Source of the DNA: Bdellovibrionales bacterium
GTDB lineage: Bacteria > Bdellovibrionota > Bdellovibrionia > Bdellovibrionales > UBA1609
NCBI GenBank assembly: GCA_050246815.1
Contig: JBFWVI010000001.1
Location: 35,433-99,432, forward strand
Length of the DNA: 64,000 nt
Reading direction: 5' to 3'
Both the position numbers and the translations under genes were made by a program. Each line of letters starts with the position of its first letter. Position 1 is the first letter of the stretch. Below the pieces are notes generated by a model. The model was given only the letters and a program-made list of their open reading frames with translations. It did not search any database and had not been told where the DNA came from. Shown here one piece after another: positions 1 through 64,000 of this stretch.

Positions 1-26
1 TGAGCGTGTGCGACTAGAACTCTAGA

Positions 27-791
27 TTAACGATAGCGACAGGGTTCGCACTCTTGGGTGGCCGGAGTGCGCGAGTTGAGATCGCGGCGATAAGCAAGCA
101 ACGAAATATCTTCGGCCATGGTTAGGGCCGCCTGGTTGGGGCCGTCGGGTTTCATTTGTTGCAACAGAGTCATCAAGCTGCCATTCCATTCGAGGTTCCC
201 ACCCTTGATCGATGGATCGGCTTGAACCAAAAGTCGAAGGTGGATGTCTTGCAAAGAGTCGTGTTTGAATAGCGCCAAGGTTTGGCTCAGGTCGGCCATG
301 GCTTTGCCGCTTTGTAGATCTTGATAAGTCAGCGTCCAATGGTGGCGTAAAGTGGCGCTGCGCTGCAGGGCCGTCAGCTCAGCTTCCAGCTCCTCAATTT
401 GTGCCCTGGTCGTGCGCATGGTTTCGCGCAAAGCCGGAAGGCGAGGATGCTGGTCGTTGAACATATTCATACTGCTCGCGGCTTGGCTGGCCTGAACAAA
501 GTGGGCGTTGAGCTGGCTGATCCGGCGGACCAACACACCCATTTCGCGGCGAGGAGAGTAGTCCTCACCCACCCATTTTTGATTGTAAAACTGCAGATCG
601 ACGGTCAGCATCGCATTTTTTTGCTTCAAATCTTGAGTCAGGCGTTCACTAAAAACCAACCCCAAAGTGTTCAGGGGAGTGGTTGCCAGCCTGCTTTTGG
701 TCTTCCCATGAGCATGTAAAGTGAACAAGGGCGTCCAAAAAGTCACCACGATCAGGGCAATCAGAATGTGGCGAGAAGCAATTAGGTGCAT
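27..791 (-). CDS. hypothetical secreted protein
   Basis: 254-aa ORF with signal-peptide-like N-terminus, GGAG RBS, central coiled-coil-like helix, terminal CEPC. Confidence 0.6.
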   Translation of the reverse strand: MHLIASRHILIALIVVTFWTPLFTLHAHGKTKSRLATTPLNTLGLVFSERLTQDLKQKNAMLTVDLQFYNQKWVGEDYSPRREMGVLVRRISQLNAHFVQASQAASSMNMFNDQHPRLPALRETMRTTRAQIEELEAELTALQRSATLRHHWTLTYQDLQSGKAMADLSQTLALFKHDSLQDIHLRLLVQADPSIKGGNLEWNGSLMTLLQQMKPDGPNQAALTMAEDISLLAYRRDLNSRTPATQECEPCRYR

Positions 792-824
792 TTACGCTCC
801 ATAAATAATTATTAGAGCATCCAT

Positions 825-840
825 TGCAAATTTTAATCCA
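825..840 (-). promoter_or_regulatory. sigma54-like -24/-12 promoter
   Basis: TGGATTAAAATTTGCA (GG-N10-GC) upstream of and co-oriented with the 254-aa ORF. Confidence 0.45.
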
Positions 841-845
841 AGCGC

Positions 846-1868
846 TCAGTGCGTGGCTCCTGACGAGGTATGTCGCTCGGCGTCATAAAGACCGTAGGAA
901 GCTCGAATGGACTGCAGCTCGCCCTTTAATGCATTTTCCATCAGGGTGGCTTGTTGCTCCGTGATGCACTTGATGTTCTGGCCAAACACCAGCGTCACTT
1001 TGTCCTCAGGAACAATATAGGCTCGTGTATGACGATCCAAAACGTTTTTTGAATAGTCCATTAGGCGGCGACGGTATTCGCATAGGCCCTGAAAATGGCC
1101 GCTATCAAAAGCTGCATCCGCACCGACCTCGTTTAAGCCGGCGCGGCAAGCTTGCGCGTTTTTAGTCTTTTGCTCTTGGGTGACGGACGTGGGTTCGCGC
1201 AGCAAATTTTCCATCACAAAGTCACCATTTCGACAGCGGACTTTGCCTTCTTTGGCCCAATGTCGCCAATAGACATTTTCAATAACCCAAGATGCGGCGG
1301 CTGGCGAGTGGGTGGCAAGGGGCATTATTAAATCACCAAAGGCGGCGCGTACGACAAAGTCCCCCAACAGGGCCAGCGCGCCAGCGGCAGGGGCTTTGGC
1401 GTCGGCGGCTTCGGCCGAAGCTAGGAAAAATTGAAAAAGTGAGGCCTGGGAACTCTCTTTGAAGCAATCTTGCGCCAACTTAAAAATTTGCGTCGCTTGA
1501 GTCTGATTTTTTAGCTTCAGCAGACGCCCTTGTTGGCACTTGTAAAGAGAATCCTTCATGGGAGTCCAACTTATGTTGGCCACCATGAACGCTTCTTTTT
1601 TCACCCGGAAGCGGGGTATGCGGTCTTGTGCCGAAATGCCCTGCTTTTTCAGCTCACCTAAAATTTCTTGATTTTCGGCAGGCAGTAAAATGCCCATTCT
1701 TTCATACTGCTCAAGCAGTTCCCCGAAATTTGCGAAGCTATTTAGGTAGCGCATCCATGTTAATAAATATTGTTGAGTTGGTGTTGATTTGGATTTTTTG
1801 ACTTTGGCCGAAGCTAAAGGCGCGGCCGTGAATAAGGTCGTCACCAGGGTCAGAATCATAAAGCGCAT
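846..1868 (-). CDS. hypothetical secreted protein
   Basis: 340-aa ORF, signal peptide ending ASA, AAAGGGGG RBS, several Cys. Confidence 0.65.
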   Translation of the reverse strand: MRFMILTLVTTLFTAAPLASAKVKKSKSTPTQQYLLTWMRYLNSFANFGELLEQYERMGILLPAENQEILGELKKQGISAQDRIPRFRVKKEAFMVANISWTPMKDSLYKCQQGRLLKLKNQTQATQIFKLAQDCFKESSQASLFQFFLASAEAADAKAPAAGALALLGDFVVRAAFGDLIMPLATHSPAAASWVIENVYWRHWAKEGKVRCRNGDFVMENLLREPTSVTQEQKTKNAQACRAGLNEVGADAAFDSGHFQGLCEYRRRLMDYSKNVLDRHTRAYIVPEDKVTLVFGQNIKCITEQQATLMENALKGELQSIRASYGLYDAERHTSSGATH

Positions 1869-2040
1869 GTGGTCCCCCTTTATCCTCGGTTACCCACTGA
1901 CGCCCAGTCCGATTCATGCTTAAGAACAGGTTAACGTACAAAGTCACGTTTTGCAGAGAGAAAAATAAAAATAATTTTAATTTAAAAATAAAGCGTGCGC
2001 CGATTTTTCAGCTGTCGAAAGTATCAACAGCCAAAGGCGT

Positions 2041-3498
2041 TTAAAGATCCAATTTTTCTTCTGAGCGTGGCGACTCGCGGCGCGTGGCCGAGGGCGCATG
2101 GCGCTCTGTACCTGTGGCGAGTTTCAGGGAAAGCCCTTTGATGTCACGAATCCAGTGGCAATTGAGTTGTTTGAGCAGGGGCGAATTTTTTAGATTGCGC
2201 TGGTTTGAGAGTGGCAAAAAGGCGGACTTGAAGCCAAGCTTGACGGCTTCTTTCAGACGGTCTTCCACAAACACGGCTGCTCGCACTTCACCTGTCAGGC
2301 CGATTTCACCCAAAAAAATCGAATTTTGCGGCAGGGGGCGAAATTGTTTAGTCGACCAAATGGCCGCCGCAATGGCCAAATCGCAGCTGGGTTCGGTCAG
2401 GCGCAGGCCTCCCACCACGTTGACGAAGATGTCTTCATGGGCCAACTCCAAATCGACAAATTTATCCAGCACAGCTGCGAGCATGTGGACTCGGTTTAAA
2501 TCCAGCCCCAAAGCCGTGCGGCGCGGATTGGCCATGGGCGAGGAGTTGGTCAGGGCTTGAACCTCGACCAGCATCGGTCGACTGCCTTCGAGCGCCGGAA
2601 AAATCGCGGCCCCCACGCGCGGTTCCGAACGTTCTTCCAAAAAAATTGCTGAAGGGTTCATCACTTCCTGCAGGCCCGCCCCGGCCATCTCAAAAACCCC
2701 AAGTTCGTTGGTCGCGCCAAAGCGGTTTTTCAGTGCCCTGAGCAGGCGGTAATGGTGTTGACCATCACCTTCGAAAGACAAAACAGTGTCCACCATGTGT
2801 TCCAAAACGCGCGGCCCGGCCAAAGATCCATCCTTGGTGACATGGCCGATGATGAAAACCGTGATGCCATGGGCCTTGGCCAAGCTCATCAATTTAGCGG
2901 CGCACTCGCGCACTTGGCCCACCGAGCCTGGTGCCGAGGCAATGTCTTCCATGTAGACGGTTTGAATCGAATCGACGATCAAGACCGAGGGCTTTTCGCC
3001 CAAAGCCAAATTCATGATGCGGTCCAAGGAACTTTCGGAGGTGATTTTTACGCCGGCGGTGGCCACCCCTAAGCGACGGGCGCGTAAAGAGATTTGCTGC
3101 ACGCTTTCTTCAGCCGAAACGTAAAGCACAGGGGCTGAGTTTTTTGCCAAACCCGCCGACATCTGCAACAGCAAAGTACTTTTGCCTATCCCCGGGTCGC
3201 CGCCGACCAAAACAAAGCTGCCGTTGACCAGCCCACCGCCTAAGACGCGGTCAAGCTCACCAAGACCCGTGCTTTGTCGGGCGACAGCGGTGATGGCGAT
3301 TTCTTCATCCAGGCGTACTAGGCTTGAGGTCGCGTCGACACCGACATTCCAGCTGCGCGCACCTCGTCCGCTGGAGGCAGGTATTTGGCGTTCTTCAACG
3401 AAAGAGTTCCAAGAGCCGCAGTCGGTGCAGCGCCCCTCCCAACGGCTTCGTTGGGTTCCACATTGCTGACAAACGAATACGCTTTTTGCTTTGGCCAT
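2041..3498 (-). CDS. radA: DNA repair protein RadA/Sms
   Basis: C4 zinc finger, Walker A GDPGIGKS, KNRFG motif, Lon-like C-terminus; start at MAKAKS. Confidence 0.97.
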   Translation of the reverse strand: MAKAKSVFVCQQCGTQRSRWEGRCTDCGSWNSFVEERQIPASSGRGARSWNVGVDATSSLVRLDEEIAITAVARQSTGLGELDRVLGGGLVNGSFVLVGGDPGIGKSTLLLQMSAGLAKNSAPVLYVSAEESVQQISLRARRLGVATAGVKITSESSLDRIMNLALGEKPSVLIVDSIQTVYMEDIASAPGSVGQVRECAAKLMSLAKAHGITVFIIGHVTKDGSLAGPRVLEHMVDTVLSFEGDGQHHYRLLRALKNRFGATNELGVFEMAGAGLQEVMNPSAIFLEERSEPRVGAAIFPALEGSRPMLVEVQALTNSSPMANPRRTALGLDLNRVHMLAAVLDKFVDLELAHEDIFVNVVGGLRLTEPSCDLAIAAAIWSTKQFRPLPQNSIFLGEIGLTGEVRAAVFVEDRLKEAVKLGFKSAFLPLSNQRNLKNSPLLKQLNCHWIRDIKGLSLKLATGTERHAPSATRRESPRSEEKLDL

Positions 3499-3707
3499 TC
3501 TGACTAAAAGCCAGGAAATCAGTTGGCGCGTCAAGAGTCGAAATCCGGACAGGACCGCGCATTAACCAAAGGCCCGTTTAAGCGTGTCTTATTGAAGCTG
3601 GGAGTCCTCATAAGACGCCTGGCATCACGGAAGATAAATTAACATGAAGACTCGCCTTTTCAGGTGGCCTTGGGACAAGTAACATTTTTAAAGGCGCAGG
3701 GAGCCAA

Positions 3708-6176
3708 ATGTACAGCCAAGGTGCAAGCAAAACGTCGTCCATCAGGGCGCGAGTTCTGGCTATTTTTTTAGTCGGATTCGCCGGGGCGAACTTTGTGGCC
3801 ATGGCGGCTTCTAGCCACCTGGAGCAGGCGCGCGCTTTGGTGCAGGCGGGGCAAGGTGAAAAAGCGCTGGCGGCTTTAGCACCTCTTTTGGAGATCACCG
3901 CACCCGAGGATGAGCGAGTGCTAGCCTTGGTTCTAGCCGGGCAGATCCACTTAAGTTTGGGGCAGCCTGAACAGGCGCGTGAAAATTTAGAAAAAAGCCT
4001 GGTGCTGAAGTCCGCTGTTTCAGCCTACGCCTTCACTTGGTTGGGCGAGAGTTACTATCGATTGAAGCGTTACAAAGATGCACGCACGGCCTTGGAGCGT
4101 GTGGGCTACTTCAAACCGCCCGCCGAGTTGCGTAACCGTGTTCGCTTACTGCTGGCGGACATCGCCTTGGGCGAAAAAAATTATGGCGAGGCCGAGCGTC
4201 ACTTAAGCTATCTTGAGCGCAAGTGGCGCGGCTCGCTTTTTTACCCGCATGTGTTATGGCGCCATCTGCAGGCGGCCACCGTCAGGCGAAATCGTGGCAC
4301 CGCTTGCCGCTTGGCCCGTCGGCTCTATGCGCAGTATCCAACCCATCCCTTGATTTACGATTGGTCGATGGATCTTCAAAACGTGCGGGTGGAAGGGCAG
4401 CGTTTGGGTTGTGTTGCCAGCAGCAAAGATCAATCGTCGCGAGTGCGACGCTTGCAGTTGGCCGGTGAAACCGATCGCGCGCGTCGTGAGATGGAACAAT
4501 TGCGTGGTTCGGGTCGGCGCGCGGATGTGGAGCGTGCCGACATGATGCTGGTGCAATTTTTAACCAGCGACGGTTATCCCGACGAAGCTTTGAAGATCTT
4601 GGTCAAATATTACGACAGTCACAAGAACGACGTGAATTTTTTGTTGAGTCTGGCGCGGGCAGCGGCGCGTGGTGGCGAGTTTCAGACGGCTGTGGGCCTT
4701 TATCAACGTGTCCACGTTTTAGTGCCACGGGCTCGAGTGGGGCGTGAAGCTTTGTTTCAAGCCGCTTTTTTAAGTTATCAATTTCAAGACTATGACGGCG
4801 CCACAAGGCGCTTTGATCGATTCATCGATCTTTACGCCAAATCCGGATTGGCCAAGGACGCGCGTTGGAATTTGGCGTGGTTGCGCTATTTGCGGGGCGA
4901 TTTCGAAGGCGCCTACGACAGTTTAATGGCCTTGCGTGCGCCGCCAAAGGGACGCCGTCGTCGGGCGCCAACGCGCGATGACCGGGCGATCTACTGGTCG
5001 GCGATGTGTCTGGCCAAAATGGGTAAAAGCGCCGAGGCCAAGGAGCTGTTTGACAGTCTTGAAAAGCCGGATCCCAGCAGTTTTTACGCCCTGGCCGCGC
5101 GGGCCAGACGTGAAAGCCTGCCGGCGCCCAAACTCAAAGATGAGTTGCCACTTCGCGATTTGGCCGCCACCGCGCCTGCAGAAAATCCGACGGTGGTGAA
5201 TCCGCTTGAAGCCGCTGATGCGCCCTCTGAAAACGAGTCTGAAGACAATCTGACTTTGAACCAAGAGGACTCCCAAATCGGTGAAGACGGCGGCGAAAAT
5301 GCGGCTCTCGAGTTAGGTGATGAGATTTTGGATAGCGACACGGACGAAAAGGTGGAAATCAGCGATTTTCGCGATCCAAGGCTGCGGCGCCACTTTGAAG
5401 TGGCGCAAGATTTGTTGTTGATCGGTATGCCGGATTGGGCGCGCCATGAACTCTTTGAGGTGGAGCGCCGCACTCGAAACCCCGGATATTTGAAAAGCCT
5501 GATTAAGAGCTATGAGGCTATGGGCTCTTACCATCGATCTGTGGCCATTAGCGACACCTTCTTTGTCGGCGAGCGTTTGCAAGGCGGATACAGTGGTGCC
5601 AAGGGTCTTTGGGAGACCTCGTACCCCCGCGCTTTTCGCAATTACGTCGAGCGCTTCGCGGATCAATTTTCAACGCCCTCTGAGCTGGTGTGGGCGATCA
5701 TGCGTGCCGAAAGTCATTTTAAGCCAGATGTGATGTCGCCGGTCGGGGCCAAAGGTTTGTTGCAACTGATGCCCAACACGGGGCTGCAAGTTTCACGCAT
5801 TTTAGATCAAGAAGAGAACTTTCAAGTCATGAGTTTGCTAAACCCCGAGGTCAATGTGCGTTTGGGCACGCGCTATTTGCTTAGGCTTTCCACTAAATTC
5901 AAAAATTCTTGGCCCTTGGTGGCCGCGGCCTACAACGCTGGTCCGCACCGTGTCGACAATTGGCTGACCAACTTCGGCCATCTTGAAATGGATGAGTTCA
6001 TTGAACATATTCCGTTTTTAGAGACCCGCAACTACGTGAAGAAAGTGGTACGCAATTACGCCGCCTACCGCGCGCTTTACTCCAATGATCAGCGCATCTT
6101 GGCATGGTTGGCCGACCCTGTGCCCGTGAAGGGGGATGGGCGTCCGGCGCTGCGCGAAATCTGGGACACTCCTTGA
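3708..6176 (+). CDS. slt: TPR-containing soluble lytic murein transglycosylase
   Basis: TPR-like helical repeats then SLT motifs IMRAESHF, GLLQLMP, AAYNAG, ETRNYVKKV. Confidence 0.92.
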   Translation: MYSQGASKTSSIRARVLAIFLVGFAGANFVAMAASSHLEQARALVQAGQGEKALAALAPLLEITAPEDERVLALVLAGQIHLSLGQPEQARENLEKSLVLKSAVSAYAFTWLGESYYRLKRYKDARTALERVGYFKPPAELRNRVRLLLADIALGEKNYGEAERHLSYLERKWRGSLFYPHVLWRHLQAATVRRNRGTACRLARRLYAQYPTHPLIYDWSMDLQNVRVEGQRLGCVASSKDQSSRVRRLQLAGETDRARREMEQLRGSGRRADVERADMMLVQFLTSDGYPDEALKILVKYYDSHKNDVNFLLSLARAAARGGEFQTAVGLYQRVHVLVPRARVGREALFQAAFLSYQFQDYDGATRRFDRFIDLYAKSGLAKDARWNLAWLRYLRGDFEGAYDSLMALRAPPKGRRRRAPTRDDRAIYWSAMCLAKMGKSAEAKELFDSLEKPDPSSFYALAARARRESLPAPKLKDELPLRDLAATAPAENPTVVNPLEAADAPSENESEDNLTLNQEDSQIGEDGGENAALELGDEILDSDTDEKVEISDFRDPRLRRHFEVAQDLLLIGMPDWARHELFEVERRTRNPGYLKSLIKSYEAMGSYHRSVAISDTFFVGERLQGGYSGAKGLWETSYPRAFRNYVERFADQFSTPSELVWAIMRAESHFKPDVMSPVGAKGLLQLMPNTGLQVSRILDQEENFQVMSLLNPEVNVRLGTRYLLRLSTKFKNSWPLVAAAYNAGPHRVDNWLTNFGHLEMDEFIEHIPFLETRNYVKKVVRNYAAYRALYSNDQRILAWLADPVPVKGDGRPALREIWDTP

Positions 6177-6228
6177 CATATATATGGCCTGAACTAAAAC
6201 CACCCCTTTAGTTGAAAGGGGAACGGGT

Positions 6229-7818
6229 ATGCGTCGATGGTTGGGATTGGGTGCCGCCTTGTTGGTGGTCTTGGTTTTGGGTTGCACAAAACGCGAACAA
6301 AAAGCCGAGTACGGTCTGCCGCTGAAAGACACTTTACGAATCAACGTTCTGCAAGAGCCCCCGTCCTTGGATTGGAGCAAGTCCACCGACACCACATCTT
6401 CGCTTATTGAAAACAACATTATGGAAGGTTTGGTCGAATACGACCTGAATGATCCGGAGTTGGGATTGGTGCCGGGTCTTGCCACCGAATGGAGGCCCAG
6501 CAACAATGCTCAAACGTGGACCTTCGTGATTCGAAAAGGCGTTAAGTGGACCGATGGCGTGGACTTCACCGGCCAACATGTGATTGACGGTTGGGAACGG
6601 ATCTTGAATGCCGCCACCGCCTCTGAATATGCCTACTTTTTGTTTGGTGTGAAAAACGCCCAAGCTTACAACCAAGGTAAGATCAAAGACTTCTCGCAAG
6701 TTGGCGTGAAATTGACGGCGGATGGCAATTTGGTTGTCGAGCTGGAGCAGCCGAAAAGTTATTTCCCTTACCTGATGGCGCATCATTCGACCTTCCCGCT
6801 GCGAAAAGACGTGATCGCCAAACACGGTGATCGCTGGACTGACCCCGCGAATATCGTCACCTTGGGCGCTTACAAGCTGAAGATTTGGGAGCATGATAAG
6901 GCGTTGGTGCTGGAGCGAAACGATCTGTATCATGGCGAAAAAGCCAAGACAAAGTATGTACTTGCTTACATGATCAACGAAATGTCGACCGCGATTAACC
7001 TTTTTGACTCAAAGAAATTGGATTTTCAATACAGCTTGCCCTCGCGTGAGCTGCGCCAGCTTCGTCAACGAAAAGAATATCGCGAAAGCGGTATCCTGGG
7101 GATTTACTACTACGGCTTCAATGTGCGCAAACCGCCGTTTAATGATCCTCGCGTCCGCAAAGCTTTTGCCATGGGCGTGGACCGCAAACAAGTCACCGAA
7201 ATGTTAGCCGGCGGACAAATTCCGCTGTCGGGCTGGATTCCGGCTGGCATGTTTGGCTATGAAAGCGATCGCGGCCTAAAGTTTAATGTCGAAGAAGCCA
7301 ATAAGCTTTTAGACCAAGCCGGCTATAAAGATCGAAGCCGCTTTCCGAAAATTAAATTGGGTTTCAACACCAACGAAGATCATCAGCGCGTGGCTGAAAA
7401 CGTTCAGGCCCAAATCAAAAAGAATTTGGGAATCGATATCGAAATGGCCAATGAAGAGTGGAAAGTCTATTTGGCCACCTTGCGCTCGAACACTCCGGCA
7501 ATCTTTCGTTTGGGCTGGTTGGCCGATTATCCTGATCCTGACAATTTCATGAACTTGATGGCCAGTTACTCAGAAAACAATCACACCGGCTGGAAGAACA
7601 AAAAGTACGACGATCAAGTTTCAAAAGCAGTCAGTATCACCGATAAAGAAAAACGCCGCAAAGTCTATTCAGATGCGCAAAAAATGCTAACCGAAGACGA
7701 GGTTCCGGCGTGGCCGATCTATTCGATGGTGTCGCAGGTGTTGATCGATGAGCGTGTTAAGGGCTTAAAAGAAAACGCCATGAACCGCTATCTGTTTAAG
7801 ACGGTCTCCTTGCAGTGA
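6229..7818 (+). CDS. oppA: oligopeptide ABC transporter substrate-binding lipoprotein
   Basis: lipobox VLGC; EPPSLD, PGLATEW, GWLADYPDP family-5 SBP motifs. Confidence 0.93.
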   Translation: MRRWLGLGAALLVVLVLGCTKREQKAEYGLPLKDTLRINVLQEPPSLDWSKSTDTTSSLIENNIMEGLVEYDLNDPELGLVPGLATEWRPSNNAQTWTFVIRKGVKWTDGVDFTGQHVIDGWERILNAATASEYAYFLFGVKNAQAYNQGKIKDFSQVGVKLTADGNLVVELEQPKSYFPYLMAHHSTFPLRKDVIAKHGDRWTDPANIVTLGAYKLKIWEHDKALVLERNDLYHGEKAKTKYVLAYMINEMSTAINLFDSKKLDFQYSLPSRELRQLRQRKEYRESGILGIYYYGFNVRKPPFNDPRVRKAFAMGVDRKQVTEMLAGGQIPLSGWIPAGMFGYESDRGLKFNVEEANKLLDQAGYKDRSRFPKIKLGFNTNEDHQRVAENVQAQIKKNLGIDIEMANEEWKVYLATLRSNTPAIFRLGWLADYPDPDNFMNLMASYSENNHTGWKNKKYDDQVSKAVSITDKEKRRKVYSDAQKMLTEDEVPAWPIYSMVSQVLIDERVKGLKENAMNRYLFKTVSLQ

Positions 7819-8894
7819 AAGAAAAGCTGAATTGGATCATGGGGCCGGGACTGGCCTTGCTTTGGCTGGTTTTGATCATCGCGAACTTCTTCGCGATTGA
7901 ATTCCATTCTGAGGTGTGGTGGGGCACGGCCGGGTTGTCTTTGGCCGCCATGATCTTTTTTATGATCAAACAGCACATGACTCTTTATGTTTTTAAACGC
8001 CTGGTGGAAGCGACGGTGACCATTTGGGTAATCGCCTCGTTCACGTTTTTGCTTTTACGCGTTTTGCCAGGTGGCCCCTTTGACTCTGAAAAAGCCTTGC
8101 CGGCCGAAGTGAAGGCCGCCATAGAACGAAAATACAAATTGGATCAGCCGGTTTTCAATCAATACATTTCTTATTTGGGTGGTTTGGTGCGGGGAGATCT
8201 TGGCGAGTCCTATAAGTATTTAGGACGAAATATCTCTGAAATCATTCTAGAAAGTCTGCCAGCTTCTGTGCAGCTTGGGGTTTTTTCGTTACTGCTGGCG
8301 TATGCGATTGGTGTGCCTTTTGGTGTGATTGCAGCAAGATTTCATAATTCGTGGTTTGATCATGCCCTAATGATGCTGGCCATCAGCGGGGTTTCGCTGC
8401 CCAGTTTTTTGGTGGCACCGATTCTGATTTTGTTTTTTTGTTTTTCATTGGGTTGGTTTGAGCCGGCCTTGTGGGAAGGCCCGACCTACTACGTTTTGCC
8501 CACCTTGGTTTTGGGCACGCGTTCGGCTGCGGTGATCGCGCGTTTGGTGCGCGCCAGTGTTCTTGAGGTCATCCGATCAGACTACATCCGAACCGGTCGC
8601 GCCAAGGGATTGTCCGAAACCGCGCTGCTGTTCAAACACGTCTTAAGAAATTCACTGATTCCGGTTTTGACGTTTTCGGGCCCTTTGGTCGCGGGAATTA
8701 TCACGGGCTCATTCGTTGTGGAGCAAATATTTGCCGTGCCGGGTATTGGCAAGCATATGGTTTTAAGTGTGTCGAACCGCGATTACCCTCTGATTTTAGG
8801 AACCACCTTGGTCTTTTCGGTCATTCTCATCTTGTGCAACCTGATTGTGGACCTTCTTTACGCCTATGTGGACCCCAGGATTAAACTATCATGA
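7815..8894 (+). CDS. oppB: oligopeptide ABC transporter permease
   Basis: PGGPF, GDLGES, DYIRTGRAKGL EAA loop, RDYPLI; GTGA overlap with oppA. Confidence 0.93.
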   Translation: MKEKLNWIMGPGLALLWLVLIIANFFAIEFHSEVWWGTAGLSLAAMIFFMIKQHMTLYVFKRLVEATVTIWVIASFTFLLLRVLPGGPFDSEKALPAEVKAAIERKYKLDQPVFNQYISYLGGLVRGDLGESYKYLGRNISEIILESLPASVQLGVFSLLLAYAIGVPFGVIAARFHNSWFDHALMMLAISGVSLPSFLVAPILILFFCFSLGWFEPALWEGPTYYVLPTLVLGTRSAAVIARLVRASVLEVIRSDYIRTGRAKGLSETALLFKHVLRNSLIPVLTFSGPLVAGIITGSFVVEQIFAVPGIGKHMVLSVSNRDYPLILGTTLVFSVILILCNLIVDLLYAYVDPRIKLS

Positions 8895-9784
8895 GCAATG
8901 CGGTGGTTGGCAAAAGTCTTTGGCAGGAGGGATGGAAGCGCCTGGCTCGCAATCGGGTGGCTGTGGTGTCCGGCGTATTTATCGTTATTCTCTGCTTTAT
9001 GGCGGTCTTTGCGTATCAACTGAGCCCTTACGCCTTTGACGAGCAGTACATGGACAAAATTTTGGCGGCGCCGACTTCTGAGCACTGGCTGGGCACGGAT
9101 TCTTTGGGTCGCGACATGTTGTCGCGTTTGATTCACGGCGCGCGAATGTCGATGGCGGTGGGAATTGTCACGGCTTTAATTTCGCTTTTTGTGGGAGCAG
9201 CTTACGGTGCGGTCGCAGGCTGGATGGGTGGTCGAGTCGATGCCTTGCTGATGCGTTTTGTCGACATTTTGTATTCGGTGCCCACCTTGGTTTTGTTGAT
9301 TTTGGTGAAGGTGATTTTCGATTCGGTCCCATTGTTCACAAATCCCGAGCTCAAAGCTTTGACCGGCATGTTGCTGGCGCTGAGCGTGGTGGGTTGGGTG
9401 ACCCTGGCACGTATGGTGCGGGGCCAAGTGCTTCAGGTGAAGCAAATGGTTTATATTGAGGCCGCACAGGCGCTGGGGGCGTCGGGGCCACGGATCGTCA
9501 TGCGGCATATTTTCCCTAATATTTTAGGCCCGATTATCGTTATTTTGACCTTTCAAATTCCTTCCAACATTTTGTACGAAAGTTTCTTAAGTTTTTTGGG
9601 GCTTGGTCTTCAGCCTCCTTATAGCAGTTGGGGCGTGCTGGCCAACGAAGGATGGCGCAGCCTGCGCAGTTACCCGCATCTCATTATTTCACCCGGTATC
9701 GCTTTGTTTACGGCCATGCTGGCATTTAATCTTTTGGGCGATGGACTTCGGGACGCTTTTGATCCACAAATGAAAGACCGCTAA
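8891..9784 (+). CDS. oppC: oligopeptide ABC transporter permease
   Basis: HWLGTDSLGRD, EAAQALGA, FNLLGDGLRDAFDP; ATGA overlap. Confidence 0.93.
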   Translation: MSNAVVGKSLWQEGWKRLARNRVAVVSGVFIVILCFMAVFAYQLSPYAFDEQYMDKILAAPTSEHWLGTDSLGRDMLSRLIHGARMSMAVGIVTALISLFVGAAYGAVAGWMGGRVDALLMRFVDILYSVPTLVLLILVKVIFDSVPLFTNPELKALTGMLLALSVVGWVTLARMVRGQVLQVKQMVYIEAAQALGASGPRIVMRHIFPNILGPIIVILTFQIPSNILYESFLSFLGLGLQPPYSSWGVLANEGWRSLRSYPHLIISPGIALFTAMLAFNLLGDGLRDAFDPQMKDR

Positions 9785-9855
9785 AGGTTGAGGCTTTGAC
9801 ACTTCATCCGACTTTCACCGCTGCAGCGCGGGCCGAGTATTCTCCAGGCTCGCTT

Positions 9856-10977
9856 CTACAGATAAAAATGAAGCAATAAAAAGACCGAATCGTTTTCAAG
9901 GCCAGCTGCCGGTAAACCCGATTGGCGTTGGTACTCGGCTTGGAATTCCAAATGCGGCAGGGGCAGAAACTGAAAGCCCACGCCTGGTGATTTGATCTTA
10001 TCTTCGTTGAACATATTGCTGTGCAGGTATTCGTAGACCACGTAAGGCGTAAAACCCTTAAATAGGTGATAACCCAGTCGCGTGTGTCCGGCCAGAGTGC
10101 GGGTTTTTTCTCTGGACGGAGTTAAATCCGTGCTCTCTTGGTAATCCATCTCACCCAGCAGTACCATTTTTTCGCCAAATAAAGGGGTCACACCCCAAAG
10201 CCCCAAAAGTTCGCGGCGGGTGTCTTCATTTTCTCCAATAAAAGCGCTAACACCCAGCTTGGCATTTTCAGCCACATAGTGGCCATAGCTTGCCGCAAGC
10301 GCGCGCTCGTTGCCCATACGAGACTGGTCCAGTGCGCCGATGCTGGAGGTGACAAAAAGCTCGGATTTTTCGCTGTGCACGCCCACTTCTAAATTGTAGG
10401 TTTCGCTCAAGGCGCCAAAGCTGAGCCCCGCTTTGGTCACACGAGTGTGATTGGGGTCGTTTATGCCATGATTCAGACGAAATTTACCAATTCGCACGGT
10501 CAAGTTTTCAGCGGCGTCGTAAAGCAGGTAGTGGCGTTCGGATAAAAACTCGCCACGTTCGGGCACGCTTTTTGGACCTTCTTGGGTGCCGAATGTGCCG
10601 ATGAACCAGGTCTTACCGGCACGAAGCGCCAATTCGACGTTTTGCTGCATACGAAAATAGCGGCTTTCCTCTTTTTGGTCGTTGTTGATGTAGGTCTGCA
10701 CGGAGCGAACATCGCCGCCGATGCGAAAATTTTCCCCTTCAGGGATAAGGCCAAAGCCCGCACCTTCGATGCCCTCTGGCCCCCAGGTGCTCATCAGTTC
10801 ACGCGAAAGCGAGCGCCCATACTCAGTTAAGACGCCGCCCCCCGACGGCGAAAGGTGGCAGGCCCGGCAGCTTTGGTAGCCATGGGTGACATTCTCGACA
10901 AAAGCGAAGGCGTTCAAAGAAGATAAACCCATCGCGGCCAAAGCCAGATAAAAAAGCCCTCGATTTTTGATTTTCAT
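9856..10977 (-). CDS. outer-membrane beta-barrel protein with N-terminal heme-c motif
   Basis: signal peptide, CRACH just after cleavage site, amphipathic strands, aromatic C-terminal strand LLLHFYL. Confidence 0.7.
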   Translation of the reverse strand: MKIKNRGLFYLALAAMGLSSLNAFAFVENVTHGYQSCRACHLSPSGGGVLTEYGRSLSRELMSTWGPEGIEGAGFGLIPEGENFRIGGDVRSVQTYINNDQKEESRYFRMQQNVELALRAGKTWFIGTFGTQEGPKSVPERGEFLSERHYLLYDAAENLTVRIGKFRLNHGINDPNHTRVTKAGLSFGALSETYNLEVGVHSEKSELFVTSSIGALDQSRMGNERALAASYGHYVAENAKLGVSAFIGENEDTRRELLGLWGVTPLFGEKMVLLGEMDYQESTDLTPSREKTRTLAGHTRLGYHLFKGFTPYVVYEYLHSNMFNEDKIKSPGVGFQFLPLPHLEFQAEYQRQSGLPAAGLENDSVFLLLHFYL

Positions 10978-10979
10978 GA

Positions 10980-11531
10980 TTATTCTTTTTTCGCTTCAGC
11001 CAAAACTTTGACTTTGATGTCTTCAGCCACTGTGACGCCTTTCCAGTTCGGCACGCCGATGCCCGGGTAGTCTGACAGCTTCACCACAAATTCGGCTTCC
11101 ACCTTGGTCGTGCCACCATCTTCTTTTAAGGTGGCGGTGCCTTTGACCGGTTTGGTCTCTTCTTTAATTTTGAGAGTGCCGGTAAAGGGAAAGCTTTTGC
11201 TGGTGTCGGCCGGTTTTTTGAAATCTGTCAGTTTAAGTTCCGCGGTGGGGTACTTGGCGGTCTCAAGATATTTGTCGCGCATGTGTCCATCGCGCAGGCT
11301 GATCCCAGTGCCCAAGGTCGCCAATTGAAACTGCAGTTGGCCACTGATGGTATTGTCTTTTTCGGTCAATTCACCGCCGACGCCTTTGCCTTCGCCTTTG
11401 ATGGACATCAATGCAGGTTTTCCTTTGGCGGCAAAACTCACCTGTCCTTTTTCAGGATTGAATTTGTAAGCCGCGGCCAGGGTTGTGGTGGGCAATGCGA
11501 TTAAAAGTAGAATCGCGATTTTTTTTGTCAT
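10980..11531 (-). CDS. YceI family periplasmic protein
   Basis: signal peptide from MTKKIA; TGISLRDGHM...YLETAKYP and GTLKIK motifs. Confidence 0.9.
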   Translation of the reverse strand: MTKKIAILLLIALPTTTLAAAYKFNPEKGQVSFAAKGKPALMSIKGEGKGVGGELTEKDNTISGQLQFQLATLGTGISLRDGHMRDKYLETAKYPTAELKLTDFKKPADTSKSFPFTGTLKIKEETKPVKGTATLKEDGGTTKVEAEFVVKLSDYPGIGVPNWKGVTVAEDIKVKVLAEAKKE

Positions 11532-12187
11532 GGGTGGTCTCCTTTTTTGCTCATGGTTTCGGGGGCTCCGTCTAAGATCCACTGCAGCAGAAGTTTTTTT
11601 TCTTCGTCAGGCAACGGATCCGCTTCTTTTTCAAGGGGTGGCATTTTGCCGCTTTCAACCATCTGGGTGATTTTGGGCAACTGGCTGACAATATCGGCAT
11701 AGGTGTTCAAGGTGGTGAAATCATTTTCGACTTCGGCGAACTCATGGCATCCCAAGCAGTAGGGCTCAAACACGCGCTGGCGCAGTAGTTCGTAATTGAG
11801 TTCGGCAGGCGCGGTGGGGGGCGGCACAATCACGGGTGGAGGCTCGGTCGGGTCGACCTTACGCCCCGGGGGCTTTACGGGGGCCCCTATTTCGAGCCAG
11901 CGCACCAGCAGGGCCCTTTGCTCTAGCGGCATAGAGCGGTTTTTGGGCATCCGCCCGGTCAACACAGACCTTCGTATCGCGCCAGCGCGCGCGGTGACGG
12001 CCTTGTGGTTACGAACCCAGCCATGGCAACGCACGCAATTTGGAATTAACACCTGGGCACGAATTTCCTCAAAGCCAGTTTCAGCCAATTTTTCTTGGGG
12101 TACAGAGGGCAGTTTTATGAATTTCAGGCGGGAGCCATCACAAGAAACCAGTAAGAATAAGGCGATCAGAAAACCAATCTTGCCCAT
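11528..12187 (-). CDS. diheme cytochrome c lipoprotein
   Basis: lipobox LVSC; CVRCH and CLGCH each followed by G(R/K)MP and a Wxx(x)GAP-type end; Pro-rich linker. Confidence 0.85.
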   Translation of the reverse strand: MGKIGFLIALFLLVSCDGSRLKFIKLPSVPQEKLAETGFEEIRAQVLIPNCVRCHGWVRNHKAVTARAGAIRRSVLTGRMPKNRSMPLEQRALLVRWLEIGAPVKPPGRKVDPTEPPPVIVPPPTAPAELNYELLRQRVFEPYCLGCHEFAEVENDFTTLNTYADIVSQLPKITQMVESGKMPPLEKEADPLPDEEKKLLLQWILDGAPETMSKKGDHP

Positions 12188-12276
12188 AGGGGCAAGATAA
12201 CGATCTGGCCGGATTTACACAATCCAGCCAAAGTGCATAGCAACTATTCCAAAATGGAAAGGGAGGGGTCGGGAGA

Positions 12277-12399
12277 TTATTTCACGGCCACAAGGCGGGC
12301 CTGGCGGCGCAGTCTTAAGCGGGCTCGTTTTTGCCGTAAATTGACGTATTGAACAGACATTTGGCTTCGATTCGCGACGGCAACAATGATTGAGCCCAT
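12277..12399 (-). CDS. putative 40-aa basic small protein (not in ORF track)
   Basis: AGAGG RBS, ATG..TAA, MGSIIVAVANRSQMSVQYVNLRQKRARLRLRRQARLVAVK. Confidence 0.45.
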   Translation of the reverse strand: MGSIIVAVANRSQMSVQYVNLRQKRARLRLRRQARLVAVK

Positions 12400-12573
12400 G
12401 CTTTTTACCTCTTAAGCTTATGGCCTGAATGGCTCTATCCTACGCTGATGAATGCGCAGCGTCAATAGTGAGACTCCCGGCACGATAGAATTTCGGTTGC
12501 GGCTCGTCCCAGCTTAAGTCGGAAAAAATCAATTTGGGGGGGGCCTATTAGCAAGGTCCCAAAATGATTCGCC

Positions 12574-12984
12574 TTAAGTGGGAAGGCCGACTGCGTGGCG
12601 AAACTGCGGGGTGGGGCTGATCAACTTGCGCGCTTTTAAGTCAAACATGGCAAAGGTGAATTTGGCCCAGCAGGCCACCTCACCCTTCGCGTTGATCATT
12701 TGCTGCTCGATCACTGCCACGCTGCCCGTGAAGGGAGTGGACCAGCTTTTAATTACAATCTGTTCGCGGTTTTTAAGCTCTTTTTGAAATTTCATTTCAA
12801 TGCCCAGAATCACCGGCCCGGTTTGGGTCTCTTTGACATGTTTCAGTCCAAAGCCTCGGTTGGTGATGATGTCCCAGCGGGCCTCTTCAAAGATCTGTAA
12901 ATAGGCCGCATTGTTGACGTGGCCGAAGGTGTCCAGGTGGACTTCGCGAATCAAAAAGGGATATTCAAAAATCTCAGGGTTCAT
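12574..12984 (-). CDS. acyl-CoA thioesterase (4HBT/YbgC hotdog fold)
   Basis: DTFGHVNNAAYLQIFEEAR motif. Confidence 0.9.
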   Translation of the reverse strand: MNPEIFEYPFLIREVHLDTFGHVNNAAYLQIFEEARWDIITNRGFGLKHVKETQTGPVILGIEMKFQKELKNREQIVIKSWSTPFTGSVAVIEQQMINAKGEVACWAKFTFAMFDLKARKLISPTPQFRHAVGLPT

Positions 12985-14016
12985 TTACACCACCAAACTG
13001 CGCTGCTCGGGGCGTCCCATGGCCAGCACGAAAGGGTTTTGGTTTTGACGTTCGGTAAAATCGGCTTTGGATTTCATTTCAAACCAGTCGTTTTGGATCA
13101 AAATCTGACCCACGGCTCCGCCCAAAGAGCTGCCCGGGCCCAATAGCACCACATGATCAGGACAAAATTCTTTTAGGCCCACCGTGATGGCGGCTGTGAA
13201 GTCATAAGGTGCCACCACTTGATGGCCCAGGGTGTATTCGTAAAGCTTCGAAATTGAGGTTGAGTAGGGTTGCCATATATTGCCCTGGCCATCGATCAGC
13301 GGGATTTTAGGCCGTTGAAAAAGACTTTCCGGTAGCCTTTCAAAAGCGCGCTGACTTGTTTCTTGCAAAAGTGGGGTATGAAACGCGGCATGGTTGATCA
13401 GCTGAAACGGGTAATTTTCCACTTGAGGTAATTCTTTAAGTAAGGCCGCAACACCTGCGCGGTTAGCGCCCAAGACGATAAATCCGCCCAAATAAATCGA
13501 GATGTAAACTTCATGGCCGTCGCGGGCCTTGATGTCGGCGACCACGCGTTCCACCAAAGCCATCTTTTCGGGGCTGGGCTGCCAGTTGTCCAAAGTCACA
13601 GGATAGATCACTTGGCCGCCGATGATCTCTTGTTTCATCATCGAACCCATGGTGTTGACCACTTCAAAACCCGAAGCCCAATCCAAAGCACCGCCAAAGG
13701 CCAGGGTCAGATACCAGCCCATGGAGTTGCCGGTCACCGCGACGATTTCATACTTATTACGGTTGATCGCCATAAAGTCGGCGTAGGCGCAGGCATAAAT
13801 CAAGCTTGAGGCATGCTCGCCCTTAGTGTGCACCTGGGGTTTAAAAACTTCAGCACCATCTAAGGTCGAGATGGTGGGCTCATCAAGATCGCGGCGGCGT
13901 TGGTCGATATCGGCCAAAAAATCCTGAACGTGAGCGCCGTGCTGGCGCAAATAGCCCAAAGTCTCTTTGGTGTACGTTCCGCGTCCTGGGCAAACCACTA
14001 CAATTCGTTTTTTCAC
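12985..14016 (-). CDS. FabD-like acyltransferase
   Basis: PGRG, GNSMG nucleophile elbow, AAFHTP, LGPG. Confidence 0.85.
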   Translation of the reverse strand: MKKRIVVVCPGRGTYTKETLGYLRQHGAHVQDFLADIDQRRRDLDEPTISTLDGAEVFKPQVHTKGEHASSLIYACAYADFMAINRNKYEIVAVTGNSMGWYLTLAFGGALDWASGFEVVNTMGSMMKQEIIGGQVIYPVTLDNWQPSPEKMALVERVVADIKARDGHEVYISIYLGGFIVLGANRAGVAALLKELPQVENYPFQLINHAAFHTPLLQETSQRAFERLPESLFQRPKIPLIDGQGNIWQPYSTSISKLYEYTLGHQVVAPYDFTAAITVGLKEFCPDHVVLLGPGSSLGGAVGQILIQNDWFEMKSKADFTERQNQNPFVLAMGRPEQRSLVV

Positions 14017-14024
14017 CGTCGCCT

Positions 14025-16268
14025 CTAAAGTCGATTCATCAGTTGCAAAGCGCCCCGCACGATGTCGTCACGGCTGGGCAAACCCGCGGCAGCCGCTTTA
14101 CCCAAGGGGATAAAACAGTCGTCGGCTGCGATAATTTTAATTCGCGGCACGGGGTCCATGTTTTCGGCCATCAGGCCGGCTAAAAATTCACTTAAACTGC
14201 CGGTTTTCCGACACTCATCCACGATCAATACTTTTTTGCTTTCACCGATTTCGGCTAGCAGCTTTTCTTTGTCGATCGGGGCGATCCAACGCAGGTCGAT
14301 GATTTTGGCTTTAAGATTATGTTTTTCTTCCAGGATCTTGGCGGCCTGGCGCGAATAATAATAGCCATTGCCATAAGTGACGATGGTGAAATCGCCCTCG
14401 TCGCCTTGAACGCCAAATTGCCCCGCTTCGATGGTTTCGTTTTCTTTCGGATAATGAAAGGTCCAAAGCTTGTCATTGGCTTCGTGCAGGTCGCGGGTCA
14501 TGTAAAGCGCGATGGGTTCAACAAACACCACCACGCGGCCCTGTTCCCAGGCCAGCTTGGTGCAGGTACGCCACATTTTGACGGCGTCCTCTCCGTTTGA
14601 TGGGGTCGCCACGATCAAGCCCGGGATATCGCGGAAAATCGCCAATGAGTTGTCATTATGAAAATGCCCGCCAAAGCCTTTTTGATAGGGAAGGCCGGCG
14701 ATTCGCACCACCATGCCATTGGTGAATTGCCCTTGCGAGAAAAACGCCAGGGTCGCGGCCTCACCGCGCAATTGATCTTCAGCATTGTGCACGTAGGCCA
14801 AGAACTGAATTTCAGGGATCGGCAAAAAGCCATTGTGGGCAAAGCCGATCGCTGTACCTAAAATGGTCTGCTCATCCAGGGGTGAGTTAAACACACGGCG
14901 CGGGCCAAAGCGTTTCCAAAGGCCATCGCTGACATTGTACACACCGCCTTTTTGCGCCACATCCTCGCCAAACACCACCGCTCCCGGATAGCGGGCCAGG
15001 GTTTCGTGCAAAGCCATATTGATCAATTTGGCCAAATGAAGTGGCTGCTGAAGTTTGGGCCACTCTTTACCAAAGACTTCATTCATCACCGGCTCGCCCA
15101 CGGGGGGTGGAGAGGCTTTGGGGAGGCGGCACTCCAAAAGACTGGCGCGCACTTCCTCGGGTTTTAAAAGTTTCGGCCTGGTTTTGGCGTATTCGCCAAT
15201 GGCCGCCACGCGCGATTCCACGCTCTTGTAAATGCCAATGAGATCTTCTGGGGTGGCCACGCCATGCTCAATTAAAATCCGCGCCGAGTGAAGCAAGGGG
15301 TCGTTGAACTCTTTGGCTTCGATGTCGCTTAAAGTGCTGTACGAAGTTTCCATGTCGCTGCCGGCGTGGCCTAGCAAACGCACGGTTTTCATGTGTAAGA
15401 ACACCGGCTTTTTACGACTGCGGGCAAAACGCTCAGCTTCGCGCGACTTTAAAACTAAGTCGCACAAATTTAAGCCATCGCAAGAAATGTAGTGAAGGCC
15501 CGGGCGCTCACTGTACTGAGACTCAAGCCAATTCTCGGGCGTGCGCACCGAAATGCCGATGCCGTTGTCTTCGCAAATGAAGACCAGCGGTAAAGCCACG
15601 TTTTGGTGGCTCACCCAGAGGGCTGAGTTGATGGCCCCCACCGCGGTGGAGTGGTTGGTTGAAGCGTCGCCAAAAGTACAAAGCGCCACAGCGTCGGCGG
15701 GCATGACTGCGGTTTCTAATTTTAAGTCCCGGGCGCGGCCAATCGAAAGGGCGGCCCCAATGGCTTTGGGCAAGTGCGAGGCAATCGTGCTGGTCTGCGG
15801 TGGAACCATCAAAGGGTAACTGCCAAAGACTTTGTGCCGACCGCCGGCGATGGGGTCATCCGCCGAGGCCACAAAAGACAACATCGTTTCATAAAGGGGG
15901 GTGGCCCCAGGCAGCTGTTTGGCCCGCTGAATCATAAAAGCACAGCTGCGATAGTGCACAAAAGCCATGTCGGTTAGGCGAAAGGTTTTGCCCCAAACCG
16001 CATTACCTTCGTGGCCGCTGCTGCCAATGGTGTAAAAGCACTCGCCTTTTTCTTTTAAAATGCGAGCACGCAGGTCCATTTGTCGACTCATGACCTGGGT
16101 TTCAAACAGGTCCATCAGCTCACTGGCACTTAAAGCGGCGTCGGCGGCCGTGGTTTGGCTTCGAGCGTCGGGAAAGCGCCCCTCGCGGACGAATTTCACA
16201 AAGTTCTGATCAATGACTTCAGCACGGTTGTACATGGCAGTGGCGAGATTACTGCTGATCGGGCTCAA
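14025..16268 (-). CDS. fused alpha/beta E1 2-oxoacid dehydrogenase (TPP-dependent)
   Basis: GHEG, HYR, GDA...EDN TPP motif, FGEDV..GGV, EIQFLAY, IDLRWI; start may be 16235. Confidence 0.9.
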   Translation of the reverse strand: MSPISSNLATAMYNRAEVIDQNFVKFVREGRFPDARSQTTAADAALSASELMDLFETQVMSRQMDLRARILKEKGECFYTIGSSGHEGNAVWGKTFRLTDMAFVHYRSCAFMIQRAKQLPGATPLYETMLSFVASADDPIAGGRHKVFGSYPLMVPPQTSTIASHLPKAIGAALSIGRARDLKLETAVMPADAVALCTFGDASTNHSTAVGAINSALWVSHQNVALPLVFICEDNGIGISVRTPENWLESQYSERPGLHYISCDGLNLCDLVLKSREAERFARSRKKPVFLHMKTVRLLGHAGSDMETSYSTLSDIEAKEFNDPLLHSARILIEHGVATPEDLIGIYKSVESRVAAIGEYAKTRPKLLKPEEVRASLLECRLPKASPPPVGEPVMNEVFGKEWPKLQQPLHLAKLINMALHETLARYPGAVVFGEDVAQKGGVYNVSDGLWKRFGPRRVFNSPLDEQTILGTAIGFAHNGFLPIPEIQFLAYVHNAEDQLRGEAATLAFFSQGQFTNGMVVRIAGLPYQKGFGGHFHNDNSLAIFRDIPGLIVATPSNGEDAVKMWRTCTKLAWEQGRVVVFVEPIALYMTRDLHEANDKLWTFHYPKENETIEAGQFGVQGDEGDFTIVTYGNGYYYSRQAAKILEEKHNLKAKIIDLRWIAPIDKEKLLAEIGESKKVLIVDECRKTGSLSEFLAGLMAENMDPVPRIKIIAADDCFIPLGKAAAAGLPSRDDIVRGALQLMNRL

Positions 16269-16329
16269 GTTGCAAGAGGCCAGAAAGCTATGTTACCAAT
16301 TACATCTCTCAACTTTTAAGAGGTGCATC

Positions 16330-17496
16330 ATGGCCTACCAATCCTTGAACTACATGGGTGAAGACTCGCTATTGACCAGCGAAGAATTGATGGTCCGCGA
16401 CAGCGTGCGGGAATTTGTCGAAAGCGACGTGATCCCGGTTCTTCAACAGGCCAATCGCGAAGAAAAATTTCCGATGCAGTTAATCCCCCGTTTTGGCGAG
16501 ATGGGTCTTTTGGGCTCGACCATTCAAGGCTACGGCTGTGCGGGATTGGGGCATGTGGCTTATGGCTTGGCAACTATGGAGCTTGAGCGTGGTGATTCAG
16601 GTATTCGCTCGTTTTGCTCTGTGCAAAGCTCGCTGGTGATGTTTCCCATTCATGCTTATGGATCCGAAGCGCAAAAAGACAAATATTTGCCCAAGCTGGC
16701 TCGCGCGGAACTAATTGGCTGTTTTGGTTTGACCGAACCCGACGCAGGTTCAAACCCCGGCGGGATGCTGACCAAGGCCGAAAAGGTCAAAGGCGGCTAC
16801 AAACTGAACGGCAATAAAATGTGGATCACCAACGGTTGTATCTCAGATATCGCCGTGGTGTGGGCGCGCTGCGAAGGTAAAATCCGGGGCTTTATTTTAG
16901 AAAAGGGCATGGAAGGTTTCACGACCTCGACCATGAAGGGCAAATTTTCTTTGCGGGTGAGTGTGACTTCCGAGTTGCACATGAAGGACGTATTTGTGCC
17001 CGAAGAAAATATGCTCCCTAAAGCCGAAGGTCTTAAGGCTCCGTTGAGCTGCTTGTCGCAAGCCCGCTACGGCATTGCTTGGGGCGTGCTGGGCGCGGCC
17101 AACGCCTGCTACGACACCGCATTAAACTACGCCAAGGACCGTGTGATTTTTGATGGCAAACCCTTGGCGGCTTATCAATTGGCACAGGCCAAGCTGGTCA
17201 AGATGGTGCAAGAAATCACCAAAGGTAAACTTTTGGTGATCCAAATGGGTCGCTTAAAAGAGGCCGGCAAAATTCAGCCCTACCATGTCTCTTTGGCCAA
17301 AATGAACAATTGTAAAATTGCTTTAGAGGTCGCCCGCGAAGCGCGCGACATGCTGGGCGGCAACGGGATCATCGACGAGTATCCGGTGATTCGCCACATG
17401 ATGAATTTGGAAACGGTGAACACCTATGAGGGCACCGAAGACATTCATCGCTTGGTGGTCGGTCAAGAGATTACCGGGATCGCGGCGTTCCGTTAG
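16330..17496 (+). CDS. gcdH: glutaryl-CoA dehydrogenase
   Basis: ERGDSGIRS..SVQSSLVM, GCFGLTEP, ARYGIAWG, NLETVNTYEGT. Confidence 0.88.
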   Translation: MAYQSLNYMGEDSLLTSEELMVRDSVREFVESDVIPVLQQANREEKFPMQLIPRFGEMGLLGSTIQGYGCAGLGHVAYGLATMELERGDSGIRSFCSVQSSLVMFPIHAYGSEAQKDKYLPKLARAELIGCFGLTEPDAGSNPGGMLTKAEKVKGGYKLNGNKMWITNGCISDIAVVWARCEGKIRGFILEKGMEGFTTSTMKGKFSLRVSVTSELHMKDVFVPEENMLPKAEGLKAPLSCLSQARYGIAWGVLGAANACYDTALNYAKDRVIFDGKPLAAYQLAQAKLVKMVQEITKGKLLVIQMGRLKEAGKIQPYHVSLAKMNNCKIALEVAREARDMLGGNGIIDEYPVIRHMMNLETVNTYEGTEDIHRLVVGQEITGIAAFR

Positions 17497-17788
17497 AGCA
17501 AGATAGACTCCAGGCGGATCGCCGATCACTTCGAAATCAGAAGAACAGTTTTTAAGATTTTTTCAGTCGTCGCCGGATTCGAGCTTTTGTTCTTTCGGCT
17601 GCCAATTTTACGCGCAAGTTCCAGGACTCGCAATCGCCCCGGCCGGTCAATCGCTTGTGACGGCACTTTTCTTTTATTTCTTCGCGCGGAGAAAAGGTTG
17701 CTGCATAAAGAGAGCCGAGTTCTGCGGCGGAGGTCATGAGAACTGTATTCGAGACGGTTGGCTGATGCAAGACCGCGCTAGATCTTGC

Positions 17789-18649
17789 TTAGAATGGGAA
17801 AAATAATTTTCCGAAGATTGAAAGCATATGGCCAATTTCACGAATCAATTCTGGTCCCACGGTTATTGCCACGTATCCGATCCAGAGGACTCCGCCGGTC
17901 CACACTACATTCTGGCCGATTCGAATTGTCTTTTCGACGCCATTTTCCGTTGCGGTGACCTTCAAAACTTTTATCATAAAATCACTTTTTGTGACGTCAC
18001 CAACAATTAATATTTGATCTGTTTGGGCGTTCGAGTTTTCCACCAAACTTCTAATAATGTCTTTGGATTGATCAAAAAAATCGTGATCAGTTCGAATGGG
18101 GCAATCAAGGCCTGTCTGCGCGCAATTTAAGATGTGGCTGATGCGAGCGTTATTGTAGCTGCCAAAGCTTTTAAATTCGAAATTTGTCCATCGCCCAGGA
18201 TTAAAGCTTGCAGCCAAAGATGCGGCGATCTCAGGGGTCTTCTGAAATTTAAATGCCAAACCGCTGGGCAATCGTGTGGCCTCCGTGACCTGCAAATAGG
18301 CGAGGGGGGGTGCCGAGCTCTGGATCAGGAGTGCAATATTTCGCCAGTCATCCTTTGCGGAAACCGCTGGCGCTTCAAAGTCCTCGCCGTGAGCCGCCAA
18401 AATTTTTCCATCCGCGATGATATACATTTTGCCATCGGTATTGAAGCCAACAACAACGTCACCAGGTTCAAGTAGCTCACTTACTTTCGGATTTTCGGCC
18501 TTAATTAACGCAAGATCGCATACTTTAGGATTAGTTCCTGCGGCTGGCTGGGGGGCCGCAAAGGATTGGCTCACAAGGGTATTCGCGGCCATTAGACAAA
18601 TACCAAAGCGGAAAGTATTTCTTTTTAGTGAGCTTGTGATGCTTCTCAT
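17789..18649 (-). CDS. hypothetical secreted/membrane-anchored protein
   Basis: GAGGG RBS before MRSITSS, signal peptide, hydrophobic C-terminal segment. Confidence 0.6.
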   Translation of the reverse strand: MRSITSSLKRNTFRFGICLMAANTLVSQSFAAPQPAAGTNPKVCDLALIKAENPKVSELLEPGDVVVGFNTDGKMYIIADGKILAAHGEDFEAPAVSAKDDWRNIALLIQSSAPPLAYLQVTEATRLPSGLAFKFQKTPEIAASLAASFNPGRWTNFEFKSFGSYNNARISHILNCAQTGLDCPIRTDHDFFDQSKDIIRSLVENSNAQTDQILIVGDVTKSDFMIKVLKVTATENGVEKTIRIGQNVVWTGGVLWIGYVAITVGPELIREIGHMLSIFGKLFFPF

Positions 18650-18713
18650 TGAGTTTCCCTCTTGGTCTATCAAATAAAATTAATTAACGTCCATTTCGCG
18701 CAGAGCCACTTTA

Positions 18714-19055
18714 TCAAGGCTTGTGTTCCAGAACGATTTTTTCTGTCTCAGCGCCGCCGCGCGCGCATTCGATTTTCAGATTGATTTTGTCTGCCGTGAT
18801 CAATTCGGCCAGCTGCTCGGGAGATAAACCAACTGATTGGATTGCTTGACTTGAAATAAATAAAGTCGGCTTTCCTTCGGCTGCCGTTTCAACGACCAGC
18901 ATTTGTTCTTTCGAAAGACCTAGAACCTTTGTGATGGTCGTGCCGTCGCCGTAATAAACACATTTGTTCAGAGGTATTAAGGCAACATCCGCTGCTGAAT
19001 TTGTGGCTGCAAGGCTGAGGACAAAAGCGACGAATGTAGAGATTGGATTTATCAT
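18714..19055 (-). CDS. small hypothetical secreted protein
   Basis: GAGGTG RBS, signal peptide, two Cys. Confidence 0.65.
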   Translation of the reverse strand: MINPISTFVAFVLSLAATNSAADVALIPLNKCVYYGDGTTITKVLGLSKEQMLVVETAAEGKPTLFISSQAIQSVGLSPEQLAELITADKINLKIECARGGAETEKIVLEHKP

Positions 19056-19140
19056 TTTTTCACCTCTGTGCGAGTTTTAGTCACTGCACCCGCAAGTCAT
19101 TCAACGTGAGAGGGCAATGAGTCATGAGAAGCTGCAGACT

Positions 19141-19156
19141 TGCAAAGCGCAAGCCA
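19141..19156 (-). promoter_or_regulatory. sigma54-like -24/-12 promoter
   Basis: TGGCTTGCGCTTTGCA upstream of the 113-aa gene. Confidence 0.5.
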
Positions 19157-19203
19157 GTGAAGTCGCGCGTGATGGCGCTTAGGATGAAGGCGTCGGGTTT
19201 TGT

Positions 19204-20052
19204 TTACGGCTTCATGCAGTTCTCGCCTAGTGTTGCAGTCATGCCGGGTTTGATTTTGACTGAACACGTGCGAGTCTGATCAGATACCCGAATAAAATGC
19301 ACATCCACTTGATCCGCGGCTTGGGGGATGTCCAAACTGACCCAGTGCTGTGTCATGGGGGCCAAATAGCGCGTTTTGATTTGAAAGCCGTCTTCTTCAT
19401 AGTTCACCGGCGTTGACCGATTCACTTCGCGGCCCGATCCCGCCACAATCGCGTTGACCCCGCCAAAATCCACCAAGGTGCTGATGTGATCATGCCCCAA
19501 AAGAACGGCGGTTAAACGCTCGATGTTTTTCTTAAAGAAAGCACGCAGGCAGCGTTGAAACTTTTCTTTGCCACGCCAATCATGGCCGGCATTCAAATTA
19601 AAAGTGGGGTGGTGGTAAACCAAAAATACCAATTTTTCGGTGACTTTCTCAATCTCTTCATCAAGCCAAGCACATTGTAGCTCAGCATTTTCGACATTGT
19701 CAGAGTTCAGAACAAGAAAGCGCGCGCCATTTTTTTCAGTGGAAAAGAATTCGCCGGGCATACCAAAATAATGAATTTCATTTTGATAACCTTTGTGATG
19801 GTTGCCTAAGGCCACCACGTCAAAGCGAAAACCCTCTCTTTTCCAGCGATCCCAGGTCCAGTTGTAGCGGCCGAAGTACAGATTGTCGCCGGGCAAGATC
19901 AAGGATTGGACTCTTTCAAGCCCTATAGAATCGCGCAGGTTGTCCAGATCTGTGCCTGTTAAGCCAGCATCACCAATAACCGCCATTCTGGCATCGGCAA
20001 AAACCGACGGACTGCAAAGAATAAGTGATAGCCAAACAAGCAAACGCGCCAT
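19204..20052 (-). CDS. secreted calcineurin-like metallophosphoesterase
   Basis: GDAG, GDNLY, GNH, HHP, GHDH motifs; signal peptide from MARLLV. Confidence 0.9.
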   Translation of the reverse strand: MARLLVWLSLILCSPSVFADARMAVIGDAGLTGTDLDNLRDSIGLERVQSLILPGDNLYFGRYNWTWDRWKREGFRFDVVALGNHHKGYQNEIHYFGMPGEFFSTEKNGARFLVLNSDNVENAELQCAWLDEEIEKVTEKLVFLVYHHPTFNLNAGHDWRGKEKFQRCLRAFFKKNIERLTAVLLGHDHISTLVDFGGVNAIVAGSGREVNRSTPVNYEEDGFQIKTRYLAPMTQHWVSLDIPQAADQVDVHFIRVSDQTRTCSVKIKPGMTATLGENCMKP

Positions 20053-20149
20053 AACCCCTCCCCAGGAAGTCACCTCCAACTTCAGCGCGAGAGGACTTAG
20101 TTGTAAAGAGGAACTTAGACAGGATTTGGTTTGTTTAAAAAATGAAGAA

Positions 20150-20605
20150 CTATTTTCGCCCCTCAGTTTTGGGGCGTTTCACTTTCTTCTGGATTAAATG
20201 AGCACCCAGCACAAGCGGTAATGCCAGCCCAATCGCCCAATGTGCCAAGCTTGTCAGCTCCCGAAGTCGTTCATGAGAGACATAATAAAGCGCAACACCC
20301 GACAGCGACAAAAAAGCGTAAATCGCGTAAAGCGAAGCTCCGCTGCGGCGCTTATGCCGGCTGCGCCATTGCGGAATCACATGCAAGCCCGTCAAAGTGC
20401 CAAGTAAAAAAATCGAAAAGGCGGCCAGCCAACCATGCAGCTGTAAAACCTTGGCTTGTCCAGTCCAGCGCGAAGCGCCGAATTCATTTTCAAGGCGAAC
20501 CCAGTTTTCCAAAACCAGCCAAACCAGTCCGCTCAGCAAAAGGGCGATTAAAACGCCGACGGCGCTCCAGAGCCAAACTTTAAGGGATTTCGAGGTCTTT
20601 ACCAC
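20150..20605 (-). CDS. 4-TM membrane protein, probable b-type cytochrome (DUF4405-like)
   Basis: four hydrophobic helices with membrane His (LHGW, LHVI, AHWA, AHL). Confidence 0.6.
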   Translation of the reverse strand: MVKTSKSLKVWLWSAVGVLIALLLSGLVWLVLENWVRLENEFGASRWTGQAKVLQLHGWLAAFSIFLLGTLTGLHVIPQWRSRHKRRSGASLYAIYAFLSLSGVALYYVSHERLRELTSLAHWAIGLALPLVLGAHLIQKKVKRPKTEGRK

Positions 20606-21339
20606 CCGATGACTTCTGCTGGATTTTGGGAGGCCATGTCAAAAACAATCGCCCGGGCTGAATATTTGTTTAGGACTTCACCTTTTTGCGACCCCAAGCC
20701 AGCCACCACTTTGGTTAAGCCATCAGCCAATGCACAGGTTGGGGCCACAACACTAATCAAGGTTTCATTTGCAGAGGTTGAAATCCCGCGACTGGCGAAA
20801 CGCTCACGCGAGGCATTTTGCAGGGATTGGGGTTTGGTCAAAGATGTGGCCAATGCCCCTTCTATGAGTTCAATTTCAGCTAAGGGTTGTGGACTTAAGG
20901 GGGATGCAATGGGGATCTTTTGCAAGCGTGGTCCGAAGGCCCTTAGATCGCCACCGGCATTCACCAAACCTTGTTTCACCCCAGCGGCCTTTAAAAAGTC
21001 GACGGCCTGATCCACGGCGTAGCCTTTGGCAATGCCGCCTAAATCCAATTTATTGTTGGTGAAGGGGCAAAAAGAGCCATGGGAATTTTTAAAAAGATCG
21101 CGGGTGATGGCCAAAAGATTTTCACTCCAGGTGAAAGCGTCGGGGTTCATTTTTTCATTCAAGGAATGCAGCCAATTGCCTGGACGAAAAAAACTGGCCT
21201 CGCGGTCGATTTCCTCAATTAGCGAAAAAGCCTGGGTGATCAAGGGGTGTGCAGATTCTTCATCAAGCCCCTCAACCGTGATCGTGATGTAGGTGCCCAA
21301 AATTGGGCGTCGTCTATGGATTTTGTTTTGCGGGATCAT
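20599..21339 (-). CDS. apbE: FAD:protein FMN transferase
   Basis: LGT, LDLGGIAKGYAVD, VNAGGDL, ATS, ADGLTK. Confidence 0.92.
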   Translation of the reverse strand: MIPQNKIHRRRPILGTYITITVEGLDEESAHPLITQAFSLIEEIDREASFFRPGNWLHSLNEKMNPDAFTWSENLLAITRDLFKNSHGSFCPFTNNKLDLGGIAKGYAVDQAVDFLKAAGVKQGLVNAGGDLRAFGPRLQKIPIASPLSPQPLAEIELIEGALATSLTKPQSLQNASRERFASRGISTSANETLISVVAPTCALADGLTKVVAGLGSQKGEVLNKYSARAIVFDMASQNPAEVIGW

Positions 21340-21874
21340 AGTTTTTCAACATATGCTGATAAAGCGACAACAGACGCTTTGCGCCTTCAGCCAGGTGACG
21401 GCAAGAAAGCGTCGCGCCCGAAATATTTTTGATGCTTTGATTAAATTGAATGCTTTCCACCGAATTTTTACCAACAAACTGCTCGCGCCATTTGGCATCA
21501 CGCACTTCATCGCCATAGCTTTCGCGGTACTCTAGGATTTCAATTCCCAGGACTTTGCCACTTTTGTCGATCGCCATTGCGTAGAGGATATCTTCGTGCT
21601 TACCTAAAACGCGGTCCAATATAAACCAATCGTCTTCGTTCGAGCGCCAAAGGCGGGGTTGAATTTTAGGCCAACGGACTCCGCTTTCTTGCGCCACCAA
21701 AGCCCGAGTGACTTCGGGCAAGGCCAGAACCACTTCGCTTAATGTTTTTTGCGGCAAAAGAACATTTTGCGCCTGCTCTAGACTTAAGTAAGTTTCGGCG
21801 CCTGAGGCCGGTTGGGTGAAACCCGCGGCAATTGGAATTAAGAAAGTGGCTTGCGCGTAAGGCTTAAAATTCAT
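21314..21874 (-). CDS. FMN-binding (flavinylated) exported protein
   Basis: YRESYG.EV...WREQF and ISGATLS flavinylation motif; start MNFKPY. Confidence 0.88.
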   Translation of the reverse strand: MNFKPYAQATFLIPIAAGFTQPASGAETYLSLEQAQNVLLPQKTLSEVVLALPEVTRALVAQESGVRWPKIQPRLWRSNEDDWFILDRVLGKHEDILYAMAIDKSGKVLGIEILEYRESYGDEVRDAKWREQFVGKNSVESIQFNQSIKNISGATLSCRHLAEGAKRLLSLYQHMLKNYDPAKQNP

Positions 21875-21878
21875 GGCG

Positions 21879-22748
21879 TCACAGGGTCCAAGCCATAACC
21901 AAGCGGGTTTCATGCACTTCGTGTTCACTTAGGTGCAAGTTGTGTCGGCGGGAATGGTCATCCATCCAACCGTAAACTTGCGGCAAAAATGTCAAAGTCG
22001 CCCAAAAGTGCTTTTTTGCGTAGTGAATGTTTGGGCCTAAAAAAAGCGCATAGTGTTCAATGGGAAATTCGGTGTCAGGATACTCCGAGTGGTAGCGGGC
22101 TTCAAGCCCGGCCATCCAATTTGAGCGCAAGCGGTAAGAAAGTCCTGTGGTGGCTTCCACCGCCAATTCGCTGGCGAAATCGTCCTCGCCCTCGAAGCGG
22201 CGCCATTCCCACTCGGGCGAGAAGTTGAAGGCAAAAATTAAAGTGTCATCCATAAAGTTTTTTTGGAATAAAACCTTAAATTCGAAAGAGTACTCTTGCT
22301 GACGTTGGCCGGTGATTTTGAACACCGTTGAGTAGCCAGGCTCAAAGTAAAGTGAAAGTCCATACGGGTTTTGGTACGGGCTTTTTAAGTTGTGAACAGC
22401 GGCAAACTGCACGCCTTGAAAGTTGAAGGATTCACGATTGGCGTACTCGGGGTCACCATTTTCATCGGTGGGTGCGGCATTTTCAATCTTGTGGTAGCTT
22501 TGATTTAGATACATGGCCACAGCGGTTTTGTCGGTCCAGCCGTACTCAATTTCTTGGCGGATATCCAAGGCGCGATATTTGCCCGCGCCTTTGTTGGCGC
22601 GGTAAGTGGTCCAACTGTAAACTTCAAGGGCCCCTTTAGGGAAAGGCTCGGCCGTGTAGCTGTAGCCGAAGATTTTTTCGCCAGCAAAAGTGGGACAAGT
22701 CAGGGTCGTCGCGGCAATCAAAAACAAGACTGAAAGTAAGCGAAGCAT
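21879..22748 (-). CDS. outer-membrane beta-barrel protein (DUF6662-like)
   Basis: signal peptide, FGYSYTAE..PKG, EIEYGWTD, FLGPNIHY, amphipathic strands. Confidence 0.7.
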   Translation of the reverse strand: MLRLLSVLFLIAATTLTCPTFAGEKIFGYSYTAEPFPKGALEVYSWTTYRANKGAGKYRALDIRQEIEYGWTDKTAVAMYLNQSYHKIENAAPTDENGDPEYANRESFNFQGVQFAAVHNLKSPYQNPYGLSLYFEPGYSTVFKITGQRQQEYSFEFKVLFQKNFMDDTLIFAFNFSPEWEWRRFEGEDDFASELAVEATTGLSYRLRSNWMAGLEARYHSEYPDTEFPIEHYALFLGPNIHYAKKHFWATLTFLPQVYGWMDDHSRRHNLHLSEHEVHETRLVMAWTL

Positions 22749-22893
22749 CGGGGTCCTTTCAATTGGGTAACTTGGCTAACAGAAGTACGAATTGTGATTG
22801 GCAAAGTCAAAGAACCGGCCTAAACGACGAAGGTCGAAAATCTATTAAAAAGGTAAGGAAAACCAAATGAGAATGCGAGACGAAATGTCCCGC

Positions 22894-23994
22894 CTAAACG
22901 TTGAACCTAAACAGCATGATGTCACCGTCTTGGACAATGTAATCTTTGCCTTCCGAGCGATAACGGCCGGCCTCTTTGACCGCCGCTTCGGTTTTGTATT
23001 TGAAGAGGTCATCGCAGTGATAAGTTTCAGCGCGAATAAAACCGCGTTCAAAATCCGAGTGGATCACGCCAGCCGCACCAGGGGCCTTGGTGCCGCGTTC
23101 AATGGTCCAAGCCCGCACTTCTTTTTCGCCGGCGGTGAAGTAGGTGATTAAGTTTAAAAGTTTGTAAGATTCGCGAATCAGGCGGCTTAAGCCCGACTCC
23201 TCAACGCCCATGGATTTTAGAAATTCCACGCGTTCTTCCGGGGCCAGTTGGGCAATCTCGGCCTCCATCGCGCTGCAAATCATGAGGCTCTGATTACCTT
23301 CAGACTGCGCACGAGCTTTGACCTTGTCGACCAAATCCGATTTGCCACTTTGAAACTCAGCTTCGCCCACATTGCAAACGTAAAGCACCGGCTTGCTGGT
23401 CAGCAGATGCAGTTCTTTTAAAATTGGCATTTCGGCTTCTTCAACCGGCACGGTGCGGGCCGGTTTTCCGGCCTGAAGTGCATCGTAAAGCTTTTTGCAG
23501 ATGCTGAATTCGACTTTGATTTTAGCGTCTTTGGTCGATTGGGCAATTTTCTCGATCTTTTTGTAGCGCTTTTCGACGGAGTCCAGGTCAGCCAGCATCA
23601 GTTCGGTGTTGATCACGTCGATGTCGCGAATGGGGTCCACATGGCCTGAAACGTGAATGACGTTGGGGTCCTCAAAACAGCGCACCACATGCACGATGGC
23701 ATTGGTTTCACGGATGTTAGCCAAAAATTTATTTCCCAAGCCTTCGCCTTGGCTGGCGCCGGCCACAAGTCCCGCGATGTCCACAAACTCCATGACCGTC
23801 GGTACGGTTTGCTGAGGTTTGACGAAAGCGGTGATTTGGTCCAAACGTGAATCGGGCACGGTCACCACCCCGACGTTGGGATCAATGGTGCAAAACGGAT
23901 AATTGGCGGCTTCTGCTTTTGCGGAGGTCAAAGCATTAAAGAGAGTGCTTTTGCCGACGTTGGGAAGTCCGACGATGCCACATTGTAAAGCCAT
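22894..23994 (-). CDS. ychF: ribosome-binding ATPase YchF
   Basis: [40 protein letters not shown]. Confidence 0.98.
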
Positions 23995-24000
23995 TTTCAG

Positions 24001-24582
24001 TTATCCTTTCGCGGCCGCGTTGAATTGATTGGCGGCGCGTTCGGTGCCGTTTTTAATCCAGTATTCGATCGCATCCAAACCGTCACCTAAGAACTGCGCA
24101 AGCTTGTCCGCGGGCTCAGTGAAGTTTGCCAAAACGTAATCCGCAATGCTGTGCCGGGGATCGGCCGGACGACCCACACCCATTTTAAGGCGGGCATAAT
24201 CATCCGAGCCCAAAATTTGATGGATGTTTTTGATGCCATTTTGCCCGCCAGGGCCACGTCGGATGTGAAAACGAAATTCACCAAATGGCAAATCCACGTC
24301 GTCATGCACCACCAGCAGATCAGGTCGTTCGATACGGTAAAAGCTCATGATGGGATGGACTGCCTCGCCAGATCGGTTCATGTAAGTCTGCGGTTTTACC
24401 AAAAGCAGATCTTGGCCCTGCCACTTCAATTTGCAGATTTGTGCTTTAAATTGAGTTTCAGTTTTAAAGCTTGAGCCGGGACTGAGCTGCTCAAGCAGCC
24501 CATCCATCATCAAAAAGCCCACATTGTGGCGATTGAGAATATATTTTTGACCGGGATTGCCCAAGCCGACGATGAGTTTCAC
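24001..24582 (-). CDS. pth: peptidyl-tRNA hydrolase
   Basis: LIVGLGNPG, RHNVGF, KPQTYMNRSG, HDDVDL. Confidence 0.97.
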   Translation of the reverse strand: MKLIVGLGNPGQKYILNRHNVGFLMMDGLLEQLSPGSSFKTETQFKAQICKLKWQGQDLLLVKPQTYMNRSGEAVHPIMSFYRIERPDLLVVHDDVDLPFGEFRFHIRRGPGGQNGIKNIHQILGSDDYARLKMGVGRPADPRHSIADYVLANFTEPADKLAQFLGDGLDAIEYWIKNGTERAANQFNAAAKG

Positions 24583-24611
24583 CGGGTGCTCTCCCTAAGC
24601 GGCAAAAAGGA

Positions 24612-25325
24612 TTACTTCTTTTCGGCTTTCTTGTCGCCACCAGCAGCCGGGGCCGCCGCAGCCGGGGCTGCGCCAGGAGCCGCCGCAGGAGCGCCAGCAG
24701 CCGGGGCTGCGCCAGGAGCCGCTGCCGCATCCGCCGCTGCCACAGGAGCCGCTGCCACGATTTCTTCGACGATTGCACAGTTGGCTATGGTCTCTTGCGG
24801 CGAGGTGATCAGCTTGACGCCCTCTGGGAAGGTCACATCCGAAACGTGCATGCTTTCATTTAAGCCCATGCCGCTGACATTAACTTCAAAGAACTCCGGG
24901 ATTGCCGTCGGCAAACATTCCACTTCGACGTCGCGGCGGATGGCGTTGAACACGCCGCCTTCACCAACGCCTAAAGCTTTGCCGGTGAAGCGAAGTTCCA
25001 CGTTCACGCGCACGTTCTTGGCCATGTCCAGTGCGTAAAAGTCCAAGTGGACGGGCTTACGGCTTAAGGGGTGGATGGTCAAAGCCTTACGCAGCACCTT
25101 GATGCCGTTTAAAGCTTTGTCTTCGGATTTAAAAGTGAAGATGGTGTTTTCAAAACCACGTTTGCTGTAGCGAACGGCGTCCAGTTCGAACAACGACAAG
25201 TTGAGCGGTTTGGTTTTGGGTCCATAGACCACGGCCGGGATTTGTTGTTCTTTGCGCGCGCTGCGCGAAAAGTGCTTACCGCTGGTGCGGGGTTTTACTT
25301 CGATTGTTAAATTCTGCTGTGCCAT
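24612..25325 (-). CDS. rplY: 50S ribosomal protein L25/Ctc
   Basis: IPAVVYG, HLDFY, VECLPTAIP; prs-rplY-pth-ychF synteny. Confidence 0.95.
   Translation of the reverse strand: MAQQNLTIEVKPRTSGKHFSRSARKEQQIPAVVYGPKTKPLNLSLFELDAVRYSKRGFENTIFTFKSEDKALNGIKVLRKALTIHPLSRKPVHLDFYALDMAKNVRVNVELRFTGKALGVGEGGVFNAIRRDVEVECLPTAIPEFFEVNVSGMGLNESMHVSDVTFPEGVKLITSPQETIANCAIVEEIVAAAPVAAADAAAAPGAAPAAGAPAAAPGAAPAAAAPAAGGDKKAEKK
24658..24722. repeat. 26-bp direct repeat in Ala/Pro-rich L25 tail
   Basis: GCAGCCGGGGCTGCGCCAGGAGCCGC at 24658-24683 and 24697-24722 (39-bp period). Confidence 0.85.
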
Positions 25326-25343
25326 CTTTTGTCTCCCAAAAAA

Positions 25344-26294
25344 CTATTGATCATCAAATAAAGCGCTTACTGAGTCGTAGGTGTAAATCCGGCGAATCGC
25401 TTCTGCCACCACCGGGGCCATCGAAACCACAGTAAATTTGTCGCTGTTTTTGGCCGCTTCCTTCAAAGGAATCGTGTCCGTCACCCACACCCTTTCGACG
25501 CCGCTTTCTTGTAAGCGGGTGATCGCCGGGCCCGAAAGCACGGGGTGGGTGGCAACAGCAAACACACGTTTTGCCCCATTTTTAAGCAGACTGTCAACAG
25601 CCTGAGTCAAAGTGCCGGCAGTGTCGATCATGTCGTCCAAAATAATGGCATCTTTACCTTTTACGTCACCGATCAGGTGATAGGCCTTGGCCTCGTTGGG
25701 GCCAGTTCGGCGCTTATCGATAATGGCAATGGGGCATTCAATGCGTTTGGCAAAGGCTCGGACCCGCTCCACCCCCCCGGCATCGGGGCTCACACAGACG
25801 AATTGATCGCCATGCCCCATGGATTCGCGCCAGGCGCGGGCCAGGGTGGGAATGGCAAATAAGTGGTCCACAGGGCCGTTAAAGAAGCCCTGGATCTGAG
25901 AGGAGTGCAAATCAACCACCACCAGGCGGTTGGCGCCTGCCGTGTGGCAGAGCTCGGCCACACATTTGGCGCTAATCGGGGCGCGTGGGGCAACCTTTCG
26001 ATCTTGGCGGGCATAGCCGTAATAGGGCATGACCAGAGTGATTTCTGCCGCCGATGCACGCTTAAAAGCATCCAAGATCAGAAAAAGCTCCATGTAGTTT
26101 TCATTGACCGGCGGGGAGGTGCTCTGAATCAGAAAAATGCTGCAACCGCGAACACTTTCATGAATCTCCACGCGGACTTCGCCGTCGGCAAAACGACCGA
26201 TGTCGCAGTGGCCAAGCTCAACTCCGGCCGCCTGAGCGACTTTTCGAGCAAAATCTACATTCGAATTACCGGAGAAAATTTTCATGCGCTTCAT
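25344..26294 (-). CDS. prs: ribose-phosphate pyrophosphokinase
   Basis: FADGE, PYYGYARQDRK, SPDAGG, DDMIDTAGT. Confidence 0.98.
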   Translation of the reverse strand: MKRMKIFSGNSNVDFARKVAQAAGVELGHCDIGRFADGEVRVEIHESVRGCSIFLIQSTSPPVNENYMELFLILDAFKRASAAEITLVMPYYGYARQDRKVAPRAPISAKCVAELCHTAGANRLVVVDLHSSQIQGFFNGPVDHLFAIPTLARAWRESMGHGDQFVCVSPDAGGVERVRAFAKRIECPIAIIDKRRTGPNEAKAYHLIGDVKGKDAIILDDMIDTAGTLTQAVDSLLKNGAKRVFAVATHPVLSGPAITRLQESGVERVWVTDTIPLKEAAKNSDKFTVVSMAPVVAEAIRRIYTYDSVSALFDDQ

Positions 26295-26425
26295 GGGTGC
26301 GAAAGTCTTAATCGATTGGGTGGGTAAAGTCCACTTTTGTCGAAGGATGACTTGAATTTGAAATCTACAGTATCTGGGGTCGCTAAGGTTGACTTTTTAC
26401 GGGGTCCGTTAAGTATACTTTCGGC

Positions 26426-26830
26426 ATGGAAATGCCAGCAACCCAATGGGACGTCAAACAAGAGAAAAATTGGGCCGTCATGGTCGTTGAGGGCCGTTTG
26501 GACTCATTTAATTTTGACCCTTTTTGCCGCCAGCTGAATGAATTGGTGCAGTCGGGGCGCAATCGGATTGCCCTGGATCTGTCGGGTGCCCGTTTTTTAA
26601 GCTTACCCAGCATCAAATACCTCACCACCTTTGCCGAAGAACTTGAAAAAGCCGGCGGCAATTTCGCTCTTTTAGCGGCCTCTGAAAAGTTAAAGCGTCA
26701 AATCGATGTGTATGCCACCTTGAACCCAATGAAGGTGGTTCGTAATCTTGAACAGCTGCACAATTGGGATCCTCAGGTTTCGCCGCTTCGCTCACCGGCG
26801 GTTCCATCTAAAGCTCACGCTGAAGTTTAG
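26426..26830 (+). CDS. STAS domain protein (anti-sigma factor antagonist-like)
   Basis: VEGRLD, IALDLSGARFLS. Confidence 0.8.
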   Translation: MEMPATQWDVKQEKNWAVMVVEGRLDSFNFDPFCRQLNELVQSGRNRIALDLSGARFLSLPSIKYLTTFAEELEKAGGNFALLAASEKLKRQIDVYATLNPMKVVRNLEQLHNWDPQVSPLRSPAVPSKAHAEV

Positions 26831-26837
26831 AGCGGTT

Positions 26838-27515
26838 ATGCCGCTGCTTTTTTTTGTGCTTTTGGCGGTGATGTTCTTTGGTACAAACGCCAAGGCCGCA
26901 GACTTTTCAGGTCATGCTGGCGCCACTTTGACTGGGGCGGCCGCCAGTATTTTGATGCACGAAAGCGGTCATGCCTTGGCCGCCAAAGCCGTCGGGTGGC
27001 AAATTGTGGCCTTCAAACCTTATCCGACGAAGCTCAAAATTCCTTTAAAAGAGGGTGGCGCCAAAGAAGTTTGGGCCGGGGGCTTGGTGCATTTTCTTCC
27101 CTCAGAGCCAGCCGCAAGCCCTGAACGGCGGGGCCACCAGGCCTGGGTTTCGGCGATGGGCAGTGTGGGGAATAGTTTGGCGGTTTTAGCCTTAGCTCCG
27201 TTGCTACCCGAGTTGGGTGGTTTTGGGGCCATGGCTTTGAATGACGCCATGATCATGTCCACTTTTGATTGGCCGGCCTATGCGCTGATCGACAGTTTGG
27301 TTTATTGGAAACTTTTGAAGGGCACGCCTTACAATGATTGGCATCAGGTGTCCTTGAACACGGGAATCGCCACGCCTTGGTATTTCTTGGCGGGGATGGG
27401 AGTCAGTTTTCTGCTGAACCAATACCATCGATATTGGCAAAATGAAGCGGCAGAGCGAGGGGCTTTGCCGACGGAGTTTCGCACCAACATAGTCGGCGCG
27501 AAGTTTTTGTTTTAG
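26838..27515 (+). CDS. membrane protein with HExxH motif (M50-like peptidase)
   Basis: MHESGHALAA within hydrophobic helix; several TM segments; start MPLLFF. Confidence 0.6.
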   Translation: MPLLFFVLLAVMFFGTNAKAADFSGHAGATLTGAAASILMHESGHALAAKAVGWQIVAFKPYPTKLKIPLKEGGAKEVWAGGLVHFLPSEPAASPERRGHQAWVSAMGSVGNSLAVLALAPLLPELGGFGAMALNDAMIMSTFDWPAYALIDSLVYWKLLKGTPYNDWHQVSLNTGIATPWYFLAGMGVSFLLNQYHRYWQNEAAERGALPTEFRTNIVGAKFLF

Positions 27516-27612
27516 TAACGGCACAAGGGTTGAAATAACCCTTTGCATCTGTAAAAACAATCCCAGGAGCAGAAAGTCGCTCTTCTGCACTCAGTTTAAA
27601 AAGTAGTTGGCT

Positions 27613-28200
27613 CTATTTGCTTTGCAACAACTCGTAAAGCTTACGAATTGCCTGGCCGCGATGGGAGATTTTGTTTTTAAACGCTAAACCCAGCTCGCCA
27701 AAAGTTTTGCTTTCGCCTTCGGGAATGAAAATCGCGTCGTAGCCAAAGCCGGCTTGGCCGACCGCTTTTTCGGCGATGGAACCTTCAACCACTCCGTCAA
27801 TCACATGCTCTTGGCCAGTGGGATCAAACACCACGAAGGCACAGACAAAGCGGGCTTTGCGGTTTAAGGGAGAGCGAATTTGCAGCATCTTCAAAACTTT
27901 GGCATTGTTTTCGGCGTCGGAGGCTTTGGGGCCGGCGTAGCGGGCTGAATGAACCCCCGGCATTTTGCCAAGGCCATCCACTTCAAGGCCACTGTCGTCG
28001 GCGACCACCCAAACTCCGGGCTTCATCGCCTTCATGCTGCGTGCCTTGATGCGGGCGTTGTCGACAAAAGTGGCGCCGGTTTCGGGCGGCGCAGAGTAAA
28101 CTTTCATCTCGCTGGCCCCGTGCAAATCAACACCGCTTAAAAGACTTTTGAATTCACTCAGCTTACCTTGATTGGTGGTGGCCACCCAAAGTTCAGTCAT
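27613..28200 (-). CDS. rdgB: dITP/XTP pyrophosphatase
   Basis: ATTNQGK, DDSGL, SARYAG, GFGYD, KISHRG. Confidence 0.96.
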   Translation of the reverse strand: MTELWVATTNQGKLSEFKSLLSGVDLHGASEMKVYSAPPETGATFVDNARIKARSMKAMKPGVWVVADDSGLEVDGLGKMPGVHSARYAGPKASDAENNAKVLKMLQIRSPLNRKARFVCAFVVFDPTGQEHVIDGVVEGSIAEKAVGQAGFGYDAIFIPEGESKTFGELGLAFKNKISHRGQAIRKLYELLQSK

Positions 28201-28210
28201 AAAGGACTTC

Positions 28211-28942
28211 CTAAAGAGGGAAGATGTTCTTGATCAATTCACTTTGGTGTCGAAAAAGTTCACGGCAGCCGACATCCGCAAGCTCGGTCATGGCGTTCAT
28301 TTGCTCGCGCGAGAAGGCTTCGCCTTCGGCGGTGCCTTGGATCTCGACAAAATCGCCCCGACTGGTCATGACAAAGTTCATGTCTGTGCTGCAGGCAAAA
28401 TCTTCATCATAGCAAAGATCCAAAATAGGTTTTGGGCCTTGCATGCCGACACTGATTGCCGCGACATAGTGTTTCAAGGGAAGAGTTTTGATGTCGCCAC
28501 GGTCTTTCATGAATTTGAGTGCAAAGGCCAATGCCACAAAACCGCCGGTGACTGCCGCCGTGCGGGTGCCGCCGTCGGCTTGCAAGACATCACAATCGAT
28601 CATCACTTGGCGTTCACCTAGGGCCTTTAAATCCACAGCAGCGCGAAGACTGCGACCGATCAAACGAGAGATCTCTTGGGTGCGGCCCGAGTTGGCGGCC
28701 TTTTCACGCTGCATGCGGGTGTGGGTCGAGCGTGGCAACATGCCGTATTCGGCCGTCACCCAGCCTTGCCCTGTGCCCTGCAGCCATTTGGGAGCTGTAT
28801 TTTCAACTGTGGCCGTACAAAAGACTCGAGTGTGGCCAAAACGAACTTCCACGCTGCCTTCGGCATAGCGGGCCACTTCGGGGATCAATTCCACAGTTCT
28901 TAACTGATTGTCTTTTCTTCCGTCTGCGCGCATGGCGGTCAC
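28211..28942 (-). CDS. rph: ribonuclease PH
   Basis: [42 protein letters not shown]. Confidence 0.97.
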
Positions 28943-29703
28943 TGTAGGCGGGGTGCCTGGGGTTTGTCCAATGATTCGTGATAACGGATCAGGCCTTCAT
29001 GAAGACTTTGCGCCACCAGTTGTTGATATTCGGCGGTGACCAATCTCAGACGCTCTTCAGGGTGTGATAAATAGCCAATTTCGATCAAAGCCGAAGGGAT
29101 GGTCAAATTACTGATCACAAAAAAAGGAGCTTGGCGAATCGATTTGGATTTGGCCTTATGGCCACCGCGCCAAGCCAGCTCCAAGGATTTGGCAAGTCTG
29201 CTGCTGGCATAAACCCTTTGGTTGCGGGCTAAGTCACGAATGATCAATTGCACTTCCGATGGCACGGCTGTTTCCGCTTCAAGCAGACCCCTTGCGTGGC
29301 CCTCATTTTCACGGGCGGCCAAATACATGGACTCTTCATCTGGGGGCAATTGGTTTTGAAAATAGATTTCAACGCCACGGGCTTTGGGGTCCGTGGACCA
29401 ATTGGCGTGAATACTCAGCAGCAAATCACCCTTGGCCTGTTCGGCCCGACGGACCCGCTCGCCAAGGTCTAAAAATTCATCGTTTCGGCGGGTCATATAG
29501 GCAACGAAGCGGCCGTCTTCTTTCAACCGCTCATACAGCATTTCGGTGACCGACAAAGTGATATGGGATTCTTTGCTGTCCGCCGCATGAGCACCTTCGT
29601 CTTTGCCGCCATGGCCCGGATCCAAAATGACTTTCAAAGGGGCGGCGCCGCTTTCGATTGCGAAAAGCATGAAAATGGTAATCGGTAAAACCTTTGCATT
29701 CAT
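28939..29703 (-). CDS. N-acetylmuramoyl-L-alanine amidase (Amidase_3)
   Basis: DPGHGG, SIHAN, LIEIGY; signal peptide from MNAKVL. Confidence 0.92.
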
Positions 29704-29796
29704 TCTGTCTAGAATACCGTGAGGCGCGGTGTTCACGGCAGACCAGGGACTTTGAATCTCGGCAAACGGCTTGGGCTTTTCGGTGGTCAAAAGGCG

Positions 29797-29836
29797 AAAA
29801 AAAAGCGACCTGGGGGTAAGGAGGGGACCAGGTCGC
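29797..29836 (-). terminator. intrinsic terminator
   Basis: 9-bp perfect stem GCGACCTGG/CCAGGTCGC, 14-nt loop, then T8. Confidence 0.8.
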
Positions 29837-29851
29837 CAAGGGGGGGATACC
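29797..29851 (-). ncRNA. candidate sigma54-dependent small RNA (~55 nt)
   Basis: bounded by a consensus sigma54 promoter and an intrinsic terminator; C-rich; contains no ATG. Confidence 0.55.
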
Positions 29852-29861
29852 CTTAGTACTA

Positions 29862-29877
29862 AGCAAGTGAGGTGCCA
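29862..29877 (-). promoter_or_regulatory. sigma54 -24/-12 promoter
   Basis: TGGCACCTCACTTGCT = TGGCAC-N5-TTGCW. Confidence 0.75.
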
Positions 29878-30184
29878 GCGATCGGTCACCCCAGAGCTCA
29901 TATATTAATTTTAGGGCATTCAGAAGTGCGTCTTATGGTAAGGATTACGCAATTCTGGGAGCGTACCAATCAACTCTGGTCAATTTAAGACGCATTGCAA
30001 TATTACAAGTTATCGGAATTACTAGCTTTTTAAATGTTCATCATTTGCAGTGCCATTTTCGGGCAGGGTGACGAAATTTTTCAAAGCAAAAGATCTACTT
30101 AACGCGATGCATGGTTAAGCTGGGCCCAAGGTCGGGCCGATAAGCAAAGGTGGGTGGCCAACCAGGTTGGTCCAGGGAGAATTT

Positions 30185-31402
30185 ATGAACAAACTAAATT
30201 GGGTGATTGTCTTACTGTTGATAAGCCCCCTGGCTTTTGGCCAGAGCCGCTACCATGACCTACTTGTTGCAGATCTTGAAGACGTCGAAACCGACATGGA
30301 AGATGCGATGTCGGATTCTGAGGCTGCACGCGAAGGTGCAAAGGCAGCAAAAAAACGGGCAGAACAAGAACGCCGCAATCGTGAAAAAGCCAAGGCCGAG
30401 GCCAAGGACGCCTCGAGCAAAGCCCGCGTCAAAGAACGTGAAGCCAAACTGGAAATTAGCAGTGCCGAACGTGAAATCGAACGCGATCGCGCCGAAACCA
30501 ACCGCTTGGTGGGCGAAAAAACCGCCTTTGAAAATCAAATCCTCAAATTGGACAAACAGATCGCGGATTACAAAGCCAAGGTTGAAAAACAAAAAATGGA
30601 TCGCGAAGCCGCGCAAAAAGTGCGTGATGAAAAACGCGACCACGCTGCTGAGCTGATCAAACAAGCGCAACTGCTTGAGGAAGAAGTGCGTAAAAATAAA
30701 GATGAAGAACGCGCCGCTATTCAAGAGTTGGAAGCCGCCAAGAAAGAACAAAAACAGGCCGCCGAACGTTTGAAGCAGGCTCAAGACGACAACCAAAAAA
30801 CCGTGCGCAAGATGCAAGAGAAAGTGGATCACCTGAAAAATGAGGCCAACAAAGCCAAAGAGGCTGCGGCCCAATCTGAAACTCAGATGCGCGGTTTACG
30901 TCAAAATATGAGTAAACTTGAAAGCGAAACCCAATTGGCCGAGGTGGACGCGGAGCAGGCCAAGCGTCGCTCGGAAGAAGCCGGAGTGCGTTTGACTGAG
31001 CTCAAAAACAAAAACAAAACCAAAGCGGCCCAATTGCAATCGCGCAAAGCAAACGCTCAAGCGGTCATGGTGACTGCCGAAGATCGAGAAGCGTCGAAAA
31101 AGGTCGATTTGGCGGAGAGTCAGCAGGAAAACGACAATCTTGAAGCCGCCAGTGACAGCGGCAAAGTGAAAGTGCAACTGCAGCGTAAAGAGCCCAATGT
31201 CACACGCAAGCTTTCTGTGAACTGCTCGTTGTTAGATAAGCCAAGTCTGAGCGCCAAAGTCATCGGTACACGCCGTAAGGGGATGCAGCTTAGCACCGAG
31301 TCGGTGAATAAAAGCTGGGCTCGGGTCCAATCCGATAACAGCCAGCGTCCTGGCTATATGCCCATGTCTTGTTTCGAGGGCCGGACGCCCTCGATGCAGT
31401 GA
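30185..31402 (+). CDS. secreted long coiled-coil protein with C-terminal SH3-like domain
   Basis: signal peptide, ~300 aa E/K/A/Q-rich helix, LLDKPSLSAKVIG...SWARV...GYMP. Confidence 0.75.
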   Translation: MNKLNWVIVLLLISPLAFGQSRYHDLLVADLEDVETDMEDAMSDSEAAREGAKAAKKRAEQERRNREKAKAEAKDASSKARVKEREAKLEISSAEREIERDRAETNRLVGEKTAFENQILKLDKQIADYKAKVEKQKMDREAAQKVRDEKRDHAAELIKQAQLLEEEVRKNKDEERAAIQELEAAKKEQKQAAERLKQAQDDNQKTVRKMQEKVDHLKNEANKAKEAAAQSETQMRGLRQNMSKLESETQLAEVDAEQAKRRSEEAGVRLTELKNKNKTKAAQLQSRKANAQAVMVTAEDREASKKVDLAESQQENDNLEAASDSGKVKVQLQRKEPNVTRKLSVNCSLLDKPSLSAKVIGTRRKGMQLSTESVNKSWARVQSDNSQRPGYMPMSCFEGRTPSMQ

Positions 31403-32079
31403 GTTTGATTCGGCGTTAAGTGCCATAGCCACTGCGCGCGCGGACAAGAGTCCCGGAATAAATCTCGAGTCATATGATCGCGAACGGTTCCTTTAAAATC
31501 TGCGGGTACGAAGTGTCGCGCGGAAGCGGCCAAATCGGGGGACGCGTTTGCCCATAGCGATGCGGGTGGTAACCCTTGGTCAGTGGACCACAAATCGTGA
31601 AATGAAGCCCATTCGCTATTTTGCTGAAAGATTTGCCAGTGTTTAAGCCAGGATTCACGCTGACTGTCAAAATGCCGACTGAGCAGGGGCAACTGGCCTA
31701 AAAAGTTGCAAAATAAAAAGGCCGCGTCGGGATGTTCTTCACGTAAGTGAAAAAGCCCCTCAGGCCAAAGAAGCCCTTGTTTTTGCGAGAAATAATTTTG
31801 CCGTGCCCAATTTACCGTTAAACCCTTAAAGCGAACTTGAAAAAGACGAGATGAAAGGATGTCAGGGTCTGTGGCTGTGAGACGGTCAAACTGCTCCAAG
31901 AAAGCACGTGGCAAAGAGTAACCTGCCGAAGGCCCGATCAGCACCAAATGTCGACTGTGGGGCTGCCAAGATTTAAGCCAAGCGGATGTGCCTTGTCGAT
32001 GCGAGTCCCAAAGTTGTTGGCGGTAGCGCCAGGCTTTGTAATGATACGCGAGTCCACCGGTTGTGCCGAACAGGTTCAT
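31354..32079 (-). CDS. hypothetical protein, possible SAM-methyltransferase-like fold
   Basis: LVLIGPSAGY followed by an acidic residue at next strand end; start MNLFGT directly after upstream stop. Confidence 0.55.
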   Translation of the reverse strand: MNLFGTTGGLAYHYKAWRYRQQLWDSHRQGTSAWLKSWQPHSRHLVLIGPSAGYSLPRAFLEQFDRLTATDPDILSSRLFQVRFKGLTVNWARQNYFSQKQGLLWPEGLFHLREEHPDAAFLFCNFLGQLPLLSRHFDSQRESWLKHWQIFQQNSEWASFHDLWSTDQGLPPASLWANASPDLAASARHFVPADFKGTVRDHMTRDLFRDSCPRAQWLWHLTPNQTHCIEGVRPSKQDMGI

Positions 32080-32081
32080 TT

Positions 32082-32693
32082 TTAGTGGGTGTAATTGCGT
32101 GAGCCGGGCGGCGGAAAACGGCAACCTTCGGGGTGGTAAACATATCCTTGCCGCAGGTCCATCAACACCAATTCTAAAGCACCATTTTCGCCTTCGGGAC
32201 TCAGGCTGGCGTGCAGTTGATCACCTACATAACTGGATTCAGCGCCTTCTTGTTGAACCAACTTAAAGATGCGACCGTCTTCGATCGATAGACAGGCCAG
32301 GTCATTGCCTGAGGCCACGGCCATTTGTAAAAGAAAGACCAAGGCCAAATGGCTATTCTGTTTCAGACCTTCAATGGTGCTGGCCATGCGGGCTTTTTGG
32401 CGAAATTCGTGTCGTGATTTACACAGCTCGCGAGCGGTGTCGCGGGACATGGTTTGATTCTCAGCGCGGAAGATCCAAAATTTTGCGGGTTCGCGCAGGC
32501 GTTCAATGCGGATTTCATCGGTACCGACTTGTGTCACGCGCAAACGCTGGTCTCTTTTGTTTGCCGCGGGCATCGCTGAAGCCTGGGGCCTGCTCATGCA
32601 CAATGTGAGTGGCTGGGTGGTGAGGGCTTCTTGGGCCCACGATATAGGGATGGTCGCCACCAGGAACGTTAAACCCGCGATGAACGCTTTCAT
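32082..32693 (-). CDS. hypothetical secreted protein
   Basis: GGAGG RBS before MKAFIA, signal peptide. Confidence 0.6.
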   Translation of the reverse strand: MKAFIAGLTFLVATIPISWAQEALTTQPLTLCMSRPQASAMPAANKRDQRLRVTQVGTDEIRIERLREPAKFWIFRAENQTMSRDTARELCKSRHEFRQKARMASTIEGLKQNSHLALVFLLQMAVASGNDLACLSIEDGRIFKLVQQEGAESSYVGDQLHASLSPEGENGALELVLMDLRQGYVYHPEGCRFPPPGSRNYTH

Positions 32694-32856
32694 TCCGCCT
32701 CCGCCTCGACTCGCAAATAGAGTGAGCAACCCTTGTGCCAACAAAACGGGCACGAGCAGCGTGTCATCGAGGGGGCGGGCCGCATAGGTTTGAAGCAATT
32801 GCCTAGCGGGATAAGAAAAATTGCAGAAAGCGCAAAAGGTTTGGATCCAGGCGGAT

Positions 32857-33804
32857 CTAAAAACCGCGCTCTTTCATCCATTTGTCGTCGACAAATTTGG
32901 TCATGTAATTGCGAATGCCGTCGGCCAAGATGACCACGCAATTTTGGTCCTTTTTAAGGCGACCTGCTTCACGCATCACGCCGACCATGGCGGCCCCGCT
33001 AGAGCCGCCGCACAAGAAACCTTCTTCGCGGATCAAACGGCGCGCCATACGAAAAGATTCCTTGTCTTCAGTTTTGACCCATACATCGACCAGACTGCGG
33101 TCAAGAACCTCAGGAACAAAGTCGTAGCCAATGCCTTCGACCAGGTAGGTCTTTATTTCAGTGCCACCACCTAAGATTGAGCCAACCGGGTCCACACCGA
33201 CGATCAAGGCGTTTGGGCATTTCTCGCGAACTTTGCGGCCGATGCCGGTCAAGGTGCCGCCGGTGCCTGCCGAAATCACCACCATATCGACTTGGTTGTC
33301 GAGGTCCTTTAGGATTTCGGCGCCGGTGCCATCAAAGTGGGCCTTCCAGTTGCTGGGGTTGGCGTACTGATCCAAGATGTGAGCGTTTGGCAGTTCTTTT
33401 TGCAATTTTTTGGCGACGCCGATGTGGCTTTCGGGAGCATCCCAAGCGGCCTCGGTGGGGGTGCGAATGATCTCGGCGCCCAAGGCGGCCAAAGTCACTT
33501 GCTTTTCCTGGCTCATTTTTTCGGGCAGAGTGATAATCACACGATAGCCTTTGATGGCCCCCGCCAAGGCGATCCCGATGCCCGTATTGCCCGAGGTGGG
33601 TTCGATTAAAGTGTCGCCCGGTTTGATGCGTCCACTTTTCTCTGCGTCTTCGACCATGCGGTAACCGATGCGGTCTTTGACAGAACCGCCGGGATTTAAA
33701 AATTCACACTTTGCGTACACATTGCAGGGCAGCTCTTTGGTGACACGATTAAGCCGCACCAGGGGGGTATTGCCAATGGCTTGCAGCATATTGTTAAGTC
33801 GCAT
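32857..33804 (-). CDS. cbs: cystathionine beta-synthase (PLP, catalytic core only)
   Basis: [42 protein letters not shown]. Confidence 0.85.
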
Positions 33805-33947
33805 CGTGTGCTCTCCTGTATTTGAAAGGGCCGATTTTGCGGGTTAATCATGGCGGCGCCAACTGATCGCGCCGCGCGTCATTCTCAATTGGGTTGCAGA
33901 TGTTGAAAATGCTGCCCGGCGCCGAATCCCCAGATTAAGTTTCGCCA

Positions 33948-34184
33948 ATGAATTTAAGCGAATGTCCCTTGCGTCAGCTGGCCGAAGTGACCGAGGTCAG
34001 CGGCGACGCCCACTTGAGACATCGGTTGATGGACTTAGGCATTTACGCCGGAGTGTTGGTGGAAGTGGTGGGTGCGATGCCTTTTTCGGGACCATTGATT
34101 ATTCGCGCCCAGGGCGCCACCTTGGCGTTACGCCGTGGAGAAGCTGCGTGCATTCAAGTGCAGGCCCGCAAAACGTTATCCTAG
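33948..34184 (+). CDS. feoA: ferrous iron transport protein A
   Basis: RLMDLGI, PFSGP, LALRRGEA; directly upstream of feoB. Confidence 0.92.
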   Translation: MNLSECPLRQLAEVTEVSGDAHLRHRLMDLGIYAGVLVEVVGAMPFSGPLIIRAQGATLALRRGEAACIQVQARKTLS

Positions 34185-36040
34185 TCGGTCCACCCAACTC
34201 GGGTAAGACGACCTTGTTTAATTGGCTGACGCATTCGCGTTTTCGCGCGGTCAATTATCCCGGCTCCACCGTGGATTGTTTACGTGGCCACAGCCATGCT
34301 AGCTTTGGCCGTGCATTGAGTTTGATAGATTCACCCGGAATTTATGGCTTGCGTGCCGAAGCTCAAGACGAGCAGATCACTTTAAAACTACTTCATTTCG
34401 ACAACTCTATGGGGCACTTGGACGCGGCCATCGTGTGTGTGGACAGCACCCAACTGGATCGTCATCTGCCTTTGGTTTTAAAATTGAAAAACATGGGGTG
34501 GCCCCTGGCTGTGGCGTTGACCATGCGCGATTTGGGGCAAAGCTCAGGGCAGCGGATCGATCGTGTTGAGCTTGAAAAATTGTTGCATACACCGGTTGTG
34601 GAAATTGATGGCCGTACCGGCAGTGGAGTCAGTGAGCTGATGGACCAGGTGCGGGGTCTGTCATCTTTAAAATCGGATACTGTGAAAGTTGCGAAACCAC
34701 CGTTGGACGAAGCCAGTGTGGCGAAACAGGTGCAGGAGTGGTTGACACGTATTCGTCAATCGCAGGCCCAGATGAAAGGGCCGGCCCAAACCACGGCGAA
34801 TTTGGATCGCTGGTTACTTCATCCATTTTGGGGCTTGCTTGGCTTTGTGGCTGTGATGGTGGCGTTATTCACGGCCGTATTTTGGTTGGCGGATCCGTTG
34901 ATGGGTTGGGTGGATCAGGGCTTTAGCGCCTTGGGCGGAGCTTTGCATCAAGTTGTAGGCGCGGGACTTTGGGCCGATTTCTTGGCCGATGGAGTGGTGG
35001 CAAGTTTTGCCGCAGTTTTGGTTTTTGTGCCGCAAATTCTAATTTTGTTTTTTGGCTTGGGATTGCTTGAAGACTCGGGCTATTTAGCACGGGCGGCGAC
35101 GTTGATTGATCGGCCTTTGTCTTTTGTGGGTTTGAGTGGACGAGCTTTTGTACCACTCCTTTCGGGATACGCCTGCGCCGTACCGGCGATCATGGCGGTC
35201 CGCACGATTCGATCGTCGCGCGAGCGCTGGCTGGCTATTGCTATAATTCCTTTGCTTTCATGTTCGGCACGGTTACCAGTTTATGCTTTGCTTTTGGCTT
35301 TTTTATTTCAAGGGCGACCGGCCTGGCATTCAGGCCTTGCTTTGGCCGCGATATATTTGGGCTCGGCCGTGGTCAGCGCCATGGCCGCAGCACTTTTGAA
35401 TCGTTTGGTGCAAGGCGGGGGGGCTTCGACATTCTTGATGGAATTGCCCTTTTATCGTCGGCCACAAATGGCGATCGTGATTCGCCATGCGCTGACCCGT
35501 ACCCGGGGGTATGTGCGGCGCGCGGGGCCGGTGATTTTTTGTTTGGCTTTAGTGCTTTGGGCCGCCACGACGTTTCCGCGGCCAGAAGCGGATGTCGCAA
35601 GTTCTGAGGCCGTTCGGCAAAGTTATGCGGGTCAAGTGGGGCAGTGGATCGAGCCGGTGTTCAAACCCTTGGGTGTGGATTGGCGTGTGGGGGTCGGGCT
35701 GCTTTCGGCCTTTGCCGCCCGCGAAGTTTTTGTCTCGGCTTTGTCGCTGGTTTTTGACGTCACAACCGAAGGCGATGAAGCTGGAATACGTCAGACTCTT
35801 TTGCACAGTATGCAGCAGGCACGGTTCACGGACGGCCATTTGATTTTCACGACGGCCTCTGTTTTGGGGCTTATCGTATTCTTTATGATTGCGTTGCAGT
35901 GCAGCTCAACTGTGGCTATCGCCGCGCGAGAAATGGGCAGTGTGCGCTTTGCGGTGGGTCAACTGGTGGTCTTAAATGTGGTGGCGTATTTGGCCGCTGC
36001 GTGCGTGGTTCAAGTCGCCACATTTTTTGGTTGGGGTTAA
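34148..36040 (+). CDS. feoB: ferrous iron transport protein B
   Basis: GPPNSGKT, NYPGSTV, DSPG, LEDSGYLAR, SCSARLP; GTG start with GGAG RBS. Confidence 0.95.
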   Translation: MHSSAGPQNVILVGPPNSGKTTLFNWLTHSRFRAVNYPGSTVDCLRGHSHASFGRALSLIDSPGIYGLRAEAQDEQITLKLLHFDNSMGHLDAAIVCVDSTQLDRHLPLVLKLKNMGWPLAVALTMRDLGQSSGQRIDRVELEKLLHTPVVEIDGRTGSGVSELMDQVRGLSSLKSDTVKVAKPPLDEASVAKQVQEWLTRIRQSQAQMKGPAQTTANLDRWLLHPFWGLLGFVAVMVALFTAVFWLADPLMGWVDQGFSALGGALHQVVGAGLWADFLADGVVASFAAVLVFVPQILILFFGLGLLEDSGYLARAATLIDRPLSFVGLSGRAFVPLLSGYACAVPAIMAVRTIRSSRERWLAIAIIPLLSCSARLPVYALLLAFLFQGRPAWHSGLALAAIYLGSAVVSAMAAALLNRLVQGGGASTFLMELPFYRRPQMAIVIRHALTRTRGYVRRAGPVIFCLALVLWAATTFPRPEADVASSEAVRQSYAGQVGQWIEPVFKPLGVDWRVGVGLLSAFAAREVFVSALSLVFDVTTEGDEAGIRQTLLHSMQQARFTDGHLIFTTASVLGLIVFFMIALQCSSTVAIAAREMGSVRFAVGQLVVLNVVAYLAAACVVQVATFFGWG

Positions 36041-36087
36041 CCGCTATTTATGAGATGGGCTCTCTAACTCATGAGGGAATTCAAAAC

Positions 36088-37404
36088 ATGATATTGGCGC
36101 GCAGATGGGTCGGGCTTTTGATTGCTTGCGTTTTTTTTGATTCCACAGCCTATGCGGCGGTGTTGGAGCTCAGTCAAGTGGTGCAGCAAGGCTTGGCTTT
36201 CAGCCCCGAAGTGAAAAAAGCCGAAGCGCAATTGAGCGAAGCGCAATCCACAACCACCCAGCGAAAAGGTCTGCTGGCTCCTAAAATTGATTTGTACGGT
36301 TCGGCACGGCTCAAAGAAGATCCTTCTCGTTCAAGCACCAGCACCTCAACCTTTGTGGGCAATGATGAAGAGTATGATGCCTCGGTTCGTTTGGTGCAGC
36401 CGCTTTATCGAGGCGGTTTGCTTTTTAACGGAATTGAAAGCTACAAACTCAGTGAAGAGATTGAGCGGCAACGGCTGTTTGACGCGAAACAGGCTGCTGT
36501 AACTCAACTTGTATTTGCCTACTACGATTTGGCCCAATCTGAAAAAGAATTGGTGGCTGCCGAAGAGCAGCTGGAAGTTTTAAAAATTTACGCTGATATC
36601 GTGCGCCGGTATGAACAAAATGGTCGCTCTAGACGTATGGATCGCCTGCAGTCCGAAGTGAATTTAAGTTTGACCACTGCCGATCAAGTGCGACTGCTTC
36701 GCCAGCGCAACGTATCTTCGGATATGTTAAAAAAGCTTTTGGGTCTTGGCACAGGGGGAGAGCCCTTGTCTGGAAAAATGCCGACTTTGCCGACGGCCGT
36801 CCCGCCGCCCGCTTTTGGCCTGGCGTATGAAACCATGTTGAAAAATAATCCTGAAATGAAAGTGGCCGAACTAACCAGGCAAAAGACTGATTTTGACAAT
36901 GCCATCGAGCGGGCTGAGGACCGGCCGACCCTCAACATCGAGGGAAGTTACGGCTATCGAGCGGCTGAGCGCCCGGATTGGTTTGCCGACAATTCGAACT
37001 ATTACACCATCGGGCTTTTTTTAACCGTCCCGTTGTTTTCGGGCTTCACCAGCTTGGCCAAACGACGGGTGCATGCCGAACGCCTGACACAAGATGAGCG
37101 CACGATTGAAGTGGTTCGTTTGGACCTCAGGCAGAGACTGCAGCAGTCGCTTTTGGCGCAAAAAAGTGAATATGAACGCTTAACCACGGCTCAAACGGCC
37201 GCCAAACTGGGGCGTGAAGCCCTGTTGTTGGCCAACAACTCTTTTCGCCAGGGAGTGGCATCCAATCAAGACGTTTTAAATGCGCAACGAACCCGTTACG
37301 ACTCTGAACGGCTGTTGATTGAGAGCCAATTCTCGTATTTACGCGCCCGCTTGGATGTGCAGCGGCTTTTGGGCACAAGTCTACAGCAAGTTTACGCCAA
37401 CTAA
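36088..37404 (+). CDS. TolC-family outer membrane efflux protein
   Basis: signal peptide from MILARR, LVQPLYRGG and LTVPLFSG repeats, DVLNAQ. Confidence 0.88.
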   Translation: MILARRWVGLLIACVFFDSTAYAAVLELSQVVQQGLAFSPEVKKAEAQLSEAQSTTTQRKGLLAPKIDLYGSARLKEDPSRSSTSTSTFVGNDEEYDASVRLVQPLYRGGLLFNGIESYKLSEEIERQRLFDAKQAAVTQLVFAYYDLAQSEKELVAAEEQLEVLKIYADIVRRYEQNGRSRRMDRLQSEVNLSLTTADQVRLLRQRNVSSDMLKKLLGLGTGGEPLSGKMPTLPTAVPPPAFGLAYETMLKNNPEMKVAELTRQKTDFDNAIERAEDRPTLNIEGSYGYRAAERPDWFADNSNYYTIGLFLTVPLFSGFTSLAKRRVHAERLTQDERTIEVVRLDLRQRLQQSLLAQKSEYERLTTAQTAAKLGREALLLANNSFRQGVASNQDVLNAQRTRYDSERLLIESQFSYLRARLDVQRLLGTSLQQVYAN

Positions 37405-37436
37405 GGGTTGCCGCTAGCAGAAATCGCCGGTGATAA

Positions 37437-39062
37437 TTGGTTATGGATCCTTTACGAGACTGGTCCGGCGCCAAATCCAATTCATCTGTTGCGATGTTTG
37501 CCAGCTATGGGGCGAAACTCACTGAAAATTTTGAAAAGTTCGCTCAAGCAGAGGCCATCGTCGAAGTGCCCGCGCATGGTCCCGTGCTTCGGCGAACTTA
37601 CCAGCAATTCGCAGAAGATGTTGAAAATGTACGCAAATTATTGCGTGCCCATGGGCAAGCACCAGTGGTGGCCACAATTGCCGGAAATACTTATCCACAC
37701 CTGCTGTGGATAAGTGCGACGTGGCTTGAGGGGCGCACTCTTTGCCCGCTCAATCCCGATGAGGGCATTGAGCGCTTGAAGCTGCGACTTGGGCAGTTGC
37801 AGCAGCCCGTTTCACTTTGGTTTGATCGTGGTGCACCGGTGGACGTGGAAACCTTGGGCGCGCTACCTATGCGTTGGCAAAGCAACACCACGTCGCCCCT
37901 GCAACCAGCTTGTGTCCGTGATTCCAATCGCCCCATGACGCTGATTTTCACCAGCGGGTCCACCGGCTACGCCAAAATTGTCGAGCAGATGGAAGAGCAG
38001 GTTTTGGCCAATGCTCAAGCTTTGGTGCAACACCATGGGCTTGATGACCGCACAGTGATTGCAACGCCACTACCTATTTTTCATGTCAATGCCTTGAATT
38101 TTTCATTTGTTTGCTCGCAGTTGACGGGTGGTAAATTGGTTCTGTTCGAAAAATTTCACCCCCATCAACTGAGTGAAATGTTGGCGCAGGAAAGGGTCCA
38201 CATCTGCAGTGTGGTGCCGCACATTTTACAGACGCTGCTTGAGCGTTTGCAGACCTTAAAAAGCGAGAGCTGGGACGAACTGCGCTATTTTGTCACGGCG
38301 GCATCAGCTCTGAGTCCGCAGTTGGCGAAGGATTTGGTGGCGCGTTTTCCAAAGCGGGTGGTGCAGGGGTACGGTCTTTCTGAGGCGGTGAATTTTTCGT
38401 GCTTAAACCCGATTGATTTGAACGCTCAGGATTACGCCAAATGGATGACTCAGTACGAGCGCCCCTCGATCGGAGTCCCTGTGTGGGGCAACGACGTTTT
38501 GATTTTTGATGAAAGTGGGAAGAGCTTGGGTGTCGGTGAAAAGGGCGAAGTGGTCATTCGCGGTCAAAATGTGATGCGTGGCTATCAAGGAGATACAGGA
38601 CGCCAAGTTTTTGAAGGCTCGGTGCTGCACACCGGGGATGTGGGCTTTTATCAAGAGGACGAGACTGGTCGTCGCTTTGTGTTTATCTGCGGTCGGTTAA
38701 AGGACACGGCGAAGCGGTTGGGGCAAACCGTTTCGTTGGTTGAGATCGACGATCTTCTGAGTGGCTGGTCAGAATGGGGAACCAAGGCCGTGGCAGTGGC
38801 CTTTGACCATCAGGTGGCGGGCGAAGAGTTGGCCGTGCTGGTGCAGGCCGAACCCCATCAGACGGTGCCTTTGCACGAACTGAAGCAGCTTCTGGAGAAA
38901 AAGTGTCCAGACTATATGCGCCCGCGTTTGATCGGCGTGACGACACAGGCGGTGCGGACCGCTTCAGGTAAGCCCATTCGTTGGAAATTAAAACCTTTGC
39001 TTGCAAAATTTCATGACCAAATGTTTGGCCCAAAAATCATTGATATGGGTCGATTGGACTAG
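37437..39062 (+). CDS. class I adenylate-forming acyl ligase (AMP-binding)
   Basis: FTSGSTGYAK, QGYGLSE, HTGD, GRLKD, TASGK. Confidence 0.9.
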   Translation: MVMDPLRDWSGAKSNSSVAMFASYGAKLTENFEKFAQAEAIVEVPAHGPVLRRTYQQFAEDVENVRKLLRAHGQAPVVATIAGNTYPHLLWISATWLEGRTLCPLNPDEGIERLKLRLGQLQQPVSLWFDRGAPVDVETLGALPMRWQSNTTSPLQPACVRDSNRPMTLIFTSGSTGYAKIVEQMEEQVLANAQALVQHHGLDDRTVIATPLPIFHVNALNFSFVCSQLTGGKLVLFEKFHPHQLSEMLAQERVHICSVVPHILQTLLERLQTLKSESWDELRYFVTAASALSPQLAKDLVARFPKRVVQGYGLSEAVNFSCLNPIDLNAQDYAKWMTQYERPSIGVPVWGNDVLIFDESGKSLGVGEKGEVVIRGQNVMRGYQGDTGRQVFEGSVLHTGDVGFYQEDETGRRFVFICGRLKDTAKRLGQTVSLVEIDDLLSGWSEWGTKAVAVAFDHQVAGEELAVLVQAEPHQTVPLHELKQLLEKKCPDYMRPRLIGVTTQAVRTASGKPIRWKLKPLLAKFHDQMFGPKIIDMGRLD

Positions 39063-39141
39063 AGCCCATCTTGCTCTGTTGAAATCCTAGCCTAGCGCCT
39101 GCGGCGTGGCTAGGATTTCAACAGAGCAAGATGGGCTCTAG
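39059..39141. repeat. 83-bp palindrome with 34-bp perfect arms (MITE/REP-like; possible bidirectional terminator)
   Basis: CTAGAGCCCATCTTGCTCTGTTGAAATCCTAGCC at 39059-39092, exact reverse complement at 39108-39141. Confidence 0.92.
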
Positions 39142-39374
39142 CTGAGATTGGTTGAGACTCTTTTTTTGTCGATCAACCGGGCCCAGCTATCCACCGTGCT
39201 CAGATTTTCGGTGGTGAGTTCGAGCGAGAAAAAACTGACTTTGAAAAACTTTTCGACTTCGCCGACGATAGAAAACAGCTCCAGGCTATTGAGCTGTTGG
39301 CTGAGCGGCTGAGTGGCGTCAAAACCCGCCACTTTTGAGCCTAGAAGTCGAGAGAGTTCATCCTTCGTTGTCAT
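39138..39374 (-). CDS. acyl/aminoacyl carrier protein
   Basis: 78 aa; LNSLEL phosphopantetheine-Ser motif, VEKFFKVSF, ENLSTVDS. Confidence 0.8.
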   Translation of the reverse strand: MTTKDELSRLLGSKVAGFDATQPLSQQLNSLELFSIVGEVEKFFKVSFFSLELTTENLSTVDSWARLIDKKRVSTNLS

Positions 39375-39430
39375 CGTGGTTCAAAGGATATTATAATTTG
39401 GCAAAGCGAGCAACAACCACAGGATGCAAT

Positions 39431-40582
39431 GTGTTTCATGGTCTTGCACCGATAGCTCTGGGATTGATCCTGGCCATCACAGCTGACGCCAAAAGCTTGC
39501 GTATCGAACGCACTCGTCAACTGCCATGTTTTACCCAGGATGAGCGATTGGGTTATAGGCCCAAACCGGGGTGTGCAGCCGATGCCGATACCGCTTGGTC
39601 CAGCACGGTTCATTACACTTTCAATAAAATCGGTTTGCGCGAACGTGATGTGGAGGAAGAGCCTGCATCGGACAAAATTCGGGTACTTTTGTTGGGCCCG
39701 GCCCTTGAAGGTGTGGGCTTAAGCGATGAGCAACTGCCCGCCCGCCAAGTGGAAAAAAAATTTAAAGACCTAGGTGTTCAAAACGTCGAAGTGCTCAGTG
39801 GTGCCATAGCGGGATATGGGGCGGGCCGTTACGCGATGATAAGTGCTGAATTGGCCAGGCGACTAAAGCCCGATGTGGTGATCTACTTTCAAACGGGCGA
39901 CAACTTCGCCTTCGACCTAATCGAAGACAGTCAAATTCTTCGTGATGAATATAACGAGAGGCTCAGGTTCACGGGGCTATCCGTTGACGCGGCGGAATCC
40001 AGTTGGCCAGATCGGTGGAGAGAGGCGGTGGTGCGCGCCAAAATATTTTGGCAGCTTTATCGCGAAGCGAACTCCGAAGCCGAGGAAAGAAAAAAAATTC
40101 TTAAGCCTACCTGGAAGGCCTTCGAAGAGATCGCCTCGCGCTTCGGTCCTAGCACGCGTTTTTTGGTGGCTTGGGCACCCAAGACCGCGCATAATTCACG
40201 TGTCATTGAGGGTTTGGGTTTTGGTCTTGATTTTATCGCGCAGTTGATGATTCCAAAAATTCGCGTTCCAGGCGGGGCTTTGAATCGTGAACTGCGCCGC
40301 ACCAGCTACACGCCGCTGTTAGTCGGACGTGAGTTCAATGCTCCGGTGAAAAATGGTTTGGCACCAAAGCAGAATCCCCGGGTTCTCACCGCAAAGGGGG
40401 CGGAGTTTTGGGCTGAAAGCATCGTGCTTGGTTTAAACGAAGAAATAAGTTTGTTGGGAATGGGCGAGGCCACATCCAAGCATAGGGCTCAAATCTTACG
40501 CCGTCGGCAAAATGAAAAAAAAACCAAAGGGCCTCTAGAAAAAGCCAAGGCCAAAGCCCGAAATATGAAAAGAAAAAATTAA
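39431..40582 (+). CDS. exported SGNH/GDSL-like protein lacking catalytic motifs
   Basis: LGYRPKP, FNKIGLR, RVLLLG, EVLSGAIAGYG, KPDVVI; GTG start with AGGA RBS. Confidence 0.7.
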   Translation: MFHGLAPIALGLILAITADAKSLRIERTRQLPCFTQDERLGYRPKPGCAADADTAWSSTVHYTFNKIGLRERDVEEEPASDKIRVLLLGPALEGVGLSDEQLPARQVEKKFKDLGVQNVEVLSGAIAGYGAGRYAMISAELARRLKPDVVIYFQTGDNFAFDLIEDSQILRDEYNERLRFTGLSVDAAESSWPDRWREAVVRAKIFWQLYREANSEAEERKKILKPTWKAFEEIASRFGPSTRFLVAWAPKTAHNSRVIEGLGFGLDFIAQLMIPKIRVPGGALNRELRRTSYTPLLVGREFNAPVKNGLAPKQNPRVLTAKGAEFWAESIVLGLNEEISLLGMGEATSKHRAQILRRRQNEKKTKGPLEKAKAKARNMKRKN

Positions 40583-41823
40583 TAGCCGCGCACGAAAGTG
40601 TGAACCCACACCATCCAGATCCAAGTGATCAATACCCCAAGCCATCCCATCAATCGGGTGTTCGACGGCCAATATTTGGTCAGGATCAGCGCCAGGTAAA
40701 CGCCGACGCCGTGCCAGCTGAAGAATAAAATTTTGTTTCGCACCCAAAAATCGACATCTTCGGCGGAGCCTTCATGCCACAAATGGATCGCGCTGTAACC
40801 ATCGTGCAACCAAAACGAGACCCCGAACACCGCGAACACCGCTAGAAAAGTGCTGCGGGTCTTGCGCCAAATAGGGCCAAAAATCAGACTGCGGAACCAT
40901 TGATAAAAGGGAATATTCCAGCGCCGCCAACATTCAGCCGGCGAAACGGCCAGTAGGGCAAAATAAAAAGGCGCCTTTAGAGGGTGCCCCAGCCATCTTC
41001 CTAAACCCACGATGAGATTCAATACGGCCCAACTATTGAAGTAAAAATAAAGATAGGTGTTGAGATTGCGTGCCAAGCCGCCCAAGGCAAAAGCAAACAA
41101 AGCTAAAGTCACCAGTAATAAACCGGATCTATTTGTTTCTGAGAAAGGTTTTGTTGGCAATTCAAGTGTGGTGACCGGCAAACAATAGACCAGGTGCAAA
41201 GGGTTTTGCAAAAAGCTGCCGAAAGTGGCCCCCAAGGAGCTGGCCCGCCACATCAGAGCCAGCAAGGTTACCATCACATAGCGTTCGGGGCGAAAGCCCC
41301 ACCAACCGCGATCAAGGCCGGCTGGAAAACTCCAGCCCGAGGCTTGGTTGATCATGACCATTGCTCCGATGGCCGCCAAAATTTGCCCCGCCACTTGAAT
41401 TTTGAGGTCGCGCTGGCGAAGTGCAAAAAGCACGAGGATTGGCAGAGCATAGCTTAAACCCATGCCGATCACGAGGCTCTGTATGGTGGACGTCAAAGGC
41501 AAAATCACGAAATAGGCCAAACCCACAATCGCAATTTGAAAAAATGAATTCAAACGCTGTGCGGCCGTACCTACAACCAGCAGTGCGATAAGTCCTGGCC
41601 AATGAAATGACAAAAAGGCAAAGCCGTAGGGGTTGTGTTCGAGCCACCATTGTCTTAGAGGCTCGTGATGGGTTGAAAAGATCAGGGCCGCGATAACCGC
41701 AGCGGCCAAAGCCCGCCATAAGAATTGAGGGCCGCGACAGATTTTTTTATACGCCCAATCCAGGCAATTTTGCAGCCAGCCTTCCACCCAAGCGGGGCTA
41801 CCCAGCTGCATGGAATTTTTCAC
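40579..41823 (-). CDS. MBOAT family membrane-bound acyltransferase
   Basis: polytopic; SPAECWRRWNIPFYQWF and SFWLH catalytic His. Confidence 0.85.
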   Translation of the reverse strand: MKNSMQLGSPAWVEGWLQNCLDWAYKKICRGPQFLWRALAAAVIAALIFSTHHEPLRQWWLEHNPYGFAFLSFHWPGLIALLVVGTAAQRLNSFFQIAIVGLAYFVILPLTSTIQSLVIGMGLSYALPILVLFALRQRDLKIQVAGQILAAIGAMVMINQASGWSFPAGLDRGWWGFRPERYVMVTLLALMWRASSLGATFGSFLQNPLHLVYCLPVTTLELPTKPFSETNRSGLLLVTLALFAFALGGLARNLNTYLYFYFNSWAVLNLIVGLGRWLGHPLKAPFYFALLAVSPAECWRRWNIPFYQWFRSLIFGPIWRKTRSTFLAVFAVFGVSFWLHDGYSAIHLWHEGSAEDVDFWVRNKILFFSWHGVGVYLALILTKYWPSNTRLMGWLGVLITWIWMVWVHTFVRGY

Positions 41824-43307
41824 GGACCGCCCTTTTTTCGCCGTCCGGGCTGGCGCCCGGTGAACACCGGGTAGTCATTGGGCATTAAAGAATTATAATG
41901 CATCCACTCGTGGAATCCGCCTTTGAGCACATAAACTTTACGGTAACCCAGCTGAACCAACAGGACCGCAGCCTTGTGCGCACGGATGTCGTATTCGTTG
42001 CGCCCGTAAAGCACCAAAGCATTTTGTTTGTTGTAGGGGCGTGGTTTGATTAAACTTTCTTTGTTCGTGGCCAATCCGGCGGAGGTGTATGTGGGTGGCA
42101 AATACTTTTGAAAGCCGCGCTCATCCAGTTGTGTGCGCATTTGCAAATTTTCAGAACCACGCACGCTGGATTGTGAAAAGCGTAGGGGCGGCCGCACATC
42201 CAAAAAAATGGCATTTTGTCGCATCAGGGTCAGCGCCTGAGGGGCGTCAATGGCCGTGGCCGTCGACGGAATTTCAGTGCTGAAAATAATTTTATTCCAT
42301 TCGTCGTATCCGCCACGCAACCAAAATATCTTGGAATAATCCAGAGTGGCGATCAGGCTAATGGCGTTGTAGCTGGCCAAGTCTCCGGGGCCGTTTGAGA
42401 AGACCACGAGCTGGGTGGATTTGTCTTTGGGCAGACGTTCGAGGTCAAACGACGCGCCTTTTTTTAGCAGGGCTTCGGGGGACTGGATGTCCTCATTAAG
42501 GACTTCATAGTTACCTGGTTCAAGGGGGATCGCCTGTGGCAGGGAGCCGAGACGATAATGGGTATTGGGGCGCACATCTACGATGCGATAGCGACTCAAG
42601 TTGGCGCGCAGTTCATCACTGGTGATATTTTTAGCGGCTGGGTGCTCGAGCGGGGCGCCATAGGTGGGCCGAGCCAAATTGCGGTCTTCCATGCGCAGTT
42701 TTACGACTAAAACTTGGCTCTGAAAAAGTTTATCTCGCATTTGAGCGCGTGAAAGTGCCGCCTGCTCATCTTGATTGCGCCGCAAAGTCTGTTTAAAGCG
42801 ATTCACGACCCGCGCGATCTGAGGCGGCGGCATGTCTTTGAGGGTGTCACCTAAAATGCGATAGGGGACCAGCTTGATTTCAACAACACGCAGGCCCGCG
42901 ATTTTTTCTCGATAAAAAACGGTCTTGTTGTTTTTGGTTCGACGAAAAACTTCGGCAGGATAAATTTTATTGCGCACCAAGCAGTCATTGTCTTCGATGC
43001 TCAGTTGGTAGGCGACCAGTCCTCGTGCCAGGCGTTGATACGAGTTCCAGGGAACACCCAACACGGAAGGGCTTTTTTTGTTGCGGTCGCAAGCTTCACT
43101 TTGTTGCAGTTCTTTGACTTTTAAAACCTCGGTGGCGTCTTTAGGGGTACGAGGGTTGACCGGATCGGGGCGTGCATTGGGGCGGGTGACCAGTGTCGCG
43201 GGATCGGCTCGTTTGGGCGCGTTTTTTTGTGTGGCTGTCATCACCATTTTGCCGACCACAAGCAACAACAGAATTCCGCCCAAAATACTCACAGTGCGCA
43301 TATTCAT
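41820..43307 (-). CDS. membrane-anchored tandem rhodanese-like domain protein
   Basis: IVDVRP...WLRGGYDEW and FLDVRP...VLKGGFHEW; N-terminal TM. Confidence 0.85.
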   Translation of the reverse strand: MNMRTVSILGGILLLLVVGKMVMTATQKNAPKRADPATLVTRPNARPDPVNPRTPKDATEVLKVKELQQSEACDRNKKSPSVLGVPWNSYQRLARGLVAYQLSIEDNDCLVRNKIYPAEVFRRTKNNKTVFYREKIAGLRVVEIKLVPYRILGDTLKDMPPPQIARVVNRFKQTLRRNQDEQAALSRAQMRDKLFQSQVLVVKLRMEDRNLARPTYGAPLEHPAAKNITSDELRANLSRYRIVDVRPNTHYRLGSLPQAIPLEPGNYEVLNEDIQSPEALLKKGASFDLERLPKDKSTQLVVFSNGPGDLASYNAISLIATLDYSKIFWLRGGYDEWNKIIFSTEIPSTATAIDAPQALTLMRQNAIFLDVRPPLRFSQSSVRGSENLQMRTQLDERGFQKYLPPTYTSAGLATNKESLIKPRPYNKQNALVLYGRNEYDIRAHKAAVLLVQLGYRKVYVLKGGFHEWMHYNSLMPNDYPVFTGRQPGRRKKGGP

Positions 43308-43435
43308 GGTTCGGCGAAAGTCCTCTTTAGGTGATGCAAAAATAGACGCACGATGCGATCAACCTTGCGAATATTCATAGCTTAATGTGATTTTGGGCAA
43401 AGCGCCATAGCACTTCGCCTAGACTTTAGGCTGAT

Positions 43436-44365
43436 TTAAAAATAGCTGCCACAATTGGTGTCGTAAGACGGAAAGGCGGCATGAATTTCAAGCTGTCGAA
43501 GGTCCGAGCTGTAATAGATTTTAACCATAACGCCAATGGGGCCATCTTGAGCGGTGTATCGCGGATCATAGGGCGCGGGGTTACCCCAGCCGGGCGCATC
43601 AAAGTCAGGTTGGCGCCAGCGTGGGTCGATCGCGGGCAACCCGCTGGGCGGAACCACGGCGGCCATAGCGAAACCAGCTGTCAATAGGCTTAAGGGGCGA
43701 CTAAAAAAGCGCGCCACTTGATAACCAATTTTTTCTTTCGCCGGGGCGGGCTCCAACTCCCAGTTTTGTCTTTCTTCGAGTCTTCGTTGCGCTTGAATGG
43801 TGCACCAGCTTGGCGGAGGGGCGGGTGGTAGAGGGCAGTTCGCGCCGCCCACTTGGTCATAGTTGAACCGGATGAAGTTGATCGCCAACGTGCGATCAGC
43901 TTGCGCGTAGTTACCCAAGGCATCCACCGTCGTGATCGCAGGGTTGGCCATCGAGCGAATCAACACCAAGTTGCGGGCGGCGTAGGCCGAAGCGATCGTG
44001 CCGGCAGTGTAAAGACGTGGTGGCGCAGTCAGATCCACGATCATAGTGTCGAGCGGGCCGCCGCCGGTGAGAGGTTTTGTGACCCAAGCAGGAAACGAAA
44101 CGCTGTAGTTGGTTCCCGCGATGCCCAACTGAAAGCCGATGGTGCCGGTGCCCGAGATGGGGTTGAACACAGGTTTGTTGCGCGCGCGAAAGCAACTGGG
44201 TATTAATTTGACGGTGAAACGGTTCTGCATGCTTTGCGCACCGCCACTATACGAGATATCATTGAAATTCGATGCCCCAGGCGCGAAGACTTTCACCTCA
44301 AGCGCATGGGCGGCAGGAGCCAGCACTGTCATCAGCAAGATAAGTATAAATAATTTTTGTTTCAT
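43436..44365 (-). CDS. hypothetical secreted protein in pilin cluster
   Basis: GAGGA RBS, signal peptide ending AHA, four Cys, Pro-rich insert. Confidence 0.7.
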   Translation of the reverse strand: MKQKLFILILLMTVLAPAAHALEVKVFAPGASNFNDISYSGGAQSMQNRFTVKLIPSCFRARNKPVFNPISGTGTIGFQLGIAGTNYSVSFPAWVTKPLTGGGPLDTMIVDLTAPPRLYTAGTIASAYAARNLVLIRSMANPAITTVDALGNYAQADRTLAINFIRFNYDQVGGANCPLPPAPPPSWCTIQAQRRLEERQNWELEPAPAKEKIGYQVARFFSRPLSLLTAGFAMAAVVPPSGLPAIDPRWRQPDFDAPGWGNPAPYDPRYTAQDGPIGVMVKIYYSSDLRQLEIHAAFPSYDTNCGSYF

Positions 44366-44389
44366 GTCGTCCTCTTGCGTTCAAAATAC

Positions 44390-45370
44390 CTAATAATTAA
44401 ATCTTAAATCGGCGGTTATTGTGGGAATCGAAAGTGTTTCTCGTCTAAAGATAACTTGAGTTACGCCCACCGCGATAGGGGTGTCCAGGGTCCATGCGCC
44501 GGCCCGCCAGACCTGGCGCTGAAGTGTCATCCCGCCAGCCTGGGCTTGTCGTTGCAACAGGGCGCTGGCCGCCACCGCCTGCAGGCGATAGCGAATCAGC
44601 TGCACGCCGGCGACGAAGATAATTTGATTCGGGCTGCCTTGTGGCGGAGCGGTTCTAAAAAATGTGTCCAAGTTATTTAGCACGGCGCCGTTGACGGGGT
44701 GGGTGTTGCGGATCACACCACCGCCGGTGTCGGCGGGCAATCCGGCCCCAACCACACGGCCGGTGTATATAGCGAAGCGGGGGGGCACGACCATGGCTGC
44801 GCCAGGTGCCCGAAGTGCCACCGGTGAATAGACCATCAGCATATTATTGGGGCGAAATAGGGCGTTATTGAGATTGTCCAAATAATTATTGCGGTTCAGG
44901 CTGCCGAAGGTCATGGTGCCAGGTAAGCTGACATTGCCGCTGGTGGTGTAGGTGTACGCATGTGTCGCATCGTAATAAACCGGCGGATCCGTGCGTTTGT
45001 CGAACAGTAAAAAGTTGATGCTTTCGCCGATGGCATTCAATGTCACGGTGCGGGTGCGGTTGGAGTCCGGGCCGGGAATCAGCTTGGAGGGGTAGTCGGG
45101 CAGTAAGTCGAAAAACTGCAAGCCATTGTCATCCAATTGGTTGACGTTGTTGAATGAGGCGCCTGCGTTAAGAAGATTTAGCCACACCGCGCGCTCGCCC
45201 AATGATTTTTCAGAAATGTCACTCAAGTCTTGGGCGGTTCGGAAGTAAGTTTCTTGCATCAAAATCAAGACGGTGAAAGCGGTGCTTAAGACAACTGTCA
45301 AAATGGCGATGACAATCGTCGTTTCGAGCAGCGAAAATCCAGATTGTGTCGAGCGTTTAAAGCATGCCAC
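44390..45370 (-). CDS. prepilin-type protein (PilW/GspJ-like)
   Basis: class III signal QSG|FSLLE plus hydrophobic helix. Confidence 0.85.
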   Translation of the reverse strand: MACFKRSTQSGFSLLETTIVIAILTVVLSTAFTVLILMQETYFRTAQDLSDISEKSLGERAVWLNLLNAGASFNNVNQLDDNGLQFFDLLPDYPSKLIPGPDSNRTRTVTLNAIGESINFLLFDKRTDPPVYYDATHAYTYTTSGNVSLPGTMTFGSLNRNNYLDNLNNALFRPNNMLMVYSPVALRAPGAAMVVPPRFAIYTGRVVGAGLPADTGGGVIRNTHPVNGAVLNNLDTFFRTAPPQGSPNQIIFVAGVQLIRYRLQAVAASALLQRQAQAGGMTLQRQVWRAGAWTLDTPIAVGVTQVIFRRETLSIPTITADLRFNY

Positions 45371-45384
45371 GGTTATCTTTCCTC

Positions 45385-45867
45385 TTATTTGGGAACCACA
45401 ATAAATTCATACCAAGCCTCCCCGCCAGTCAGGCTGGGGTTGGACATACGCACTGTCGCCATATACATTCCGGCCCATCCAAAGATGGGGCGGATGGTGT
45501 AACCCATTCGTCCCGGGCAACCTGGGCAGCAAGGAGTCGGCGGTGGTGGGACGACGGTGGCGTCGCAGGCCATCTCAACGCTGTCATTCCAGCGATAGGG
45601 CAAGTTGGCGTCGGCTAGCACGGTGTTGTTGTCAATCAGGGGCGAAGCGAAATTTTTTTGGAAGACACTGTTGTCGGCTTGAATGTCGGCGGCCACGCTT
45701 TGTAAAATCTTTTCTTGCACGGTGCGGTTGACCACCCGGCGGCGCTCGTCCATGGCAAAGGACACCATGAACATCATGGCGCTAAAAACCACGCTCAAGA
45801 TACCGGTGGCCAGCATCAGCTCAATTAATGTGACGCCTGATTGTGAAGTCCAAGACCTATTTCTCAT
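45385..45867 (-). CDS. prepilin-type protein (PilV/GspI-like)
   Basis: QSG|VTLIELM plus hydrophobic helix. Confidence 0.85.
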   Translation of the reverse strand: MRNRSWTSQSGVTLIELMLATGILSVVFSAMMFMVSFAMDERRRVVNRTVQEKILQSVAADIQADNSVFQKNFASPLIDNNTVLADANLPYRWNDSVEMACDATVVPPPPTPCCPGCPGRMGYTIRPIFGWAGMYMATVRMSNPSLTGGEAWYEFIVVPK

Positions 45868-45888
45868 CCTTCATCCTTCATCCTTCAT
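45864..45888. repeat. heptamer tandem repeat (TCATCCT)3-TCAT
   Basis: fills the gap between the PilX-like stop and the PilV-like start. Confidence 0.9.
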
Positions 45889-48464
45889 TAATCACTCACG
45901 CGGGTAATTTCGCGCACCATGTAGCGCAGGGGCCTTCGTTTACAGCTCACAAAACTATCACCGCTGTTGATGCCGCAATCCGGATCAACGGTGGACCAGT
46001 TAAAAGCGTCCACCGACTGTGCGTAATAAAGCGGATTGCATTTTTGCTGGGTGGACATGTCGGCAATCGAGGCCGCCGGAGAAAATTCGGGCATCAGCAG
46101 TGCCACACCGCAAGCCGTGTAATTTTGGGTTGAAAGCAAGGGCAGGATGGTGCGCATGTCGTGGACGGCCTGACTGTGGCGCAACGAGCGCCAGCGAATG
46201 CCCGAGAACAGAGCCGTCTCGTCGATATTCGTGCGGCCGGCCATGATGGTGCCGTTGATTTCAAGTGGTGTGGCGCGCGGATCGATGATCAGTTCGTCAC
46301 AGGCCAAAAGAGCGCTGACCCGATTGGCATTGCTGTCAATTCGGCAGCGGCCCACAATTCCGCGGGTGATAAAAGTGGTGTCGGTCGCGCCATTAAACAG
46401 CAGTTCGGGCACAGCCGGTCGAGGAAAGGGCGGCGGGTTGGTTTCAGCCGGATCAAGCGGATTGAAGTTCCAGGAGTTGCGCGTGTTCGCTAAAAAATTG
46501 GAGGTTGTCCAGTTGGCCATGCCCAAGGCCGTGCCACGCGTGCTGTTAAAAGTTTCGCAGCGGGATTGAACGCTGGCGTAATCCACGGCGGGAGAAGCAG
46601 GCCCATTGGTGAATGGGCTTGCCGCCGGTGGCAACGCAGCACCGGGACCGGAGCATGCCGAGCCTTTGACATAAGTGGTGCCAAGCGCCGGTGGCAGCGG
46701 TACGGGCAACACGCCTGCGCACGGTTCTGCGTGCAGCACTTGGTGCGAGTCATTGCCGGTTAAAGGGCTATTGTAGGGCACGGGCTGCAAACCCACCCCG
46801 ACGACCGGGATGAATTGAAAGTTACTTTCGCGTAAAAAGTTACTGTCGAATGAATCGATTGCGACATCTGATTTGCGGCGATCGGCCGCGTTGTGTGTGC
46901 CGTAGTCATAAGCCTTAAAATAAATGCGAATCGGACTTGGTATGGCGGAATAGTCTCCGCCGGCGTCGACACTCACCACCAATTGCGCCTGATTGGGTTG
47001 CGGCAAGCCGAAGGCCACCACCGGACGAAGCGCGATTCGAATCGTGGGATGGTTGCGAGGTGGCACGGGATCGATGAAGGTGGCACTGATTTCGCCATCC
47101 ATCGAAATTCGAGCTTGAATGAAATTCAAGCTCAAGGCGCCAAAAGAAGCGTAAACGTACCCCACCGCCGCATTGTTGTCGGAAGTGTCAGGTGCCACCC
47201 GCCATCCGCCATTTTCGGGGGGCGCGGGCGCGCCCGGGGCAAATGAGCGTGTGATAATGTTCGCGCGCTGTCGCTGGGGGTTGAAAGCATTGTTGCCACC
47301 CAAAGTGAGTTTGTAAGTCACGCTGGCGGCGGCTCCAAAAGGAGCAGTGCCTTGCTGCACGTAAAGGGGAGAAGCTTTTGTGATGGTCAGATCGCTCTTT
47401 GAAGCCAAATAATCGCGACACTCCGATAAATTGGTGTCAACCGGGGGCGGTGGGGCGATCTGACCCGTGAAAACTTCAAGGCCGCGATCCGAGCCCTCGT
47501 CAATTTCAATGCCACGTAAAAATCCGCCGATGCCGCTGATTTGATCATAGGTGCGACTGGCCTGCCCCCCCGGGGTGGTGGGACTCATCAGCGCACCGCC
47601 GTCAAACAGACGGCCATCACCGATCACCACGCGTTGCGCGAAAGTGACAGGGGAGTAGGGCGGATCCGCCGATGCCGAAGTGATGGGCACATGGACGTTT
47701 CGATTGACGAACACCGGACTTTCAAAAACCAAACCTGTGCCCGAGGCCGAGCGGGCCCCGAAGCGAAAGAAATTGGCATCACCATTGGCTGAAGCGGTGG
47801 ATGCCAAATCCATGCGCAAATCACGAGGCACAATCAACGCGAACTGATTCAACTGTCTGGGGAATACGATCACGGTGCTAGTGGCGGTCAAGGCGGTCAA
47901 ACCACGGAACAAGGAAGTGGTTGAATTCAAAGTCACACGGATACCGACAACTGCTTCTTCACCATGTTGGGGCACGAAGACATTGGTGACGCGCCACATT
48001 TGAAAGTCGATTGAAGTGAACACGGCCGATTGGGCGGGCTGAATAGCGCGAAATAAGGGGTGCACGTTGGTGATGTTGGCGATCGGCAAATTGATGTTGA
48101 TGTTCGGGATGCGAAAAGGAGGAGTGGCGGGAAATGCCGGGTTGTCCGCCACGATCTCACCAAGAGAACGGGATACGTTGTCGCTCATGATCAATCGCTC
48201 TGCGCTTGCCAGATGATTCCAAGTGCACGGCTCAGAAAGCATGAGGGCAGAAAAGCACCAACGCTGTTTGATGCCATAAATTGAATAGTCCAACAAGCTG
48301 TCCAAAACGGTGCGGTAGCGAACCATGTCACGGGAAATCGCGGTCTGCCGGTTGGCGACTTCGATCAACTGAATCAGGGCGGAAAGTAAAATCGTAGAGA
48401 CGGCAAGAATGCCGAGGACAAGAACAAGAACGCTACCTTGCTTTTGTTTCAATCTCACGGTCAC
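45888..48464 (-). CDS. large PilX/GspK-like minor pilin
   Basis: KQG|SVLVLVL class III signal without Glu5; 858 aa, beta-rich, many Cys. Confidence 0.75.
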   Translation of the reverse strand: MTVRLKQKQGSVLVLVLGILAVSTILLSALIQLIEVANRQTAISRDMVRYRTVLDSLLDYSIYGIKQRWCFSALMLSEPCTWNHLASAERLIMSDNVSRSLGEIVADNPAFPATPPFRIPNININLPIANITNVHPLFRAIQPAQSAVFTSIDFQMWRVTNVFVPQHGEEAVVGIRVTLNSTTSLFRGLTALTATSTVIVFPRQLNQFALIVPRDLRMDLASTASANGDANFFRFGARSASGTGLVFESPVFVNRNVHVPITSASADPPYSPVTFAQRVVIGDGRLFDGGALMSPTTPGGQASRTYDQISGIGGFLRGIEIDEGSDRGLEVFTGQIAPPPPVDTNLSECRDYLASKSDLTITKASPLYVQQGTAPFGAAASVTYKLTLGGNNAFNPQRQRANIITRSFAPGAPAPPENGGWRVAPDTSDNNAAVGYVYASFGALSLNFIQARISMDGEISATFIDPVPPRNHPTIRIALRPVVAFGLPQPNQAQLVVSVDAGGDYSAIPSPIRIYFKAYDYGTHNAADRRKSDVAIDSFDSNFLRESNFQFIPVVGVGLQPVPYNSPLTGNDSHQVLHAEPCAGVLPVPLPPALGTTYVKGSACSGPGAALPPAASPFTNGPASPAVDYASVQSRCETFNSTRGTALGMANWTTSNFLANTRNSWNFNPLDPAETNPPPFPRPAVPELLFNGATDTTFITRGIVGRCRIDSNANRVSALLACDELIIDPRATPLEINGTIMAGRTNIDETALFSGIRWRSLRHSQAVHDMRTILPLLSTQNYTACGVALLMPEFSPAASIADMSTQQKCNPLYYAQSVDAFNWSTVDPDCGINSGDSFVSCKRRPLRYMVREITRVSD

Positions 48465-48701
48465 CTCTTACGCACAGATAGATCAGACTGAGATTTCGAA
48501 GATATATATTGATGATAAAGTGAGCTTTGGGTTAATTCAAATTCCCAAAGTGAAAAGGCTCGATTTCGTATCAAATTGAGTCAGTGAGGCTGAAGTTCGA
48601 CTCAAGTCCGGCTCAGGCCCGACTTAAGTTCAGCTTGATCGGTCTTTGTTTGAGACAGCAAGGTGCATTGTGCGCGTTTTTAAGGTGTGTGAGGTTGATT
48701 T

Positions 48702-49475
48702 TTGAGCGATTCAATTTTGCATGTTTACAAAAAATATCTGCCCGAGGGGGCTCGACTTCAAAATCAAGTCAGAGGCTTTGCCACGCTGACGGTCTTAAGC
48801 GACCCGCACCAACCGCTTGGTTTTGGTTGGCATCAGGATTCGCGTTTGGCCAGCCTGATGGCGATTGGGCACCACTTGCGCCGCCGCCTACCCGAGCTTT
48901 TGGCCTTACCCATGATGCCAAATGGATCCTGGGCTTACGCCGTTCAACGTGCGGACGCGCGAACCGCTAGCATTTTGCGGGCGGTGAAGGCTTGGGCCCT
49001 GAACCACGTGCGCGGGCATCAGCCAATTTTAAAAACGCAAAACATCACGGATGTTTTACCGCTTGAAACGTTACGGGAGTGGTTGCCAGATGCAAAACAA
49101 GCCTGGGGCTGGGGCGCACCCATTTCATTTTTTGAGGCCGAGGCTGGTATTATGCATCTGCAGTTTGGCCTGCTGATGGTCGAGGATGGCCAAGGTTTGG
49201 CGCATTTGGCCAGTGGCGTCAGTATGAATAATGACTCGCCGTGGATTCAGGCTTTGATGGAGCTGTGGTGGCAGCGCCAGGGGTTGCAAAAAAATCGAAA
49301 TAACGATTTGATCGTTCGCCTTATGACCAGTTCGGGCACTTTGCCTTGGCCGGGGCTCAGGATCAACATGATCCAAGGCTATGATCTGGCGCAAATTCCC
49401 GGAGATTTGCCAGGGCATTTGTGGTGTGCATCCGCCGAAGGTGGGGAGAATGAACAGGCACCCACCTTCAACTAG
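48702..49475 (+). CDS. hypothetical protein, possibly degenerate YcaO-like
   Basis: 257-aa ORF, GAGG RBS + TTG start, co-oriented with rmuC. Confidence 0.55.
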   Translation: MSDSILHVYKKYLPEGARLQNQVRGFATLTVLSDPHQPLGFGWHQDSRLASLMAIGHHLRRRLPELLALPMMPNGSWAYAVQRADARTASILRAVKAWALNHVRGHQPILKTQNITDVLPLETLREWLPDAKQAWGWGAPISFFEAEAGIMHLQFGLLMVEDGQGLAHLASGVSMNNDSPWIQALMELWWQRQGLQKNRNNDLIVRLMTSSGTLPWPGLRINMIQGYDLAQIPGDLPGHLWCASAEGGENEQAPTFN

Positions 49476-49512
49476 GTAAGACGGGCTCGAAACGATTTGA
49501 ACGTGAGGGGTT

Positions 49513-50757
49513 ATGCAAGAAATTTTTTTTCCCGCACTCAGTGGTGCATTGGCAGGTGCGTTGGCTGTCACCGTTTGGCGACTGCGGCAATTGTCGCGTG
49601 AGAATGTCGAGCTGTCCACAGCGCGTGGGCAAAGCGAGCAGCGCGCCGTCAGTGCCGAAGCGCAAAACCTGAATTTGCATAAGCAGCTGCAAGATCAATT
49701 CCAAAACCTTGAACAAACCAAACGGCAACTGCACACCGAATTCGAAAATCAACACCGTCGTTTTTTGGAGGAAAGCCAAGAGCGAATGCAGCGTTGGTCG
49801 AAGGACTCCTTTCAGACTTTGGTTCAGCCGGTGGATCAGGAGCTGAAGCTGCTGCAAAAGCGCATCCACGAAGTTTATGACATCGAATCGCGCGAACGCT
49901 TGTCATTGAAAAATGAAATCGAATTTATGGTCAAAGCCCAAGGGCAGTTGAGTCTTGAAGCCCAATCGCTGACACAGGCTTTGCGTGGTGACTCGCGCGC
50001 CCAAGGCCATTGGGGTGAGATTGTTTTAGAGCGTATTTTGGAATCTTCGGGACTGCGCGAAGGCGAAGAATTTGTGGTGCAGGGGCGTGGCATGGGCCTG
50101 AAGTCCGAAGAAGGTCAAACTCGCAAGCCCGACGTTTTGGTGCGTCTGCCCGGTGATCGCCACTTGATTATTGATTCGAAGGTCTCCCTGACCAATTATG
50201 AACAGCATTTGCGGGCGCAGAACGAAACTGAGCGCCAAGAGCAACTTGATGAATTCTTACGCTCAATTCGCCGTCATTTAGACGATCTGTCGGCAAAAAA
50301 CTATAGCCAGCTTTATGGCGTTAATTCGCCCGATTTTGTATTGCTGTTCATGCCGACGGACGGTGCCTTCAGTCTGGCTCATCAAGCGGACCCGAATCTA
50401 TTTATCTTGGCCATGGAAAAGCGGGTGGCGATTGTGTCGCCATCCTTGCTGTTTCCAAACTTGCGTACGGTGGAGGCCATCTGGCGTCAAGAGCGACAAA
50501 ATCGCAATGCTGAAGAGATCGCCCGTCAAGCCGGCGGCCTTTATGACAAATTTGCTGGTTTGCTAGAGGATTTGGAATTGTTGAGCACCCACTTGCGCCG
50601 CGCCGACGAAACACGCGAAGCGCTGATGGGCAAACTCAAAGAGGGGCGAGGCAATTTATTGGATCGCGTGGAAAAATTAAGAACCTTGGGTGCGCGCACA
50701 AAAAAACGTCTGCTGGCCGAGGCAGACGCCCCGGCCGAGACAGATAGTTCACTTTAA
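49513..50757 (+). CDS. rmuC: DNA recombination protein RmuC
   Basis: QGHWGE..LERILE.SGL, KPDV, IIDSKVSL, DFVLLFMP. Confidence 0.95.
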   Translation: MQEIFFPALSGALAGALAVTVWRLRQLSRENVELSTARGQSEQRAVSAEAQNLNLHKQLQDQFQNLEQTKRQLHTEFENQHRRFLEESQERMQRWSKDSFQTLVQPVDQELKLLQKRIHEVYDIESRERLSLKNEIEFMVKAQGQLSLEAQSLTQALRGDSRAQGHWGEIVLERILESSGLREGEEFVVQGRGMGLKSEEGQTRKPDVLVRLPGDRHLIIDSKVSLTNYEQHLRAQNETERQEQLDEFLRSIRRHLDDLSAKNYSQLYGVNSPDFVLLFMPTDGAFSLAHQADPNLFILAMEKRVAIVSPSLLFPNLRTVEAIWRQERQNRNAEEIARQAGGLYDKFAGLLEDLELLSTHLRRADETREALMGKLKEGRGNLLDRVEKLRTLGARTKKRLLAEADAPAETDSSL

Positions 50758-52997
50758 CCGCCCGGATACAGTATTTTCATTTCTTCGATATCTTGATGCA
50801 ATTTGCGCGTTCGTTCGCGCTCAGCGTCTTCGGCTCGCTCCGCCGCTTCACGCTTTTTATCAGCTTCGGTCGGCTTGGGAAGAATGCGCGTTTCAACCGG
50901 AGCCAAGACAGGCTTTTGCGCACCAGACACGGTCGTTTCACCCGCGGCCGGGTTCACAACAGGTTTCGTAGTGGATGATGCGCCATCTGCAGCGGACGGA
51001 CCTTTGCCTGATTTTGTACTGTAGCGGATGATGATTTTGGAGTCAGACTTCACCATGCCGCCTTCATAGATCTTCGCAAGCACTTCGTAGGCGATGATCA
51101 CTTGGGCCTGGTTTCGGGCCGTGTCCAACTCAAGCTTCACATTGGTGCCATTGAACATATGTTCTTTGCCCGAACCGTCGCGGATCAGCACTTCAACAGT
51201 CACCGGGTCAATGTCACTGACATCCGCGACGTTCCTCATTGGGAAAATATGGTCGTACTTCATGCGGAAGTCGGCGAAGTCACCGATTTTGGCCAGCGCC
51301 GGGCCAAAGTTGCCTTGACCCAAATCCAAGGCTTTACCTTTACCGTAAGCGATGACGTCCAAGTAACCATGACCCATTTCGTTGTCTTTGGAATACTTGT
51401 CACGCTTTTGCGGAATCGATTTGTTGTCCAGATACAAGACTCCAGAAAAAATCGTTGGCATGCCGTCGCTTGAGGCCTGAACGGCATCGTGCACGTGGCG
51501 TGCGGTCAAACGGCGTCCGTCGGCCGTGGCGGCACAAACATCGGTACGATTGAAGGCGTCGGTTTCGTTGCGGCGATCGCCTTCGGTGGCATAATTGCCT
51601 TTGAAACCCGTGCCAGCGTAATCAAAGCAGACGTCGTTTTCATCGGCGATGAAGAACACGGCCTTGGCCGCGTTGACTCGCCAGAAGCCGCGACGTTGCA
51701 TTTCGTTCAATTTTCGCGAATCTCGTACTGCGGTGTACAGATTCAAAAGGCCGGCCTCACCTTGGGCTTCTGAAGCGTCGTTGGGAACTTTGGCCATCAT
51801 TTCAGCCAAACGTTGGGCCGCAAGTTCAGCGCCTTCGCGGCGGCCCACGCTGATCACGTCTGATTTTTTCACGCCATTGCTCGGACGACCGTTGCGGGCG
51901 CGAGTGTCGGGATCGTTTTGTGAAATTTTGCCGATCACCAAGTCTTCAATTTGAATGACACTGTAATCGGTGGATTTGCTGGGTGGAGTGAAGAGCTCAC
52001 CCACCAGGCTGGTTTTACTGCGTGGACCGTGGCCCAGCAGAACCGCGATGCGGTAATCCACGTCATGTGAAAGTTCGTTGATGAATTTCACCATTTGACG
52101 GGCGATTTCAATCCGCTCTTCTTTCATCGAAGCCGACGTGTCGACCACAAACAAGATGTCGAGTTTGTTGGTGTAGGGGCGGGCGCGCAAGCCGATCTCG
52201 GGGCAAGTCAAAACTGGTTTTTGACGTTCGACCTGCACGGTTTCAATGCTGCAATCTTTTTCGCATTTGGGCGAGAAGGGGCGAGTGCTTGGATAGCAAT
52301 CCGCACCACGGCAGGTGCTCAAAATTTCCGAACGAATCGGAGTTTGAACGCGCATGCCTGTCGGAAACACAACCTCATCCACAACCGCGACACCGGTTAC
52401 GCCGAAGCCTGACGAAGGACGGCCGATTTGAATCGCGCCCCCATTGCCACCGGGTACGATGATCTGCACAGGGGCGGTTGGCTCTGGAATATAAGGAGGC
52501 GTGGCCGTCGGCGGCACAAAAATCGGCGGAGTGGTGGTGGTAGTCGGGGGAGTCGTCACGACAACAGGTGGGAGCGTCGGAGTTGTTGGGTCCGTCGGAG
52601 TCGTCGGCAGTGGCGTCACAACCGGCACATCCGGCGGCAGCGGTGTGGTCACCACAGGCGGTGGCGTCGGGCCAACTGGGGGCACCGGGGTACCCGGTGG
52701 AGTCGTGCGTGGCGGAATGACCACGGTCGGTGGCGGTGGCGGCGGTGCAGTTGGCGGAATCACCACACCCGGAGGTGGCGCCAGCGGCGGAATCACCACG
52801 CCAGGGTTCGGTCCCGGTTGCACTGGGGTGCCAGGAGGAATCGGGCGAACCGGGCCGCTGGGCTGAGCCGTGGGCTGAGGCGCGGGGCGATTGACCGAAG
52901 ACATGCGAGTCTTTTGACAAGCAGTTAAAGTTGTCACAGTGATGACCACCGCAAAAAAACGAAGAGTCTTATTATTAGTCATTTGTCTTGGGTCCAT
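50754..52997 (-). CDS. Pro/Thr-rich lipoprotein with vWA domain
   Basis: GGAGG RBS, lipobox LTAC, ~150-aa PPT/PPV linker, MIDAS DILFVVDTSASM. Confidence 0.85.
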   Translation of the reverse strand: MDPRQMTNNKTLRFFAVVITVTTLTACQKTRMSSVNRPAPQPTAQPSGPVRPIPPGTPVQPGPNPGVVIPPLAPPPGVVIPPTAPPPPPPTVVIPPRTTPPGTPVPPVGPTPPPVVTTPLPPDVPVVTPLPTTPTDPTTPTLPPVVVTTPPTTTTTPPIFVPPTATPPYIPEPTAPVQIIVPGGNGGAIQIGRPSSGFGVTGVAVVDEVVFPTGMRVQTPIRSEILSTCRGADCYPSTRPFSPKCEKDCSIETVQVERQKPVLTCPEIGLRARPYTNKLDILFVVDTSASMKEERIEIARQMVKFINELSHDVDYRIAVLLGHGPRSKTSLVGELFTPPSKSTDYSVIQIEDLVIGKISQNDPDTRARNGRPSNGVKKSDVISVGRREGAELAAQRLAEMMAKVPNDASEAQGEAGLLNLYTAVRDSRKLNEMQRRGFWRVNAAKAVFFIADENDVCFDYAGTGFKGNYATEGDRRNETDAFNRTDVCAATADGRRLTARHVHDAVQASSDGMPTIFSGVLYLDNKSIPQKRDKYSKDNEMGHGYLDVIAYGKGKALDLGQGNFGPALAKIGDFADFRMKYDHIFPMRNVADVSDIDPVTVEVLIRDGSGKEHMFNGTNVKLELDTARNQAQVIIAYEVLAKIYEGGMVKSDSKIIIRYSTKSGKGPSAADGASSTTKPVVNPAAGETTVSGAQKPVLAPVETRILPKPTEADKKREAAERAEDAERERTRKLHQDIEEMKILYPGG

Positions 52998-53061
52998 ACC
53001 TTTGCCTCCGCAAAAGTTACCGGGTCTCAAGTAAATTCTTCAGACCTTACAAGCACTCTTA

Positions 53062-53077
53062 TGCAAGCCATGGCCCA
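53062..53077 (-). promoter_or_regulatory. sigma54-like -24/-12 promoter
   Basis: TGGGCCATGGCTTGCA upstream of vWA lipoprotein 1. Confidence 0.45.
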
Positions 53078-53334
53078 GCCGCACAGACGTAAGGGAAACT
53101 TTGAAAGTGAGGTAATCTTGAATAGTTAGGTTGTTAATCAAAGGTTGATACGAGCGCTTTCCCGGCTAAGAACCAGCCGAGGTGACGCTTTTGGGCACAT
53201 TTGCTTTTGAGCAGGTGGGGAGGTTCGATTTCCGGACTCAGCGTGATTCGATAGCTCGGTAATTTTAAGATTTTCGTTGGTACGGGATTGCACTTAAGCG
53301 TTCGGATTAACAAAGAAATGAAGGGAGACTAGAG

Positions 53335-53613
53335 ATGTCTAATCCAATGCGCTATATTAGGGACCTAGAAGCCGCCGGATTTCAAAGAAATCAGGCTGAA
53401 GCTCAGGTTCAAATGGTTTTGGATGCAATTGAGGGTGATCTTGTGACTAAAAGTGATTTTGCGGTATTCCAGGAACGAATCGATAATCGATTCATTCAAA
53501 CTCAAAGTCAGATTAAAGAGTCCGAGTTTCGAGTGACGACTCGACTTGGATTATTGACGGTAAGCGCAGTTTCAATTGCAGTAGCGATTCTTACCTGGCT
53601 GATTAAAACCTAA
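53335..53613 (+). CDS. DUF1640/CCDC90-like small coiled-coil membrane-anchored protein
   Basis: LEAAGFQRNQAEA, LVTKSD, C-terminal TM; GGGAG RBS. Confidence 0.8.
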   Translation: MSNPMRYIRDLEAAGFQRNQAEAQVQMVLDAIEGDLVTKSDFAVFQERIDNRFIQTQSQIKESEFRVTTRLGLLTVSAVSIAVAILTWLIKT

Positions 53614-53712
53614 TGGATCTGAAGTCCACATAGCTACTTTTGACCAAGCTTTTCGAACCGAACCTTTGCTCGCCTTCAGGCCATGAAGCCTCTTGGCGAT
53701 TGCCAACTTTAG

Positions 53713-54765
53713 TCACTTCTGTCGTGAAGCGGGTTGGCCAAGCAGGCCAAAATCAAACTCAAAGGCATCGGGCTCGATCGGGAGTTTTGTTTTCAGCACA
53801 CTGAAATAAACCTGTTCGATCGAGGCCTTTAAATTCATGCGAAAGCGAAAGGCCTCATCATTGGGCAGGACAGGCTCACCGCTGCGCATCGCGCGCAGCA
53901 AAGCCCAAAACATCGGATGGCGGATGGTCACTTGATCGACCTGAGAATTGTGGTGAATACGATCATCCCACAAAAAAGGAGCCTCTTTATCGTACTGTTT
54001 ATTCAAACTTTCGGACTGATACTGGCCATTGCGTTGCTCGGTGGGGGTGGCGATTTGACCTTGTTTTTCGGTCACATGTTCAAGCAGCAGCAGGCGGCGG
54101 ATCTGAATGCCGATGGGAATGAACTGGCCTGCCAGCGGACGGGGGCTTTTTTCTTGCACCACGTTTTCAAATGGATGCTGGTGCACGCGCCACAGACGCA
54201 AAGCGGTGATGGCCTCAGGCGCATCGGGGCGAGTGGTGGATTTTAGGCCTTTGAGCACGGTTAAATAATCAAAGTAGGTGTAGCGGGCTTCACGAATGCT
54301 GAGATCGCGATTCATCTGCAAATGAATTTTTAAAAGCTGCATGCGGGTTTTCATGTTCAAATGAATACCTCGCGTCATCTGTCCCAAGCTTTCAAAGGGT
54401 CGGCGGCTTAAAAATGCCATCATGAATTCAGGCGAAATCGGGCGTTGTGCCTGGAAGCTGGCATTAAATGCCATCAAAGCCAGACGGTCCTGCTGCTCGG
54501 GCGTCAGCTCTTTCACCATGCGACTGGCCTTGAGCAGTTTTGTAAAACCATCCAGCCGACTGGCGTGGTTTTGATAAGGGGTTTTGATTTCAGTTTCGTG
54601 GACAAACAACAGCTGGTCACAGCCAAAAGGGACTTCGATGGCTTCAAGTGGGGCGTCGAAATTCAGCGGCATTTGCTCTTGGTTGGCAAAGGCCGTGGGG
54701 CAAATCCACACGCTCGCCATTGCCATCAGCCATTTGCTCAAACCAAGACCGCCACGTTTCATCAT
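53713..54765 (-). CDS. hypothetical secreted protein
   Basis: 350-aa ORF, signal peptide ending AFA, directly downstream of vWA gene 2. Confidence 0.6.
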   Translation of the reverse strand: MMKRGGLGLSKWLMAMASVWICPTAFANQEQMPLNFDAPLEAIEVPFGCDQLLFVHETEIKTPYQNHASRLDGFTKLLKASRMVKELTPEQQDRLALMAFNASFQAQRPISPEFMMAFLSRRPFESLGQMTRGIHLNMKTRMQLLKIHLQMNRDLSIREARYTYFDYLTVLKGLKSTTRPDAPEAITALRLWRVHQHPFENVVQEKSPRPLAGQFIPIGIQIRRLLLLEHVTEKQGQIATPTEQRNGQYQSESLNKQYDKEAPFLWDDRIHHNSQVDQVTIRHPMFWALLRAMRSGEPVLPNDEAFRFRMNLKASIEQVYFSVLKTKLPIEPDAFEFDFGLLGQPASRQK

Positions 54766-54768
54766 CGC

Positions 54769-56286
54769 CTACTTTTTGCCGGCTTCGTTGTAGGCGTAAC
54801 GGATCACGAGTGAGGCGCCCTCTTGGATCCACTTTTTCTTGTAGGCCATTTGCAAGGCCTCATAGGCGATGATGACTTCAGCCTTGGATTTTTTAAAATC
54901 CAAATGCAGGCGAACATTGCCGGCGGCGAAACCATGTTCTTCGCCATCGGCGGAGCGAATGCTGACCGCAACAGATTCAATGTCCAGGCGCTTGAGGTCG
55001 ATATTGCCGGGAATCACGAAGCTATTTTCGTACTTCATGTGGAAGTTTGAAAAGTCGCCGATTTTGCTCAAGGATTGACCGAAATCAGGATTTGCCAAAT
55101 CAAGCGAGATACCGTTCATGCCCTTGATTCGGCTGGCGGCGGCAATGAGCTCCAAATAACCACGCCCTGGCTCATTGTCGCGCGAGAACTTGTCGTCGCG
55201 GCTGGGGACTTTGTCTTCTTGGTAGTGGATGCCGGTGAAGATCACCGGTAAATCACCGCCGCGGGCATCACGCACCGTTTGTGCCACGATTTCAGGTGTC
55301 AGGCGCTGGCCATTCGCCACCGAACGGCAAACATCGCCGGCTTGAAAGGCGGCTTGCTCGCTTTTGCGGTCGCGTTCAGTGTCATAGGTGCCGACCACGG
55401 GTTTGCCTAAACGGTGGGTGGCCTCTTCATAGTCAAAGCAAACATCGTTTTCATCGGCGATCGTCACGACCAACAAAGCCGATTGATCGCCTAAAAAGCC
55501 AGCGCGTTTCATTTCGCTTAAGCGCACACCGTCTGAAAAGGCGGTGTACAGGTTCAGCAAGCCGGCCTCTCCTTGAGCCTCAGAGCGGTCGGTTGGCAGT
55601 TGGGCCAAACGTTGAGTCAAGGCCTCTGACACGCGTTTGGCGCTGGCGACACGCTCTTCGGCTGTTGCGGCCAAGCCATTTTCGTTGCCTTTGATCACCA
55701 ATTCGCCACCAGCCTCGGCATAAAGTTGGCCGACGCGGACGCCCGCTTTTGAGCGCGGTCCATGAGCCAGCATAATGCCTATGCGGTAAGAGACGTCGGG
55801 TGAAAGTTCAGCCACAAACTTGGTGATTTCGCGAGCCACCGCTTGATGTTCGTCGCGCATCGAGGCCGAAGTGTCGAGCACGAACAAGATGTCTAGCTGA
55901 TGGGTGCGTGGCTCAAAGCGCAAGGGTTGGTCGGTGGTGTATTTGCCGTCATCCGAGATCACGGCCTGGGCGCAGTCGGCGCCTTGGCAAGTTGCGACGC
56001 TTACTTCTTCGTCAGGATTATAGACACCCCTGACCTCAGGAACGACCGGGACTGCACCCGCGGACTCGGTCGCGGGCATGGAATCGTCGTTGCTGGCCTG
56101 AGAGGGTGGAGGGGGTGCCGGTGTGTCGGCTGTGGGTTGACCTTGTTCTGGGGAAGCCAAGCCGGGGCTGGCTTTTTCTTGGGTGGCAAGGCCTGGCTCA
56201 CCAGCGGTTTTCATGCGGGCTCTTTCGCAGCCCAAACCGCTGCTCAAACCCGCGATCGCCACTGACAGAATGAAAAGTTTTTTCAT
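54769..56286 (-). CDS. vWA-domain lipoprotein (paralog of 50754-52997)
   Basis: lipobox GLGC, DILFVLDTSASM, SEAQGEAGLLNLYTA, IADENDVCFDY. Confidence 0.85.
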   Translation of the reverse strand: MKKLFILSVAIAGLSSGLGCERARMKTAGEPGLATQEKASPGLASPEQGQPTADTPAPPPPSQASNDDSMPATESAGAVPVVPEVRGVYNPDEEVSVATCQGADCAQAVISDDGKYTTDQPLRFEPRTHQLDILFVLDTSASMRDEHQAVAREITKFVAELSPDVSYRIGIMLAHGPRSKAGVRVGQLYAEAGGELVIKGNENGLAATAEERVASAKRVSEALTQRLAQLPTDRSEAQGEAGLLNLYTAFSDGVRLSEMKRAGFLGDQSALLVVTIADENDVCFDYEEATHRLGKPVVGTYDTERDRKSEQAAFQAGDVCRSVANGQRLTPEIVAQTVRDARGGDLPVIFTGIHYQEDKVPSRDDKFSRDNEPGRGYLELIAAASRIKGMNGISLDLANPDFGQSLSKIGDFSNFHMKYENSFVIPGNIDLKRLDIESVAVSIRSADGEEHGFAAGNVRLHLDFKKSKAEVIIAYEALQMAYKKKWIQEGASLVIRYAYNEAGKK

Positions 56287-56334
56287 CTTCGCTCCCTTAT
56301 GTCGGACCATCTCAAAGGCCCAAGGGGCTGAAAA

Positions 56335-56350
56335 TGCAAATTTGCATCCA
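56335..56350 (-). promoter_or_regulatory. sigma54-like -24/-12 promoter
   Basis: TGGATGCAAATTTGCA upstream of vWA lipoprotein 2; overlaps palindrome ATGCAAATTTGCAT. Confidence 0.45.
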
Positions 56351-56496
56351 CTATCAGATCGAAATGATTGAGGTTTAAGGCTTTTAAAGAGCCGTTTTCG
56401 CGTCTTGGCCCATACTGGACGACCAATTTTGGCGCTTTGACATTCCCATGCGGGTTCACTAGATATCGATTCGAAGGGCCAAAAGGGAGCAAAAAC

Positions 56497-56925
56497 ATGA
56501 ATGTATTTAAATGTTTAACACTGGCTTTGGGGATTTTTTTAGCAGGCCCTGGGGTTGCCGCTGAGTTGCCACTGAAGCCCACAAACAAAAAAAATCCTCA
56601 GACGGAGCGACCGGTTCCCTTTCCCAAGATCACCTGTGCCAATTTAGAAGGGGAATTTTCGAAGCTCAAGACCATGACCAGTCAGCGCAATGAAGGGGTG
56701 GCCGGCTATATGGATGAAGTGATCGCCACCATCGACAAGTGGCACAAAGAATTGGTCAATATGGAAGGTCAAAGCGTCAACGTCCCGGTGGGCAAGTTCA
56801 GTCCGATGCTTGAAATGCAAAAGCAAATCGGCGAGTCGCAATCTGAAGTTTGGAATACCAACACAATTCTTGAAGCTCGTTTTGACGAGATGCTGGATGT
56901 TCTGCCAAGCTGTTTGAAGAAGTAG
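56497..56925 (+). CDS. hypothetical secreted helical protein
   Basis: GGGAG RBS before MNVFKC, signal peptide, Cys at each end of a helical domain. Confidence 0.7.
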   Translation: MNVFKCLTLALGIFLAGPGVAAELPLKPTNKKNPQTERPVPFPKITCANLEGEFSKLKTMTSQRNEGVAGYMDEVIATIDKWHKELVNMEGQSVNVPVGKFSPMLEMQKQIGESQSEVWNTNTILEARFDEMLDVLPSCLKK

Positions 56926-56936
56926 GAGAAAACATC

Positions 56937-57368
56937 ATGGCAGGCGCACAGGCCACAGAAGTGTTCAATTGCACGGTTCCTGAGTTTTACCAAATTATCA
57001 GTGATTATGAGAAATACCCCGAGTTCCTGGCCGAAGTAAAAGAGTGTAAGATCATCGAACGACGTGAAAACCAAAAGCTGGTCGAATTCCACGTGTCCAT
57101 GATCAAGACCTTCAGCTACCGCCTTTGGATGACGGAAAAGGCCCCCGAAAGTGTATCCTGGGTTTTGGACTCTGGGGATCTCTTCAAGGTCTCCAGCGGT
57201 TCTTGGGATTTGAAGGAAGAGGCCGGCCGAACCCGTGCCACTTACAATGTCGACGCCAAATTTAAAGTTTTCGTGCCAGGGCCTGTGGCGAAGGCTTTGG
57301 TGAACGTGAATTTGCCCAATATGATGAGCTCTTATCATAAGCGAGTGAAGGCTCTTTATGGCAAATGA
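56937..57368 (+). CDS. SRPBCC/START (RatA/Coq10-like) protein
   Basis: DYEKYPEFL, SGSWDL; AGGAG RBS. Confidence 0.85.
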   Translation: MAGAQATEVFNCTVPEFYQIISDYEKYPEFLAEVKECKIIERRENQKLVEFHVSMIKTFSYRLWMTEKAPESVSWVLDSGDLFKVSSGSWDLKEEAGRTRATYNVDAKFKVFVPGPVAKALVNVNLPNMMSSYHKRVKALYGK

Positions 57369-57732
57369 CAATGACCCCAAGTCGGCGGGTGAAAGCGAAG
57401 ATGCCTCGGGCTTGAAAATTGGTGATACGCTTAAAAAAGTGATCACGGCGGGCATCGGCGCAGCCTTTATGACCGAAGAGAGCATTCGCAATTATCTATC
57501 GGATTTAAAGTTACCCAAAGAGGCCATGAATCTGGTGCTGCAGTCGGCCGCAAAATCCAAAGAAGAGCTGATGAACAAAGTGGGCAACGAGATCATCAAA
57601 GTTGTTAATAAGATTGATTTCGTCAAAGAAGCCTCACGTTTCGTCGAAGAGCACAAATTCAAAATCAAAGCCGAAGTGGAAGTCGTCAAACGAGACTCCA
57701 CAAAAGGCGATTCTTCAAGCGACTCAATTTAA
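57358..57732 (+). CDS. hypothetical protein, phasin-like N-terminal helix
   Basis: ITAGIGAAFMTEESIR; overlaps upstream gene. Confidence 0.6.
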   Translation: MANDNDPKSAGESEDASGLKIGDTLKKVITAGIGAAFMTEESIRNYLSDLKLPKEAMNLVLQSAAKSKEELMNKVGNEIIKVVNKIDFVKEASRFVEEHKFKIKAEVEVVKRDSTKGDSSSDSI

Positions 57733-57830
57733 GACATTCACCAGGTGTTTGGTGATCAATCCGATTGCTGACTACTTTTTGGTCGTGTCTAGAGCTTAGG
57801 CGCCCGATAAGCATCTTGGCTTTTTAGAGT

Positions 57831-57846
57831 TGGCAAAAGCTTTGCT
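57831..57846 (+). promoter_or_regulatory. sigma54-like -24/-12 promoter
   Basis: TGGCAAAAGCTTTGCT upstream of Ig-repeat lipoprotein. Confidence 0.6.
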
Positions 57847-57899
57847 TTGATATGGCGTGGGGGACTTTTTTGGGGATGACATCCCAGGGTGAGGGGAAA

Positions 57900-59588
57900 A
57901 TGAAAAGGCAAACGTCTAAGTATTTGATGGTATTTGCGTCTCTTATGGGGACAGTTTTGTTGTTTCAAAACTGTTCGGGGTTTACGGGTTTAGAGCAGGG
58001 ATCATTCGAAGGTAGCAGCAGCGGGACTTTCGCCGCTCCGGGTATCACCTTCAGTGCTACACCCGAAATTATCAACTCCGCTGTTGTCACATTGAGTTTC
58101 GATGTTGAAATGCCGCCGGGTTCATTGATCAAGTCGATAACCTGCCAGTTGGGTGACAGCGCACCAATTGATTGCGGCACCAAAACCGCAAGTTTTGCCA
58201 ATTTAACTGATGGCGATTACGTCTTAAAAGTAATTGCCGAAAACACCCAAGGTACCAAATCTGAAGCGGTGAAGTCATTCCGTAAAGACGCCACCGCGCC
58301 CGTGGTGTTGGTCTCTTCGGCGCCGCCAGATTTTACCAATCAACAAACATTTGCGATCTCTTTCAGTGTCACCGACAATTTAAGCGGTGTGCAAGCAGTG
58401 GAATGTTCTTATGACAATGCGGCCTTCGGTCCTTGCACCAGCGCCACTTCGTCTTCGATGACTTTGAATGCGGGCGCCCACAAGTTTCAATTGCGCGCCA
58501 TCGACAGAGGCGGCAACGTTTCGGTGGTTTACAATCGCGATTGGATGATCGACCTTTCGACTCCGACCGTGGTGATCAACGATCCACGACCCGCTGCTGC
58601 GACCAACGCGGACAGCGCCACCTTTAACTTTTCAGGCGTGGGGATTGTGGCTTACGAATGTCAATTGGATGCCGGCGCGATCGAAGCTTGTGACACGGGC
58701 AAGGCATACACGGCACTTGCTTCGGCGCAACACACCTTTCGGGTGCGTGGCCGTAACGCCGCTGGAACTTTGTCCGCTTTCGCTCAATATATGTGGACGA
58801 TCGACCGAACTGCGCCCAGCGTGCCAGTCTTAGTGGCCGATGTGCCAGCGGCGCCAAATGCGACAGCGATTAGAAATGCCAGCATTAGCTTTTCTGCAAA
58901 CGATGGGGCCGGCACCGGAATCGCGGGCTTTGTCTGTGCGGTTGATGGCTCGGCCACCTTTGCCGCCTGCACCAGCCCACGTGCCTTTACCAACTTGGCA
59001 GAAGGCAATCACTCTTTGCGCGTGAAGGCCCGCGACAACGCCGGCAATGAATCCGCTGAAGGGGCGTTCTCTTGGGTCGTCGATTCGGTTTTGCCGACTT
59101 TGGCTTTTGTGAATCCGCCGGCTTCAAGCACCAGCACTTCGGCGGTCATTCAGTTCAACGCAGCTGACGCGGGGAGTGGTTTGGCCAGTGTTCAGTGCTC
59201 CTTGAACAATGCTGCTTTCGCCAATTGCACTTCGCCGGTGAATTTAAGTGGTCTGGCCGTGCAAGCTCATAACTTCCGAGTTCGTGCCACGGACCGTGCG
59301 GGTAATATCCAGAATGTGGCGCACAATTGGTCTGTGATGCCGGTGGTCGCGCCTCCCCCTGCAGAGTGGGTTGTGCCGACGATCTCGTTGGCCGCAGGCA
59401 GTGGTTCGACATTCAATTTGGTCGACACCCTGCCCGCCAATGTGGTCAGAAATGGTGTGTTCTCGGTCGATCCAACAGGTGCGGCTTTGCCGGCGGGCAT
59501 GACCTTGGCCGCCAACGGCGTGCTTTCGGTGGGAACCGCCGCCGTGGGTGATACCAACGGTGTGATTTTCTCGTACACCGAACCTTAA
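57900..59588 (+). CDS. surface lipoprotein with tandem Ig-like repeats
   Basis: LLFQNC lipobox; about five ~85-aa repeats with paired Cys and H.F.VRA.D.AGN. Confidence 0.85.
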   Translation: MKRQTSKYLMVFASLMGTVLLFQNCSGFTGLEQGSFEGSSSGTFAAPGITFSATPEIINSAVVTLSFDVEMPPGSLIKSITCQLGDSAPIDCGTKTASFANLTDGDYVLKVIAENTQGTKSEAVKSFRKDATAPVVLVSSAPPDFTNQQTFAISFSVTDNLSGVQAVECSYDNAAFGPCTSATSSSMTLNAGAHKFQLRAIDRGGNVSVVYNRDWMIDLSTPTVVINDPRPAAATNADSATFNFSGVGIVAYECQLDAGAIEACDTGKAYTALASAQHTFRVRGRNAAGTLSAFAQYMWTIDRTAPSVPVLVADVPAAPNATAIRNASISFSANDGAGTGIAGFVCAVDGSATFAACTSPRAFTNLAEGNHSLRVKARDNAGNESAEGAFSWVVDSVLPTLAFVNPPASSTSTSAVIQFNAADAGSGLASVQCSLNNAAFANCTSPVNLSGLAVQAHNFRVRATDRAGNIQNVAHNWSVMPVVAPPPAEWVVPTISLAAGSGSTFNLVDTLPANVVRNGVFSVDPTGAALPAGMTLAANGVLSVGTAAVGDTNGVIFSYTEP

Positions 59589-59610
59589 ACTAAAGTTCCG
59601 GCGGGGACTA

Positions 59611-61263
59611 TTATTGAGTCTTCGCCGGTGCTCCCAGCTTTTGATTCATTTCTTCCATAGTTTTTTTGATCGAGGCGAGCTTAGGTGAGTTGACCTCGTT
59701 TTTTGCTAAATATTCTTCGAGAATTTTTTTGGCCTTTTGCGGCTGATTGTCACCAAGATAAGCCTCACTCAGCTTTGCGGCGACGCTGAATTCATTCAAA
59801 CCATAGGAATTTTTAAGGGCCTTTTCACCCATGGCCGCGGCCTCTTTGTATTTCTTCATTTTCAAAAGACTCGAAGTGTATTGCGATTGCACATGCCCAT
59901 CGTTCGGGCGGGCTTTGACAAGCTCTTCGGTCAATTGATGGGCTTCATTGGTCATGCCGGCGCCCAAGTAGGCCGCACGCAGCCGCAGGGCTGGGCCTGG
60001 AAGCTTGGCGTTGATGTGGGCTTTGGCCCCCTCTTCGGCGGCCTTGGCCCAAGCGGCTTGGGCGGGCAGACCTGAGTATTCAACAATTTCGCCATTGATG
60101 TAGGCAACATAAAATCTTTCAAGTCCGGTGTACTCACCCAGTGAATCTGTGGTCAGGGCCTTTTTTAGGGCGGCCTCGTCACTCAACCATTTGTCGACTA
60201 ATTTCTGTGACTCGCGGGCCAAAACCTGAGCTTCTTTACTTTTTTCGGGCAACAGACTGATCAGGCTTTGACGCCAAAATTGTGAGCGGGTGGTATCCCC
60301 TTCGGCTTTTAAGGCTTCAGCTAGCGCTTTATTCAATTTATCTTTGGCGGCCGTATTTTTTTTGGCTTCTGCCGCCGCCATTTCGACTTTGGCGTCCAGA
60401 TATTCCTTAGGTTTAGGGTTTTGCTTTTCCATCAAAGCTGCTGCTTTATCGAATTGGCCGGCGAAATAATAGCGTATGGCCAGCAACTCCTGATTGGCCG
60501 CGGTCGGTTCGGCCTGCTCGAGCTGCTGGATCGACACAGGGGATTTTTGTGCTTCTGCGAAAAGCGACTCCAGCGTGCTTAAAGGTTGGTAATCATAAAG
60601 ACGGGCGATTTCTTGCCCGCTTGGGGTCATCATGATCAGACTTGGAATACCACGAATGGCATAGCGGGCGCTAATGGCCGAGTTGGTTAAGATGTCGGTG
60701 TCGATTTTGACCTTCACAAAATCGGCCGTTAATTTTTTAAATTGGGGCAATGGGAAAATTTCCGATTCTAAGCGAACGCAGCCAGGGCACCACCGCGCTG
60801 AAAAATCAGCCAAGATTAACTTTTTACTTTTGCTGGCTTGGCGTAGGGCCTCTTCGAAGTCAGTTAAAAAGCCATGCTCATTTTTTTTGCCCGGGTGGGC
60901 TGCATGGGACTGGGGTGGCGCCGTCTTTTTTGTGCTGTTGCCCATTGGCAAATTGTGGACTTCGCAAAAGGTCTGAGCGTCGTCGCAGACGTAAAGATGC
61001 ATGGTGGCCTTTTCAAAGCCAGACGGCAGGGGGGTCAAAACCAATTTGCGTTTTTCTAGAGTGGAGGGGGCGACGAACTGCGCGCCGTTTTGCAGGCCAT
61101 TGGGTGCCTTTTCGTTAAAATGAAAGCCCTGTAGCAAAGTGGCGGTGAAAGTTTGTCCCTGCACCGCTGTTTTCAGGGCTTTGGCGCTACGGGGCGGTGG
61201 GGCCGCAGCATGGGCAGCGAGAGAAAAAAGACCGGCGGCGAGGATAGTAAAAAACGTTTTCAT
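59611..61263 (-). CDS. exported thioredoxin-family protein with TPR-like helices
   Basis: signal peptide, CDDAQTFC, FSARWCPGC, GIPSL, helical C-terminus. Confidence 0.85.
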   Translation of the reverse strand: MKTFFTILAAGLFSLAAHAAAPPPRSAKALKTAVQGQTFTATLLQGFHFNEKAPNGLQNGAQFVAPSTLEKRKLVLTPLPSGFEKATMHLYVCDDAQTFCEVHNLPMGNSTKKTAPPQSHAAHPGKKNEHGFLTDFEEALRQASKSKKLILADFSARWCPGCVRLESEIFPLPQFKKLTADFVKVKIDTDILTNSAISARYAIRGIPSLIMMTPSGQEIARLYDYQPLSTLESLFAEAQKSPVSIQQLEQAEPTAANQELLAIRYYFAGQFDKAAALMEKQNPKPKEYLDAKVEMAAAEAKKNTAAKDKLNKALAEALKAEGDTTRSQFWRQSLISLLPEKSKEAQVLARESQKLVDKWLSDEAALKKALTTDSLGEYTGLERFYVAYINGEIVEYSGLPAQAAWAKAAEEGAKAHINAKLPGPALRLRAAYLGAGMTNEAHQLTEELVKARPNDGHVQSQYTSSLLKMKKYKEAAAMGEKALKNSYGLNEFSVAAKLSEAYLGDNQPQKAKKILEEYLAKNEVNSPKLASIKKTMEEMNQKLGAPAKTQ

Positions 61264-61427
61264 TTAAATCCCCTTGTCGAGGGCTTCAAATTTAAGTGAG
61301 GCGAGCGGAAATAGTAAACCACTTCCGCGTTTGAAACTGATTGCGTCAAAAGAGCGAGGGGCACGCACGGGTTGGGGGGGGCGAGAGACTAAAATCAAAG
61401 GGCCGGTTTGGCTTTTAGGCTGGGTTC

Positions 61428-61658
61428 TTAAATGACAGAGCTGATGGCCTCTAAGAACAGCTGCGTCAGCGTGCCCAGTAAAACCAAGGTGATCAGGCCC
61501 CAGCTGAATAGACGGTACCAGCGACTGACCTTCTGCGCCAGGACACTGAAATCGGCGTTTTTAACTCGGATGGGGCCTTCGACCACGGCCGCCAAAAAAA
61601 ACCGTGCGCTGAAGGCTGTAATCGTCAGGGCTACTAGAGCTAAGAAAGTGATCAGCAT
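61428..61658 (-). CDS. small 2-TM membrane protein
   Basis: 76 aa, two hydrophobic segments. Confidence 0.5.
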   Translation of the reverse strand: MLITFLALVALTITAFSARFFLAAVVEGPIRVKNADFSVLAQKVSRWYRLFSWGLITLVLLGTLTQLFLEAISSVI

Positions 61659-61715
61659 GATAGGTTGTCGGTGGGTCGTCGTCTCATCTTAAGACGTGGG
61701 CTGAAAAACTGGATT

Positions 61716-62588
61716 TTAGTCGAATGGAAACATGAACAGCGTTTGATGGCAGGGCAACCGCAGGTATCTTTGGCGTAGCTTGTGGCCTATTCCCCCGTGT
61801 TTTAGCACGACAATCACCTCGGCGTCGCTTTGTCGAACCACCGCACGGGCTTTGAGCAAATTGCGGCACTGACGTGCAAGGCCTTCCAGTTCGCTGGGGG
61901 CAGATGTTTTGCTGAGGCTCCAGTCTTTGACTTCAACCCAAACTTGGCGGCCACCATGACGGGTCACCAAAATGTCAATTTCACTACCGCGAACAGGGGC
62001 CGCCGCTGTGGCGCCTACCTTTCGTTCGTAGCGAGCAACATGCCAAGGAAACATTTCTGTAAGGCGTTGGTTAAAGCTGAGTTCTTTGGCGTGGAAGTGG
62101 GTGGCCACCACGGCTTGCCAGACATTGGCCATCAGCCAACGTAGACGCTCAAGGTGAAATTGCGGGGCTCGTCTTTGGGGCGAGCGCATCAACTGGGCTT
62201 CTTCGCGCAACAATTCCCGCAAAAAATCAGTGGTGGTTTGAAGCGTTGGACCGCCCTTATAACGACGATCGATTGCATCCAAAGCCTGATCGAGGCCTGC
62301 CAATGTGGCCTCATTATAAGTGGCTTCTTGTAGGATTTGATGGAGCCGTACAAAGTCTCGAGCTAAATCTTGATGCCGACTGGCCAAGCTGCCGGGTTCG
62401 GGATTCAGGGAGAGACGACGTATCGCAGGGTCGCTATGTGTGCTCAGGTGCGTGGAGCGGGCGTAAATGTGGAAAGTGAGTGGGCCGTCGCAGGGTGAGC
62501 CTGCTGGCAGGCCTTGGCTGGCCGTCACGGCAAATGCGAAACAAACCAAAGGCAAAAGGCCTGCGATTTTGAAGCCGAATTTGTGCAT
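61716..62588 (-). CDS. secreted protein with C-terminal PD-(D/E)XK nuclease-like motif
   Basis: signal-peptide-like N-terminus; GSEIDILV...VWVEVKDW. Confidence 0.6.
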   Translation of the reverse strand: MHKFGFKIAGLLPLVCFAFAVTASQGLPAGSPCDGPLTFHIYARSTHLSTHSDPAIRRLSLNPEPGSLASRHQDLARDFVRLHQILQEATYNEATLAGLDQALDAIDRRYKGGPTLQTTTDFLRELLREEAQLMRSPQRRAPQFHLERLRWLMANVWQAVVATHFHAKELSFNQRLTEMFPWHVARYERKVGATAAAPVRGSEIDILVTRHGGRQVWVEVKDWSLSKTSAPSELEGLARQCRNLLKARAVVRQSDAEVIVVLKHGGIGHKLRQRYLRLPCHQTLFMFPFD

Positions 62589-62645
62589 GGGCGCTTATAG
62601 CTTGGCATGGCCCATAACGCAATGCTTCTGAGCTCTTTTTAAGGT

Positions 62646-63299
62646 CTAATTGGTGACAGGAGCCTGGGGAGACGTGGTGGCAGACGGCTGTTCGAGTTCG
62701 TTTAGGCGTTTTTCCAGCTGCTCGCCGATTTGCTCTTGATTGGCGGGGGCGGCGGCCACCGCTTCGCGGCCGTTGGTGTACTGGCGTGAGCGCAAATAAT
62801 CCTCAGGTTTCAGGGGCCGCTTGAAGGACGAGCGGGTTAAATAGCCGTCCACAAAAGCGACGATATTGTCACCGCGTTCGGGGAGGTCCCGAAGCGCTTG
62901 GCTCAGATAGCTCATTTGTTTCCATAAAGTTTGTTTGCTTTCATGGGCCAACAAATCAGTGCGGGCCATGTCCGCTAAACGTTCGCTTAAAAATTGGCGA
63001 ATGTCGCCGCTCCTGAAACGAGTGTCCACTTGAAATAGCAGGCGGTCGATCAGTTCTTGGCGCAGCAATCGCTCTTGACGTTCGTCATTGAGTTTGTCGA
63101 TGTCGTTTTCGTTTAGGCTGGCGGCCACGACTTGCGGACCAATCAGTGTTTTAATCCGCTCATCCAAAGCCTGCAAGCGCTGGGTGTTCTGGGCTTTTAA
63201 ACCTTTGAGTTCACGCAAAACTTGGTCGCGCCCCACATCCACTGCGGCAGCCATGCTGGCCTGAAACAAAAAAATGAGGTTCAAAATCAAAAAGCGCAA
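62646..63299 (-). CDS. hypothetical secreted helical protein
   Basis: GGAG RBS + TTG start gives signal peptide MRFLILNLIFLFQASMAAA. Confidence 0.7.
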   Translation of the reverse strand: MRFLILNLIFLFQASMAAAVDVGRDQVLRELKGLKAQNTQRLQALDERIKTLIGPQVVAASLNENDIDKLNDERQERLLRQELIDRLLFQVDTRFRSGDIRQFLSERLADMARTDLLAHESKQTLWKQMSYLSQALRDLPERGDNIVAFVDGYLTRSSFKRPLKPEDYLRSRQYTNGREAVAAAPANQEQIGEQLEKRLNELEQPSATTSPQAPVTN

Positions 63300-63343
63300 A
63301 AGAGGTCTCCTTGGGTCGAACGACCATAACCACATACTAGTAG

Positions 63344-63359
63344 AGCAAAATCAGGGCCA
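63344..63359 (-). promoter_or_regulatory. sigma54-like -24/-12 promoter
   Basis: TGGCCCTGATTTTGCT upstream of the 63299 start. Confidence 0.6.
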
Positions 63360-63540
63360 TTTAGGGATTGGTAGGTGGTTGATTTTACGTGATTTTTTGT
63401 GTGATCGGGTGTTGAAAGGGCGGGTTGGTGCCCAAATGCGGCCCAATTGGGCTTTTGGCGTCGCGCCCCGTGAAGTTAATTTTACTTGGTTTGGTCGTTT
63501 TTTACTGGCTACGATCAATTCACTTTATCGAGGGGGAACC

Positions 63541-64000
63541 ATGGTCAAGATACGGGCGTTACTTCTTTTGATCTTTTTTTTCGCGGCACCCTGGGCCCAC
63601 GCTTTCGCCGTAGTTGAGGCCAACTGTCTGCAGGGCGGTTGTTTTAAAAACGGCTGGACTCTTTATGACCTGCGCACGGGCCAGACTTCGATCGTGCAGT
63701 GTCTTGAAGGAGATTGCACTCGCGTGGGTTGGAGCATGGAAATGGTGGGCCAAGGGCCTGGCTACAATTCAATTTGTGAACCAGAAGGTTGTTTTGTAAG
63801 TGGCTGGCGGACCTATGACGTCATCACTCGTCGCCCTGTTGGTTCAGTCACGTGCATGATCGCAGAGAACTCTGAGCGCAACTGTTTAACTGAAGGCTGG
63901 GTGGACCGCCCCCAGTTTGGCGGCCAGGCTGTCCTTCGCTGCATTCAAAAAGATTGTGCCCAAGCGGGATGGGAGATTTGGTTGCCCAACGGCCAGTGGC
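63541..64000 (+). CDS. secreted Cys-repeat protein, truncated by window end (not in ORF track)
   Basis: GAGGGGG RBS; MVKIRALLLLIFFFAAPWAHA signal; five C-x4-C-x3-GW-type repeats; open to 64000. Confidence 0.8.
   Translation, partial: MVKIRALLLLIFFFAAPWAHAFAVVEANCLQGGCFKNGWTLYDLRTGQTSIVQCLEGDCTRVGWSMEMVGQGPGYNSICEPEGCFVSGWRTYDVITRRPVGSVTCMIAENSERNCLTEGWVDRPQFGGQAVLRCIQKDCAQAGWEIWLPNGQW

Follow-up and report, generated by a model that had tools for sequence, protein, structure and literature searches.

A conserved family of short, predicted sigma54-dependent RNAs with two exposed C-runs in the order Bdellovibrionales

Several bacterial small RNAs (sRNAs) act through C-rich loops. According to the accessible portions of the respective reports, the stand-alone RepG RNA of Helicobacter pylori uses a C/U-rich terminator loop to pair with a G-repeat in an mRNA leader (PMC8295292; PMC8687705), CJnc190 of Campylobacter jejuni, a host that lacks Hfq and ProQ, represses an RBS (ribosome-binding site) rich in G through a C/U-rich loop (PMC8687705), and the 6C/B11 RNA of Actinobacteria binds many mRNAs through its C-rich loops with no chaperone (PMC6486639). 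In Myxococcus, a predatory relative of the organism considered here, the sRNA Pxr is made from a predicted sigma54 promoter and gates a life-cycle change (PMC5568312, as far as the available text goes). In Bdellovibrio bacteriovorus, which belongs to the same order as the present organism, APsRNA1-7, merRNA and a 261-nt RNA from the hit locus have been described.

We analysed a 64,000-nt stretch of DNA from a Bdellovibrionales bacterium (the window), in which a predicted sRNA combines the unpaired, conserved C-rich loop of the RepG/CJnc190/6C class with a sigma54-type promoter. By sequence and structure, it is a member of none of the RepG, CJnc190, 6C or Pxr families. RepG targets a long phase-variable repeat, whereas the candidate sites here are G-runs of 5-8 at the RBS, and the RNA consists of a 5' C-run and a single hairpin, is preceded by a sigma54-type promoter and belongs to another phylum. 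For CJnc190, the available text of PMC8687705 describes RNase III processing and an antisense partner, while here promoter and terminator lie flush with an RNA of mature size. 6C is a multi-loop RNA of Gram-positive bacteria with its C-runs in hairpin loops (accessible part of PMC6486639); the present element matches no Rfam 15 family at the gathering cut-off, the best weak match being ncS54 (21 bits against 43, E 0.13, terminator part only). Pxr, as portrayed in the available portion of PMC5568312, is 108 nt long, has three stem-loops, is processed, lies beside nla19 and is confined to the Cystobacterineae. None of this applies here, and the likeness to Pxr drawn by an initial annotation of the window does not extend beyond promoter type, since this family has a single hairpin, 51-63 nt and other neighbours. 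The B. bacteriovorus sRNAs measure 98-655 nt and their coordinates fall outside the Bd2697-Bd2698 gap, as judged from Table 2 of PMC3627812 and the accessible part of PMC3818213. A literature search, which covered few subscription papers, returned no description of the family and no paper on sigma54-driven sRNAs in Bdellovibrionales; the locus could stand unnamed among the 23 sRNAs and 46 non-coding start sites that the TCOL browser (PMC4987935) counts for B. bacteriovorus, or in the supplements of PMC3818213. The family is thus apparently undescribed.

The predicted sRNA occupies 29797..29851 on the minus strand (55 nt, counted from the predicted +1 through the last U of the tail), its +1 at G29851 being placed by sigma54 spacing, and a covariance model of the family matches 29796-29851 with 66.3 bits. 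A sigma54-type -24/-12 promoter, TGGCAC-N5-TTGCT, lies at 29862..29877 on the same strand. Within the RNA, a C7 run at 29840..29846, unpaired in the predicted fold, forms a first candidate seed and is followed by a terminator hairpin (29804..29837) with a 10-bp stem (29837-29828 with 29813-29804). The 14-nt C-rich loop of this hairpin (29814..29827) contains CCUCCUUA and is the second candidate seed, and the T8 tail of the intrinsic terminator spans 29797..29804. A T-tail is also present in the homologues inspected, although at least four T were required by the search pattern. On re-reading, this minus-strand layout from 29877 to 29797 agrees with that first reported for the locus. The RNA is predicted to fold as a single hairpin, with the 5' arm left unpaired (-17.4 kcal/mol, z -3.7, none of 200 shuffles as good); a generic terminator scan missed the hairpin because the maximum loop it allows is 8.

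Downstream on the minus strand, an N-acetylmuramoyl-L-alanine amidase gene (28939..29703; Pfam Amidase_3), the usual downstream neighbour, starts 94 nt after the tail and is followed by rph and rdgB. The 320-aa ORF from 29901 is likely to be a chance extension over the element; full-length ortholog matches of the amidase have open frames of 238 to 335 aa. The usual upstream neighbour is a divergent plus-strand gene (30185..31402) for a secreted coiled-coil-like protein, for which a Pfam search gave no match and only a weak C-terminal SH3b lead was obtained.

A search of 41 relatives gave 32 amidase matches; 30 loci were read, and in about two thirds the unit of promoter, C-run, hairpin and tail stood upstream of the amidase orthologue. 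A search pattern composed of a C-run (4 C), a stem, a loop gap and a tail (4 T), with the promoter left out, was run on a genome collection and yielded 109 loci, of which 93 were classed as Bdellovibrionales-type and 16 as unrelated terminators, a split by record title and loop that was made after seeing the results and by which the 16 were dropped before counting. A covariance model built from 91 sequences detects the family in 110 of the 151 Bdellovibrionales genomes searched, including 95 of the 125 of high quality, nearly always once per genome; all 13 Bdellovibrionales families sampled are represented, and the genome analysed here has a single match. Across the phylum, the model found the family in 21 of 23 in-order genomes as against three weak matches (E 0.004-0.008) in 127 genomes of other orders. 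These figures are undercounts, as illustrated by genome G038, where a match at E 0.74 turns out to be genuine, having the promoter and the two C-runs. Three weak second matches that had no promoter (L177, L183, L188) were dropped before the counts, as were duplicates (142 reduced to 132), and the loci examined come from about 70 of the 110 model-positive genomes. A second copy occurs in a direct repeat of about 530 nt in L192 (1460-2130), which may have arisen in assembly, and what look like paralogues, each with its own promoter, are found in two further genomes (L209 and L210; L087 and L139). The initial annotation had let its proposal stand or fall with conservation in relatives, and on this point the outcome is decisive: promoter, stem and loop are kept together across the order, and the element is a conserved, order-wide family in Bdellovibrionales.

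Among 67 distinct model-aligned members, double-sided changes occur in 8 of the 9 modelled stem pairs, and 99.5% of paired cells are complementary, compared with 90.4% in shuffles (0/500 as good) and 39-57% in slid controls, in an alignment that is itself fitted to the structure. A stem pair is swapped from U-A to A-U in three families. The RNA has a median length of 56 nt (5-95% range 51-63) in 125 distinct members with a promoter. The 5' arm holds at least 5 C in 119 of these (the search pattern required 4 C), and the loop holds at least 4 C in 118, a feature that the pattern did not demand; loops are almost free of G (25 of 1384 loop letters).

The match of the loop to an anti-Shine-Dalgarno (anti-SD) sequence, which was emphasized when the locus was first described, does exist in this genome, as its 16S rRNA ends in ...GAUCACCUCCUUUCU, but it is not what defines the family: CCUCCU is present in only 30 of the 125 loops (CCTCCTT in 30 of 91 in the pattern-derived set). 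The anti-SD match of this genome is one clade's version of a C-rich loop. CCUCCU is the loop motif of Cuckoo-type or anti-SD-mimic RNAs, and a classification as such was rejected on the same count. Similarly, the 12-bp palindrome pointed out at 29852..29863 is there, but a palindrome of at least 10 bp is found in only 4 of 125 homologues; no meaning is supported for it and we judge it incidental. Given that CCUCCU and the palindrome are rare while the C-rich arm and loop are near-universal, the signature of the family is its two exposed C-runs. In one clade (L058, L082, L117, L192, L197, L206, L211) the 5' arm is longer, with extra C-runs, and the loop has shrunk, an arrangement that suggests the main seed may lie in the 5' arm. 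A small peptide product was considered and rejected, as an ATG is found in only 22 of the 125 RNAs, and then after the C-run.

The promoter motif was left out of the search pattern and was never searched for. Nevertheless, GG-N10-GC at -24/-12 stands at a fixed distance from the RNA before 123 of 131 distinct family members, and it precedes 88 of the 93 Bdellovibrionales-type pattern matches as opposed to 1 of the 16 unrelated ones. The C-run begins at +3/+4 in 80 of 125 homologues. The strict promoter pattern has 8 copies in this 3.4-Mb genome, and most of the 7 others lie shortly upstream of a likely start codon. RpoN is encoded here, together with 13 strong matches to sigma54 activators, and is found in 144 of the 151 genomes of the order, so that a correctly spaced -24/-12 motif coexists with the sigma factor and the activators needed for a sigma54-dependent unit.

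Six loci (L040, L048, L116, L128, L196, L201) keep both C-runs and the hairpin with no sigma54 motif, possibly as a result of a promoter switch; loss of RpoN was rejected as the explanation, because each of the 6 genomes checked for it still encodes RpoN. Two candidate activator sites, TGTC-N9-GACA (at most 1 mismatch; 43 of 123 loci, with a peak 60-80 nt before the -24 box) and CCCA-N5-GAACC (29 of 123 loci), were counted 60-260 nt upstream of the promoter, and relatedness of the loci may inflate these counts; neither site is found in the window. The window does contain a second strict sigma54 motif (32725-32740, minus strand), followed after some 45 nt by an ATG that has a G-rich site. The motif falls within an ORF call (32082-32798), and the true start of the encoded protein is likely to be this later ATG.

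Runs of at least 5 G were counted in this genome from gene calls made in the analysis, with a caller whose small GGGG bonus biases starts; they occur in the -20 to -1 region of 168 of 3004 called genes. The corresponding counts are 27 farther upstream, 16 within coding sequence and, for C-runs, 18. Among about 3000 called genes, duplexes of -16 kcal/mol or better are predicted at 88 start regions for the 5' arm and 51 for the loop, as compared with 24 (arm) and 9 (loop) farther upstream, and with 17 and 7, respectively, within genes. This excess is weak evidence for targeting, because any C-rich RNA favours SD regions and because of the caller's GGGG bonus.

Four conserved genes, named by Pfam, were hand-picked from the duplex ranking as target candidates. 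At least 5 consecutive G precede the start in 13 of 24 orthologues of fliW and 9 of 11 of a DUF2203 gene (13/26 and 16/22 under another start rule and window), and in 9 of 29 luxR orthologues. The controls gave 0/93 for rph, 0/60 for rdgB, and 0/23, 0/21 and 0/19 for three others; one of the control genes is what we take to be csrA. As a target, dnaG was rejected, having such a run in only 5 of 29. On these counts, fliW, whose product FliW is a CsrA antagonist, and the DUF2203 gene would be the leading target candidates, the LuxR-type regulator being a weaker one. This small LuxR/GerE-type helix-turn-helix gene (L223-L252; G000:C43:3172) is present in 30 of 30 genomes of the order searched, and in most it has a near-invariant junction of leader and start. 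This conserved stretch could be bound by CsrA or serve as a control element of some other kind.

G-run RBSs occur throughout the phylum, with no tie to the presence of the sRNA. In a co-occurrence set of 80 hand-picked genomes, the median G-run RBS ratio was 0.40 with the RNA (n=28), 0.31 in the order with no match (n=26; this group holds at least one undetected member, G038) and 0.44 in other orders (n=26). Genomes that have no model match still show G-run sites at fliW, DUF2203 and luxR, although at least one of these genomes carries a divergent member. Moreover, cognate sRNA-target duplexes gave no convincingly better fit than swapped ones in 8 tests: nominal p values of 0.003 and 0.047 include the genome used to pick the candidates, and the trend in two loop tests was the reverse of that expected (p 0.97, 0.997). 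These negative results weaken the case for pairing but do not exclude it, since a pure C-run seed is not expected to co-vary with its targets.

We consider it fairly probable, and the best explanation of the element, that it encodes a sigma54-transcribed, Hfq-independent, trans-acting sRNA that represses mRNAs with G-run RBSs through its C-runs. RNA polymerase carrying sigma54, gated by one of the genome's activators, would transcribe the stand-alone unit into an RNA of about 55 nt; its two exposed C-runs would pair with G-run RBSs unaided by Hfq or another chaperone, and pairing would lower the translation of a set of mRNAs. No match to Hfq was found in this genome, which is 99.1% complete. 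Repression of G-rich RBSs by the candidate seeds is plausible, and pairing with G-rich sites is favoured by the precedents of RepG, CJnc190 and 6C, whose C-rich loops do so. This correspondence in layout with known base-pairing RNAs also speaks against a role of the C-runs in titrating a protein (poly-C-binding, KH-type, or Rho) in place of mRNAs. Such a decoy would account for the conservation of run length and C content with no specific seed, for the absence of target co-variation and of co-occurrence with G-run RBSs, and for a stem whose very sequence is conserved beyond the needs of termination. For the loading of Rho, however, 55 nt that are mostly hairpin would be short, and we regard a protein decoy as unlikely, if the least unlikely of the alternatives. 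A broad, low-specificity damper that vies with the 16S anti-SD for many strong G-rich sites, or a sponge for other G-rich RNAs, in place of a few dedicated targets, seems to us rather improbable. It fits with the hundreds of start regions that are predicted to pair at -12 kcal/mol or better (327 for the arm, 343 for the loop), with the CCUCCU-bearing loops and, by a crude heuristic, with signal-peptide-like N-termini being commoner among genes with at least 5 G at the start (85 of 168) than among those with AGGAG/GGAGG starts (213 of 547), but three quarters of the members lack the anti-SD motif and a few genes keep their G-runs across families while the controls do not.

The remaining readings place the function in cis and are constrained by gene order. 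Among 95 loci with enough flank, the gene downstream of the unit is the amidase in 65 (59 by ORF call and 6 by tblastn), the coiled-coil gene in 12, a convergent gene in 12 and another gene in 6. This frequent linkage to the amidase is what favours an attenuator or leader for amidase-rph-rdgB, as suggested in the initial annotation, of which a pyrG-like slippage sensor would be a variant. The other 30 loci, however, have no amidase behind the unit, the distance to the amidase match varies from about 30 to 500 nt, and in genus g58 promoter, RNA and tail are all preserved in a unit that is turned round between the same pair of genes. Folds of the read-through transcript contain no competing structure (a central stem pair has a probability >0.9 in 112 of 121), the C-run and the C-loop cannot pair with each other, and the +1 base is not a fixed G-run. 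Because the unit inverts and moves alone, the attenuator is largely refuted, and we give it hardly any credence. The RNA could also be a by-product of a unit in which a sigma54 holoenzyme roadblock, or a short terminated transcript, acts on the divergent promoter or insulates the next gene. Linkage to the coiled-coil gene in 66 of the 95 loci (divergent in 54) points in this direction; the orientation to that gene is nevertheless flipped in 12 loci, the gene is not seen at 29, and two conserved C-runs and a loop of 10-20 nt are left unexplained, making this highly unlikely. Having its own promoter and terminator and inverting or relocating by itself, the unit has the properties of a trans-acting sRNA gene. 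Thus, the proposal of a stand-alone sigma54-type gene for an sRNA of about 55 nt with an exposed C-rich loop is supported by conservation, covariation and inversion, and the family very probably represents real sRNA genes.

The family is likely to include a laboratory predator. For B. bacteriovorus HD100, the accessible supplement of PMC3627812 lists the attack-phase gene Bd2697 with its sequence from -50 to +1. This string opens with the 3' stem strand of the family and T9, in the form seen in g58; Bd2699-Bd2700, of which Bd2700 is rph, lie just beyond this region in the same source. On the strength of this string and the nearby rph, the unit is likely present in HD100 in its inverted form, some 30 nt ahead of the start site of Bd2697 (2,619,972 in PMC3627812), making the family directly testable in this species. 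Bd2697, which is likely the counterpart of the gene at 30185-31402, is specific to the attack phase (1022 versus 11 RPKM). In HD100, rpoN is expressed in both phases (available text of PMC3627812), so the phase of sRNA expression is not predictable. The HD100 unit is absent from the 8 sRNAs of PMC3627812 and is not the hit-locus RNA, as far as the accessible parts of that paper and of PMC3818213 extend. Contigs of standard RNA libraries from 8 runs cover the downstream gene and show no discrete transcript of the element: two end inside the T-tail, five stop 25-90 nt before reaching it, and the only one to run through the hairpin is 16 kb long and takes in the whole region. In such data a missing contig is no evidence either way.

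At 55 nt, the element is a defined unit that could be deleted to probe sigma54 and post-transcriptional control in a predator for which the phase switch has found little explanation, and it would make a very small model of C-runs that target G-runs unaided by a chaperone. Whereas no homologues outside B. bacteriovorus are reported for the described attack-phase sRNAs in the available text of PMC3627812, this family spans the 13 families sampled. It is a speculative and, in our estimation, unlikely extension that a sigma54 activator fires this two-seed poly-C RNA across the order to silence G-run-tagged mRNAs, such as those of fliW, freeing CsrA, and of the LuxR-type regulator, and so helps to flip the cell between attack and growth. 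If true, the RNA would switch the predatory life cycle at the post-transcriptional level throughout the order, as a Bdellovibrio counterpart of myxobacterial Pxr.
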